The translations under genes were made by a program, and so were the position numbers. The notes under the pieces are model-generated. The model searched no databases and had not been told where the DNA came from. It worked only from the letters and a program-made list of their open reading frames with translations. A stretch of 64,000 nucleotides of DNA from positions 620,001 to 684,000 of the forward strand of contig CM102283.1 of assembly GCA_046563655.1 (NCBI GenBank), given 5' to 3'. Positions 1-64,000 of the stretch are shown here, in pieces. How positions within the stretch are numbered: position 1 is the first letter of the stretch; every line of letters starts with the position of its first letter. Origin of the DNA: Yuukianura sp. NJ FZ-2021 (taxonomy: Eukaryota).

Positions 1-678
1 GTCAGATTCACCGATGTGACTGGCACAGATCGGAATTTTGAAAAACTTCGAAAACTTTTTCCGCCAACTTCCGTTGTTACTAAAATTTCGCTTCCCTTTC
101 CCGACTTCCTTTTTTATCAAGCCAAAACGCTTTCAAATGAATTGCTGCGAAACGACTCTCTATTGACCGTTCCATCAGATCTGGGGAAACTTTCACGCTT
201 TTCTAGCCTGCCTGTCTACCAATTTCTCAAAAACTTCTACGTTCAAAAACCTGTGGGGATTTTTCCTTGGTTCCTGCTTGGAGCTTTACTTGAAACGATG
301 CCCAACAATACTGCGGTGTGGTTCCCCGGTTATGGAGGCGCTGTGAGATCTGTGCAAATCAATGACACTGCTTTTGTGCATAGAGGACCGACATTGTATC
401 TGGCTGCGGCGAATTACGAGGTCACTGACCCGTCTGATGAACAACAAAACCAAGTTGGCCAAACTTTCGTTGAAAATTTTTATGACCTTGGACTTCGAAT
501 TTTCAACCACACCGAGTCGTATCAAAACTACATCGACCCGGAAATGCCCGACTACTTGGCTCGCTACTACGGCAGCAACTTGGACCAACTTGTTCAAGTT
601 AAAGCAAAGTACGACCCAGGAAATTTTTTCAACAATCCACAATCTATTCCTGTCAAACTCAACCAACCAATAATTTAA
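1..678 (+). CDS. FAD-linked oxidoreductase, berberine-bridge-enzyme (BBE) C-terminal domain; 5' end lies outside the window
   Basis: ORF ends ...ESYQNYIDPEMPDYLARYYGSNLDQLVQVKAKYDPGNFFNNPQSIP, the typical BBE tail (YxNYxD..YYGxNxxxLxxxKxxYDPxNxF). It also has YGGAV..DTAFVHR. Stop TAA at 676-678. Confidence 0.85.
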   Translation, partial: VRFTDVTGTDRNFEKLRKLFPPTSVVTKISLPFPDFLFYQAKTLSNELLRNDSLLTVPSDLGKLSRFSSLPVYQFLKNFYVQKPVGIFPWFLLGALLETMPNNTAVWFPGYGGAVRSVQINDTAFVHRGPTLYLAAANYEVTDPSDEQQNQVGQTFVENFYDLGLRIFNHTESYQNYIDPEMPDYLARYYGSNLDQLVQVKAKYDPGNFFNNPQSIPVKLNQPII

Positions 679-1050
679 AAAAAAAGTCGTCATTATGATT
701 TATAATTGTTACTGATTACAATTTTTTTCAAATCGGACTTTGACAAAAACCTTTTGTTGGAATTTTTTCAAATAAAGCCTTAGTCAGAATCATTAAACAT
801 TTTAAGAAAAAATTATTTTATGTGATTAAACTCCTCACGACTGCATGTCGGCTGGCAATCTATAATCGAGTTACTCATAACTTTTTAAGAAATTAAGGTC
901 ATGCTCTAGGTCAAACGTGTGTCTTGTGAGCTAAATCTTACTCTTATGAAATTATCTAACGTCATTGATTTACTTAAGTTGAATGCACTCCCTTCTGATT
1001 ATTTACTTAAAAACTTCAATTTGAATTTCCTAAAAATAAAATACTTTATT

Positions 1051-1945
1051 TCACCAGTCGTCGGCATTGAAAATGACTCGACTGCAAGTTTGACTCCTGG
1101 TTTTAAAAGATCCGCGGGGACACTTGGTCGTAAATGCTGAAAACGCAAAGGAAAATTTCTTCGCAAACCCACAAATGAGCGTCGATCCATCATCATCATC
1201 AATCCGAATGGTTTCTTTGGCTTCAGAATTTTCTGGAACTGCGCCTTTATTTACACAATTTGAGCCGAGTTCAACGCACCTTCCTTCAAATGGAATCAAA
1301 AGTTTCCGAGCCCATCGTCGGAAACACGGATTTTTTTGGCAGCGGAGTTCAGCCGAACCGGCACGCGCTGGCACCAAAATGTGACCTCGTTTGCAAAATC
1401 CCTGGGAAATTAGCACACACGACGATTAGGTTTCAAAGAAACTAGTATGTCTAACAATCTAACAAATTAACGTAACTTGGCTTAGTTAAGCTAAGGGTTA
1501 ACCTGTTCATAGACCGAGTAGCACTTGTTGTGTGGTGGGTAGTAGGCCGTTAGTTTAGAAAGTTCTGTACATTGACACGACCCGTACAGGTCATCCACTG
1601 AACTAAAGGTCATTTTGGTATTGGTTCCACAAGGCCCAGTGGATGGCATAGGGTAGCACTGTTGCGTTTCATTGTGAAATCTACTCGTTACTAGTGCATC
1701 CGCACATGCCTGGGCTCTAAAAACAGTAAAAAGGAACAAATTTTATAAATCAATTTATTCTAAAAATCAAAAACTCTTACTATCAAACAGAATGAAACGC
1801 TTACGTATGTATTTAATTTTTTTTTGGTATTATTTACAAACCTTTGAAACAGTTCAGTTTCCGACAGTGGCCTTTGACCTCTCGTGAGTTGGCAATTGAC
1901 CAAGGTGAAAATAAGGAAAAAGCACACGGATTTGACAGTTTCCAT
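1051..1945 (-). CDS. Secreted cysteine-rich protein, DUF4789-like; exons approx. 1945-1805, 1716-1503, 1401-1051
   Basis: Signal peptide METVKSVCFFLIFTLVNC. Repeated CY.....GPC / YYPPHNKCYSVYEQ-GFC motifs. GT-AG junctions join three ORF pieces. The 3' end is uncertain because the TGA at 1051 overlaps a possible donor. Confidence 0.65.
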
Positions 1946-3023
1946 TTTTTAAAGTTTTTAACAAAGTTGATGTTTCTCCGGAAAGTTTCCGTAGAATAAC
2001 CAAATTTTTTAAGGAAAAAAGGAAAATTGGAATATAAATTTGTGGTTATTGTTCTCCTTGACTGTTGTTTTTCCTAGAATTCGTGAATCATCCTGAATGC
2101 AGTTAAACTCGTTTTGAAAAAAAACAAATACCCGCGTTTATTTTTTATTCAGGAACATGATATATTTAACAAAGGTTTTGTTTTTTGTATGCTGATTAAA
2201 AGTGAAATTCGAATCGTAATTGCTGGAATGGAGTTGAGAATGCTGAAGATCAATGTCTTGACAATAATGGAGTTCGTCTCGCAGAACTCAAGAAGCTAAT
2301 TGAACTTGTGTAACTTTGAAACTTTCGCACGTAATTTTAACATCAGTAAATTCAAATAATGGCGTTACCTTGTACCGTTCTTATAGAATTCAAAAAAGTA
2401 GTTTTTGTCGAATCTGCATCCTCATAGCAGAAGTCAAATTGAAAAATCGAAAAAAAACACAAACGACGCTCGTTGTTCAACTGGTTGTGTTATTCATTTT
2501 TCTATTTTTTTCATTCTTAGGGTTCCGTTTCAAAATATAGCGTCTGTGTTGAATTGAATGCAAAAAGGGAAAAAACATTTTTAGAATACAAACCCTGAAG
2601 CTAAATCTAAAGTTTTACTTCTCAGGAAAATAAGCTAAAAATGTTATGAAGGCTTTTTGTCTACAAAAGTTTTTTGAACAGAGCAGAGGAATAAGTTGGA
2701 TCTGATTCAGATATTCAAAATGTGCACAATTGCCGAGTGTTGTCACTGGAACCTTACACTGGAGAGGAGTCAAAATCGGATTCGTTCATTTGGTCGCCTT
2801 GTTCTACTTTTAGAAATTGTACGTCCATTTCTACATTAACCACTTCTAATTTTTTATGGGAAAGGAGATTCATTGTGAAACACTTCGTGTGATAACTGAA
2901 ATTACAAGCATACATTACAAACCAAAATTGTAAAAAATCTTAGCTGAATTTCCATAGTTTTGCAAAATCTTGCAAATAATTTTTATTTAACTGACGTGAG
3001 TAAAAACTCATTTTATGTTTTAG

Positions 3024-3677
3024 GTTGTGACTCTCATGGTTTGTGTTGAGTATTTTGGATTCTGGAAATGGGTCATTCCCACCTACAAAGAAAGAGCTGG
3101 AGGGGTCAAGCCAAAGGTCGTCATTGACAGACATCTAATGCTTCTTGAATCTGCTGAACTTGGCGCCGTTGTTTTTGGACTCAGTAAGTCCATTTACTGT
3201 TTCTGGAAAAAGTCCTGTTAAAAAATCTGCTTAAAGATTAAAATTTTGTGGCACTTTTGTATTGCAGTTGTTCTAACGTTGGTGAGCAGGAAATTGGGAG
3301 GATTCTACATAAACCTGGAGAAGGTAACTAAAATCAAAGCATTTAGCCTAGAATACGCAGTTTAAAAAATAAATTTAAAGTTTTGTTATACAATTTAGGA
3401 GTCTCCGTCAAAAGTTCTGAAGTCATAGCTCGACAATCGACATTTCATGATGAATATTCTCACAGTCATTTTTGGAAGTTTCATTTACTATTATGGACTG
3501 GATTGCTTTTACTTTTCTGGACCGATTCTTCCTCTTTATTTTATAACTTCCGGTACTCTACTGGAATACATTTTAGAAGAAATAAGCGGAGACTTTGATT
3601 TTTCAATGAGTTTTCCAGACAATATTGAAAAACCTGACGCCAAAAAAATTGAACGTCAAAACCGAAACACATTGTAA
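3024..3677 (+). pseudogene. Small spliced membrane-protein gene of unknown family with an in-frame TAG; exons approx. 3024-3183, 3268-3323, 3399-3677
   Basis: GT-AG junctions give a continuous hydrophobic frame (..AVVFGL|IVLTLVSRK..LEK|ESPSKVLKS*LDNRHFMMNILTVIFGSF..). The paralogous remnants near 6710 and 9880 have TGG where this copy has TAG. Confidence 0.45.
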
Positions 3678-4135
3678 TCATAATCAAACAACAAACTGTA
3701 CTAAACATACTCTTTTCATAATTTTATAATGTTAATGTTACTGTCTGTCTATTTTGAGATAATCATTTGTTTAATTTTTTGAACTTATTACTTAAATAAA
3801 AATTCAATACATCACACCTCAAAGAAAAAGTATCAAAAGTTCATTACATATCTTTTTGTAACTTTTTCGCCCATAGCCTACCTGTACTTAGCCAATGCAT
3901 ATACTTTTTTTTAGGTAGCATCTTCTGTCCAGAGGTTTAATCTAAATGTTGATTAGATTAATATTAATGCAAATTTAGCTTAACATATGAAACTTCGCAA
4001 CTGACTCTACTAAGTGTGAATCTTGAGAAGAAATTGACATGCGATTATTATTGCCAGTTTGCCAATCAAAGTGATAATTTCTAGTTTAGGTTAGGACTAT
4101 TTTTTTATGATTTTAGGAATTTGAAATATTTAAGC

Positions 4136-6198
4136 ATGCTTTCAAATTTTGTTTTCTTCAGTTCCTTTTTTATTGCAAATGCAGCTAGATTCACTCAAAC
4201 AGTTGAACAGGCTAAACCAACACTACAATCTGCACAACTGGTAAGAAGAATAACAGTTATTTAAATATTCAAGTAATTATTTTTTTAGAACATAACAAAA
4301 ATAATGGGTTTTTATAAAAGTGGTTTTTATACAGTGATTTTTGAGACAGGTACTTCGGCACGGCGAAAAAAATGCTGACGAAGGATATGAAAAAAGAAGT
4401 GGACTGTTGACTAATGTAAAAACTAAGCTTTAATTAATTTAATTCTGGTTATTCGGAAATTCATTATTAGAGTTACCATTGATTATTAGAGGAGCAATCA
4501 AAGATTATTCAAATAATAACTGCATAACTAATATAATGTAGACAGGAAAACAAGAGATGTACGACATAGGGAAGCTGGTCAGAGAGCGGTACACGGGCTT
4601 TTTGGAAGAAGATTATGACCCGGCAGAGGTGAAGATCATTACATCTGGAGCTTACAGATGCATTCAAAGTGGTACTCTATTTGCTTACGGTTTATATGAA
4701 GAATACAATTTAAATGCAAACTGGAGTAGCACTGTAGCAATTCCGTTCGACCCCATTCCAGTAGAACCAATTCCACCTCAAATTGACAAGGTAAAAACAT
4801 TGACCCTTGACTTTTGCTTTTTATAAACGAAGCGGCTCTTATTCTGTTTTCAGTACCTGCAACTAACTGATGATTGTCCAGCAAGGGACACTCTAAAGAC
4901 TCAAATCGGTTAGACTATGGGTTCTGGCCTAGTGAAACTTTTTTCTAAGTTTCTGGTCCAAATTTTGAAAAATATTTCTCAAAAATTCTCAAAAATTAGG
5001 AATGGGGGACCATTGGGGTCAAAACAAAAATTTTTGATCCAAACGTTCCAAACATGTTTGAATTGAAACATGGTGAGAAGTAAAAAAAAATACGAAAAAT
5101 TTGAGCCCGATAAAACAGAAAAAAGTTTCACTGCCTCAGAAATGATAGTCTAGCTCTCACATATCAGAATCATACGCAGATTCGCTGTTTGCAGCGGATT
5201 CATTTGCAAAAGATTTTCTGGACGCATGCGCAGCTAATACTCATAACGCATCCATACCTGTTAGTGACCAAACCAGCTTCAGCAGATACTTTGCTTGTTC
5301 TCAGTGGATTGAAGTGAGATCATTTTCGAAGAACTGAATATGTGTATGGAGAAATTTTTTCTAACTTATTACATACTTTTTGTAGCCTGCGAAGGGCCGT
5401 AAAATTGCCGCATGGGCAAAACCCTACGTTGATCTGTATAATGTATTTGGCTTGGAATTAGACCAAACGTTACGCTCTTCCAGGGAATTAGAACCGTTAC
5501 GAAAAGGACCATTTTTTGAAATGCTTTTTTAAACATGGAAAACGCGGAGTCAGACGTGATTGCTTACGTTTCACATGACTTTTCATTAAATGCTCTACGT
5601 GGGTTGTTTGAGCAACAAATGAAACAATTCCCAGGAAATCTACCACCAGCTTCCGCATTCTTTTTTGAGGTTCATCAACTACCGGAGTACAGCGAACCAG
5701 TCCTAGAGGTAAAAAGTTATACAAAAACAAAATATTGCCATAGTGCCAACGAAATGCTGACATTGACTTTTTCCGATTTTGTCAACAAGAAAGATTCGCT
5801 TTTTATTTACATTAGGTTTACTTCCGCCTTGGTTCATCTTCAGTTTTAACCAGAATTGAGAACATTCCTGGATGCAGCTCAATTTGCTTGGTTTCAAATT
5901 TTGGAATTATTGTGAAGCCCTACATTCCTGATGACTATGACAAACTGTGTAGAAGTAAGTCGAAAAAAAACTTTTAAAACTAACTGTTCACCTACAGTGA
6001 CAGGTACAGAAAGTAAGAGTCTCTAAATTTGATAATGTACTAGGTTTAGGTATAAGCAGCAGTGAGGGATATGTTTCCACAATCGGACCACTTGCGACCG
6101 TAATGTTGGTAGGGCTAGCAGCAGTTGTGATGAGCGTGGTGTGTATCGCTATGATAATGGTGTTCAGATCAAACGCTACTATGTATCAGAAGTTGTGA
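4136..6198 (+). CDS. Histidine acid phosphatase, lysosomal ACP2-like, copy 1; multi-exon, -1 homopolymer frameshift near 5530
   Basis: Signal peptide MLSNFVFF. VLRHGEK at 4351 (RHG motif), SGAYRCIQS, YVSHDFSL (HD motif). C-terminal TM helix followed by YQKL* (YxxPhi sorting signal). Confidence 0.8.
4909..5167 (+). mobile_element. MITE-like insertion inside a phosphatase exon, with GT..AG boundaries (copy 1)
   Basis: Absent from copy 3 (near 11494). Imperfect inverted ends tagactatgggttctggcctagtgaaactttttt / aaaaaagtttcactgcctcagaaatgatagtcta. Confidence 0.7.
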
Positions 6199-7331
6199 CA
6201 CGCCACTAAATAATTCTTTAACTGTATGTTCCAAAAAAAATTGAAGTCTGATTTCAGAAACTACAATTTGACCAAATATAATGCATTCAACAAATATATT
6301 ACCCAACAATTTAACATTTTTCTTGCCTTGTTGTTGGTGGAGGCAAGAAAAAAGATGTACATTTTCGGTAGTTTTCATTTTAAAATTCAAACACTACGTA
6401 TTTTTAAGTGTTGCCACGAGTAAAACTTTGAGGTTTGGTACATTCTTTTGTTTCGTTGATGTAATACGGTGTAACAGAATGTTTGTCATAAATAGTTTAC
6501 AACAAGTATTCGTTCTTTTATTCTTTCAAGCCTTGTTCTAGTTTTAGAAATTGTACGTCAACATTTCGAAGTTGACCTTGTTTTAAAATTTAATAATGGT
6601 AATTAAATTTCACGTGAAACATTTCGCGTGACGAAACTAGAATTGCAAACATACTGGTACTTTCAAAACAACGGAAAAAATAAAGAAAAGCTTTTCATAC
6701 ATGTTCTAGGAGTGAGTGTCCATCAAAAGATCGAAATCATGGCTCGAAATTTTATGGTGAATGTTCTCAATGTAGTTGTTAGAACGTTCATTTACTACAC
6801 GGCGGCCTGAATTGCTTTTACTTTCCTGGTCCGATTCTTTTTATTCTCTTACTTCCGCTACTTCACTGGTATACATTTTAGAAGAAATGGGCGGAGACTT
6901 TGATTTTTCAATGACTTTTCCAGACAACATTTAAAAACTGGTTACCAAAAAAACGTGAACGTCAGAATCAAAACATATTGTAACCAAGCAACATAACTGT
7001 ACTATTTCTGTTTAATTTTTGAACTTAAATAAATAAAAATTCAAACCGATTCAAAAGTTATGATTTTTTTAAATTAAGTTGTGTTTCCCATAGGCTAACT
7101 ACAGTTAGCCTAATGTATACATTCTTTTTAGGTTAAATGTCCAGAAGAGGTTTAATCTAAATGTTGATTAGATATAAATGGAAGCTTTAACTTTTTGTTA
7201 TGCAATTGCGCATTTCTACTACATGTGAAGCATGTGAACAAATTGGCCTTCGATAATTATTGGTGAATCAAAATGATAATTTCAGGTTTAGGTTTACCTT
7301 GTACGATTTTAGTAAATTCAAAAATTTAATC

Positions 7332-9368
7332 ATGCTTTCAAATTTTGTTTTCTTCAGAGTCTTTTTCATTGTAAATTTTTTACTTAAGTTGACTCAAACC
7401 GTTGAACAGGCTAAACCAACACTACGATCTGCACAACTGGTAATAAGAATAATAATAGTTGTTTATAATGTTAAATTAAATATTTTGTTTTAACATGATA
7501 ATAAGGTTTGGCAAAGGTTTAAATTGCTGACTTTTGAGGCAGGTATTTCGACATGGCGAAAAAAAAGCTGATGGTGCCTATGAGGAAAGAAGTGGACTAT
7601 TGACTAACGTAACTTTTACTAAAAGCTTAAAGTGACCATAAATTATTAGATGAAAAACTAAAGGTTATTAAAATAATAACTGTATAAATAATACAATGTA
7701 GACAGGAAAACAAGAGATGTATGACCTTGGGAAGCTTGCCAGAGAGCGGTACGCGGGCTTTTTACAAGAAGATTATGACCCGGCAGAGCTGAAGATCATT
7801 ACATCTGGGGCTTACAGATGCATTCAAAGTGGTGCTCTGTTTGCTTACGGTTTGTATGAAGAATACAATTTAAAAGCAAACTGGAGTAGCACTGTAGCAA
7901 TTCCGTTCGACCCCATTCCAGTAGAACCAATTCCACCTCAAATTGACAAGGTAAAAACATTGACCCTTGACTTTTGCTTTTTATAAACGAAGCGGCTCTT
8001 ATTCTGTTTTCAGTACCTGCAACTAACTGATGATTGTCCAGCAAGGGACACTCTAAAGACTCAAATCGGTTAGACTATGGGTTCTGGCCTAGTGAAACTT
8101 TTTTCTAAGTTTCTGGTCCAAATTTTGAAAAAAATATTTCTCAAAAATTCTCAAAAAAAATTAGGAATGGGGGACCATTGGGGTCAAAACAAAAATTTTT
8201 GATCCAAACGTTCCAAACATGTTTGAATTGAAACATGGTGAGAAGTAAAAAAAAATACGAAAAATTTGAGCCCGATAAAACAGAAAAAAGTTTCACTGCC
8301 TCAGAAATGATAGTCTAGCTCTCACATATCAGAATCATACGCAAATTCGCTGTTTGCAGCGGATTCATTCGCAAAAGATTTTCTGGACGCATGCGCAGCT
8401 AATACTCATAACGCATCCATACCTGTTAGTGACCAAACCAGCTTCAGCAGATACTTTGCTTGTTCTCAGTGGATTGAAGTGAGATCATTTTCGAAGAACT
8501 GAATATGTGTATGGAGAAATTTTTTCTAACTTATTACATACTTTTTGTAGCCTGCGAAGGGCCGTAAAATTGCCGCATGGGCAAAACCCTACGTTGATCT
8601 GTATAATGTATTTGGCTTGGAATTAGACCAAACGTTACGCTCTTCCAGGGAATTAGAACCGTTACGAAAAGGTCCATTTTTTGAAATGCTTTTTTTAAAC
8701 ATGGAAAACGCGGAGTCAGACGTGATTGCTTACGTTTCACATGACTTTTCATTAAATGCTCTACGCGGGTTGTTTGAGCAAGAAATGAAACAATTCCCAG
8801 GACATTTACCACCAGCTTCCGCATTCTTTTTGAGGTTCATCAACTACCGGAGTACAGCGAACCAGTCCTAGAGGTAAAAAGTTATACAAAAACAAAATAT
8901 TGCCATAGTGCCAACGAAATGCTGACATTGACTTTTTCCGATTTTGTCAACAAGAAAGATTCGCTTTTTATTTACATTAGGTTTACTTCCGCCTTGGTTC
9001 ATCTTCAGTTTTAACCAAAATCGAGAACATTCCTGAATGCAGTTCAATTTGCTTTGTTTCAAGTTTCCGAAGTATTGTGAAGCCCTACATTCCTGATGAC
9101 TATGACAAACTGTGTAGAAGTAAGTCGAAAAAAAACTTTTAAAACTAACTGTTCACCTACAGTGCAGTGACAGGTACAGAAAGTAAGTGTCTCTAAATTT
9201 GATAATGTACTAGGTTTAGGTATTCGCAGTAGCGAGGGATATGTTTCCACAATCGAACCACTTGCGACCGTAATGTTGGTAGGGCTAGCAGCAGTTGTGA
9301 TGAGCGTGGTGTGTATCGCTATGATAATGGTGTTCAGATCAAACGCTACTATGTATCAGAAGTTGTGA
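7332..9368 (+). CDS. Histidine acid phosphatase copy 2 (chimeric); -1 homopolymer frameshift near 8830
   Basis: Same exon structure: FRHGEK, YVSHDFSL, TM plus YQKL*. The 5' part matches copy 3 and the 3' part matches copy 1. Confidence 0.8.
8069..8332 (+). mobile_element. Same MITE-like GT..AG insertion, in copy 2
   Basis: Near-identical to 4909-5167 and at the same exon position. Confidence 0.7.
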
Positions 9369-10498
9369 CACGCCACTAAATAATTCTTTAACTGTATGTT
9401 CCAAAAATTGAAGTCTGATTCCAGAAACTACAATTTGACCAAATATGTATAATGCATTAAACAAATATATTACCCAACAATTTAACATTTTTCTTGCCTT
9501 GTTGTTGGTGGAGGCAAGAAAAAGATGTACATTTTCGGTAGTTTTCATTTTAAAATTCAAACACTACGTATTTTTAAGTGTTGCCACGAGTAAAACTTTT
9601 AGGTTTGGTACATTCTTGTTTGATTGATGTAATACGGTGTAACAGAATATTTGTCATAAATAATTTACAACAAGTATTCGTTCTTTTATTCTTTCAAGCC
9701 GTGTTCTAGTTTTAGAAATTGTACGTCAACATTTCGAAGTTGACCTTGTTTTAAAATTTAATAATGGTAATTAAATTTCACGTGAAACATTTCGCGTGAC
9801 GAAACTAGAATTGCAAACATACTGGTACTTTCAAAACAACGGAAAAAATAAAGAAAAGCTTTTCATACATGTTCTAGGAGTGAGTGTCCATCAAAAGATC
9901 GAAATCATGGCTCGAAATTTTATGGTGAATGTTCTCAATGTAGTTGTTAGAACGTTCATTTACTACACGGCGGCCTGAATTGCTTTTACTTTCCTGGTCC
10001 GATTCTTTTTATTCTCTTACTTCCGCTACTTCACTGGTATACATTTTAGAAGAAATGGGCGGAGACTTTGATTTTTCAATGACTTTTCCAGACAACATTT
10101 AAAAACTGGTTACCAAAAAACGTGAACGTCAGAATCAAAACATATTGTAACCAAGCAACATAACTGTACTATTTCTGTTTAATTTTTGAACTTAAATAAA
10201 TAAAAATTCAAACCGATTCAAAACTTATGATTTTTTTAAATTAAGTTGTGTTTCCCATAGGCTAACTACAGTTAGCCTAATGTATACATTCTTTTTAGGT
10301 TAAATGTCCAGAAGAGGTTTAATCTAAATGTTGATTAGATATAAATGGAAGCTTTAACTTTTTGTTATGCAATTGCGCATTTCTACTACATGTGAAGCAT
10401 GTGAACAAATTGGCCTTCGATAATTATTGGTGAATCAAAATGATAATTTCAGGTTTAGGTTTACCTTGTACGATTTTAGTAAATTCAAAAATTTAATC

Positions 10499-13400
10499 AT
10501 GCTTTCAAATTTTGTTTTCTTCAGAGTCTTTTTCATTGTAAATTTTTTACTTAAGTTGACTCAAACCGTTGAACAGGCTAAACCAACACTACGATCTGCA
10601 CAACTGGTAATAAGAATAATAATAGTTGTTTATAATGTTAAATTAAATATTTTGTTTTAACATAATAAGGTTTGGCAAAGGTTTAAATTGCTGACTTTTG
10701 AGGCAGGTATTTCGACATGGCGAAAAAAAAGCTGATGGTGCGTATGAGGAAAGAAGTGGACTATTGACTAACGTAAATTTTACTAAAAGCTTAAAGTGAC
10801 CATAAATTATTAGATGAAAAACTAAAGGTTATTAAAATAATAACTGTATAAATAATACAATGTAGACAGGAAAACAAGAGATGTATGACCTTGGGAAGCT
10901 TGCCAGAGAGCGGTACGCGGGCTTTTTACAAGAAGATTATGACCCGGCAGAGCTGAAGATCATTACATCTGGGGCTTACAGATGCATTCAAAGTGGGGCT
11001 CTATTTGCTTACGGCTTGTATGAAGAATACAATTTAAAAGCAAACTGGAGTAGCGCTGTAGCAATTCCGTTCGACCCCATTCCAGTCGAACCAATTCCGC
11101 CTCAAATTGACAAGGTAAAAAGATTGACTCAAGCTTCCTTATTGACAACGAAAAGTTGATTTTCTTTTAACAGGTTGAGTACTACCACGCTTCTTGACAG
11201 AAAAAAAAAGTTAGCATCAATTGGTACCAATCTGAAACAGTGGCACCAATTCGTATGGAAAACTTAAAAGATTCGGCTGTATTTTTATGACTACGTTGCT
11301 CTGAAATGAAAAGACACTTTTTCTTGTAAATTCGGAAAAACATGAGGTATTACCCAACCTGCTAACGAAATCAAATTTGAAAAACCTTGGTTAGGAATTT
11401 GACATTGGCCTTTTGTAACCGATTGTTCTTCTGTTTTCAGTACCTGCAACTAAGTGATGATTGTCCAGCAAGGGATACTCTAAAGAATCAAATCTCAGCA
11501 TCATCCGCAGATTCGCTGTTTGAAGTGGATTCATTTGCAAAAGATTTTCTGGACGCATTCTAATACTCATAACGCTTCCATGCTTCCTGACCAAACCAGC
11601 TTCAGTATATTCTTTGCTTGTTCTCAGTACATTGAAGTGAGGTTTTTTTAAACTGAATATAATGCGTCAAAAATATTTTTGCAGATTATATTTTTTGCAG
11701 CCTTCACAGGACCGTGAAATTGCCTCCTGTGTAACCCTATGTCGATTTGTATAATGTATTTGCCTTTGAAGTAGACCAAAGGTTACGCACTTGCATGGCA
11801 TTACAACAGTTACAAGAAGGACCATTTTTTGAAATGCTTTTTTCAAACATGGAAAACGCGGAGTCAGGCGTGATTGCTTACGCTACACATGACTTTTCAT
11901 TAAATGCTCTACGTGGATTGTTTGAGCAAGAAATGGAACAATTCCCGGGACTTCTACCAACAGCCTCAGCATTCTTTTTTGAAGTTCATCAACTACCGGA
12001 GTACAGCGAACCAGTCTTAGAGGTAAAAAGTTCTAATAAAAACGAAATATTGCCATACTGCCGACGAGAAGCTGGCATAGACTCTTTTTTCAACAATTTT
12101 TTCAACTGAAAGATCCGCTTTTTATTAAGTATCGTCAGATACTTATAGGGATCGTAATGTCCGTCTGTCCGTCTGTCTGTCCGTCTGTCTGTCCGTCCGT
12201 CTGTCCGGCTGTATACTAGCCCCAATATCTCTGGAAACACTGGACCGATTTTCAATCTGTCTTCACAGATGAACTTCACATGGTCCAGGGGTGAACAAGT
12301 TGTTTCCGGTTTGACCGGAAGTGGCCAACTTCCGGGTCAAAGGTCAAGGTCAAGTACATTTTCGTCGGAATGGCCTCTACATTTGTCCAATGGCCTATAC
12401 AAAAGTTGTTCATTTCAATGAGAGGAACAACTTTGCTGTAGGTGACCTTGACCTTTGACCTACGGTTCTGGAGATATAGACGCTAAAAGTTGCAAAATGG
12501 CGTCACTCATACTACGCGCGTCTATAACTCTGGAACCACTGAACCGATTTTCAATCTGTCTTCGCAGATGACCGTCACATGGTACAGGTGTGACTAATCG
12601 GTTTCTGGTTTGACCGGAAGTGGCCAAATTCCGGGTCAAAGGTCAACGTCAAGTACATTTTTAAGTATCGTCAGATACTTATAGGGATCGTATTGTCCGT
12701 CCGTATGTCTGTCTGTCCGTCCGTAATGCTTATAACTCGATAACCACTGCATTGATTTCTAAGCAGTTTTTTTTAATTAGTAACTACTAACCAGGTGACT
12801 AAAAATCAGTTTCTGGATTCATCTCAAGTGACCTCTATCGGTGTCAAAGGTCAATGTTATGCTCCATTTATATTACGGAAACGGACGGACAGACTCGGAA
12901 GGGGTTTGCGGAAATCCAACTTTGATGATCTTGAGTCACCTCTAACATGGTCAAATGTTAAAGTCATTTTTTGTTGTACAAGTAGGGAAACGGATAGACC
13001 GATTTGGAAGCGGTTTACGGGGATCCGATTTTGATCACTTCGAGTGACCTCTAACAGGGTTAAGGTTCAAGGTCCTCCTTTTCTCTATAATTCGGAAAAA
13101 GATGGACCGATTTGGAAGTGGTTTCCAGGCATCGTTGTTTGACGACGCGAGGACTAAGATTCCTATTTGACCTCAACTGACCTCTAACAATACCAGAGAT
13201 CTGATCTAGGTCAACAATATCCCGCGCGCGAACTCTCTATAATTGATCTGACGATACTTATTTACATCGTCTTGCAAGAAGTTTATTTACACTAGGTTTA
13301 CTTCCTTCTTGGTGCATCTTCAGTTTTAACCAAAATTGAAAACATTCCTGGATGCAGCTCAATTTGCTTTGTTTCAAATTTTGGAAGTATTGTGAAGCCC

Positions 13401-13658
13401 TACATTCCTGAGGACTATGACGAATTGTGCAAAAGTAAGTCAGAATAAAACTTTTTTTTAAACTAACTTCACCAAGACAAAGTAAATTTCTCTAACTTTG
13501 ACATTATACTAGATATTAGCTGCACTGAAGGATTTGGCTCCAGAATAGGATCGCTTGCAATTGTGATGCTGGTATCTTTGGCATTAGTTGTGAGCGTGGT
13601 GTGTATCGCTGTGATCGTGTTGTTCAGATCCAAAGGCAATGTGTACCAGAAGTTGTAA
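10499..13658 (+). pseudogene. Histidine acid phosphatase copy 3, probable pseudogene
   Basis: FRHGEK, YATHDFSL, YQKL*. A 5-bp deletion near 11559 gives TAA and there is a further -1 near 11735. An intron carries a 1.1-kb insertion. Confidence 0.7.
12125..13283 (+). mobile_element. Helentron-associated non-autonomous element (HINE/DINE-1-like) with two 5' ends (12125 and 12661)
   Basis: 5' hairpin aagtatc-gtca-gatactt, (GTCC/GTCT)n microsatellite, 3' subterminal inverted repeat tctgacgatactta, then short palindrome tcttgcaaga. Inserted in a T-rich site. Absent from the homologous intron of copies 1 and 2. Confidence 0.75.
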
Positions 13659-14015
13659 CACTATTAAGTAATTGTTTAACTGTAATTCCAAACAAAAAAT
13701 CCGAACTTTCTCCATTCCAGAAATTACAATTTTGTGACATTCATATGACAAAATTGTTAGATACATTTCATGAAATGGATTTAACAAGTTACATAAATAC
13801 AACATTTCAACATTATTTTTCATGCCGCACCACCAACAACCTCACACACCGTTGTTTTGGTTCGAATTTAACAATTCAGACAAATTTTTCGCATATTTTG
13901 GAGTGTTTTGTCACCAAATAAAAAATTGAGGTTTAAAAACCATGTTCGAGTTTCATTTAAATCATGTACTACGGGGTACAGAATGTTGGTAGTAAAGTAA
14001 TGAATCAGTTATACT

Positions 14016-15772
14016 TTATTTGTGTTTCTGACAATAATGCAAATCATGGTCATATTGATTCTTAACACAAGTCAGCCCATCTTCACAGCCGACCAAATAC
14101 ACCATTCCGGTAGAATTTCCAAAAGGATACAACGGATCTTCCTCCAGAGCAGGCAAGCGCTTAAATCTAAATTTCCCGCAAAATTTTCCTTCTTGTGACT
14201 CACAAATTTTAGTTTTTGGATTCCAGTTGAGTTGAGGATCGAAACAGGCACAGGTTGGACCAGTACAAGCAAGTCCTTGGTAGTGATTGCATTTTAACTC
14301 GTCAGGACCAGTTCCCATGTCACACTTTGACCCATGACTGGCTAAGCATCTTCCGTCGCCCGTCTCCGTAAACCCATCTTTACATTCACAGTGACCCTTC
14401 TTACAAACTGCGTTTTCAATACAACCAGCTCCGGATTTTTCGGAACAAGGAAAACCCGCGTGAATTTTACATTTTTCGTCTGCGGTAGAGTATGACGAGC
14501 CCGATGACATTTTGCACTGACATGCGCCGTTGATGCACGTCAAGAACCGATCGCCATTGCAATCAGATGCCTTGGAGCACGGTACTTCATATCCGCCGGC
14601 ACACTCTCCTTCTGCTGTCGGTGCAAAGCCTGGTGCACACATGCATTGTGCTGGATGAAACATAGTATCAAGATCCACGCTAAGCTTCGAAATTATGCGG
14701 TAACTCAGCAGCCTTTCTAAGGTGATTGCAAGAAGCCTGGAACAAACGGCATTTTTCCCACAAAGGTTGTTTTCACCGCTATTTTCACAGTTTGAGCCCA
14801 GGGGTGTTGCGCATCGCCCGATCTCCTTATTGTACGACATGGAATCAGGAGATGTGGGGCAAATACAGGTTTGGTTGGCACCGCATATGAGGTGCGCTGC
14901 AGGGTCACAGCGTAGGTCATCTGGTTTAGCGTTTTTGACACACGTCTCTCCAATACCTTTGACGGCTCGACATTTCTGCTTGCCCTTAACCACAGCATAT
15001 TCAAATCCCTTGGGACATCGACATGAATAAGAAGCTGTTTGACGGAGTGGGTGTGACATCCCGTACTTCGAGTAGATCTTGCTCAATGTCTGTGCTAGTA
15101 TAGACGGAATGCCAGCCTTTTCTCTGTTCGAAGGTTCCGGTTGACACGTAAAATCCTTTGCGCAAGGTGACTTTTCAGAAGCCGTGGATTGTGGAGTACA
15201 AGTAGCGCCATGTCCTCCCAAACAAAAGTCTCGGGTCTAAAAACAGTAGCAATAACGCGGGTCAAAATGTTTTGAAAATATAAAGTCAAAGGTCAAAAGC
15301 TTGAAAGCTTTGGGCCAATGTTGTTAACTGTTAAGATCAAAATTGAAATTGTGGCTTATACCTCTAAGTTTTGACCGCAAAACGCATTTTTGTTTTTTTT
15401 CTCAATTTCGCTTTTGAATTAATGCTAAATCCTAAGTGTACTGAAATTTCAGTAACTCATACTGACTAAGCTGTGTTCCATTAAGAAGCCATGGTGTAAT
15501 AATAGTGTAAAAATGTTTGCAGGATACTAATCGGTCTAATAAATTCAAATTCAAATTCAAATTACCTTGTCATAAACATAGCGCTCTTTACACATGCAGA
15601 CGTTCCCGGAACACCATAGGTTTAGGTTAGGGTCGCAAACTCCGTTACCTCCGGGGTGCTGCTGATGAACATCACAAGTGTCGCCAAAATGCAGAAAATG
15701 TTTTTCAGTTTCTGTCGCGGAAGTCAAAATCGTCGCTAAACCTAGCGCAAAAAAATGAACAACGAATTTCAT
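14016..15772 (-). CDS. Secreted Cys-rich EB/EGF-like repeat protein; exons 15772-15566 and 15236-14016
   Basis: Signal peptide MKFVVHFFALGLATILTSA. Repeated Cys modules (C..L.C...C.C). GT-AG splice is in frame (VYDK|TRDFCLGG). Confidence 0.8.
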
Positions 15773-16520
15773 TTTGAAGCGAAAACAAATTGCCTATTAG
15801 CTCTGCTACACAAGAGTATATGTCTAACATTTTGTAAAAGTAAACCTTTTATATTCTACTAGTATAAAAGCCTAAAAAGCTTAGTATTGAGAAATGGTCA
15901 AATTAAGCGATTTTGCCAATTAACCTTCAACGAAATTTTGGAAAAGAAAAGTTTATCGCAGTAAATCAGCAATGCTGTCATCTTTATTCTAATTGCCCAG
16001 CTTTAGTGAGTTATTAAAACGCCCCCAAAATTTGAAGTAGTCAGAACGCGAAGGTCAAAAGGTCACAGTTCGAGAACAATTAAAATGTGCTGCTGCTGCA
16101 ACAAAACCGTGCATGCCAAGGTCAACAAGAAGTCATTAAATTATTGACAACCGCGTTCACGCAAGGGCAGAGTTCATAATTGAATACAATGTTTTATATG
16201 TTTAGACCGGTATTTAAGACTAACTTTACAATTTAATTAGTTATTAATAGTCATTTTAATTAATTTAAATTTACCTTAACGTAATCAATTACCTTTAATT
16301 AATTAACTTTACTAAATTTACTTCACGTTTTTAAATTTTGAAGTTTTTTTTATTACTACTAGGTATTTGATTGATGTAGATATTACGTTTTACTTGTTCC
16401 TAAATATATGTAATGTGTTCAATTGGTAATCCAAATAAGGTACTCATTGAATAATTTTTAAAAACCCGAGAATCTTAGAAATTTTGAAAACCAAGGTTTT
16501 GAAAGTTTTTATTTAAAAAA

Positions 16521-17990
16521 TCATTTCAGTTTTTGACAATGATGCCACTTGCTATCTACTGCATGTCCAGCACAAGTCAGTCCATCTTCACATCCTACGA
16601 AATAGGGAATTGGAATTGGCGTTGCTGTGGGGTATAAGATGTCTTTATCCACGGCAGGATTCACAGTACTAGTACCGGTTTTACCACAAGGTCTTCCGGG
16701 TTTTGCCGCACACATTTCAATTTTTGGATTCCATTTCAGCACGGTATCAAAACAATCGCATTTTGATTCTATGCAAGCAAGTCCCTGAAAATTATTACAT
16801 GCTAAATCATTAGGTTTGGAATCGTAAGAAACGCTACAGTTTGACCCATGAGCCAGCAAGCATCTTCCATCTGCAGTCTTCGAAAACCCATCTTGACATG
16901 CGCAGTGATCCTTCTTACAAATAGAATTTTCAACGCAACTGGCTCCAGACTTTTCCGAACAAGGGAATCCTACATTGATTTTACATTTTGCATCGGTGAC
17001 AGAGAAGGTCATACTCAACGGTTTTTCACACTGACAACGTCTAGCTACGCAGGTCAAGTGTCGTTCAGTGTTACAGTCTGCAGCTATGGAGCATTCAACT
17101 CCAGCATTTCCTAGACATACTCCGGCATTGGTTGAAGTAAAGCCTGGTACGCAAACACATGATCCTTGATATCCGGTTTGAGGTGATACGTAAGAATACG
17201 CTGAATGTCTCTTGCTCCTGTCCATCTTTCTACTTCTTTCCACTCTCAGTTGGTGTTTTATGAGTGTAATTGTAGTGGAACAAGCTGCGTTTTTACCGCA
17301 GTGACTAGGCCTCTCATTTCTGGTGCAGATAGTTCCAACCGGAGTAACGCAGCGTTTCAATTCTTTGTTAAAAGTAGACCCATTTCTACACTCGCATGTT
17401 GAGGAAGGGCCGCAAAATAGTCCTCCATAAACGACGTCGCATTTTGGAGTCGTTGGCGACTTTTCTACGTCACTAGAGCATGTGTCCCCAAACGTTAACG
17501 GCTCAGTACATTCCTTTGAAAAACGCCTCATATGAACATAATCTCCTGCACAAGTGCAAACAAATAGGTTATTGACGAATGCTGGATATCGGTGTTGTAC
17601 TTTGTCCAAATTCGCGAGTAATTCGGCTAAAAATCGCGGAGCGTCAAAATACCGATTTGCATTCACGGATTCGCAAGTTGCGTTTGTAATACACTGCGTT
17701 CCTACCCTGCGAGGAACACAGCGAGTACCAGGTTTTCCGACACACGTTTTCAAGTATTTGTCGTAAAATTGTTCATGTGAACTACAAACGCAAGTTTTTC
17801 CGTCACATACCAAATTGAGCTGGATGTTACAACTGGTCGATGAGCTGACGCTGTTCATTACACAAGCCTCGCCGAATTTCCGAAATTCGGGGGAGGTTAC
17901 CGTCGAAACGCTGGTTGTAGTAGCATAACTGGGGAGAATGAAGCACGGGGTCACTACGACCAAAACTTTCCAAAAATTGTGCCGAAACAT
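16521..17990 (-). CDS. Secreted Cys-rich EB/EGF-like repeat protein, intronless paralog of the previous gene (489 aa)
   Basis: Signal peptide. Shares GFPCSEKSGA.C.EN..CKK.HC.C.DGF and VGCEDGLTC blocks with its neighbour. Confidence 0.85.
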   Translation of the reverse strand: MFRHNFWKVLVVVTPCFILPSYATTTSVSTVTSPEFRKFGEACVMNSVSSSTSCNIQLNLVCDGKTCVCSSHEQFYDKYLKTCVGKPGTRCVPRRVGTQCITNATCESVNANRYFDAPRFLAELLANLDKVQHRYPAFVNNLFVCTCAGDYVHMRRFSKECTEPLTFGDTCSSDVEKSPTTPKCDVVYGGLFCGPSSTCECRNGSTFNKELKRCVTPVGTICTRNERPSHCGKNAACSTTITLIKHQLRVERSRKMDRSKRHSAYSYVSPQTGYQGSCVCVPGFTSTNAGVCLGNAGVECSIAADCNTERHLTCVARRCQCEKPLSMTFSVTDAKCKINVGFPCSEKSGASCVENSICKKDHCACQDGFSKTADGRCLLAHGSNCSVSYDSKPNDLACNNFQGLACIESKCDCFDTVLKWNPKIEMCAAKPGRPCGKTGTSTVNPAVDKDILYPTATPIPIPYFVGCEDGLTCAGHAVDSKWHHCQKLK

Positions 17991-18798
17991 TTTGGATAAT
18001 GAAAATTTGGAAACGAGAGTTTTTTTTTTATGTGGACGACGACGGTGGTGTGCTTATAAAGCTAACCTTTGGCAAAACTTTTGGAAATACATAATAAGTA
18101 AATCTAATTTGATATGACTACACAACAATCACCTTTTCAATTTTTAATTGGAGAGATCGTCACGAAAGTTTAAAAGGTTAGGTCACAATTTGCTACTCAG
18201 AGCGTCAAGTACAAACAGTCCCTGTTTGCCTTCATTTTGAAAAAGTTAAATAAAATCAATGTCATTCATGGAAAAGGGGGACCATTCCTACCACTTTTGT
18301 TAGGAAACAATTAGAAATAGTTTAAAATAGTCGTCAAAAGTGAAACAGAACAAAAAACAAGTTCGAAAAAATTCACCCGAAAAAGTTTTTTTGTTGGACC
18401 AAAAAAATTGGGGGCAGAGTTTCAATTTAAAGTTAAACTTCAAAAAAGTTGCTTTTTGACCCATTCCTTGTTTCTAGCATGAAAATGTGCCATCCAATGA
18501 ACTCCACATTCTGCTTCCAGGGCAAAAGGTGTGACGGAATTCTGCCAAACGTTATCTGAACTTTGCTACCAATAATTCTTCCGTAGTTTCACATGATGAT
18601 CTTCTACGTTCTTTGGAGTATTATCCCTTATTATGGGGGTTGATCTAAAAGCTGGAGAGCACTTTCGAGTTTTCACCAAAATGGCATGTACGGGCAAATA
18701 CATAGTTTACAAATAAATGGGATTTACGCATTTTACTTAAAAACTTGTGATTAGATTTGTAATTAAATCAATGAGGATTTTTCAATTATCATTTTACA

Positions 18799-19170
18799 TT
18801 TTTCAGTGAGCACCAAAATGTTTTCAGTGACCACCAAAATGTTTTCAGTGATCACTGATGATTTTTCAGTGAGCAACTAGCAAATTTTAGTGATCACTGA
18901 TGATTTTTCAGTGACCACCAAAATGTTTTCAGTGATCACTGATGATTTTTCAGTGACCAACTAAGCAAATTTTTAGTGATCACCCATGATTTTTCAGTGA
19001 CCACCGATGGTTTTTCAGTGATCAGTGATGATTTTTCAGTGATTATTAAAAAATTCTCAGGAATCACTGCCGATTTTTCAGTGATCACTGCTAAATCATC
19101 AATTTAGAATTTTTCAACAATCACTGAAAAATCATCACTGATCACTGAAAATTTTTTGGAGATCACTGAA
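18799..19170. repeat. 21-22 bp minisatellite (ttttcagtgatcactgatga-like) with inverted copies at the right end
   Basis: About 14 degenerate units with palindromic core CAGTGATCACTG. Reverse-orientation units at about 19119-19170. Confidence 0.85.
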
Positions 19171-20004
19171 ATATGCTATGCAATGGCATAATTTTCAACA
19201 GAAATAGCAACATTTGTAATATTAATGTCGCCTACGTTCAGTGAGCAAGAAATGCCGATGAGCGGCGGTTGAGCTGCCGACGACTAGTGCCAAATCACTC
19301 TAACTTTATTCCATGGACCACCATATGTGATAATAGTTCCAATTATAAGTTTCCTACCATTAACATAACTTGACACATAGCGTGATCGTAATGGAACTCT
19401 GTCACAATACGAAAGCCTTTTGGCTTTCGTTCGAGGACTTCATTCCCAGACAATGTGAAGATGTTCGTATGCTTGAACGACATGCTGACATTTTCTACCA
19501 TCATACACTCCTCGGTTAAGGTTAAATACATTCCAATAAAATTCTATTCCAGTTTCACACTGAGTTTCTAGTAACTCAAAAGTAATTCTAAAAAGTTTAG
19601 GTAAATCGCAACCTCGGACTTTACTCGCACTGTTTAATTCATGCTCATACAGTGTATTGAGCGTTAATTTAAATGTAGGGAACATAAACGACAATAAATA
19701 TATGCTTGCTTGTTTGTAATGTGAATGCGGGTTCAAACGTTCTGGACGCAACGCATAAAAAAGACTGGTTAACTACCGGCGTACTTTTGTAAACTAAATC
19801 AATTATTTGATTCGCAAAAATACTTTGAAAATCGTACTTATTTTTAAAATAAATTACTTATCTTACCAAAAAAAAATTATAAAAAAAATTACGCGAATTT
19901 ACACAGGATTCTGAAAATATTGATTCATTTCGTTCGAGGTTTGATCACTGGAGAAAGTACGAGAAATGTACAGAATGATGGAAAAAGTGAAAGAAATGTA
20001 CAGA

Positions 20005-20117
20005 CTGCTCTGGAATGAACGCGTAGCTTCGCGAATGTTTAGTACAATAGACAAATGCCAGAATGCATTGGAACCTTCACGAAACATCCTGAACTTTCAA
20101 TGGATTTTGGTATAAAA
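20005..20117 (+). promoter_or_regulatory. Heat-shock element array and TATA box of Hsp70 copy 1
   Basis: Alternating nGAAn/nTTCn (cttcgcgaatgttt; ggaaccttcacgaaacatcctgaactttc). TATAAAA at 20111. Confidence 0.75.
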
Positions 20118-20332
20118 ACCCATCCCACTTTCCTTCACCCAACTCACTTTAACACAAGCAAATCTAAAACAAGCAAAGCAAAACCAACGTTTTCAAATCC
20201 CAAACTGACAAATTTTCTGAAAAAGAAAGTTTTCAAATTCAAGTGAACTTATCAACCTTACAGTTGTGAAATTTCCAGCAAATTATTATTGTTCATCGTT
20301 TCTACTCAAGTTAAATTTTGACAAAAAGCAAA

Positions 20333-22360
20333 ATGGTAGCCATTCCGAAAGCTCCTGCTATTGGAATTGACTTGGGCACGACATACTCTTGTGTTGGTGT
20401 CTGGCAACACGGAAAAGTGGAGATCATCGCCAACGACCAAGGCAACAGAACCACACCCAGCTATGTCGCTTTCACGGACACTGAAAGACTCATCGGTGAC
20501 GCCGCCAAGAACCAAGTCGCAATGAATCCAAAAAACACAATCTTCGATGCCAAAAGGTAAGTCTTTTTTAAAACAAAAAAAAAATCAAAAATTACGTTTT
20601 CAGGAAAACAAAAATCAGATTCCTTAATAATTTTTTTCAATTGCAGATTGATTGGACGAAAATATGACGATCCAAAGATTAAAGGCGACATGAAGCACTG
20701 GCCATTCAAAGTGCGAAACGAATCATCCAAACCAATTTTTGAAGTAGAATTTAAAGGAGAAACGAAGACGTTTTCTCCAGAAGAGATCAGTTCCATGGTC
20801 CTCTTGAAAATGAAGGAAACTGCCGAGGCTTTCTTGGGTCAACAGGTCAAGGACGCTGTCATCACAGTTCCAGCATACTTCAATGACTCACAGCGTCAAG
20901 CCACAAAAGACGCTGGAGCCATCGCTGGACTCAATGTCCTCAGAATCATCAACGAGCCAACTGCTGCTGCCCTTGCTTATGGACTGGACAAGAATCTCCA
21001 AGGGGAACGAAATGTTCTGATCTTTGACCTCGGCGGAGGAACTTTTGACGTTTCCATTCTGACTATTGACGACGGATCCCTCTTTTCTGTTCGCGCAACT
21101 GCAGGAAACACGCATCTCGGTGGAGAGGACTTTGACAACCGATTGGTCAACCACTTTATGGAAGAATTCAAACGGAAATACAAAAAAGACATCAGCTCAA
21201 ACGTCCGCGCTATTCGACGTCTGCGCACTGCCTGCGAACGGGCCAAAAGAACTCTGTCATCTAACGCAGAAGCAAGCATTGAAATAGACGCCCTTCACGA
21301 AGGAGTTGACTTTTACTCCAAAATTTCCCGCGCCAGATTTGAAGAACTTTGCTTGGACTTGTTTCGGTCCACGATGGAACCAGTAGAGAAAGCTCTGAAG
21401 GATGCCAAAATGGACAAAAGTCAAATTCATGACGTTGTGCTTGTTGGCGGGTCAACTCGAATTCCCAAAGTTCAAAAACTGCTTCAAGACTTTTTCAATG
21501 GGAAAGAACTGAACAAGTCCATCAATCCTGATGAAGCCGTTGCTTACGGTGCAGCAGTGCAAGGAGCCATTTTGAGCGGTGACAACTCTGCTTCACTTCA
21601 ACAGGTTCTGCTCGTCGATGTCGCTCCGTTGTCGCTTGGGATTGAAACTGCCGGAGGCGTCATGACAAAGATTATTGAGCGCAACTGCAAGATTCCCGCG
21701 AAACAGTCCAAGACCTTCACAACTTACTCTGACAACCAACCGGCAGTGACCATTCAAGTTTTTGAGGGTGAACGAGCGATGACCAAAGACAACAATTTGC
21801 TTGGCACTTTCAACCTAACCGGAATTCCACCCGCTCCACGCGGAGTTCCACAAATTGAAGTTTCCTTTGACATTGATGCCAATGGAATTTTGAATGTCTC
21901 CGCCAAGGATTCGAGTACTGGCAAATCAGAAAAGATTACAATTCGGAACGACAAGGGAAGACTCAGCAAGGAGCAAATTGAGAAGATGGTTGCGGATGCT
22001 GAGAAGTATCAAGCGGAAGACGAGAAGCAACAGGAGAAAGTCGCTGCTCGGAACAAACTGGAGTCGTATTTGTTCGGAGTCAAACAAGCGGCGGAAGAAG
22101 CTTCGGCGGACAAATTGACTGAATCGGAGAAGAAGGAAGTTGTGTCGAAATGCTCCGAAGTTCTCAAATGGCTGGACAACAACCTGTTAGCTGACAAAGA
22201 AGAGTACGATGACAAATTGAGTGAAATTCAGAAATATTGCGCTCCATTCATGACGAAGTTGCACGGAGGTCAGCGTACCGGAAGTCAGCAGCATGGTGGT
22301 GGGCGACCTAAAGCTAATGGACATTCTGGATCTGGCCCCACCATAGAAGAAGTGGACTAA
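20333..22360 (+). CDS. Hsp70: Cytosolic Hsp70, copy 1; intron 20557-20646
   Basis: [22 protein letters not shown] and [15 protein letters not shown] signatures. C-terminal GPTIEEVD. Confidence 0.97.
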
Positions 22361-24078
22361 AGTTTTCCAAAATAATTTAGATTTTAGCCACAAAATATTT
22401 AGAATCACTGTTTTTTAGTTTTTTTATTTACTACATAATGTGTTCATATGAAATGAAGTTCTTTCGCAAACACAAACGTATTTATTATCTACATTTTAGC
22501 TCCTACTTGTTAAAATGTAATTTGAAATTAATTACTGAAGTTAACTAATGCCATTCGAAACAAAAATAAAAACTCAAAGTTGGCAGAATTGGTTCTTGCG
22601 TTGGTCTGATTTTTTTTGAAATACATCATCGGCACTATCTGTTTCTCACATTCGGATTGTTTACAAAGTCATTCTAATTCAAGTCCAAATTAACCCTCCA
22701 CATAATTAATAATGAGGTGTTAGTATAATAATTTATAACAGTCACTTAATATCTTTAGAAATATATATTCGATTTTTTTTGTAATTTTGAAAATGTAAAA
22801 GTGATCAACTAAAAATCTTAACGTCGGATTATACTTAAGTTTCATATACAAAAAATTACACACTTTAAGTAGTACTGCGGCTTACTTAGTAGGTTTTGGA
22901 CTCAATTAAAAACGGTTAATTAAACCTTACTTTTATACTGGGACAACCCTAATTTGCGTTAATTGATTCACCTAGTTTAAAATAAACTCAATTCAAAATA
23001 TAAACTGCAGACATGTGCCTAGCCATGTTATACAGAATTATTACGCATCTGTTGATGAATATAGTTAACCATTTTCGATTATTGTTATTAAGTTCCAGTA
23101 CGCCATTTCTTCGACTGAATTACTGCAAAACGAATTACTCCGAAAGTCGAATTATTGGGAAAGGTGAATTACTACGGAATGTTATTTTAAAGTAAAAGTA
23201 AATTAGGTTCTGTCAGACATCATAAAGTAAGGTTTGGGTTAGACTTATTAATATCATCATTCATGAGCTTAGGTGAAAATCATTAAGACTAGATTTTGTT
23301 TGCTTAACGACTTTCTTTTAACGTAATTCGACTTTCAACGTAATTCATTTCGCAGTAATTCAGTCGCAGTAATTCGCTTGGTAGTAATTCATTCGACGAA
23401 ATATAATGGAATGAAACCTATAAGAAGTATTATTTACTGATTTAACCGTATATTGGAAATTTCGCACTTATAAGAGTGTACGTGTGAAGGAGAACGCATC
23501 TTCCAATCCGCCAAATTTTAAATCCTGTGCTGTCAATATTTTGATTTTCATATTTTCAGAATTAAAAATCGGTGTTTTCGCATATGTTTTTAACACTTTA
23601 GCTGTAGTAAGTTAGTAAAATCTTAAGTGTATGTGTAGCTGCAATTATCTTTCTTATCTTTATGAGTTATTACTATTCGAAACTGATTTTGGTTAGTGTA
23701 ATACGTAATAGTAGTATAATATAATAGTAGAAGTAGATTGTGTGGACGTGGAGGGATTGGACGCAAGCACAGCATACCGCGCAACAAACAAACTCTAATT
23801 CGGTAATTCTCTACCTAATTAACCTGAAGTAGAATTAAATATTAAATAGTGTAGTCACATTAACCCTTAGACTATAGGTAAACTTACTTAACTCTAAAGT
23901 TCATATAATCCCTCGAATGCGGAAACCAAGGACATAAAATAGTTGAAACATTTATGGTATAATTTCACTTTTCACAGATTTAAAATTCCTAAATTATATT
24001 ACTTACTAGGTATTCATTATTCATACGACCGGCGGGCGGGACCCCGTGACGGGAGGACCTGTCAAACTCATCCTGGGA

Positions 24079-26172
24079 ATGTCTCAGCCATCTGTTTCTG
24101 ATTACTTCAATGTCGTGAAGAGGAAAACCGATGGGCATTCCTTGAAAACCGAAAATGCAAAGAATGATGATGCACCAGTTCCTCCTTCCGAAGAAGTTAC
24201 GGAACCTCCAGAATGCACATTCGAAGATGTAGCTGCAACTACAACTGGGAATTGTGAAACGTCTATATCCATTTCGGAATTGCCACGAAAATTGCCACGC
24301 CTCGCTTTGATAGCTTCGGGAAGTACCGCACCAATTTCCGAATCTGAGGCCGGTAGACTTATTTCAGCTGGTCCGCCACGTCTCACTCCAATTAAAAATG
24401 GAGTCCCGATTCCTACTTCGCCGGTTCGGGATTGCCGAAGGCCGGGTTTGTTGCACGGAGGTGTTAGTTCCCCATTGAGAACAAGCACCTCTGACGTGAC
24501 GTCTCCATCGAAAGCAAGCAGTATCGGCAACGGTAGTCCTATTTCTCGTGGAAGCCCTATCAAACCGGCTCCAGAAATTCTCAAGAAATCGGTAGTTAAG
24601 AGATTGTTTTGCATCGGAGATGAAGTTGAAGAAGCAAGTACTAATATGGCGGTTAATGATTTGCCTCTACCAGCTTACCAAAAGTAAGGCAATTGTGTCG
24701 GTTTTTTATGCCAGGAACAGACCTAGTAATTTTAATATTGACACACTGAATTGCTGAATCTTTTTCCCTAGGTTTGCCCATTTGGCTTCAAGGAATCAAG
24801 AATTTCAAGGGAATGATTTGTTTCAGGAAGAGCCGTCTCTGTCTCCGACAGATATGGAACTGTATGCATCTACATTGCCACTTCCTTACAAGTACAACGT
24901 TGTTCAAGAACTATTTCGAGCTGTGGAGACTGTATCATCGCTATTTTACAATCGGAGAGAACCAATTAAATTTTCTAAACTCAAAGTGAAAGTTAGCGAT
25001 TTGCTGAGGAAACCACTGCTTCGAAAACAGCACCTATCTCAAATACTCACGATACTACCGAATTCATATGATCTCAGCTGGGTCAAAGGTGAACTTTTAG
25101 TGAAGTCTAACATAAGTCGATTTAGCACATCTCATGCACGCATGGATCATGAAGTGTTGATGGCCAGACGAAGAGAATTCACAAAGAACCTTCTTGGTAT
25201 TTGTTATCAACATCATTTGGTGAGAAATATGTTTTCTGACTCTTCCTTTTCAGAATTTTAACTCCTGAATTAAATTAATGTTTTGGTTGATACAGGATTT
25301 TCTAACTGCACTTGTTCCACCAATCCACCTTCCAGCAGGAAAAACACTCACGCGATGGCATCCCAGTTTTCCATTGGATAACGTTCCGGACATTGACGGC
25401 ACCGTGTTACCCTCAAATCCAGATTTGTCTCCGTCAAAGTCGACATCGAGATTGAATTCAGAATCACCGGAGAAGGATGAAGATTCTCGACAACAAAAGA
25501 CCAAGATAATTCAATCCGAAATTGCAAAAGCTAAAGAGGCCCTCATGGCAATACGAAAGTCAAAGTTGAAGTTGTCCAGTATTTCTCCGCTCGACCAACC
25601 GAAACGAACGATCACAAAAGAGAAATCGGTTGCTGCTGTTCAATTGATTTCGAACTCTCTGCTTGATAAGGTTTACAATTTAGAGCTTCACAGTTTTTTT
25701 TTAAATGCTTATTGTGCATTACTTTCTATATCTTTAGATCCGTGCTCGTGAGCGACTCAAGGCAATTCGCTCCATGACATTGACCCCAGAAGAAAGCAAA
25801 GACCGGGAACTTTTGATTCGCCTTCCAAGTTATGTTCGAATCATCCGCAATGCAATTTTAATTGAAAACAAAAGTGTGATTCCGTTACACGTCCTGACTC
25901 GCAGGGTGATGAATAGCCAGTCTCAACTCTGTCGCGAAAGTAAGTTAATTTTGAACTCAAAATGTAAATGCTGAATTTCAATTTGGTAAATATTTCCAGA
26001 TGACGTTGAAGACCACTTCCGTCTCCTGGAGAAGATCGTTCCTGATTGGTTGAGAATTTTGAAAGGAACGCAAGGAGCGTATGTCAAGGTAGACATGGAC
26101 ATTGACATTAATGGAATCGTTGACCAAGTTGAAGTGTTGATACGTAAATCAGGAGAATCTCTATTTAAGTAA
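24079..26172 (+). CDS. Cdt1: DNA replication licensing factor Cdt1; exons 24079-24683, 24772-25219, 25296-25670, 25738-25939, 26000-26172
   Basis: N-terminal PIP degron MSQPSVSDYFNVVKRK and Cy motif KRLF. LPLPYKY..ELFRAVETV..YNRRE geminin-binding region, TRWHPSFPLDNVPDI, C-terminal ..LLEKIVPDWL..YVKV. All junctions are GT-AG and in frame. Confidence 0.88.
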
Positions 26173-26919
26173 AGTACGTTCTATTCTATTTATAGTTTAT
26201 TTAAATCACACGTTTTCTAATAGCATGTTTGAAGATAACGTGCCGTTTTCAATTTTGCAATGTTTTTTAATGCTAACATTTAAGAATCAAATCAAACTGA
26301 CAGAAATTCCTCACCCCTTCTCTTTCAACTTCAAACTAAGGGGTTACTTTTGGATTTTATGTTATATATTTAAAGTTATATAATTTAATTTTACTTCAGT
26401 TTACTTGTGTTATAAGTAAAGGTCTGAAAGTATGCAAAAGAAAGATACTTTTTAATTCTGTCGAATTGACACGGATTTGTTAAGAGTCCACCAGGAAATT
26501 TGCGAATTTATGGAGGGATGAGGGATCTTGGTCGGAAAATATTTTGAATTTTCGCGTGTAAAAAACGTTTCGCCAATTACAAACGACACTTTTCGCCAAT
26601 TAAAACTGCTCGAAAAGTGTTTTTTAATCGTTTTTTAACCAGCGAAAATTTAAGATGTTTTGCCACAAAGATCACTCCAAAGGAATTCCTTAAATTTCAT
26701 CAGCACTCAAGGAGCTGCGTCAATCTTTTAGGTACCTCTTCTATTCAGCTAGCACTATTCCGTATAATCTATATTCCAAACTTTTAATTCCAAACACTTG
26801 TGTTGAGTTAGGTTAATGACGTCGTTGACCCACACTTTTCAAATTCCCAGTTTTAAGAGCTAGATCGTTTTAGTGTTAGTCTTGAGATCGAGAGGTCAAG
26901 TAAGAAATTGTTTTGAAAA

Positions 26920-28659
26920 ATGATGACGAATTCGGGGGATTTTGAAGACACGAAACCATTGTTACACAATGGCCCGAAAAGTATCAAAACTCAGTTCTTT
27001 GCTGCAGTTACAGGTACGAAACACATCGTCACCTTTTTTTTATTTAAAAAAATATACTAAAAATTAACTGAAATATTCTTTTGCAGCGGCTCTTGGAGGA
27101 TTTTCTATGGGATCAGTTCTCTCCTACACCTCTCCAGCACTTCCTTCATTGAAGAAACATTTACTATTTTCTCAATGGACTCTAGATGAAATATCTTGGT
27201 TTGCTTCAATCGCACCAGTAACTTAACTATTTTAAATTAACTTTATGACTTTGTTTTTTGAAGTTAATTGTGTTACGATTTTGTTTTCATAGTTGGCTTC
27301 TCTCTGCGCATGCGCATGTATCGGCCTATTTACAGAACGGATAGGACGCCGTGGAACCATGGTTTTGCTGACCGTGCCTCTTGTATTAGGCTGGCTCCTG
27401 ATTGGCCTTGGAACAAACTTGTGGACGCTGTGTGCTGGACGGGTTCTGAGTGGATTTGCTGGTGGAGCGTTCTCCGTCGTTGTTCCAGTATACATCAATG
27501 AAACTGCTGGGGAGTCAGTGCGTGGAAGACTTGGTCTTTTGAATTCAGTTGCAATGCCTTCTGGAATGAGCGTCACGTACCTCGCTGGCTGTTTTCTGGA
27601 ATACGATGAATTGGCATTCTTCCTCTGTTTTGCTCCAGTGCTAATGTTCGTCCTGTTGCTCTTTGTCGCTGAATCACCGCGCTACTATCTCTGTCGAGGG
27701 AAGATCCAGCAGGCCTCCAAGGCCCTCGCTTGGTTGCGTGGAGTTGAGGATGTTGAAGAAGAACTGAATTTGGTGAGCCATGATAATGAAAATTACATCT
27801 TTGAATTTTGAAGTTACAGATTCTAAAACGAAATTTGTTGTACTAGATGAAAGCAACCATAAACGATAACCTGAATAACGCTGGCAGTTGCTTGTCGATT
27901 TTTACGGATCCTTCAATACGAAAACCGATGTTGACTTGTATGGGTCTCATGTTCTTCCTTGTAGCCAGTGGAATTGATGCAGTTATTTTCTTCACTTACC
28001 AAATTTTTGAATCCAGTGGAACTCACATCAGTCCAGCTCTATCATCAGTTGCAGTGGGATTTGTGGAATTGATAGCCATTGGACTGTCTTCATTTGCAAT
28101 TGATCGATTTGGACGAAGGCCCTTGATGTTAATTTCTGAAGGAACAATGGCCATTTCCCTTGGAGTTCTTGGACTGTTTTTTCGGTGGAGCAAAGCTGAC
28201 CCCACCTTGGTGGATACGTGGGGCTGGATTCCGCTTGTGTGCATGACTTTTGTTGCAATGGGATTTGCCTTTGGAATGGGGCCTGTTCCTTACGTGTACT
28301 TGGAAGTCATTCCATCTCATGTTGGCGGTAAATAAAAAAGACACTTTTTCTTATATACATATTCTAATTTGACTTAAAGGCTTACCTAGTTAAATTCAAA
28401 TTTTGGATTTTGAAAATTAGGGTTTTCAGAGCCTCTGTTTTTTCTTCTAGGACTTGTTGCTGGATTTGCAGTTTGCTTCAACTGGAGCGTAGCATTCCTC
28501 GTGACGAGATTCTTCGGAGTTTTGCAGGAAGAAATTGGAAGTGACGGAACGTTTTGGCTGTTTGCAGGATTCTGTTGTTTGGGTGGCATCTACATTCTGT
28601 TCTGCGTCCCAGAAACAAAGGGAAAAACATTAGAGGAAATAAGATCATTGTTTCAATAA
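26920..28659 (+). CDS. MFS sugar porter, Tret1/GLUT6/8-like; exons approx. 26920-27013, 27088-27217, 27292-27771, 27847-28327, 28451-28659
   Basis: ERIGRR, PVYINE..RG.LG, ESPRY, DRFGRRPL, GMGPVP, FNW and PETKGKTLEEI motifs. Confidence 0.9.
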
Positions 28660-28880
28660 ACAGTGGCTTCAGGATTTACAACTCTGCAGCTTCGAAAGAA
28701 AACTCCACCAAGGAATTGATACATTTTATAATCATGAGTTAAAGCAATTAAAATCCATTCGAGAATTTTTATTTTTAGAAAATGATGTAATTATGTTTGA
28801 AATTAACGTTATGTCTGTAAACATGGTTGAGTTGAGAAGTAATGCTGTTGGAATTTTTGATTTGAAATGTGGAGGGTGAA

Positions 28881-29318
28881 TTAGAATGACTTTACAAACC
28901 ATCCGAATAGGAGCAGCACAATGCCGTGGATGTGTTTCATCGATGAACCGGGTTTGGCCGAGGCGATTGATGCTGGAGCAGCAGTTCCATTTACGATGTC
29001 GCTCCTTGGTTCCGGCCTGCACTGGATGAGGTCGTACCATACACAACAGCGGAGCTTCGCAAAATCAAGGTAGTCCAGCCCCGCATCTTTGGAAAATCCA
29101 AGGGCCACACCTCTGTCATTCACGCCAGTCTCAAACCACTTCAGCACCGCAGCCTCACCAGTGGCATTGGTTGGAGCGTCCTTACAAAGGAAAGTGGCTG
29201 TATAGTTCAAGATCTCATCTCTGGTCCATGTATTCATAGGTCCAGTTTGTCCGTTGCACAAACGCATTACACCAAAGGCAACGGCGCAGAAAAGAATGGC
29301 GAGTAAAGTCCAGTTCAT
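28881..29318 (-). CDS. Small intronless secreted, possibly GPI-anchored protein of unknown function
   Basis: Signal peptide MNWTLLAILFCAVAFG, a Cys cluster (RCCVWYDLIQC), an Ala/Ser spacer and a hydrophobic C-terminal tail. Confidence 0.6.
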   Translation of the reverse strand: MNWTLLAILFCAVAFGVMRLCNGQTGPMNTWTRDEILNYTATFLCKDAPTNATGEAAVLKWFETGVNDRGVALGFSKDAGLDYLDFAKLRCCVWYDLIQCRPEPRSDIVNGTAAPASIASAKPGSSMKHIHGIVLLLFGWFVKSF

Positions 29319-29797
29319 TCTTGGGTTCAAACAACGTCCAAATTCACCGCGACAAATTTCGTAGTAGGCCATGACACTTTGTTTCAACTATTCCGAATCA
29401 GCAATTCCCAAACAAAATTGAACAACATAAAGAAATTCAAACAAACTTTGGCTAGATGGCCGATGTGTGAAATGATTTTTATTTATAACATTAGTACAAA
29501 AAAAAAGAAAGATTTGTCAAGGTGATTACTATTTCTGGGTTTTTTTCTAGACTAAAGAGAAAAAGTCTAAAGAAATTAAAGAAAAATTGAAAACTAGAGA
29601 AAAAATTAGACCAATACCAAAAACTTTGCTAACTTTAATTTTATTTTTGTTTTAAAAAGTAGGAACTAAAATGTATATAATAAATACTACCTTATTTGTA
29701 GTAAATAGTTGTAAATTATAAATGGTAAATACAAAACCTAAATAAAGTTATGATTCCAAATATGTTGTGACTAAAGTCTAAATTATTTTGGAAAACT

Positions 29798-31821
29798 TTA
29801 GTCCACTTCTTCTATGGTGGGGCCAGAATGTCCGTTAGCTCTAGGTCGCTCACCACAATGCTGCTGACTTCCGGTACGCTGACCTCCGTGCAACTTCGTC
29901 ATGAATGGAGCGCAATATTTCTGAATTTCACTCAATTTGTCATCGTACTCTTCTTTGTCAGCCAAAAGATTGTTGTCCAACCATTTCAGAACTTCGGAGC
30001 ATTTCGTTACAACTTCCTTCTTCTCCGATTCAGTCAATTTGTCCGCCGAAGCTTCTTCCGCCGCTTGTTTGACTCCGAACAAATACGACTCTAATTTGTT
30101 CCGAGCAGCGACTTTCTCCTGTTGCTTCTCGTCTTCCGCTTGATACTTCTCAGCATCCGCAACCATCTTCTCAATTTGCTCCTTGCTGAGTCTTCTCTTG
30201 TCGTTCCGAATTGTAATCTTTTCTGATTTGCCAGTACTCGAATCCTTGGCGGAGACATTCAAAATTCCATTGGCGTCAATGTCAAAGGAAACTTCAATTT
30301 GTGGAACTCCGCGTGGAGCGGGTGGAATTCCGGTTAGGTTGAAAGTGCCAAGTAAATTGTTGTCTTTGGTCATCGCTCGTTCACCTTCAAATACTTGAAT
30401 GGTCACTGCCGGTTGGTTGTCCGAATAAGTCGTGAAGGTCTTGGACTGTTTCGCGGGAATTTTGCAGTTGCGCTCAATAATCTTTGTCATGACGCCTCCG
30501 GCAGTTTCAATCCCAAGTGACAGCGGAGCGACATCGACGAGCAGAACTTGTTGAAGTGAGGCGGAGTTGTCACCGCTCAAAATGGCTCCTTGCACTGCTG
30601 CACCGTAAGCAACGGCTTCATCAGGATTGATGGACTTGTTCAGTTCTTTCCCATTGAAAAAGTCTTGAAGCAGTTTTTGAACTTTGGGAATTCGAGTTGA
30701 CCCGCCAACAAGCACAACGTCATGAATTTGACTTTTGTCCATTTTGGCATCCTTGAGAGCCTTCTCCACTGGTTCCATTGTGGACCGAAACAAGTCCAAG
30801 CAAAGTTCTTCAAATCTGGCGCGGGAAATTTTGGAGTAAAAGTCAACTCCTTCGTGAAGGGCGTCGATTTCAATGCTTGCTTCTGCGTTAGATGACAGAG
30901 TTCGTTTGGCCCGTTCGCAGGCAGTGCGCAGACGTCGAATAGCGCGGACGTTTGAACTGATGTCTTTCTTGTATTTTCGTTTGAATTCTTCCATGAAGTG
31001 GTTGACCAATCGGTTGTCAAAGTCTTCTCCACCGAGATGCGTGTCTCCTGCAGTTGCGCGAACAGAAAAGAGAGATCCGTCATCAATAGTCAGAATGGAG
31101 ACGTCAAAAGTTCCTCCTCCGAGATCAAAGATCAGAACATTTCGTTCTCCTTGGAGATTCTTGTCCAGTCCATAAGCAAGGGCAGCAGCAGTTGGCTCGT
31201 TGATGATTCTGAGAACGTTGAGTCCAGCGATGGCTCCAGCGTCTTTTGTGGCTTGACGCTGTGAGTCATTGAAGTATGCTGGAACTGTGATGACAGCGTC
31301 CTTGACCTGTTGACCCAAGAATGCCTCGGCAGTTTCCTTCATTTTCAAGAGGACCATGGAACTGATCTCTTCTGGAGAAAACGTCTTCGTTTCTCCTTTA
31401 AATTCCACTTCAAAAATTGGTTTGGATGATTCGTTTCGCACTTTGAATGGCCAGTGCTTCATGTCGCCTTTAATCTTCGGATCGTCATATTTTCGTCCAA
31501 TCAATCTGCAATTCAAAAAAAATATTAAGGAATCTGTTTTTTTTTTGTTTTCCTGAAAAATATAATTTTTGAGTTTTCGTTTTCAAACAAAACTTACCTT
31601 TTAGCGTCGAAGATTGTGTTTTTTGGATTCATTGCGACTTGGTTCTTGGCAGCGTCTCCGATGAGTCTTTCAGTGTCTGTGAAAGCGACATAGCTGGGTG
31701 TGGTTCTGTTGCCTTGGTCGTTGGCGATGATCTCCACTTTTCCGTGTTGCCAGACACCGACGCAGGAGTATGTTGTGCCCAAGTCAATTCCAATAGCAGG
31801 AGCTTTCGCAATGGCTACCAT
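29798..31821 (-). CDS. Hsp70: Cytosolic Hsp70, copy 2; intron 31506-31597
   Basis: All three Hsp70 signatures and GPTIEEVD. Near-identical to copies 1 and 3. Confidence 0.97.
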
Positions 31822-32091
31822 TTTGCTTTTTGTCAAAATTTAACTTGAGTAGAAACAATGAACAATAATAAAATTCTGGAAACTTCACAAGTGTAGCAGT
31901 GAAAAGTTCAGTGGAATTTTAGCGTTAACTTTCTTTTTCAGAAAATTGTAAGGTTGATAAGTTCACTTGAATTTGAAAACTTTCTTTTTCAGAAAATTTG
32001 TCAGTTTGGGATTTGGAAGCGTTGGTTTCGCTTTAACTTGTGTCAGATTTGCTTGTGTTAAAGTGAGTTGGGTGAAGGGAGATGGGATGGG

Positions 32092-32280
32092 TTTTTATAC
32101 CAAAATCCATTGAAAGTTCAGGATGTTTCGTAAAGCTTCCAATGCATTCTGGCATACGTCTATTGTACTAAACTTTCGAGAAGTTGCACGTTCATTCCCG
32201 AACTGTCTGTACATTTCTTTCACTTTCCGGATCATTCTGTACATTTCTAGTACTTTCTCCAGTGATCTTCTGGAATGAAA
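32092..32280 (-). promoter_or_regulatory. TATA box and heat-shock elements of Hsp70 copy 2
   Basis: Reverse-complement homolog of the copy-1 promoter with GAA/TTC arrays. Confidence 0.7.
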
Positions 32281-32888
32281 TGAGTCGCCATTATTGGAAT
32301 CCTTTGTACATTGACAAGATTTAATTTTTCACTTTTATTTTTGGTGCATAATCTAAGTTAATTTAGTTTTAAAAATTAGCACAATTTCTGGAGTTTCGAT
32401 TTTCGAAGTTCGGTAGCAACTGGTACACTTCTTAAAATTTTGTCAAATCTTGAAACGAAAGTGTGCATGTGTTACGTGAGCAAGGAAAAGATTTTTTACA
32501 CACAAGTTTTTTTTTACCTTCATGTCGATTAGAAATTTTGATATTGGTGAAAGGAAATTATGGAGGGGTAATAACGACTTTCACTATTAATTATTTTTAT
32601 CTTATAATTAAATGTTTTTTCCATAAAATAAAAAAAAAGTTTACAAAAAGAAAAAAAGTTTTGAAAAAAAAATTTTTTTGTATTTAAAAAAAGAATTTTT
32701 GTACTTAAAAGTATTTTTCTAAGTTAGAAATATTTTTTTATATCTAAAAAAAGTTCTTAAAAAAAGATTTTTTAGTTATGAAGTTATTTTTTCGTATAAA
32801 AAAAACTTTGTTTTTGGGCGAAAAGATATAAATGTGGAGCACTGTAAAAAAAACTTTTGCAACAAAAAAATAAAAATGTGAAGAAATC

Positions 32889-33899
32889 CTGGAGCCGAGA
32901 GCTGTGCCTCCTGGTTAGATTAGGCAATAGCTTAATCTACTCCTAAGCAAAAGAAAAACCGGGTTTCATTTGGAGATCATACTCCAAAAAGAGTTTAGAT
33001 TAAGCTAATTTTTGGTTTAGCTTTAATCCCATTTTCGGTTCGCAAACGGAGAGCAGCGGACAACGTTCCCAGTGGGAACTTGCTCCTAAGGGAGACGGCT
33101 GTGAGTTCAAAACCTGCAGCAGATGTAATTTTTTTTTTATTTTGTCAGAACGTGCCTACTCATATAATATTGCCTTTCAGGGATGGCAAGTGACCCCAAC
33201 ATGTTCAAGTAAGGTCAAAGGTCAAGCCAGATTCGGTTGACCCCTCCTGACCTCAAATATCAACTGCACAAATGGGTTTCCTTAAGAGAACACTCACCAT
33301 ACGCATAACAAGACCATGCGTGACCCGGCTGAGGTCAACATGTCATTTTTAGTTTGAAGTGACATGACCTTTGACCTTAGAGGAATGCCATTAGATCTTA
33401 CATTGAATTGAACAACGAATTAAAGCTAGCAAGCATTAAAACATTCACTCTACATGTCAAGAGGGGTCATTTACAGTTGAGCTGACCTTTGACCTTGCCG
33501 AGGTCAAAGGTCAGGTCGCGGGAATATGTATCGTACATGAGAGAGATTGTCTAGTTAATCGAAACAAGTTTGTTATGTGTCATTTTTCAGGTCAAGGCCA
33601 TCAAATTTGAAGTAAAACGAACTTTTTTTGCATTAACCCAAAAGATAAAACTGCTCCGGAGTGGTTTTTGTTTCAGCATCAAAATCTGGTTAGATTAGGA
33701 AGGTGTGATCTCTGAAACTCTTAATCGGTATTAATTTTCTGGGTGATCTCACCCTAACCAGATTTTTTTGGGTTAGCTGACGATTATCTCAAGATTAGGG
33801 ATAATCGGAAAAATTCCGATTAGTGGTTTCGGTGTGCTCGTCGTTTTTTCTTAATCGGGAACTAAATTCCGATTACCCAGGCACAGCTCGCGGCTCCTG
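32889..33899. mobile_element. Non-autonomous TIR element
   Basis: Ends ctggagccgagagctgtgcct / aggcacagctcgcggctcctg. Confidence 0.6.
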
Positions 33900-33906
33900 A
33901 GCTCAA

Positions 33907-35271
33907 GATTGTGTCGTCATAAGCCAGGATTCGGTGGTCAGTTGTGTTCTCCAAATTGCATACCACGCGAGTCACTACGGGGTCGATTTGAAAAAAAGTT
34001 CCACCTATTTCAGTGACACTTTGTTTTGGTCAAAATAGGTCAAAAAGCGGCATGGGTTACTAAAAACATGTTTTCTGACCTCAGATGACCTTAATTTAGC
34101 GAAAAACCGAAAAATCCGAAATTCGGGGAATTTGCACTTCCGGTGGAATTTTTTCGGATTTTTTGATGCGATCATGTTTGTGACCTTAGTTGATGACCTC
34201 CTGTGAAGTTTGACCCAGATCTGTGCATAAATGACCGAGTTATAGGCCAAAAAGTCCCAAAAAGTGTCAAAAAAGGGTCAACTTTCGGAACCTGTAGCGG
34301 CCAGGGCGTTGACCGGATGGGTACGAATAGGGGGTCTATTCACAAGGTCATGTCCTTAGCTACAAAAAAGTACTAGGTCTAATACCCGTCAGACCCCTGC
34401 GTTACGAGATAATAGCGTTGGAAGGTATGTAACGTTTATGGGGAGATACCAATACCGAAATAACTTAATGTTATTTTTCTTGTGCAAAGTACTGAAAAAA
34501 ATTAAACACATTTGCTTTGTTTTATTAATTTCATAATGTTTGTTCAGTTTTATTTAATGTACTTTCATGTGTTAAAGTTTTTTTCAATAGCATGCACAAT
34601 ATTACGTTGCGCAAAAATAACGTTGCCTTATTTCGTTATTGATATCCCCCCATAAACGTTACTAAGGTCACAAACATGATCGCATCAAAAAATCCGAAAA
34701 AAATCCACCGGAAGTGCAAATTCCCCGAATTTCGGATTTTTCGGTTTTTCGCTAAATTAAGGTCATCTGAGGTCAGAAAACGTGTTTTTAGTAACCCATG
34801 CCGCTTTTTGACCTATTGTGACCAAAACAAAATGTCACTGAAATAGGTGGAACTTTTTTTCAAATCGATCCCATAGTGCGAGTGCACTATTGCCGGTTTT
34901 GTAATTTAGAGAGGACCAAGCCGAGGACAAGACAGTTTTTTCTCGTGCCTGGGAGCTGGGGTGGGTGGTCCAAATGCTCGGTGGACAATAGACTTGTATG
35001 GAGCGTCGGTAGCGCTAGTCTGGCGGAAAGAAGGAGAAACACACGATATCAGCAATAAAAGGGGCCAGAATTGATAACGCTGAAAAAAAGATGTTTCTCA
35101 TTCTTTCCGCCAGACTAGCGCTACCGACACTCCACGCAAGTCTATTGTCCACCGAGCATTTGGACCACCGGCGTGGTCCTCTCCGAATTTCAAAACCGGC
35201 AACAGTGTACTGGCGTGGTATGCAATTGGGTGACAAGAGACCACCGAATCCTGGCTTATGACGACACAATC
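33907..35271. mobile_element. Palindromic MITE interrupted by a Transib-like insertion
   Basis: gattgtgtcgtcataagccaggattcggtggtc and its exact reverse complement. The arms continue across the 33973-34878 insertion. Confidence 0.75.
33973..34878. mobile_element. Non-autonomous Transib-like transposon
   Basis: CACTACG..CATAGTG termini, about 215-bp inverted repeats, 5-bp target duplication cgagt on both sides. Confidence 0.75.
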
Positions 35272-35664
35272 CCAACTTTAGAAAAAAGTTTTTTTTCTTT
35301 TTTTTTCATTTGAAAAGTTTTTTTTTTCACAGTGCTCCACATTTATATTTTTTCGGCCAAAAACAAAATTTTTTGTATACGAAAAAAAAAACCTTTATAA
35401 CTAAAAAATATTTTTTTGAAAAACTTTTGTTAGATATAAAAAAATATTTCTAATTTAGAAAAATACTTTCTGGTACAAAAATATTTTTTTAAATAAAAAA
35501 AAAACTTTTTTTTCAAAACTTTTTTTTTCTTTTTGCAAACTTTTTTTTTATTTTAAGGAGAAAATTCTTAATTATAGGATAAAAATAATAATTAGTGAAA
35601 GGCGTTATTTCCCCTCCATAGGAAATATACTCTATTTTAATTCTATTTTTAATTCGGAATATCT

Positions 35665-36015
35665 CCGAAGGACGAAGACGAATGTATTTATTGCAAACCT
35701 GCTCCGCCATCGTCTCCTTCACAATTACCGAGTTCACTGTCTTTGAACAAATCTGAGTGTCCTGTAAAGGAAGGGACTACAAGGAAGGATGTGAATGCAA
35801 ATCTCAACTGCCCAGTCACGAATCAGTCAACTGGATCCTCCTGTCCCGTAGCTGCCAATGCGTCGAAGGTAATTTTAGAAATAGAGTTTTACGTTTGATT
35901 TTCATGTGGGTTTAATTTTACAGTCTCTGCTACCCGGGTGGTGGTGACGATGGATGGAGGTCCGATTGTCCAGCGTCCGACGCCATGAAGATTCGTCTAA
36001 TCAACAACAGCTGAT
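35665..36015 (+). pseudogene. HCCS: HCCS fragment (part of exon 1, intron 1, part of exon 2)
   Basis: Highly similar to about 61465-61817. No start codon. Acceptor CAG is mutated to CCG. Truncated at the tandem array. Confidence 0.85.
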
Positions 36016-36016
36016 G

Positions 36017-37141
36017 ACAGGATCGGTCCGTAGGTTCCGCGAACAAAGAAACGACTGCTCCATAACTTCGTTTGCCTAAAAACATTTTCAATGCAAAAGT
36101 TGTACACCAAATTTCATGCAAGTGTCTGGATCTTCTATTCTACATATACTGTTAACAGGCGCAGTGTGAATGTTGGTGAATAACGTGAGCCACTTGATTC
36201 GATTTGAACAGAATCAAGGACACCACAACAAACACCCACCTTTTAACGCAGGATTGGTCCATAGGTTCCGTGAACAAGGAAACGACTGCACGATAAGTTC
36301 GTTTGCCTAAAAACATTTTCAATGCAAAAGTTGTACACCAAATTTTATACAAGCGTCTGGATCTTCTATTCTGCATATACTGTTAACAGGTGCAGTGTGA
36401 ATGTTGGTGAATAACTTGAGCCACTTGATTCGATTTGAACAGAATCAAGGACCCCGTAAAAAACAACCACCTTTTAAGGCAGGGTTGGTCCATTGGTTCC
36501 GTGAACAAGGAAACAACTGCTCGATAAGTTCGTTTGCCTAAAAACATTTTCAATGCAAAAGTTGTACACCAAATTTTATACAAGCGTCTGGATCTTCTAT
36601 TCTACATATACTGTTAACAGGTGCAGTGTGAATGTTGGTGAATAACTTCAGCCACTTGATTCGATTTGAACAGAATCAAGGACCCCGTAAAAAACAACCA
36701 CCTTTAAAGACAGGATTGGTGCATAGGTTCCGTGAACAAGGAAACGACTGCTCCATAACTTCGTTTGCCTAAAACCATTTTCAATGCAAAAGTTGTACAC
36801 CAAATTTCATACAAGCGTCTGGATCTTCTATTCTACATATACTGTTAACAGGCGCAGTGTGAATGTTGGTGAATAACTTGAGCCACTTGATTCGATTTGA
36901 ACAGAATCAAGGACCCCGTAAAAAACAACCACCTTTTAAGGCAGGATTGATAGGTTCCGTGAACAAGGAAACGACTGCTCCATAACTTCGTTTGCCTAAA
37001 AACATTTTCAATGCAAAAGTTGTACACCAAATTTCATGCAAGTGTCTGGATCTTCTATTCTACATATACTGTTAACAGGCGCAGTGTGAATGTTGGTGAA
37101 TAACGTGAGCCACTTGATTCGATTTGAACAGAATCAAGGAC
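36017..37141. repeat. 231-bp tandem repeat array, left part (about 5 units)
   Basis: ctgttaacagg(c/t)gcagtgtgaatg recurs at about 36149, 36380, 36611, 36842 and 37070. Confidence 0.92.
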
Positions 37142-40100
37142 TGTTCGTTGACCTCCGTGACCTCCAATGAATGTGGGAGAGCAAGTGAATGTGGTGAAGC
37201 CACAGAGAGATCAAGACATCGAGAATTTACGTTATGTTATTTTATTGAATGTTTATAGGAAAAGAAGACGGTTACAAAGCTGAAATTGAACTGAACTCTG
37301 AGTGACTGTGTGTCACTAGTATTTATAACCTAAGAAAGACGAACTGAATTGTGAAAAGGAGGAATGAGTATTCCTAATCCTTAGTAATGTAAAGAAACAC
37401 CAGAATAAGAAGAGAATGTAAATAAGTGTGTGTAAGTTAGAAGTTTAGAAGGGAAGAAACGAGTGTTTCTACTGCCTGTGCTAAAAGTAAAAATAACCTA
37501 ATACCTTATTCTAAGAATTGAAATGCATGTAAAAAGTAAAGTAACATTAGCCTAAGATTATGAACCGTCGGTTTACCCGCCAACATGCCGCCACCCCTGA
37601 CACGATCGTGTCGGAAAAATACGTTATGTATATCTGCAAGGACTACCAAGTCCTCGGCCAAAATCACCCTTACTGCAGGTCGGATGGGTCCTCGGGCAGT
37701 GCGAAACGTCACCCTCAACCTCCGTCAAAACTAAGAGGAGACCCAATTTGCGTGACCTCCTACAGCTCAAGCGATCCTAACCAAAGGGCCTCAGCAAACC
37801 GCTTACAAATGTGTGGGAAACTTTGTGACATGCTGATTGATAAATCGATCAGTTAAACTTAAAATTACAAATTGAATGTTGTCAAAAACTTAAAAGTTAA
37901 GATCTTAACTAAATGAAAAGATGACTTAACCTGAATTAGCCTTAAAATTAAGATAAATTAAAATTAAAATGAATTAAAAATTAAGTAAAATAGAAAATTA
38001 CGTTGAAGACAATTCGTTGTTAGATAAAAGTGGGACTACTTTGACGATTGGGCGTTGAAGTTCTCCGAAGGCCGTACGAAGAGTGACGACTCTGACTAGT
38101 CCGTCTGGACCAGGATGAACGTTGATGACGCGAGCCAGTTTCCACTTTAGAGGGGGTAAATTGTCATCTTTGATGGCCACAAGGTCTCCGATTGTCAAAT
38201 TGTTGGTTTCCTTGGTCCACTTAACTCGTTGTTGGAGTGATGTTAGGTATTCGAGTGACCAGACCTTCCAGAACGTTTGGAATAGCTTCTCCTGCAACTG
38301 CCAACGTGAGAGGCGATTGACCTTGACATCAGCATGATCTGGTTGAGGAGCGGCGAGGAGAGGTCTGCCGACGAGGAAGTGGCCATGTGTGATCACACCT
38401 AAATCTGATGTGTCACTGGACATCGGTAGAAGAGGTCGGGAGTTCAGCGCTGCTTCCGCTTGGCAAAGAATTGTAGCAAATTCCTCAAGCGTTAAAGTGG
38501 TGGTCCCAATGATCCTCTTCAAATGGAATTTGACAGAACGTACTGCTGCCTCCCAGATTCCACCATGATGAGGAGCAGACGGAGGATTGAAATGCCAATG
38601 TGTTTGTGACTCTGCAAAGTAGGAAGAAACTTCCGAGTTGAACTGGTGAGAGCTCACCAAATCCATCAACTCGTTATTAGCACCTACAAAATTTGTACCA
38701 CAATCAGAATATAAGTGCAGTGGGTTACCACGACGTGACACAAACCGTTTGAAAGTCCCGAGGAAGGATTCGGTTGACAGTTCGGTTCCGAACTCCACGT
38801 GAACGGCTTTCGTAGAGAGGCAGATGAAGATGCAGAAGTAGCCTTTGAATTGTTTCTGGCCTCGTCCTTTGATAGATTGTAGTGTAAATGGACCAGCGTA
38901 GTCCAAACCAGTGTGATGAAACGTAGGTGACATCGTGACTCTTGGTTGAGGCAGTGTACCCATGAGTTGTGTTGCCGTCTTTTGTCTCAACAGCTTACAT
39001 CTGAGGCAGCGAGAGATGACAGATTTGATCAAATCTCGTGCGTGGACAATCCAATAGTCTTGTCGTAGAAGCGAGAGCAGAAGACGATTCCCAGCATGAT
39101 GATGCTTGTGGTGGTAATGCTGGACGAGTAGTTTAGTGACTGAGGACTTTCCGTGAATGATCAGAGGGTGTTTGGCAGCTTCTGGGAGCGATGCCAGGTG
39201 GAGCCGACCACCGACACGGAGAGATCCATCCGAATCCAAAAATGGTGAAAGAGAGAGCAACGAACTGGATTGTTTGACTTTACCATTTTTAGTCAGAGAC
39301 TGGATTTCCGGTTGGAAGTCTTCCTGTTGCGACAGTTGAATGACCTTCCGAGTGGCCATTCGGTAGAACTCGACTGAGCGTGGCATCGGTGCCGACTTCT
39401 GCTGAGCTCTCAGCATAAACCCGAGAAGTGACCCGATGACACGAAGGAGTTGCAAAAATGACGAGTACCTGTTCAGTAGAGGAAAAGACATTTGAATGGT
39501 TAGGACCTTGACCTTACGTTCTTCCTTCAGATGCTCAGATGAGAGTGTTTGTGAACTGGAGAACGAAGGCAATTGTGGTTCTGACAGAAAGTCCGGTCCG
39601 TTCCACCAGAGCTGACTATCCAAGAGCTCATTAAGAGGGATCCCTCTTGTTCCGCAATCGGCAGGGTTGAGTGTCCCAGGGATGAAATGCCAAGATTCGA
39701 CTGGTGTGAGCTCTTGGATTTGCGAAACCCGATTGGCCACGAACGGGACCCAGCGACGAGAAGAAGACGAGATCCACCGCAAAGTAATTTCACTGTCAGT
39801 CCAGCAGTAGACATGACAGTTTGGATCCAAACTAGACAAAAGAAAAGAAATTAGTTTCGATAATAATAAAGCACCACAAAGTTCGAGCCTCGGTATGCTC
39901 TGTGCTTTGACAGGAGCTACTTTAGTCTTGGAAGTTAGAATTCGTGATGTTGGTAGATCGTTGTTAAAAGTTCGGAGGTAGACCACGGCACAATAAGCTC
40001 TTTCGGAGGCATCCGAAAATCCATGTAATTCCATTCGCTGGTAATTTGGTACAATCACACAACGTGGAATGGCAATGTCACTAAGACATGACAGTGATGA

Positions 40101-43100
40101 GCCAAGGTGGGTCCACCTTTCTACCAAGTCCTCGGGCAGGTTATCATCCCAACCAATTCCCAAGGTCCAAAGACTCTGAAAGAAGACTTTTACCGACACG
40201 ACGTATGGAGCGAGTAGCCCCAGTGGATCAAACAACTTTGCAATGTCACTTAGAATGGTACGTTTTGTTATTACCGAGGTTTGGTCAAACCTAAATCCAG
40301 TGAAATGGAGAAGATCAGAATTTGGAGTCCATTGAACGCCCAATGCCTTTGTGCTTGATCCCTCCGCCAGTGATTGAGTGGAGATCTCCACTAGGTGTGA
40401 AGGAATCTCCTGTAGGACTTCCGGAGAGTTTGAAGTCCACTTTGTGATTGACAGTTGTCCACGAGCGAGTAGTTTGGTTAATTGGTGGTAAGTTTCCACC
40501 ACTTTTGGAACTGATGAGTCACCACCTAAAAAGTCATCTACATAAAAACGCTCAATTATTGCTTGCCTGGCCAAGGGAAAGTGATCTCCTTCGTCCACAG
40601 CAAGTTGATTGAGGGCCCGAATGGCACCGAATGGAGCCGAAGAGGTTCCATACGTAATTGTTTTTAGCCTGTACTCCCGAATAGGCTGATCAGGAGTTGG
40701 CCGCCAAAGGATCCGCTGGAAGTTGAAGTCTGACTCTAAAACTGAGAACTGGCGGTACATTTTTGTTATGTCAGCCTTTAGAACGATTGGATCCAATCGG
40801 AATTTGATTAGATGTGTAAATAAATCAGGTTGAATAGTTGGCCCTACCATTAGGCACTTGTTTAGTGACAAACCTGAATTTGATTCACACGAACCATCAA
40901 AAACCACACGAAGTTTGGTTGTTGTACTATCCTCCTTCAAAACGAAGTGATGTGGGAGGTAGTACGTTTGGATGGATCCATCCTTGAATCGTTCTCCTTC
41001 TTCCGATGGTGGGACTTGTTCCATATGACCTAAATTGAGATAATCATTTATGAACTTTACGTACTCACTTTTGTGTTGCGGGAGTCGATCCAGCCGACGT
41101 TCAGTGTGGTGGAGTCTCCGTAATGCAATTGATCGTGATGATCCGAGTTCCGAAATGTTGGGTTTGAATGGAAGTGGAACAATGTATCTTCCATCCTGTG
41201 TACGAGAGTGGTGAGTTGTAAAATGGTTCTCTGCGTCACTCTCCTCTTGTGTCAACTGCATCCGAGTTGGGACGTGATCGAGTTCCCACAAGCGTTGGAT
41301 GGCTCCATCCAGAGAGACGGTGTGGCAGTGGGCCGTGTATGACTGCACTGGTGGAGTATGGACGGGTCCCATGACCACCCAACCGAAGTGGCTCGAGCAA
41401 GCAGCGGGTTGATCAACCCGAGAAGAAAGAGTCTGACCAGTGAAGATTCTGTGTGTGACCTCAGCCCCAAGTAGAATGTCAACTTCCCTCGGGTCAATGT
41501 ATCTGGGGTCAGCCAAGGTCAGATTCTGAAGGTGGGTCCATTCTTTCCAGGTGTCACCACACCTAAACGAGGGCAGTTGACCTGTGACCTGGGAAAGAAT
41601 AAGAGCTTCCACCGACAACGTAAAATCATTACACATAGATTTGATCTTCAGAATTGTTTTTCCCTTTGCTTTACCCACTGTTGTGGCACCAACTCCGTTG
41701 ATGGTGACGTTGGACTTTGTCTGTGAGAGACCAAGTCGCTGACAGCACCGATCGGTGCTAAAGGAAACCTCAGCTCCTGGATCCAGAAGGACACGGCAGG
41801 TTTGGTAGGCTCCAGTAGCATCCATTACGTAGACTTCTGCAGTTCCAAGTAGGACTCCATAGCCAGAGTTGTGATTACAACTGGCTGTGGCTGTGGGAAC
41901 AGAAGTAGACGGATTAGTCAAATGAGCATTAGGATTAGTTACCTGGTTTGTGAAAGGAACGAATTCATTGTTGATATGCAAAAGAGTGTGATGTGGCTTT
42001 TGACACACACGACAGCGAGACTTGGAATGACAATTCTTGGGAGTATGAGCGACTCCAAGACAATTGAAGCAACGGTGCTGAGCTTTGGCTGTGTCCATCC
42101 GTTGAGCAATGGTCATGGCATTGAACTTTCCACATTTGAATAATGGGTGTGGCTCTGAGCAAAGAACGCATTTTGCAGTGTTCACTGCATGGACCTTCTT
42201 ACGGTCAACGGACTTCTGAGATTGTTTTGTTGACGCTGATGAGATGCTCTGGAGACCACGAATATGTTATTCAAGAAAGTCCTTGACCTCCTTGTAGGTA
42301 GGAACGTTCGTTCCTGATAGTTGGATGGCGAATTCCCTCTTGGTGTCAGGGTCCAACTTTTCCATTATGGTAAAGACCAGAACATCGTCCCATTGGTCAA
42401 CGTTACGGTTAAGATTCCGCAACTGTCTCACGCACTGGTCGAAAGTGTCAACCAGGTTCCTCAGTGAAGTCGCATTTTCCTGAAACAGTTTAGAAAGATT
42501 AAACAATTTTCGCAACAATGAAAATGCGATCTCGCGCGTATTGTTGTATCGCTCGATACACAAATCCCAAGCATCCTGAAAGTTAGCGTTAGTGATTACG
42601 AATGGCGAGACTATCTTTAGTGCATCGTCTTTGAGAGATGACTTTAGATACTGCAGCTTTTCGCAACCAGACAAACCACCATTGTTGACGATGGAAGCCT
42701 CGAATTGGTCTCGGAAGGATGGCCAGTCTTCGTAACTGCCAGAGAAAGTAGGAAGGTCAAGCTTTGGTAACTTGACCTTTGACGATGGATGAACGACTGA
42801 CGGAGCAGAGGTTAGGGTGGATCCACTCTGGGTGTTGGAGTCCAGCTTCGCTAACTCTCCATTGATAAGACCATGGATCTTAACAATCATGTCATCAATC
42901 TGTTCTGAAGCTTCAAGTTGAGGCATTAGATCATCCTCATTAGACATATACGTTAGGATTTCATTTTGAATGGATTGGACAGTACCTTCAATCTTTTCAG
43001 TTTGATCCAGCAGTTTGTGGAGTTCAAACTGAGTAGGCGGTGAATCGACGTTACTTACGTCCCTTAGGATTTTCGCCAGTTTGTGCTTCTGGGCTGTTCG

Positions 43101-43642
43101 CTTAAGGACGAGAGAGAGGACTTCCGCCATGTTGAATGTGAAGTGGTGTCAGTCTGGGTCCAGGCTTTCGGCAGTAACCGTCTTTCGGCACCAAAATGTT
43201 CGTTGACCTCCGTGACCTCCAATGAATGTGGGAGAGCAAGTGAATGTGGTGAAGCCACAGAGAGATCAAGACATCGAGAATTTACGTTATTTAGTTTATT
43301 GAATGTTTAGAATAGGAAAAGAAGACGGTTACAAAGCTGAAATTGAACTGAACTCTGAGTGACTGTGTGTCACTAGTATTTATAACCTAAGAAAGACGAA
43401 CTGAATTGTGAAAAGGAGGAATGAGTATTCCTAATCCTTAGTAATGTAAAGAAACACCAGAATAAGAAGAGAATGTAAATAAGTGTGTGTAAGTTAGAAG
43501 TTTAGAAGGGAAGAAACGAGTGTTTCTACTGCCTGTGCTAAAAGTAAAAATAACCTAATACCTTATTCTAAGAATTGAAATGCATGTAAAAAGTAAAGTA
43601 ACATTAGCCTAAGATTATGAACCGTCGGTTTACCCGCCAACA
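37142..43642 (-). mobile_element. BEL/Pao LTR retrotransposon, full length; LTRs 37142-37585 and 43197-43642
   Basis: TGTT..AACA LTRs, nearly identical. 5-bp TSD aggac. PBS TGGTGCCGAAA (tRNA-Phe-like). Purine-rich tract ggggtggcggca next to the 3' LTR. Confidence 0.96.
37998..43130 (-). CDS. BEL/Pao Gag-Pol polyprotein with one in-frame TAA at 42267-42269
   Basis: KLPKLDLPTFSG..WPSF (gag), three Cys/His knuckles, LLDPGAE protease, YVDD RT, HGFSDAS..ELCGA RNase H, HHCC plus DYAGP..SDCGTNF..GGIWE integrase. Order PR-RT-RH-IN. Confidence 0.93.
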
Positions 43643-44249
43643 AGGACACCACAACAAACACCCACCTTTTAACGCAGGATTGGTGTATAGGTTCCGTGAA
43701 CAAGGAAACGACTGCTCGATAAGTTCGCTTGTCTAAAAATATTTTCAATGCAAAAGTTGTGCACCAAATTTCATACAAGCGTCTGGATCTTCTATTCTAC
43801 ATATACTGTTAACAGGCGCAGTGTGAATGTTGGTGAATAACTTGAGCCACTTTATTCGATTTGAAAAGAATCAAGGACCCCGTAAAAAACAACCACCTTT
43901 AAAGACAGGATTGGTGCATAGGTTCCGTGAACAAGGAAACGACTGCTCCATAACTTCGTTTGCCTAAAACCATTTTCAATGCAAAAGTTGTACACCAAAT
44001 TTCATACAAGCGTCTGGATCTTCTATTCTACATATACTGTTAACAGGCGCAGTGTGAATGTTGGTGAATAACTTGAGCCACTTGATTCGATTTGAACAGA
44101 ATCAAGGACCCCACAACAAACACCCACCTTTTAAGGCAGGATTGGTCCATAGGTTCCGTGAACAAGGAAACGACTGCTCGAAGTTCGCTTGCCTAAAAAC
44201 AGTTTCAATGCAAAAGTTGTACACCAAATTTCATGCAAGCGTCTGGATA
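43643..44249. repeat. 231-bp tandem repeat array, right part (about 2.6 units)
   Basis: Continues in register from 37141 after the TSD. Confidence 0.92.
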
Positions 44250-44298
44250 TGAAATATGAAATAATATGCATAACTCCTTTAGGAGTACCAAATTACCT

Positions 44299-45000
44299 TT
44301 AAGATTGAAAAATATACTCAAAAATATGAAATAATTTTTTACTTCCATATGTAATCCAACCAATGGTTACACTCACCGATGTCACATGTGCGCATGTTCC
44401 CACGTTCCTGGCTCCACTTTTGCATTGGCAATAATATCCCAGAATTGATTCTTTACCCTTGCCAAATTCAGTGAAATCAATCCACAGGTTGTGGGCCGTT
44501 GCATTGGAAAATCGAGATTGAATTTTATCTCTCAAGAGTGTTTTTTCTTCCCGGTGAATCAGAATTTCGTACTTTGGATTCGACTTTAAATGTTGGAAAG
44601 TGTACAGCTCCGCCCTCTTGATTTGATAGGTTTGAAGCCTTTCTGTCCTCAGCTCAAGGTCCGTTGTTGGAGAATGTCTATTCTGGAGAGCGCTTTGGCG
44701 ACGACGCTGTCCACGTCGTCAGATGCTTGTCACACCGGTTGTGAAAATGCGTTCAATATTGCGCAGCAAATATCGAAGTAAGTCTTGAAAAATGGAATGT
44801 TACTATTGTGAATGTGAAGAATTGAAACTTGTTTTTGACTCTGCCATTGATCGACTCCACAAGCCAGCGAATCTTCGTTACTGTCCTGGATTCATTTGCT
44901 TCGATCGTTTGGATCTGTTTCTGATTTCGATTTAGCAAATCAGGCATGTTTCCAGCATATGTTTCTGGTTGGGATAACTTCAGTACTGAAAAAAAATAGT
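44299..45000 (-). pseudogene. Degraded DDE transposase with C-terminal SWIM zinc finger
   Basis: [26 protein letters not shown] and YCQCKSGARNVGTCAHV. Homologous to the 53228-54670 frames. Several frameshifts. Confidence 0.75.
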
Positions 45001-45610
45001 TTTGAGTAATGGCTTTCCACAATGGATCTGACAACGTATCTAAAAAGGATTACAATATTGATCAAATGTGCAGTCCTCTTCTTCTAAGGTTCAAAATCAT
45101 GACGATGGGTACAAATAAAGTTGAATAAAGCTTGTCGATGTTCCAAGTGTTTGACGTCAGTTCCTTCATATTGGTCACACAAACTCCGGAACAGGCAATT
45201 GCTAAGAAAATGAAATGGATGTTCAAAGTTGGTGTTTAGAAGAAAAATAATAATTCACATACCCATTTCCTCTGATTTCTCTTATTGTCAGACCGTAAAC
45301 AGCCAACTGTTGAGCACCTCCAGGAGTCAGTGCAGTTCCAGGAGTCAGAGAAGTTTCAGGAAATTCAGTGGAAAAAAAATAATACAAATAATAAAATATT
45401 GGGCATGACTCGTGTTTAGAACTGACCAGAAAATCTCGGTTATTCCTACTGTTGGTTTAGCGTGTCATTGAATTAAATACTCATTTCATTCAACTGGTTT
45501 AAGTGTCATGTCATGCTTCATACCTTTTTTTCACATCAAGTGGTCCGATTCTTGAGTGCTCCGGTGCCATGTCTGAACTTTGCAAAACACTTCCCGCAAG
45601 TGCTTCTAGA

Positions 45611-47000
45611 TTTTCCGTCAAAGTAGCGCGGTTGTTGCGTTGATGATTGCCACCGAGTGCATCCACAGGCAAAATACCAGAATAGCTTTCGCTATTTAAT
45701 AATCTGATTCGTGTCTGTCTGTCTGTGTGTCAGTCTGTCTCTCTGTCTCTCGGTACACACCAAGAATCTCGGAAACTACTGGACGGATTTCAACCGGGTT
45801 TTCACCAATGGATATGTCATGCCGCCGATTTGACATTTGACCTTTTAATGGGTCAAACGTCAAGGTCATTGACCTTTTCATTATAAAACTGGGAAAATAG
45901 CCGTAAGAAAAGTTGCTCCTCTTCTCTTATTGAGGGGAGCAACTTTGGTATATGAACCACGGGTCTTTGACCCCTCCAAGGGGGTCAAAACCGGGATGAG
46001 AGGTAAACATAGTGTAAATGGGCAAGGCAAGCCTGCTACCTTGCGAATTCACATATAAGGCAGGCATACTAGGTGGGCGAAGTGTGGGAACACACTCCCA
46101 CTCACCCGGGGAAGGGGCGGGAAAGTGGGGGCAACTTCTCCCCACTCCACCCCGGAAGGGGGGAGGGCAAAAAAGTCCGTCAAAGTAGCGCGGTTGTTGC
46201 GTTGATGATTGCCACCGAGTGCATCCACACTTACAGGCAAAATACCAGAATAGCTTTCGCTATTTAATAATCTGATTCGTGTCTGTCTGTCTGTGTGTCA
46301 GTCTGTCTCTCTGTCTCTCGGTACACACCAAGGATCTCGGAAACTACTGGACGGATTTCAACCGGGTTTTCACCAATGGATATGTCATGCCGCCGATTTG
46401 ACATTTGACCTTTTAATGGGTCAAACGTCAAGGTCATTGACCTTTTCAATATAAAACTGGGAAAATAGCCGTAAGAAAAGTTGCTCCTCTTCTCTTATTG
46501 AGGGGAGCAACTTTGATATATGAACCACGGGTCTTTGACCCCTCCAAGGGGGTCAAAACCGGGATGAGAGGTAAACATAGTGTAAATGGGCAAGGCAAGC
46601 CTGCTACCTTGCGAATTCACATATAAGGCAGGCATACTAGGTGGGCGAAGTGTGGGAACACACTCCCACTCACCCGGGGAAGGGGCGGGAAAGTGGGAGG
46701 AACCCCACACTCCCTCGGGGGGGCCGAAAAGTGGCGGAACACACCCCCGCGCTCTCTGGGGTGCTAACCGAAAAAGTATGGGAACACTCCCACTTCCCCG
46801 GAGGGTCGGAAAATTGGGAGGAACCCACCCAGGGGGGGGGGTGTGACGGTTGGGGTATTTCCCCCCCCCCCCATCAGAGGATTAGGAGGGGCCCCAAGCA
46901 GCAAAGACGAGGAGAGGAGCAGCAGCAGAGCCACGGACTCTTTGACGGACCGTGGACGAGAAAGGATGGAGGACCACACTGCACCATTAGTTTTAGTTTC
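45611..47000 (+). mobile_element. HINE/DINE-1-like element with an about 565-bp tandem duplication of its 5' part
   Basis: tccgtcaaag at 45614 and 46176 with its reverse complement ctttgacgga at 46940. (GTCT)n microsatellite. Shares atctcggaaactactggacggattt and ttgacc/ggtcaa motifs with the 12125 element. Confidence 0.6.
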
Positions 47001-48557
47001 TTTTTAGATCTTTATTGTTAATAAAGATCAGTTTGCCTTTCACCAGACATGGGAGAGAGCTTTCAGGTCATTCTTGGGTCAGTGGTGGCCCCCTCTATTC
47101 TACAGGGGGGGCGAGTGAGTGTAGAAAATGGTGGGGAATGTAGGCGAAACGGGGAAGAATACAGGCAAAAGAGTGAGTACCCACCCCCCAAGATTCCCCA
47201 CTTGGGGAGAAACCATCCATTGGCTGCAGCTATTTCTTTATGCGTGGTTTACTTACAACCGATTTTTGTTCTTCTAAATAAACTATACTGTGAAACTAAC
47301 TTATAAGCTGTATAATGAAAAAAATTAAAAACATGATAATAATAATTGATAAAAAGAATCACACTTTTGACTTCAACACCAATCTAATAAATGATCAAGA
47401 AAGCGTAAAACTAATTCCAAATTCAACCCACGATTCAAGGTAAATAGGATACTACTAGGTTGTGCGAATGGAAACTTTGTTTGGTGTGGAAAAAAATGAC
47501 GTCCCTCGCTGAAAGATACCGGAATTATCCAAAATTCAACATGAACTATTCAGTAAGAATGATGAATGTGGGAAATTTCAGGCCGGACACAAATCTCGCG
47601 CAGCTAGTTTCGGAAATGTCAGGTTCCCAAACAGGATTAAGAGTTTTTAAGCAAATGTTGGCAGAGATGCAGTACCATCAGAATATGTTATTCAGGATCC
47701 AAACTTATATACGGCTTTCGAAACGACGACGGAGTTTATAGACAAACTGTCACAATCATTCAAAAAAAATCCGCAAGTTTTGACTGAGGTTCCTCTTCTA
47801 CAAATGGAAATTTCGAACATTGATCTTGTTAGGCATATCTGTAACGCCGAAGCTGCCTTGATCGCTGACATTTTTGAAGAAATTAGAATTTCATTTTTTT
47901 AGTGAGTACAAGTTGGACGCGGCTTCTCGTACTTCATCGCCTTGTGAGTTGATTAGACAAATAAAAAACAGCATGAACAACAACTTGGTTGGCAAGTTGC
48001 AAGCTATCAATTCAGATTACCCCAGTGTACCCTTAAAAACCAAACTTTAAATCTTTTGACATTATTGATGAGAATATGGCACTGTTTGAAAGTGCAAAAG
48101 AGGTTTCAGTTGACACAAATTTAATACTAATTGCGCTTGCAGTAATTTCTATGCATTTTATTTCATGCAGTAATTAAAAAACCTACTAGCTCTTTCGTTT
48201 GACCCAACGATGACCTAGTGCTTCAAGTAAATTTCGTGATGTGTAAACATCACGGGTTCCGTCTAGTCTTTTAAATTACTCATTCAAATTCCAGACAGAA
48301 CTTGTTGCGGAGTAACTGCCGTCTATTACAACAGAACAACATGTTAACCAGCACCGCATATTCACAGGTACCACATGATAGAGTGGCACCGCTCATTCAT
48401 AGGAACCACATGTTAAAGAGGCACCGTATGTTAGATTGCACCGTATATTAGATGGCAACATGCGTTAGATGTCACCGCAAGTTGGAAAAAGCCAGACGTC
48501 TTCTGAAAAAGAAAGAAATGGAACGGACATCACCACATCTCAAAAACCTTCAATATA

Positions 48558-48792
48558 CAGGGTGTACCACCAGAAAGGAAACACCAAGAATTCGTTGCTA
48601 TGAGCAACTTCACAAAAACTTGTAAACATGGAGGGGAAAACGTACTCAATAATAACGAGCGTTAAAAAATTTATAACTCAGTGCTTATGATGTTAGGTTT
48701 TTTCTAATATTTGCTACGATTTCCCCCTCATATCCGATCAAATAAACAAAGACATTAGTTTTCGAGTGTTTCCTTTCTGGTGCTACACCCTG
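48558..48792. mobile_element. Tc1/mariner-type MITE
   Basis: TA|cagggtgtaccaccagaaaggaaacac ... gtgtttcctttctggtgctacaccctg|TA. Confidence 0.8.
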
Positions 48793-48958
48793 TATATTCA
48801 ATTCCAGCCATATACAATCAAATTTTCCCCATACTTTAAAAACCTTCCCTATAGAACAAAAATGTTCCCCATGTATTAAAAACATTCCCCTTTAAAAACA
48901 TTTAAAAACAATAAAAATATAGACTACAAAATGTTCCCCTTGTATTAAAAATATAGTA

Positions 48959-49192
48959 CAGGGTGTGGCAGCCAAAAGTAGACACCTCAATTATAAATAT
49001 TTTGTTTATTTTCGTAACTCTGGGAGGAAACTTGCACCGAAGCGCAAAAATTTTTTGCGCTTCGGTAAAAAATTGTTTTGACTTTTGACAATTTTTGAAT
49101 TTGGCTAAATTCTCCCCCCATTATTTACCATTTTTTCGTCGGTTACCCCTAACAACAAATTTAAGGTGTCTACTTTTGGCTGCCACACCCTG
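48959..49192. mobile_element. Tc1/mariner-type MITE, related family
   Basis: TA|cagggtgtggcagccaaaagtagacacc ... ggtgtctacttttggctgccacaccctg|TA. Confidence 0.82.
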
Positions 49193-49858
49193 TACATCTG
49201 TTATTTGGGCTCCGCACTTGTTAGAGGAACTCCACACGTCAAAAGGGCTGCATAACATAATAACATAATAAAATACAGCACCATCTAACACCTTACGACA
49301 AAAACCTGCCAAAACAAGCTCACCACCAAAAAATCACACGAAATAGAACGTTTTCCAAATTTCCCGCCAAAACGTTCTAAACTCCTTTCCTCCCATCCAA
49401 TCACCAACAACACCACCAAAACAACACCACCAAGTCTCAAGACTAGGACGCCATACCATACTCTTATAAGCATGAAAATTGATGACGACACACAAGGGAC
49501 GGAACAATAGCGTCTAATCGATCAAGGAAAAATCAATATTCTCAGGCCGATGATGGACATAAGATACTAACTGATATGCAAAAATGAGTAAGTTGGGTAT
49601 GGTGCACAATTGCAATTTTTTTAGACATTGTACATATGGGTAGTATCAACGTCATGTCAAAATTTCAGACTAGTGCACCACCCCCAACTTCATTTTTTCG
49701 TGGCCAAATTTAACTAAGAAAATCGAAACTATCCTTTACCGTAACGGATTTCGTAGTAGGCCGTGACACTTTGTTTCAATTCTTCCGAATAAGCAAATCC
49801 CAAACAACATTGAACAACACAAAGAAATTCAAACAAACTAAACTTTGGCTAATTGTAA

Positions 49859-50807
49859 TGCCGAATTTACAAATTCCCTTGCCGTTCTTCTTTCTGTTGT
49901 CGTTTCTGCTTTCCTTTCCGATTTTTCGGTTTACAGTTGCCATTCTCGCGACAACAGAATTCCTCACATCTTTCTGATGTGAAACCAGCAAGTAAAGGAA
50001 TTGCATTTGCCGTGTTGTTCAGCGAAAAGTAGTCACCAACAAACTCAAAAGTTTATTTTCAAAACTCTGGGGGGCTATGAGTACGAAATTCAAAAAAATA
50101 CCCTGCGTGATGTAAATTCGTTTTAACGTAATTTGTATGTTGGCCTCAATCTCCACCCAGAAATCAAAAATTTTACAAAAATTGCAATGGAAACAATTTT
50201 GGGGTTTCTACTTTTCGCTGAACAACACTGTAGACGTGCCGTTCCCATGTCATTCCTTTTTACTTTCCTTCATTTTCAAAAGTTGAACCGAGTTCAAGGT
50301 AAATTGAATACTCCTAGGTACGGTTTATTTACAAGAAGAAAGAATTGAGGGATTTTTTTCCCCTCGGCAACGTCATTTCTACCGTGAGTTTTTAAATGTT
50401 CGATGTATGTTTTCTCTGTTTCCGTGTTAACACCGTCATTAAAAACTATTTCTTACACTAGAAATCCTAAAAAACTCACTGTATTCCCCACGATGACGTC
50501 ACAGATTTTAATTTACTTTTTCGTTGCCATTGGATACCGCCACTAGCTGAACCGAGTTCAACTTTTCGAAGGAAAGTAGAGAGGAAAATATTTAAATAAT
50601 AATCTTCATATGTTGCTTGGACGATTCTTAATTTTTCTGAAGCAACGATTTACACTTTCTGTGTACAATTCAGAAAGGAGAGAAGAACGGCATGAGAAAA
50701 GATTCCTTTCTGCTCGATTTTGGCAGCAAGTATAAATGAAACAATGAACGTAAAGGTAACGGCATGGGAACGTTCACGGCATAGGAACAGAATGTGTAAA
50801 TACGGCA
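49859..50807. mobile_element. PIF/Harbinger (Tourist)-like MITE with nested inverted-repeat elements
   Basis: TAA|tgccgaatttacaaattc ... gaatgtgtaaatacggca|TAA. Inner inverted repeat at about 50010-50228. Confidence 0.6.
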
Positions 50808-51508
50808 TAAGGACCCATATCCTCTAGCAACGGCGTGTCTCGTTTCGCCACAATTAGCTAACTTTCAGGTCCTCACAGGAATGACTTAGAAAGAAGGTCA
50901 TGGGAAATTGAGGCCTTATGGGCCACGCGAAGATAGCCAAAAATACTACTTTAAAATATATTTTCCTGTAGAAAAATGGATGCTGAATCCATTAAAAAAA
51001 TAAAAACTTTGGACCCCCATCTAGGACCAGAGATAAAGGTGTCCAAAATACCCCCTTCTCCATTGTAAATAGCATTATGACTTGCTATTTAGTGGGAGAA
51101 AGTGGGGAAATCCTTGACCTAGCTTAGCGATTGGGGTATCGCTGGAAAGGTCATGGGGTTTAGAAAAGGATGCAAGAAAAAACGCGCTGGACCCCCTAAC
51201 CTAACAGGAATTTTGTATCGATTTCGGAACGATTTCGACTTCAGTCTGGAGGTTTAGCCAAATTGAACTCGAATATTGCAGTCATGGTAACCAAAATGCT
51301 ATGATACTTGTTTATGTTGATGATTCGTTCAAATTAAAGACTTAAAATTACACATTTTCATTCTCGCATTATTTTTTCAAGTCATATTAAATTGTTTATA
51401 AATTAAAATATTGAGCCCATTAAAGTTTAAATATTGAATTAGTTAATCATTGTACAGTTAAAAATCATTTTAGTCGCAGTTAGTCAGTAGTTTAGCTGTT
51501 ATTGTATA

Positions 51509-54500
51509 ATGCCTAAGTGGACCTGTTCACGTTGTCTTCGGTACTGCGCTGGTTCAGAACGCAAGAGGAAAGCAACCGGAGAAAAGTTCTGGATTCTGTA
51601 CACTTCTGTCGATGCTAGAGCCAACGAAAACGATGTTCTTTGCACATCATGCTCACTCGACATACAAAAATCTTCCGGAAATCTACTCAAAAGAAAGGGA
51701 TACGCTGGACCAGCACATGTTTCTAAGTTTTTCAGACCATCAACCAACCAGAGTAAATTACAATTAAACTTTTTGAAAACCCTTCAAAATTTTTATGCGT
51801 GTTTTACGTTTTAGATTCAATACAATCAGAAAGCGATATCAACCTCTCCATTCAAGACAATCCACCACCAGCCTACATGATCGAGGCATCAACACTGGAC
51901 AGCAGAAATGGACAGCAGCAACTCATGAACATCGACGAAACTTCTATCGATGTCAATCACGTTCACATTCCCGGAATTCTGCGTACTAAATCGACAACGA
52001 TGCTGCTTTTTATGTGGAGACGCAAAAGGCAGACAAAGGATTTCGGGATAGGCCTTACATGATGCCTGGAAGAAGACAAGGATTTTCGCTTCCCACGCAA
52101 CAGAGTTTGCGCACATCATCTGATTGATGGGAAGTTCACATCGGACGCGCTTCAGCAGATAACAGCATTCCGGTCTGGACTAACATCTCCACCTGAAGCT
52201 CTTACTGCATGGATCCATTTCTTGACCAATGACATTAATGCCAACGTTCGGACAGACTTTGCTGAGAATTCCGACCTGACCAATGCAGATTACGAATTAC
52301 TCATTGGAATTTCCAAAGCCAACTTCCAAAGGCTTATGGTAAGCCAAGGTAAATAGAATACTACTAGGTAGTGCGAATGGAAAGTTTGTTTGGTTGCCAT
52401 GTGGAAAAAAAAATGACGTCACCCGCTGAAAATACCGGAATTCTGCCAATTATTGGTGGTGTCCTATAGAAACCCGAAAGACACATCTTGTTTACATAAA
52501 TGCCAGCGGGTTCCAATTTCACGATTACGGTATTTTTCAGCTGGTGACGTCACAAACAAAAAATTGCGTTGGTTGCTATGGGCGCCATTTGCAGGGGGCT
52601 GATGGTAAGCAACATTGAAATGTAGTTTCTCCTGACTTTGACCTTTATAGGTCACTATCAAAAAACAAGTCCCTTTAGTACCCCTACTAAAGCTGTGGTG
52701 TCAGAATCCCGAAATTCCAAGTCCTTGACCCTTTGACCCCTTAAGGGGTCAAAAGGTCACTATCCAAAAATCAAGTCCCTTTGGTCACCGGACTAAAGCT
52801 GTGGCGTCAGAACCCCGAAATTCCAAGTCCTTGACCCTTTGACCCCTTAAGGGGTCAAAAGGTCACTATCCAAAAATCAAGTCCCTTTGGTCACCGGACT
52901 AAAGCTGTGGCGTCAGAACCCCGAAATTCCAAGTCCTTGACCTTTTGACCCCTTAAGGGGTCAAAAGGTCACTTTCCAAAAATCAAGTCCCTTTGGTCAC
53001 CGGACTAAAGCTGTGGCGTCAGAACCCCGAAATTCCAAGTCCTTGACCCTTTGACCCCTTAAGGGGTCAAAAGGTCACTTTCCAAAAATCAAGTCCCTTT
53101 TGTCACCACATTAAAGCTGTGGTGGCAGAATCCAGAAATTCGTTCTCAAGGTCAAAGGTCAATGCCACTAGTGCTAAGTTAAAGGTCGATTCAAGCTTAA
53201 GCTAACGTATGTATTTTTGTTTCTCAGGGATACGCTACTTCCGTTAAAAACAGCACAAACAGATCCCGAAGAAACGCGGTTGCGATGTTTCTGATGAAGC
53301 TACGACACAACTTCTCCAACCGCATCATCGCCTTCATTTTTGGAGTTGGAAGTGAGGCGCTAGTCTCAGAAACAATCACCTCGGTCGCAAACGTCTTGGA
53401 ACAAACATTTGTGCCAAGTTTCCTTGGCTATCAACATGTCACTCGGGAGGAAGTCATTGCCCATCACTCGGTTCCAGCGTTCCTGAAACTACTTCATCAC
53501 GATGATGACGGCAGTGTAATACTGATAATGGACGGCACATACATATATGTTCAACGTCCATCCGACCACAAACTCCAACGGCTACTCTATTCTGGTCAAA
53601 AGCAGCGCCATCTAGCAAAATTCATGACCATTGTCACGAGTACGGGATACATCATTGAATGTGAAGGTCCATATGGAGCAGACGGTGGCAACAATGATTC
53701 TTAAGAAGGATCATCTTAAGAAGTATGATGAAACGCGGAGATGAGTCGGTTCTGGGGTTTCTTGCTGCCGGCGACATCGCAATTTTGGACAGAGGATTTA
53801 GAGATATCGTCTCAGAATTGGAAAGCAACTCGGTATCAACAAACATGCCAAGATTACTTTCCAAAAAACTGAAAAAGTTCTCATCTGAAGAAGCGAACGA
53901 ATCTCGGCAAGTTAGACTTCTACGCTGGATCGTTGAAGCTGTGCGTGCATGGCAGACTCAAAAATAAGTACCACTTTCTTGATCAAGTTGTCAAGAATAC
54001 TCTCATCCCTAAGCTGCGTCCGTTTCTGCGAATTGCCTGTGCATTGACAAACGCTTTCTCAAATCCAATTTTGTCTGCATCTGAAACGCATAGTCACCTA
54101 ATTGAAATGGCTCTTCCACGAATTACCATCAACAATGATTTAGAGGTTGAGGTGAATGAAAAGAGGTTGGCTACAAGACGAGTTGTGCGGAAGAAAGCAT
54201 CTTCCACAGAGGTTACCGATTTCCCCAAACTGGAATTGCCAGCGCTACACAAACTAACGCTCGGTGTTTATCAACTGGAATTAGCTGCAAAGTACACCAA
54301 GGATCACATGTCCGGAGACGGGACTTATGAGATTTTCATCTACAAGGAGGATGTAACACTAATCACTGCCAAGTTACAGTCACGGTACTGTAAAAGGCAA
54401 AAGAGGAAAGTATGGATTCGCTACACCCCGAACCCGAACGGAGTCGAAGCGGAAGACGTAACTGGCTGGTTTTGCGATTGCAAAACAGGGAGCCGAACAC

Positions 54501-54670
54501 TGGGTTGCTGCAGTCACGTGGCTGCAGTAATCCGGTTTTTATCGCATGGCCGTCATCATCCGGCAAGCGTCCCAAAGTCCAAGAGTTTTGCAGAGTTCAT
54601 CTTGGATGCAGCGGAGCAAGACGCAAACGCAAGTCCTTCCGCGTCAGACCAAAGTGACGAAGATGAGTAG
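51509..54670 (+). pseudogene. Spliced DDE transposase (IS5/PIF-Harbinger/ISL2EU-like, DDE_Tnp_4 type) with HTH and C-terminal SWIM finger; frameshifted
   Basis: FLMKLRHN..IAFIFGV (HTH), ILIMDGTYIY..YSGQKQRHL, ILDRGF, RWIVEAV/HGRLK, WFCDCKTGSRTLGCCSH. Exons about 51509-51752, 51815-52338, 53228-54670. Frameshifts near 53700 and 53945. Confidence 0.8.
52650..53140. repeat. 106-bp minisatellite (about 4.7 units) in the transposase intron
   Basis: ggtcact starts at 52650, 52755, 52861, 52967 and 53073. Each full unit holds the palindrome TTTGACCCCTTAAGGGGTCAAA. Confidence 0.92.
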
Positions 54671-55158
54671 CACTAATCTAGTTCCAAATAAATACGTATC
54701 AAAGCTCTTTGGTTTTGTTAATCTAATTTTTACCTAACCTATTCTACGTATAAGTAAGGTCATCGACCTCGAAAATAAAACTGTATAAAAATCTCCCTGG
54801 CGTCAGCGGTTGTGCATTTAGTTATTTGATTTTCAAGTCGGACTTTGTTTAAAAACTCAGTTTTTCGTGGGCCCAGACTTTTACACACAATGGGGTTGCT
54901 TTGGGCATAAAATTCCGCCATTTCCCACGACCTTCTTTGTACAACAACTCTAAAAATTCGTTGATACATGAGGAAGAATTATCAGGGACCAGAATTTGAT
55001 ATTTTGCTGCTAATCGATGCTAAAAAGACGATACAAAGTCCAATTTTGTCTAAGTATTGTATGACACCAAAATTTGGGAAATTGGTCCCTGATCATTGTG
55101 AGCCATGGTCTTCCGGATTTTTAGACACCTTAAACGCATTTTTAGGTTTTATAATAAG

Positions 55159-55729
55159 CAGAGCCCCAAAAAATATTTTATAAACTACCGAAATATTTAT
55201 TTAAATATTTCCTAAAAACTGGCAAAATATTTGCTTAAATATTTACTAAAAACAACAATATTTCTGTAAATTAAAGCATTTAGGCGCCCAAAAACACACA
55301 ATATGTGGTTTAGCATTGTAAATATTATTCGAACTATTAATTTGTGCTGTTGATTTACTCCGGAAGTCATTGCTGTTAAAAATTTATACCGTATTTTTCC
55401 GATTTAGTGAATCCCTTGAAGGAATTTCGGCGGTTCCTATGCAAAAAATATTTTCCGAAGTGCTGTTTGTTAGGTACGGCATATGGTTCGAGTCCCCTTC
55501 GGTTCCTTATTTTTTCTGGCTTGTCCTTTGTTTCCCCTTTATCCCTCTCCCTAGTCCTCACACCCTCCATACCGAAAAATATTGGTTTTTGCCCGAAATT
55601 TGACTTAAAGCATAAATATTTTTCAAAAACCCCAAAATATTTAGCAAATATTTCTTATTTTCAAAAATATTTATAAAAAATTAATAAAAAAATTTAAAAT
55701 ATTGATAAGGAATATTTTTTGGGGCTCTG
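55159..55729. mobile_element. hAT-type MITE
   Basis: TIR cagagccccaaaaaatatt / aatattttttggggctctg with 8-bp TSD ataataag. Confidence 0.85.
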
Positions 55730-55746
55730 ATAATAAGACACTTATA

Positions 55747-55917
55747 AAGCCCAATTTATACTTTTCGTTTCCCGGACGTTGCCCGGGAAAAAGTTTGTCG
55801 TAGGTCACAAATTTAATAAAAATTTCATTATATTTGTATTTAAAATTCCGTTGTTATAGACGCTTACGACAAACTTTTTCCCGGGCAACGTCCGGGAAAC
55901 AAAAAGTATAAAGGCTT
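55747..55917. mobile_element. Short palindromic MITE
   Basis: About 45-bp arms tttcccggacgttgcccgggaaaaagtttgtcgta and reverse complement. Confidence 0.7.
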
Positions 55918-56153
55918 AAGAAAAAGTAAGATGTAATTCTGACATTATTTAGCAGTGCCGACTTTGCAAGTTTGAGCAGTGACTTTGCTTTGTTACTAAT
56001 GGCAATGGCTGACACCAAATCGTAAACAAACGTTGGCTCCCATCCCCCAATAAGTGTCCGATGTGTGAGATGATTTTTATTCAACATTATTAGTAAAAAA
56101 AAAGATAGAGTTGTCAAGGTGATTAATTTCCTGTTTTTTTTTTCTAGACTTAA

Positions 56154-56736
56154 GGACGTGTGTTATGCGTCTAGTAAACAGTAATCGTTAAACTTAGTAA
56201 CCACGATGACCGAGCTTGTGCAGTTAGTAAAAGATGCAGACATCGACAAAAAGAAACACCCTCGTGAGTGGTGAAAAAGGATCAGTGCAAAGTTGATAAA
56301 AAAAAGTGGGCACTTTCAAACAAACAAAATACTGACTCAAGTTCGGTTGCCGTCGTCTGGGTTTTGTCAACAATTTTTCTGAGACAGCGACATTGAAATT
56401 GAAAAACGGTCTGGGTCAGCGTAGGAATGTCATACAGTGACCCACAATGTATCAAACTTTAGGAAAAGACTTGATCTAGTTTCTCGCTAAAAAAAAATTA
56501 CAAAATTTTAGTTGTAACTGTAAAAAAAATGGACCCAAACATTCCACCTCCATATTTACATAGATGGAACTAAAACTTTGTAATTTTTTTTTAGCGAGAA
56601 ACTAGATCAAGTCTTTTCCTAAAGTTTGATATATTGTGGGTCATTGTATGACCTGTCTACGGTGTCGGAGATCATTTTTCATTTCATGTGTTACAGCGGC
56701 ATTTTGACCCCCAGTTTCCAGGGTGTCCGCACACCT
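56154..56736. mobile_element. TTAA-flanked insertion containing a TA-flanked Tc1-type MITE (56435-56646)
   Basis: Absent at the paralogous site near 29552 (ctagactaaagagaaaaagt). Here ttaa|ggacgtg..cgcacacc|ttaa. Inner element TA|cagtgacccacaat..attgtgggtcattg|TA. Confidence 0.75.
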
Positions 56737-56978
56737 TAAAGAGAAAAAGTTTAAAGAAATTGTAGAAAAATTGAAAAGTAGAGAAAAAATTAGACCAACA
56801 GCAAAAGTTTTGCTAACTTTAATTTATTTTTGTTTTAACCAGTAGGAACTGAAATGTATATAATAAATACTACCTTATTAGTAGTAAATAGTAGTAAATT
56901 ATAAATGGTAAATACAAAACCTAAAAAAAGTCATAATTCTAAATATTTTGACTAAAGTCTAAATAATTTTGGAAAACT

Positions 56979-59008
56979 TTAGTCCACTTCTTCTATGGTG
57001 GGGCCAGATGCAGAATGTCCATTAGCTTTAGGTCGCTCACCACCATGCTGCTGACTTCCGGCACGTTGACCTCCATGCAACTTCGTCATGAATGGAGCGC
57101 AATATTTTTGAATTTCACTAAATTTGTCATCATACTCTTCTTTGTCAGCCAAAAGGTTGTTGTCCAGCCACTTCAGAACTTCGGAGCATTTGGACACAAC
57201 TTCCTTCTTCTCCGATTCAGACAATTTGTCCGCCGAAGCTTCTTTCGCCGCTTGTTTGACTCCGAACAAATACGACTCCAATTTGTTCCGAGCAGCGACT
57301 TTCTCCTGTTGCTTCTCGTCTTCCGCTTGATACTTCTCAGCATCCGCAACCATCTTCTCAATTTGCTCCTTGCTGAGTCTTCCCTTGTCGTTCCGAATTG
57401 TAATCTTTTCTGATTTGCCAGTACTCGAATCCTTGGCGGAGACATTCAAAATTCCATTGGCGTCAATGTCAAAGGAAACTTCAATTTGTGGAACTCCGCG
57501 TGGAGCGGGTGGAATTCCGGTTAGGTTGAAAGTGCCAAGTAAATTGTTGTCTTTGGTCATCGCTCGTTCACCCTCAAAAACTTGAATGGTCACTGCCGGT
57601 TGGTTGTCAGAGTAAGTTGTGAAAGTCTTGGACTGTTTCGCCGGAATTTTGCAGTTGCGCTCAATAATCTTTGTCATGACGCCTCCGGCAGTTTCAATCC
57701 CAAGTGACAGCGGAGCGACATCGACGAGCAGAACTTGTTGAAGTGAAGCAGAGTTGTCACCGCTCAAAATGGCTCCTTGCACTGCTGCACCGTAAGCAAC
57801 GGCTTCATCAGGATTGATGGACTTGTTGAGTTCTTTGCCATTGAAGAAGTCTTGAAGCAGTTTTTGAACTTTGGGAATTCGAGTTGACCCGCCAACAAGA
57901 ACAACGTCATGAATTTGACTTTTGTCCATTTTGGCATCCTTCAGAGCTTTCTCTACTGGTTCCATCGTGGACCGAAACAAGTCCAAGCAAAGTTCTTCAA
58001 ATCTGGCGCGGGAAATTTTGGAGTAAAAGTCAACTCCTTCGTGAAGGGCGTCGATTTCAATGCTTGCTTCTGCGTTAGATGACAGAGTTCGTTTGGCCCG
58101 TTCGCAGGCAGTGCGCAGACGTCGAATAGCGCGGACGTTTGAGCTGATGTCTTTCTTGTATTTTCGTTTGAATTCTTCCATGAAGTGGTTGACCAATCGG
58201 TTGTCAAAGTCCTCTCCACCGAGATGCGTGTCTCCTGCAGTTGCGCGAACAGAAAAGAGGGATCCGTCGTCAATAGTCAGAATGGAGACGTCGAAAGTTC
58301 CCCCTCCGAGATCGAAGATCAGAACATTTCGTTCCCCTTGGAGATTCTTGTCCAGTCCATAAGCAAGGGCAGCAGCAGTTGGCTCGTTGATGATTCTGAG
58401 GACATTGAGTCCAGCGATGGCTCCAGCGTCTTTTGTGGCTTGACGCTGTGAGTCATTGAAGTATGCTGGAACTGTGATGACAGCGTCCTTGACCTGTTGA
58501 CCCAAGAATGCCTCGGCAGTTTCCTTCATTTTCAAGAGGACCATGGAACTGATCTCTTCTGGAGAAAACGTCTTCGTTTCTCCTTTAAATTCCACTTCAA
58601 AAATTGGTTTGGATGATTCGTTTCGCACTTTGAATGGCCAGTGCTTCATGTCGCCTTTAATCTTCGGATCGTCATATTTTCGTCCAATCAATCTGCAATT
58701 CAAAAAAAATATTAAGGAATCTGTTTTTTTTTTGTTTTCCTGAAAAATATAATTTTTGAGTTTTCGTTTTCAAACAAAACTTACCTTTTAGCGTCGAAGA
58801 TTGTGTTTTTTGGATTCATTGCGACTTGGTTCTTGGCAGCGTCTCCGATGAGTCTTTCAGTGTCTGTGAAAGCGACATAGCTGGGTGTGGTTCTGTTGCC
58901 TTGGTCGTTGGCGATGATCTCCACTTTTCCGTGTTGCCAGACACCGACGCAGGAGTATGTTGTGCCCAAGTCAATTCCAATAGCAGGAGCTTTCGGAATG
59001 GCTACCAT
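56979..59008 (-). CDS. Hsp70: Cytosolic Hsp70, copy 3; intron 58693-58784
   Basis: All Hsp70 signatures and GPTIEEVD. Confidence 0.97.
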
Positions 59009-59219
59009 TTTGCTTTTTGTCAAAATTTAACTTGAGTAGAAACACTGAACAATAATAAAATTCTGGAAACTTCACAAGTGTAGCAGTGAAAAGTTCAGTT
59101 GAATTTTAGCGTTAACTTTCTTTTTCAGAGAATTGTTAGTTTGGAAGCGTTGGTTTCGCTTTACTTGTGTCAGATTTGCTGGTGTTAAAGTGAGTTGGGT
59201 GAAGGGAAATGGGATGGGG

Positions 59220-59405
59220 TTTTATACCAAAATCCATTGAAAGTTCAGGATGGTTCGTGAAGCTTCCAATGCATTCTGGCAAACGTCTATTGTACTAAAC
59301 ATTCGCGAAGCTACGCGTTCATGCCAGAACATTCTGTAATCCCTTTCACTTTTCAGATCATTCTGTACCTTTCTAGTAATTTCTCCAGTGATACTCTGGA
59401 ATGAA
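59220..59405 (-). promoter_or_regulatory. TATA box and heat-shock elements of Hsp70 copy 3
   Basis: gaaagttcaggatggttcgtgaagcttcc and attcgcgaagct arrays. ttttata at about 59220. Confidence 0.7.
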
Positions 59406-61407
59406 AGGAATCAATATTTTGGAATCCTTTTCATTTAATTTTTTTTATTTTATTTTTAGTATGCTAGGTAAGTTAATTTTTAAAATGAGTTCATTTTCAA
59501 TTGAACAATTGAACAAAGATTGATGTAAAGTTCTTATTGTTTTAAAAAATCTGTTTCAGCCAAGACTCAGGTATAGTTACGATGAGATTCTGCTAAATAA
59601 GTGCGGGAATCAGAAAAAACTTTTCAAAATTTCAACCTTTGGTTCGCATAAGCAGTCTGGTACCTTCGCATTCTGGAGCGACCAAATCGCTTCTGGGAGC
59701 GACCCTGGGTCGCTCGAGGCTGCGACTAAAACGCTTCCAGGAGCGACCGCTTGCGAGAGCCATCTGTTGATTTTGTTACCAAAGCACGGAAAGTCGCTAC
59801 TGGAAGCGACCGGTCGCAAATTTCCTTGAAAAGCGCTGTTGCCTATATTTACTGTGCAGTTTTACATTTAAACCCCATTTTATACGTTTTATACTGATTA
59901 AAATCACATTTTTCATTTTTGGTATATACAATTTTAAACGGATTTTTATCACAAGAATAATTTATGATAAAATAAATTTTAGTGGGCATGTGCCATGCTC
60001 GACTAAGATGTGTTCATCTTCTTCACGGAATGATGAATTCGAGCGTTAATTTAAATATACTCCGCTTGGTTTCAGCCATGATTTAAACCATGGTGTAAAC
60101 CAATTGGTTAAGAACATATGAACCCTGAGTGGACATAGGAGTCCTTTATATTAAAATTTTTAACTTGTGAGATTTAACTAATACTTTAACACAGGGGACG
60201 TAAAATACCGTATTTTTCGGATGTATTATACTGTATTATACGTATAACTGTATAATACGTATTATACATTCTGAATGTATTTAGCAGTGAGGCACTATAA
60301 AAAATACGGGTATTATACCACGTATTATACGAATGATACAGACTACGTGCACTGCTTCAACATACAAAAGATAGTAAGGGTAACATGTCTTGTTAATAAT
60401 TAGTTGATCTAAAATGTATTTCAGTTAAACTTACACTAATGTGTTTTAGGAATTTGTTCTGTATGAATTATTTCACTTATTTGAACATTGGATTAATTCA
60501 GGTTATAATGAGAAATTAACGCATTACAACGTTGCCGATCTGTTCCCTGGTTTTAATTCTCTGGTCGCACCAGGCAGCGACCCGGCCTACTCTAGCGGCG
60601 ACCTGCTCCACTTCCCTTCACTTTTTTGAGAATATCTCGGAAACTGCTTAAGCAATCGAAATCTAAATTACTGATTAAAAAACTAGACAAAATTTCCTAA
60701 ATCGTGGTACCCTGCTTATGCAAAATAAACGCCTCAAACAGCGAAAATTCGGGATTTGAAAACGGTTTTTTGAATAACTTTGTAACCGGTCCGAAGGGCA
60801 AGAAACCCCACGGTGAAAATTTAAAAAACGTAATTTTCTTTCGAATAAATCAAAAAACTCAAACTTTCACCGGTGGGAAATACGTCCTAAACACGAAAAA
60901 CTACAAAGTCGCTTCCACTTGCGACTTTTCCTATCCTGGCTGCGACTAGGTCGCTTTCAGCTGCGACTAGTCGCTTCGGGGAGCGACTTTTCGATTTGCG
61001 ACTCGGTCGCGCCAGGCTGCGAAGGTGCCACAGTGATAAGGGTTAATGATTATCATTGCAGCCTCACAGTCTACGACCTAGCTAATTTGCGCCTGAAATG
61101 AATGACTACGGTTTGGGTCTACTTATGTTGCCACTTCAGGTTCAGGTTGTTTACGTTAAAGCGATTGCAAATGTTGCCACCGATGTGTAGCTGCTGATTC
61201 TAGCACAAAATGGCATGTATGGCTGCACAGGCTGGCCGTTACAATGAAGTTCGCTAACCCTTACCCCAGCCCAACATTTTCATCAGAAAAGCAGATGGAG
61301 AGTTACTACTGCTTATCTGAATTTTTAAGTTTCCTTTCATCCTTTCATTTTCATCTTTCACGCTTATTACTGATCAGTGATCAGTGATCAATTATTGATC
61401 TCATAAA

Positions 61408-62775
61408 ATGGGAAACAACAACTCAAGTCCTGCTGCTGGCGTGTCAAGTACTACTTCATCTGTGCCGAAGACCGAAGACGAATGTATCTATTGCAAACCT
61501 ACTCCGCCATCGTCTCCTTCACAATTACCGAGTTCACCGTCTTTGAACAAATCTGAGTGTCCTGTAAAGGAAGGAACTACAACGAAGGATGTGAATGCAA
61601 ATCTCAACTGCCCGGTCACTAATCAATCAGCTGGATCCTCCTGTCCCGTAGCTCCCAATGCGTCGAAGGTAACTTTAGAAATGGAGTTTTACATTTGATT
61701 TGGGTTTAACTTGACGATCTCTGCTACCAGGGTGGTGGTGACGATGGATGGAGGTCCGAGTGTCCAGCGTCCGACGCCATGAAGATTCGTCTAATCAACG
61801 ATCCACAGACAGCTGATTTAGATCCTACGAACATGGTAAGACAGGCTACGAGAAACGGCTTACTTTTGAAATTACTAATTGGTTTTGAAATTATTGACAA
61901 GCGACTACTGACTGCGCATGTACTTAGTTTGTGCACTTCTTAGGATATGTGTAAAGCACATTCGCAAACGCTTTGACAGTAAACAAAAGCCACTCATTTG
62001 TCTTATGTGGGTCCTGTCTAAACACTCTGAAAAGTTTGACTAACTTAGATTTTTTGTCTGTTTTGAGATGCCGCCGCCGAATCAACGTCCAGCGCCTGAT
62101 CAGCCGTTTCCATTGCCAACAGATCGTGTCACGTCTTCAATTCCAAAGGCAGGAACTGATGAGCGGTGGGTGTATCCCTCACCACAGGTACAGCGTAGTG
62201 TATAATTTGTCGAACAGCCATCTAAATTTTACACGATCTATTAAGAAAATCTACTTCTACACAGATGTTCTGGAACGCAATGCTGCGTAAAGGATGGAAA
62301 TGGAAAGAAGATGATTTGAATCCAAAGGATATGAATGCCATCATCTCAATTCATAATGCCAATAATGAGGAGGCCTGGAAGGAAGTTCTCAAATGGGAAG
62401 CCCTTCATGCCAGGGACTGCTTAGCGCCTAAACTCAAAAGTTTCTCTGGTCGTGCTCAAGATTTTTCTCCTCGGGCCAGATTCCGAGGCTGGTAAGTTTC
62501 GTAGTGACGTTCAAATCCAAATTCAAACCCATTGCTTTACTCAAGTTGTTGATTTGTTAAGGTTGGGGTACGAGATGCCTTTCGATCGTCATGATTGGGT
62601 TGTTGATCGTTGTGGAAAAGAAGTTCGTTACATTATTGACTACTACGATGGCGGACCAGTGGATGCTGACACAATGCAGTTTGCTCTCCTCGACGTACGT
62701 CCAGCCATGGATTCAGTCGAGAATATTTGGGATCGGATGAAAGTCGCTTACATGCGATGGCGTTTCGCAGACTAA
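61408..62775 (+). CDS. HCCS: Holocytochrome c synthase (cytochrome c heme lyase); exons 61408-61668, 61731-61835, 62068-62187, 62265-62491, 62562-62775
   Basis: MGN N-terminus with three CPV heme-regulatory motifs. [61 protein letters not shown]. Confidence 0.95.
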
Positions 62776-64000
62776 CCTCCACCAGCACCACCTCAATTCA
62801 AAAGTCAAGTAGGAGTTAGCCAAATTCTAAAGCAGTTTTATAATGGTTAGTGCACCGTATTGTTCAACATGAAATCTCCCGTTGAGTTACCCAAAAACCA
62901 ATGAGCCAAGGAAGCATAACATTAAAACCAAAACACGATCAAAGTCAACATAGGGCACGTGTCATTGCGTAAGTATTTTTTTAGTCGTGTCCATTTATGG
63001 CCAGCAACAAAAAGTTTGGTACGAAAGTGAAAGTGAAGTCAAAACGCCCTCGCTCTTTTTAATTGACATTGAAACGAATCAATTCTGTCAAAGATTAGAG
63101 AGCCTGGAGCGATGATTTTGGAATTTTCAGTTTTCCAAAATTTTAAAATTTACTCTTGGGTTGGGAGTATTTTTTTTTTTTATAAAAAACAATTCTACCT
63201 TTTTAACATCGGAATTGCCCTAGCTGATCTCATCGCGATACTCCTAAAATTCATGTTTTGTAGAAACATAGGCCGTCTCACTTGACGAATTTGGATTTTG
63301 AAATGAATAATGGACTCGCCACGCCCAGTCACTGTTGATTGGGAAAATGAAATCAACGGATGAACAACCAGCACCCCACCCTCCAGCTTCATCCTCAAAG
63401 CAATCTACTTTGGATTTAAAAAAGTATGTTACATTTTCGAAAACATTATTTTCATGTTTCATAAAAATTACAATATAAAAATTAACACTTCCGCTTTATA
63501 ACTTTTCAGGCACGTGGGATTACTCCAACACGGTAGCATTGAATGCTTACTTCAACAATGGAATACCTGCTGCAACAATGTGTCTCACCTGTCGGCCTTT
63601 ACATCTCTCCTCAAATGCTAATGAATGAAGAGGAACCTACCTAACAATGTAAAGTTTGGACACAAAAGGATGTGCGAGAAGAGAGATGAAATTGTTGAGC
63701 TAATCCACCTTAGCATCCAACCAATCCCTCCAACATCACAATCAAATACGACGGTAACCCCCAAAACACAATTTTTACAACGGAATTCATGAACCCCCAA
63801 CTTGAACACTGGGAGAACCAACCCCTTCGTCTTCTCGCCACTTTGCAAGTGGAAAGTCACAAAACACCATTCCTCTTCAGTTGGAATCCACCGACGACAT
63901 TTCTCACCTCACTTCAATCTTCAGGTGACTCAATTAATCAACGACAGGGTTTTAGGCTTAAGAGAAATAGAGGTCATCTTGTTTATACTGTACAAGTGGA

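Follow-up and report, generated by a model that had tools for sequence, protein, structure and literature searches.

An old Merlin-type MITE in a coding exon of a Yuukianura acid phosphatase-like gene as a candidate transposon-derived intron

Can a DNA transposon that landed in a coding exon have furnished the gene with an intron? The question is raised by a 64,000-nucleotide stretch of Yuukianura sp. NJ FZ-2021 (positions 620,001 to 684,000 of contig CM102283.1, assembly GCA_046563655.1; hereafter the window), which carries three tandem histidine acid phosphatase-like gene copies (Table 1). As the initial annotation had described, copies 1 and 2 have an exon interrupted by an extra segment, 259 bp long in the former and 264 bp long (8069-8332) in the latter, and copy 3 is free of it. 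The host genome comprises 98.7 Mb in 22 contigs; TTAGG, the usual arthropod telomere repeat, was found at two of the four contig ends read.

Exon 3 of copy 1 matches PF00328 (E 1e-11) and gave no PDB match, and a search of the Atlas added nothing beyond confirmation of the family. Hydrophobic stretches at the two ends of the copy 1 protein, read by eye, constitute a putative signal peptide and membrane anchor. RHGxRxP and HD, which we take to be the catalytic motifs of branch 2 histidine acid phosphatases, are retained as RHG and HD, with Lys in place of the second Arg and the Pro absent (window 4350-4415). Both C5 paralogs, which are intact genes, show the same changes, and this may be an acid phosphatase subfamily whose activity or substrate differs, as judged from the altered motif. 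The best of 104 protein-library representatives is 63% identical and none derives from the copy 1 gene; a search of the longer proteins of the library with the acid phosphatase copy returned no match. In the assembly sequence all three copies contain frameshifts, one each in copies 1 and 2 and two in copy 3. The 1-bp T-run deletions of copies 1 and 2 lie at different positions and have no connection with the insert; they may have turned both copies into null alleles. As a control for assembly error, homopolymer indels were set against substitutions, giving 8 to 37 at this locus, 6 to 35 for a second young duplication and 0 to 46 for a third pair, and the T-run deletions can be read either as assembly errors or as real lesions.

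The inverted ends reported for the insert are real, as the fold has a z value of -6.1 that none of 200 shuffles equaled, but the limits of the element are those given in Table 1 rather than 4909-5167: it begins one base upstream of 4909, on GG. It is flanked by an 8-bp target duplication, absent from the initial annotation, that matches at six of eight positions. The left end is GG and the right end has decayed at two of seven bases. The proposed transposon origin is borne out by the terminal inverted repeat (TIR) family, the target duplication and a transposase-bearing relative. Merlin elements are described as having GG termini, 8-9-bp duplications, long TIRs, internal tandem repeats and a DDE_Tnp_IS1595 transposase (PMC8101967); the insert and its family share these features, with the transposase found in a related full element. 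The insert itself differs in being non-coding, 248 bp long and asymmetric, with its right end decayed. By sequence comparison it is an internally deleted Merlin MITE, an assignment made because of the GG ends, the 8-9-bp duplications and the TIR likeness to an element with a PF12762 match. On the same three characters a hAT, P or Mutator origin was rejected.

Table 1 Features of the acid phosphatase-like gene copies and of the insert, in window coordinates.
Feature	Position	Strand	Remarks
Copy 1, histidine acid phosphatase-like gene (branch 2)	4136..6199	+	Exon model, 8 exons with the predicted new intron counted
Target-site duplication, left copy, 8 bp, exonic	4900..4907	+	
Internally deleted Merlin-type MITE, 248 bp	4908..5155	.	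Left arm of ~70 bp joined to right arm of ~170 bp
Predicted new GT-AG intron, 259 bp, phase 1	4909..5167	+	Donor is element base 2, acceptor is old exon; in frame, stop-free
In-frame TAG within element	4911..4913	+	Read-through translation
Target duplication, right copy, intronic under the predicted model	5156..5163	+	2 of 8 bases changed
Old exon bases (Ser codon and one G) co-opted as predicted acceptor	5164..5167	+	Alignment to copy 3
Two rival in-frame acceptors	5177..5194	+	Ends at 5179 (destroyed in copy 2) and 5194 (best score)
Copy 1 T run, one base short, frameshift	5525..5530	+	Copy 2 in frame at the same place
Copy 2, chimera, 5' part copy-3-like, 3' part copy-1-like	7332..9369	+	Crossover ~7875-7891
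Same element in copy 2	8068..8320	.	0 substitutions in 259 aligned intron bases versus copy 1; two A-run length differences
Copy 2 T run, one base short, frameshift	8827..8831	+	Copy 1 in frame at the same place
Copy 3, insert-free paralog, pseudogene	10499..13659	+	5-bp deletion near 11558, 2-bp deletion near 11732
Empty site in copy 3, single target copy then future acceptor bases	11487..11498	+	Alignment

A genome search with the insert, in which 40 of 65 candidates were scored, gave 69 matches, the window copies at 100 and 98% and long matches elsewhere at 72-76%. Pattern searches and a profile run yielded at least 89 element ends, comprising 33 complete elements with target duplications (paired with at most two mismatches) and 23 unpaired ends; these counts are lower bounds, taken from fetched loci among the pattern matches listed, and some copies are segmental duplicates. 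Most complete elements are ~690 bp long with GG..CC ends, and the window insert is the shortest. The 31 other complete copies all have GG..CC ends (L063 after a one-base shift); their target duplications measure 8 bp in 26 and 9 bp in five, and are perfect in 28. The related full element is 4192 bp long (C5:10726107-10730298), encodes the DDE_Tnp_IS1595 transposase (PF12762, E 5e-14), and has 718-bp inverted ends, which resemble the MITEs at 84% over 300 bp and the insert at 75% over 124 bp. With different bases at its termini (GGGTGGA subfamily), this element is perhaps not the exact mobiliser. Open frames were observed at three Merlin transposase loci (L044:2608-6799, L046:2399-6246 and L045). 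Very long TIRs holding 125-bp tandem units, together with perfect target duplications, characterize L044 and L046, and by these structures both elements may have been recently active.

The reading of the insert as an intron gain rather than a loss is upheld by the paralogs. In the two intact C5 paralogs and the distant canonical C4 paralog the exon is unbroken at the site and the flanking introns lie at the same positions; the insert is a gain because copy 3 and these three more distant paralogs have a continuous exon. The reverse course, in which a MITE fell into an old intron that was then lost from copy 3, is barely credible: it runs against all four continuous paralogs, the 8 bp that were duplicated belong to the exon, the C5 proteins agree in length with the empty site and not with the spliced form, and the paralogs compared yielded no evidence in its favor. 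Copy 2 resembles copy 3 as far as the position equivalent to 4715 and resembles copy 1 from 4731 onward, which places a crossover in exon 3. The alignment shows copy 2 as a later product of unequal crossing-over between copies 1 and 3; as copy 2 is a recombinant, copies 1 and 2 record one insertion, and two independent insertions are ruled out.

The GT at 4909 and the CAG at 5165-5167 are present exactly where they had been annotated. Translation confirms that removal of 4909-5167 is in frame and leaves a protein one residue shorter than that of copy 3. The GT would serve as a donor at the element edge, with the acceptor 12 nt past the element. In the unspliced insert a stop (Table 1) precedes the HD motif and the C-terminal hydrophobic stretch, and because read-through meets it, a useful donor must precede 4911. 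Three acceptors are stop-free and in frame from 4909, namely 5167, 5179 and 5194, with the loss of 1, 5 and 10 codons, respectively, and 5167 is the first of them. Donors deeper in the element were ruled out, as the stop at 4911 would then be retained. Stops would also be retained with the acceptors at 5077, 5080 and 5125, and the frame would be lost with those at 5105, 5118, 5139, 5148 and 5153. By itself this geometry is weak evidence because ~9-12% of the 2419 exon positions tested offer a suitable acceptor.

Splice sites were scored with a small matrix derived from 26 modelled introns of the host genome, from which the copy 3 introns and one further intron were excluded. The 4909 donor is weak: it beats one of the 26 real donors and is equaled or bettered by 28 of the 98 other GTs in the gene; one of the 26 modelled introns has a native GTTAG donor. 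The 5167 acceptor is also weak, beating 3 of 26 (13 of 21 on a smaller set), and 5194 beats all 26. The branch-like ctctcac of the initial annotation exists, but it falls in the right-hand duplicate, which is mutated, and its A is only 8 nt from the intron end. Such a distance is close for a branch point. These scores are relevant to a variant in which the spliceosome uses the same donor with 5194 as the main acceptor (or 5179 in copy 1) and the CTCAC of the mutated duplicate as branch point, at a cost of 10 or 5 residues. Both acceptors are in frame and stop-free, 5194 has the top score, and CTCAC lies 20 and 35 nt from 5179 and 5194, compared with 8 nt from 5167. Nevertheless, this variant appears quite unlikely. 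Copy 1 carries no derived change across 5168-5194: all three differences from copy 3 are derived in copy 3, and copy 1 equals both outgroups (P ~0.02 if the stretch were intronic). In the outgroups, too, the exon includes the pyrimidine run and AG at 5194, and the 5179 AG is lost in copy 2. The affected helix, compared among the 20 measurable homologs of the 50 long enough of 104 hits with the anchor matched by eye, keeps a length within the range of 17 of 20 after the loss of one codon, whereas the shortened helix of the variant falls below 19 of 20.

The preferred junction of 4908 with 5168 also has to be seen in the context of RNA structure. In the strong predicted RNA hairpin (z -6.1) the donor is base-paired, as are the three competing AGs that lie nearest within the element. 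The CTAAC-like end motif of the element is mutated and now supplies a frameshifting AG at 5153. The sense strand folds better than its complement (z -6.1 versus -4.7), and all five transitions between the arms (4908-4943 versus 5120-5155) keep G-U pairs on the sense strand, an observation made post hoc and of a kind that strand-biased mutation could also produce; these transitions are a weak hint that an RNA hairpin was retained. Such a hairpin might instead trigger SOS splicing by AKAP17A, CAAP1 and RTCB, either on its own or combined with a spliceosomal acceptor, and the resulting ends would be mixed, some of them in frame. The hairpin strength and the G-U-preserving transitions suit this pathway, as does the presence in the genome of two AKAP17A-family loci (L109 and L110; G000:C4:3482134 and C4:3779526) and one CAAP1-family match, and 90-100% excision of exonic Tc1 has been reported (PMC12779559). 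The likeness to the published system is that of an exonic DNA transposon with pairing inverted ends in a host with AKAP17A- and CAAP1-family genes. In contrast, the products described in that source are ragged, with scattered sites that are rarely GU-AG and carry indels, whereas the insert has a single exact GT-AG solution; its arms are 25% diverged, with 4 of 36 terminal pairs broken, and the system is described there for C. elegans and human cells (PMC12779559). SOS splicing as the explanation is given a small chance, and removal of the insert by the spliceosome is considered likely from the sequence features.

Whether the gene stayed in use after the insertion depends on the age of the element. 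Its arms differ at 9 of 36 terminal bases, compared with a median of 0 in the 31 other copies (25 of 31 have at most two differences, and two have 12 and 14), and its right arm is 15% from the nearest relative, where the median is 3%. The implied per-lineage depth of the insertion is 0.15 (range 0.07-0.31), a figure based on 36 + 8 sites and one nearest-relative distance. For the old introns, 118 of 487 sites distinguish copy 1 from copy 3, which again corresponds to 0.15 per lineage, and by this measure the insertion appears to date from about the time when copies 1 and 3 split. A dead gene would be expected to accumulate ~9 stops and 15 frameshifts at d = 0.145, and ~4 and 7 at the lower bound of 0.065, whereas nonsense changes are absent from copy 1 and its only lesion is one 1-bp deletion (P of 1e-9 and 3e-4 at the two depths). 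The dN/dS between copies 1 and 3 is 0.43 over 399 codons (p 9e-6), 0.51 for the 3' half (p 0.003) and 0.70 for exons 4-7 alone (p 0.21). These ratios are inflated because copy 3 decays, with 18 polarised amino-acid changes in its 3' half versus 9 on copy 1. Presence of an old element in a gene with no nonsense change and a dN/dS of 0.43 argues for long survival by splicing, as far as substitution patterns can indicate it.

The test is blurred because gene conversion can erase lesions. The 3' halves of copies 1 and 2 have 21 exon differences versus 1 in 596 intron bases (p 1e-4). Many copy 2 bases in window 8981-9369, compared with 5816-6199, match neither neighbour, and these patches are read as pointing to conversion from an allele or copy absent from the assembly. 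The dN/dS between copies 1 and 2 (0.30, p 0.013) was set aside as a clean post-insertion test, as the exon-only patches look like conversion. It may accordingly be asked whether the insertion was never usefully spliced and knocked out copy 1, the exons looking conserved because the insertion is more recent than estimated or because conversion from working alleles renewed them. The conversion patches, the weak splice scores, the redundancy provided by two intact C5 paralogs and the frameshifts in all three copies favor such an outcome, as does a synonymous divergence in exons 4-7 (0.13) below that of the introns (0.24), where dN/dS is not significant. We regard it as unlikely, given three separate age signs (arms, target duplication and nearest relative), no nonsense substitution in copy 1 or copy 2 when the frames are read with x at the breaks, and copy 1 exons still 12% from copy 3 and hence not homogenised with it; copy 3 itself shows what local decay looks like.

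The following course of events would account for the observations. Exon 4 of copy 1 received a non-autonomous Merlin element, whose insertion duplicated 8 bp, as the alignment shows. Its end, G|GT, would give the exon one G, and its second base would start a spliceosomal donor. Four bases beyond the duplicate, the TCAG of the exon would become the acceptor. In the predicted translation the element G replaces the lost G, making the protein one serine shorter. Selection would have acted on the gene for most of the time since the insertion, which would need removal of the insert from the RNA, and ~440 internal bases would have been lost by the element before or after it inserted. Later unequal crossing-over between the tandem genes, visible in the alignment, produced copy 2. 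The comparisons show that an old Merlin MITE inserted once into a coding exon and that an exact in-frame GT-AG solution exists there, and a single transposon-derived intron arising by a known mechanism is the probable outcome. That the insert became an intron spliced precisely at 4908/5168 is somewhat favored.

A carried donor, a co-opted acceptor and a lost codon form a pattern described for introners in PMC9860276 and PMC11282704. The donor-carrying introners in these sources (the Micromonas pusilla type in PMC11282704; Chrysochromulina and the codon-deleting cases in PMC9860276) resemble the window insert as TIR elements that duplicate their target in a coding exon, with an element donor, a host acceptor and a small in-frame length change. 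They differ in that the window insert is one old event in an ordinary MITE family instead of one of many similar introns; it has an 8-bp duplication with the acceptor just beyond, it sits in a terrestrial-type animal host, and its splicing is predicted from sequence. The best overall fit is with the singular introns of PMC11282704, in which one insertion turned intron, here a predicted one; the window case is distinguished by a neighboring paralog with the empty site and by an element family that can be dated within the genome. With respect to introner criteria, the insertion lies in a coding exon at a site with no older intron (four paralogs are continuous), and its edges coincide with frame-restoring, weakly scoring splice sites. 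However, introner families are defined by similar introns at several loci (PMC12130899), and none was found at unrelated loci among the 31 other complete copies, a count that is a lower bound.

PMC9860276 reports introners from only two groups of animals, and a supplement of PMC12130899 gives zero introner families for three springtail species. Neither introner survey names Merlin in its main text, and a term search of 14 supplement files of PMC12130899 returned only an automated terminus hit in a dinoflagellate family finally classed unknown. A literature search for springtail introners found no paper, and one combining Merlin or Collembola with transposon-driven intron gain found none on topic, as judged by title. 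Taken alone, the locus represents one event by a known route, with Merlin as the source not found reported in the literature searched. Clear cases of intron gain in which the source element is known and both a target duplication and a paralog with the empty site are preserved are rare among land animals. Should RNA bear out the junction, Merlin would join the intron-making transposons, and the locus would provide a simple reporter for spliceosomal versus SOS removal.

The designation introner-like does not extend to the family, as the other Merlin MITE copies mostly avoid coding DNA. An open frame of 100 nt on both sides was found at 3 of 33 empty sites, versus 30% of 1914 background positions, in a test that misses short exons, that of the window included. 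Pfam searches gave three hits for the 37 frames touching complete copies and one weak hit for the 16 frames touching unpaired ends. Of the 31 other complete copies, one lies in an exon, in a gustatory-receptor-like gene, and has no exact removal; short unrecognised exons escape this test. On present evidence the Merlin MITE family is not a working introner and is introner-like at one site only. The gustatory-receptor-like gene is otherwise open, and its exon 2 contains a young 373-bp copy with a perfect 8-bp duplication (L058:2067-2439; G000:C5:6115766-6116138). This copy offers the same G|GT donor with no exact acceptor, the in-frame options adding 13-40 or removing 5-13 residues, and could represent either a null allele or the same process at an earlier point. 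A broader scheme, in which Merlin ends (the G|GT donor, with its mirror-image CTAAC branch-like motif opposite) are ready-made intron starters, a land arthropod gains introns in ones and twos from many unrelated MITE families, and SOS splicing keeps genes alive until a spliceosomal junction is fixed, is speculative and rather unlikely. If true, diffuse intron gain from many MITE families would be missed by introner searches that cluster by similarity.

Other family copies and repeats were noted near genes. One copy (L019:989-1681) lies in a short intron of an RRM gene, presumably hnRNP L-like, ~30 bases from the acceptor, and another (L082:2093-2992) just upstream of an EF-hand exon. In the window, intron 3 of copy 3 has an additional 260 bp (~11129-11394) missing in copies 1 and 2, and its intron 6 holds a 1.16-kb insertion (~12121-13280) with short sub-terminal inverted repeats and a 4-base microsatellite, which we take to resemble DINE/Helentron-type elements. 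A 1.7-1.8-kb repeat is present in three 97%-identical copies, in both orientations, at 20606-22396, 29823-31546 and 56943-58733.
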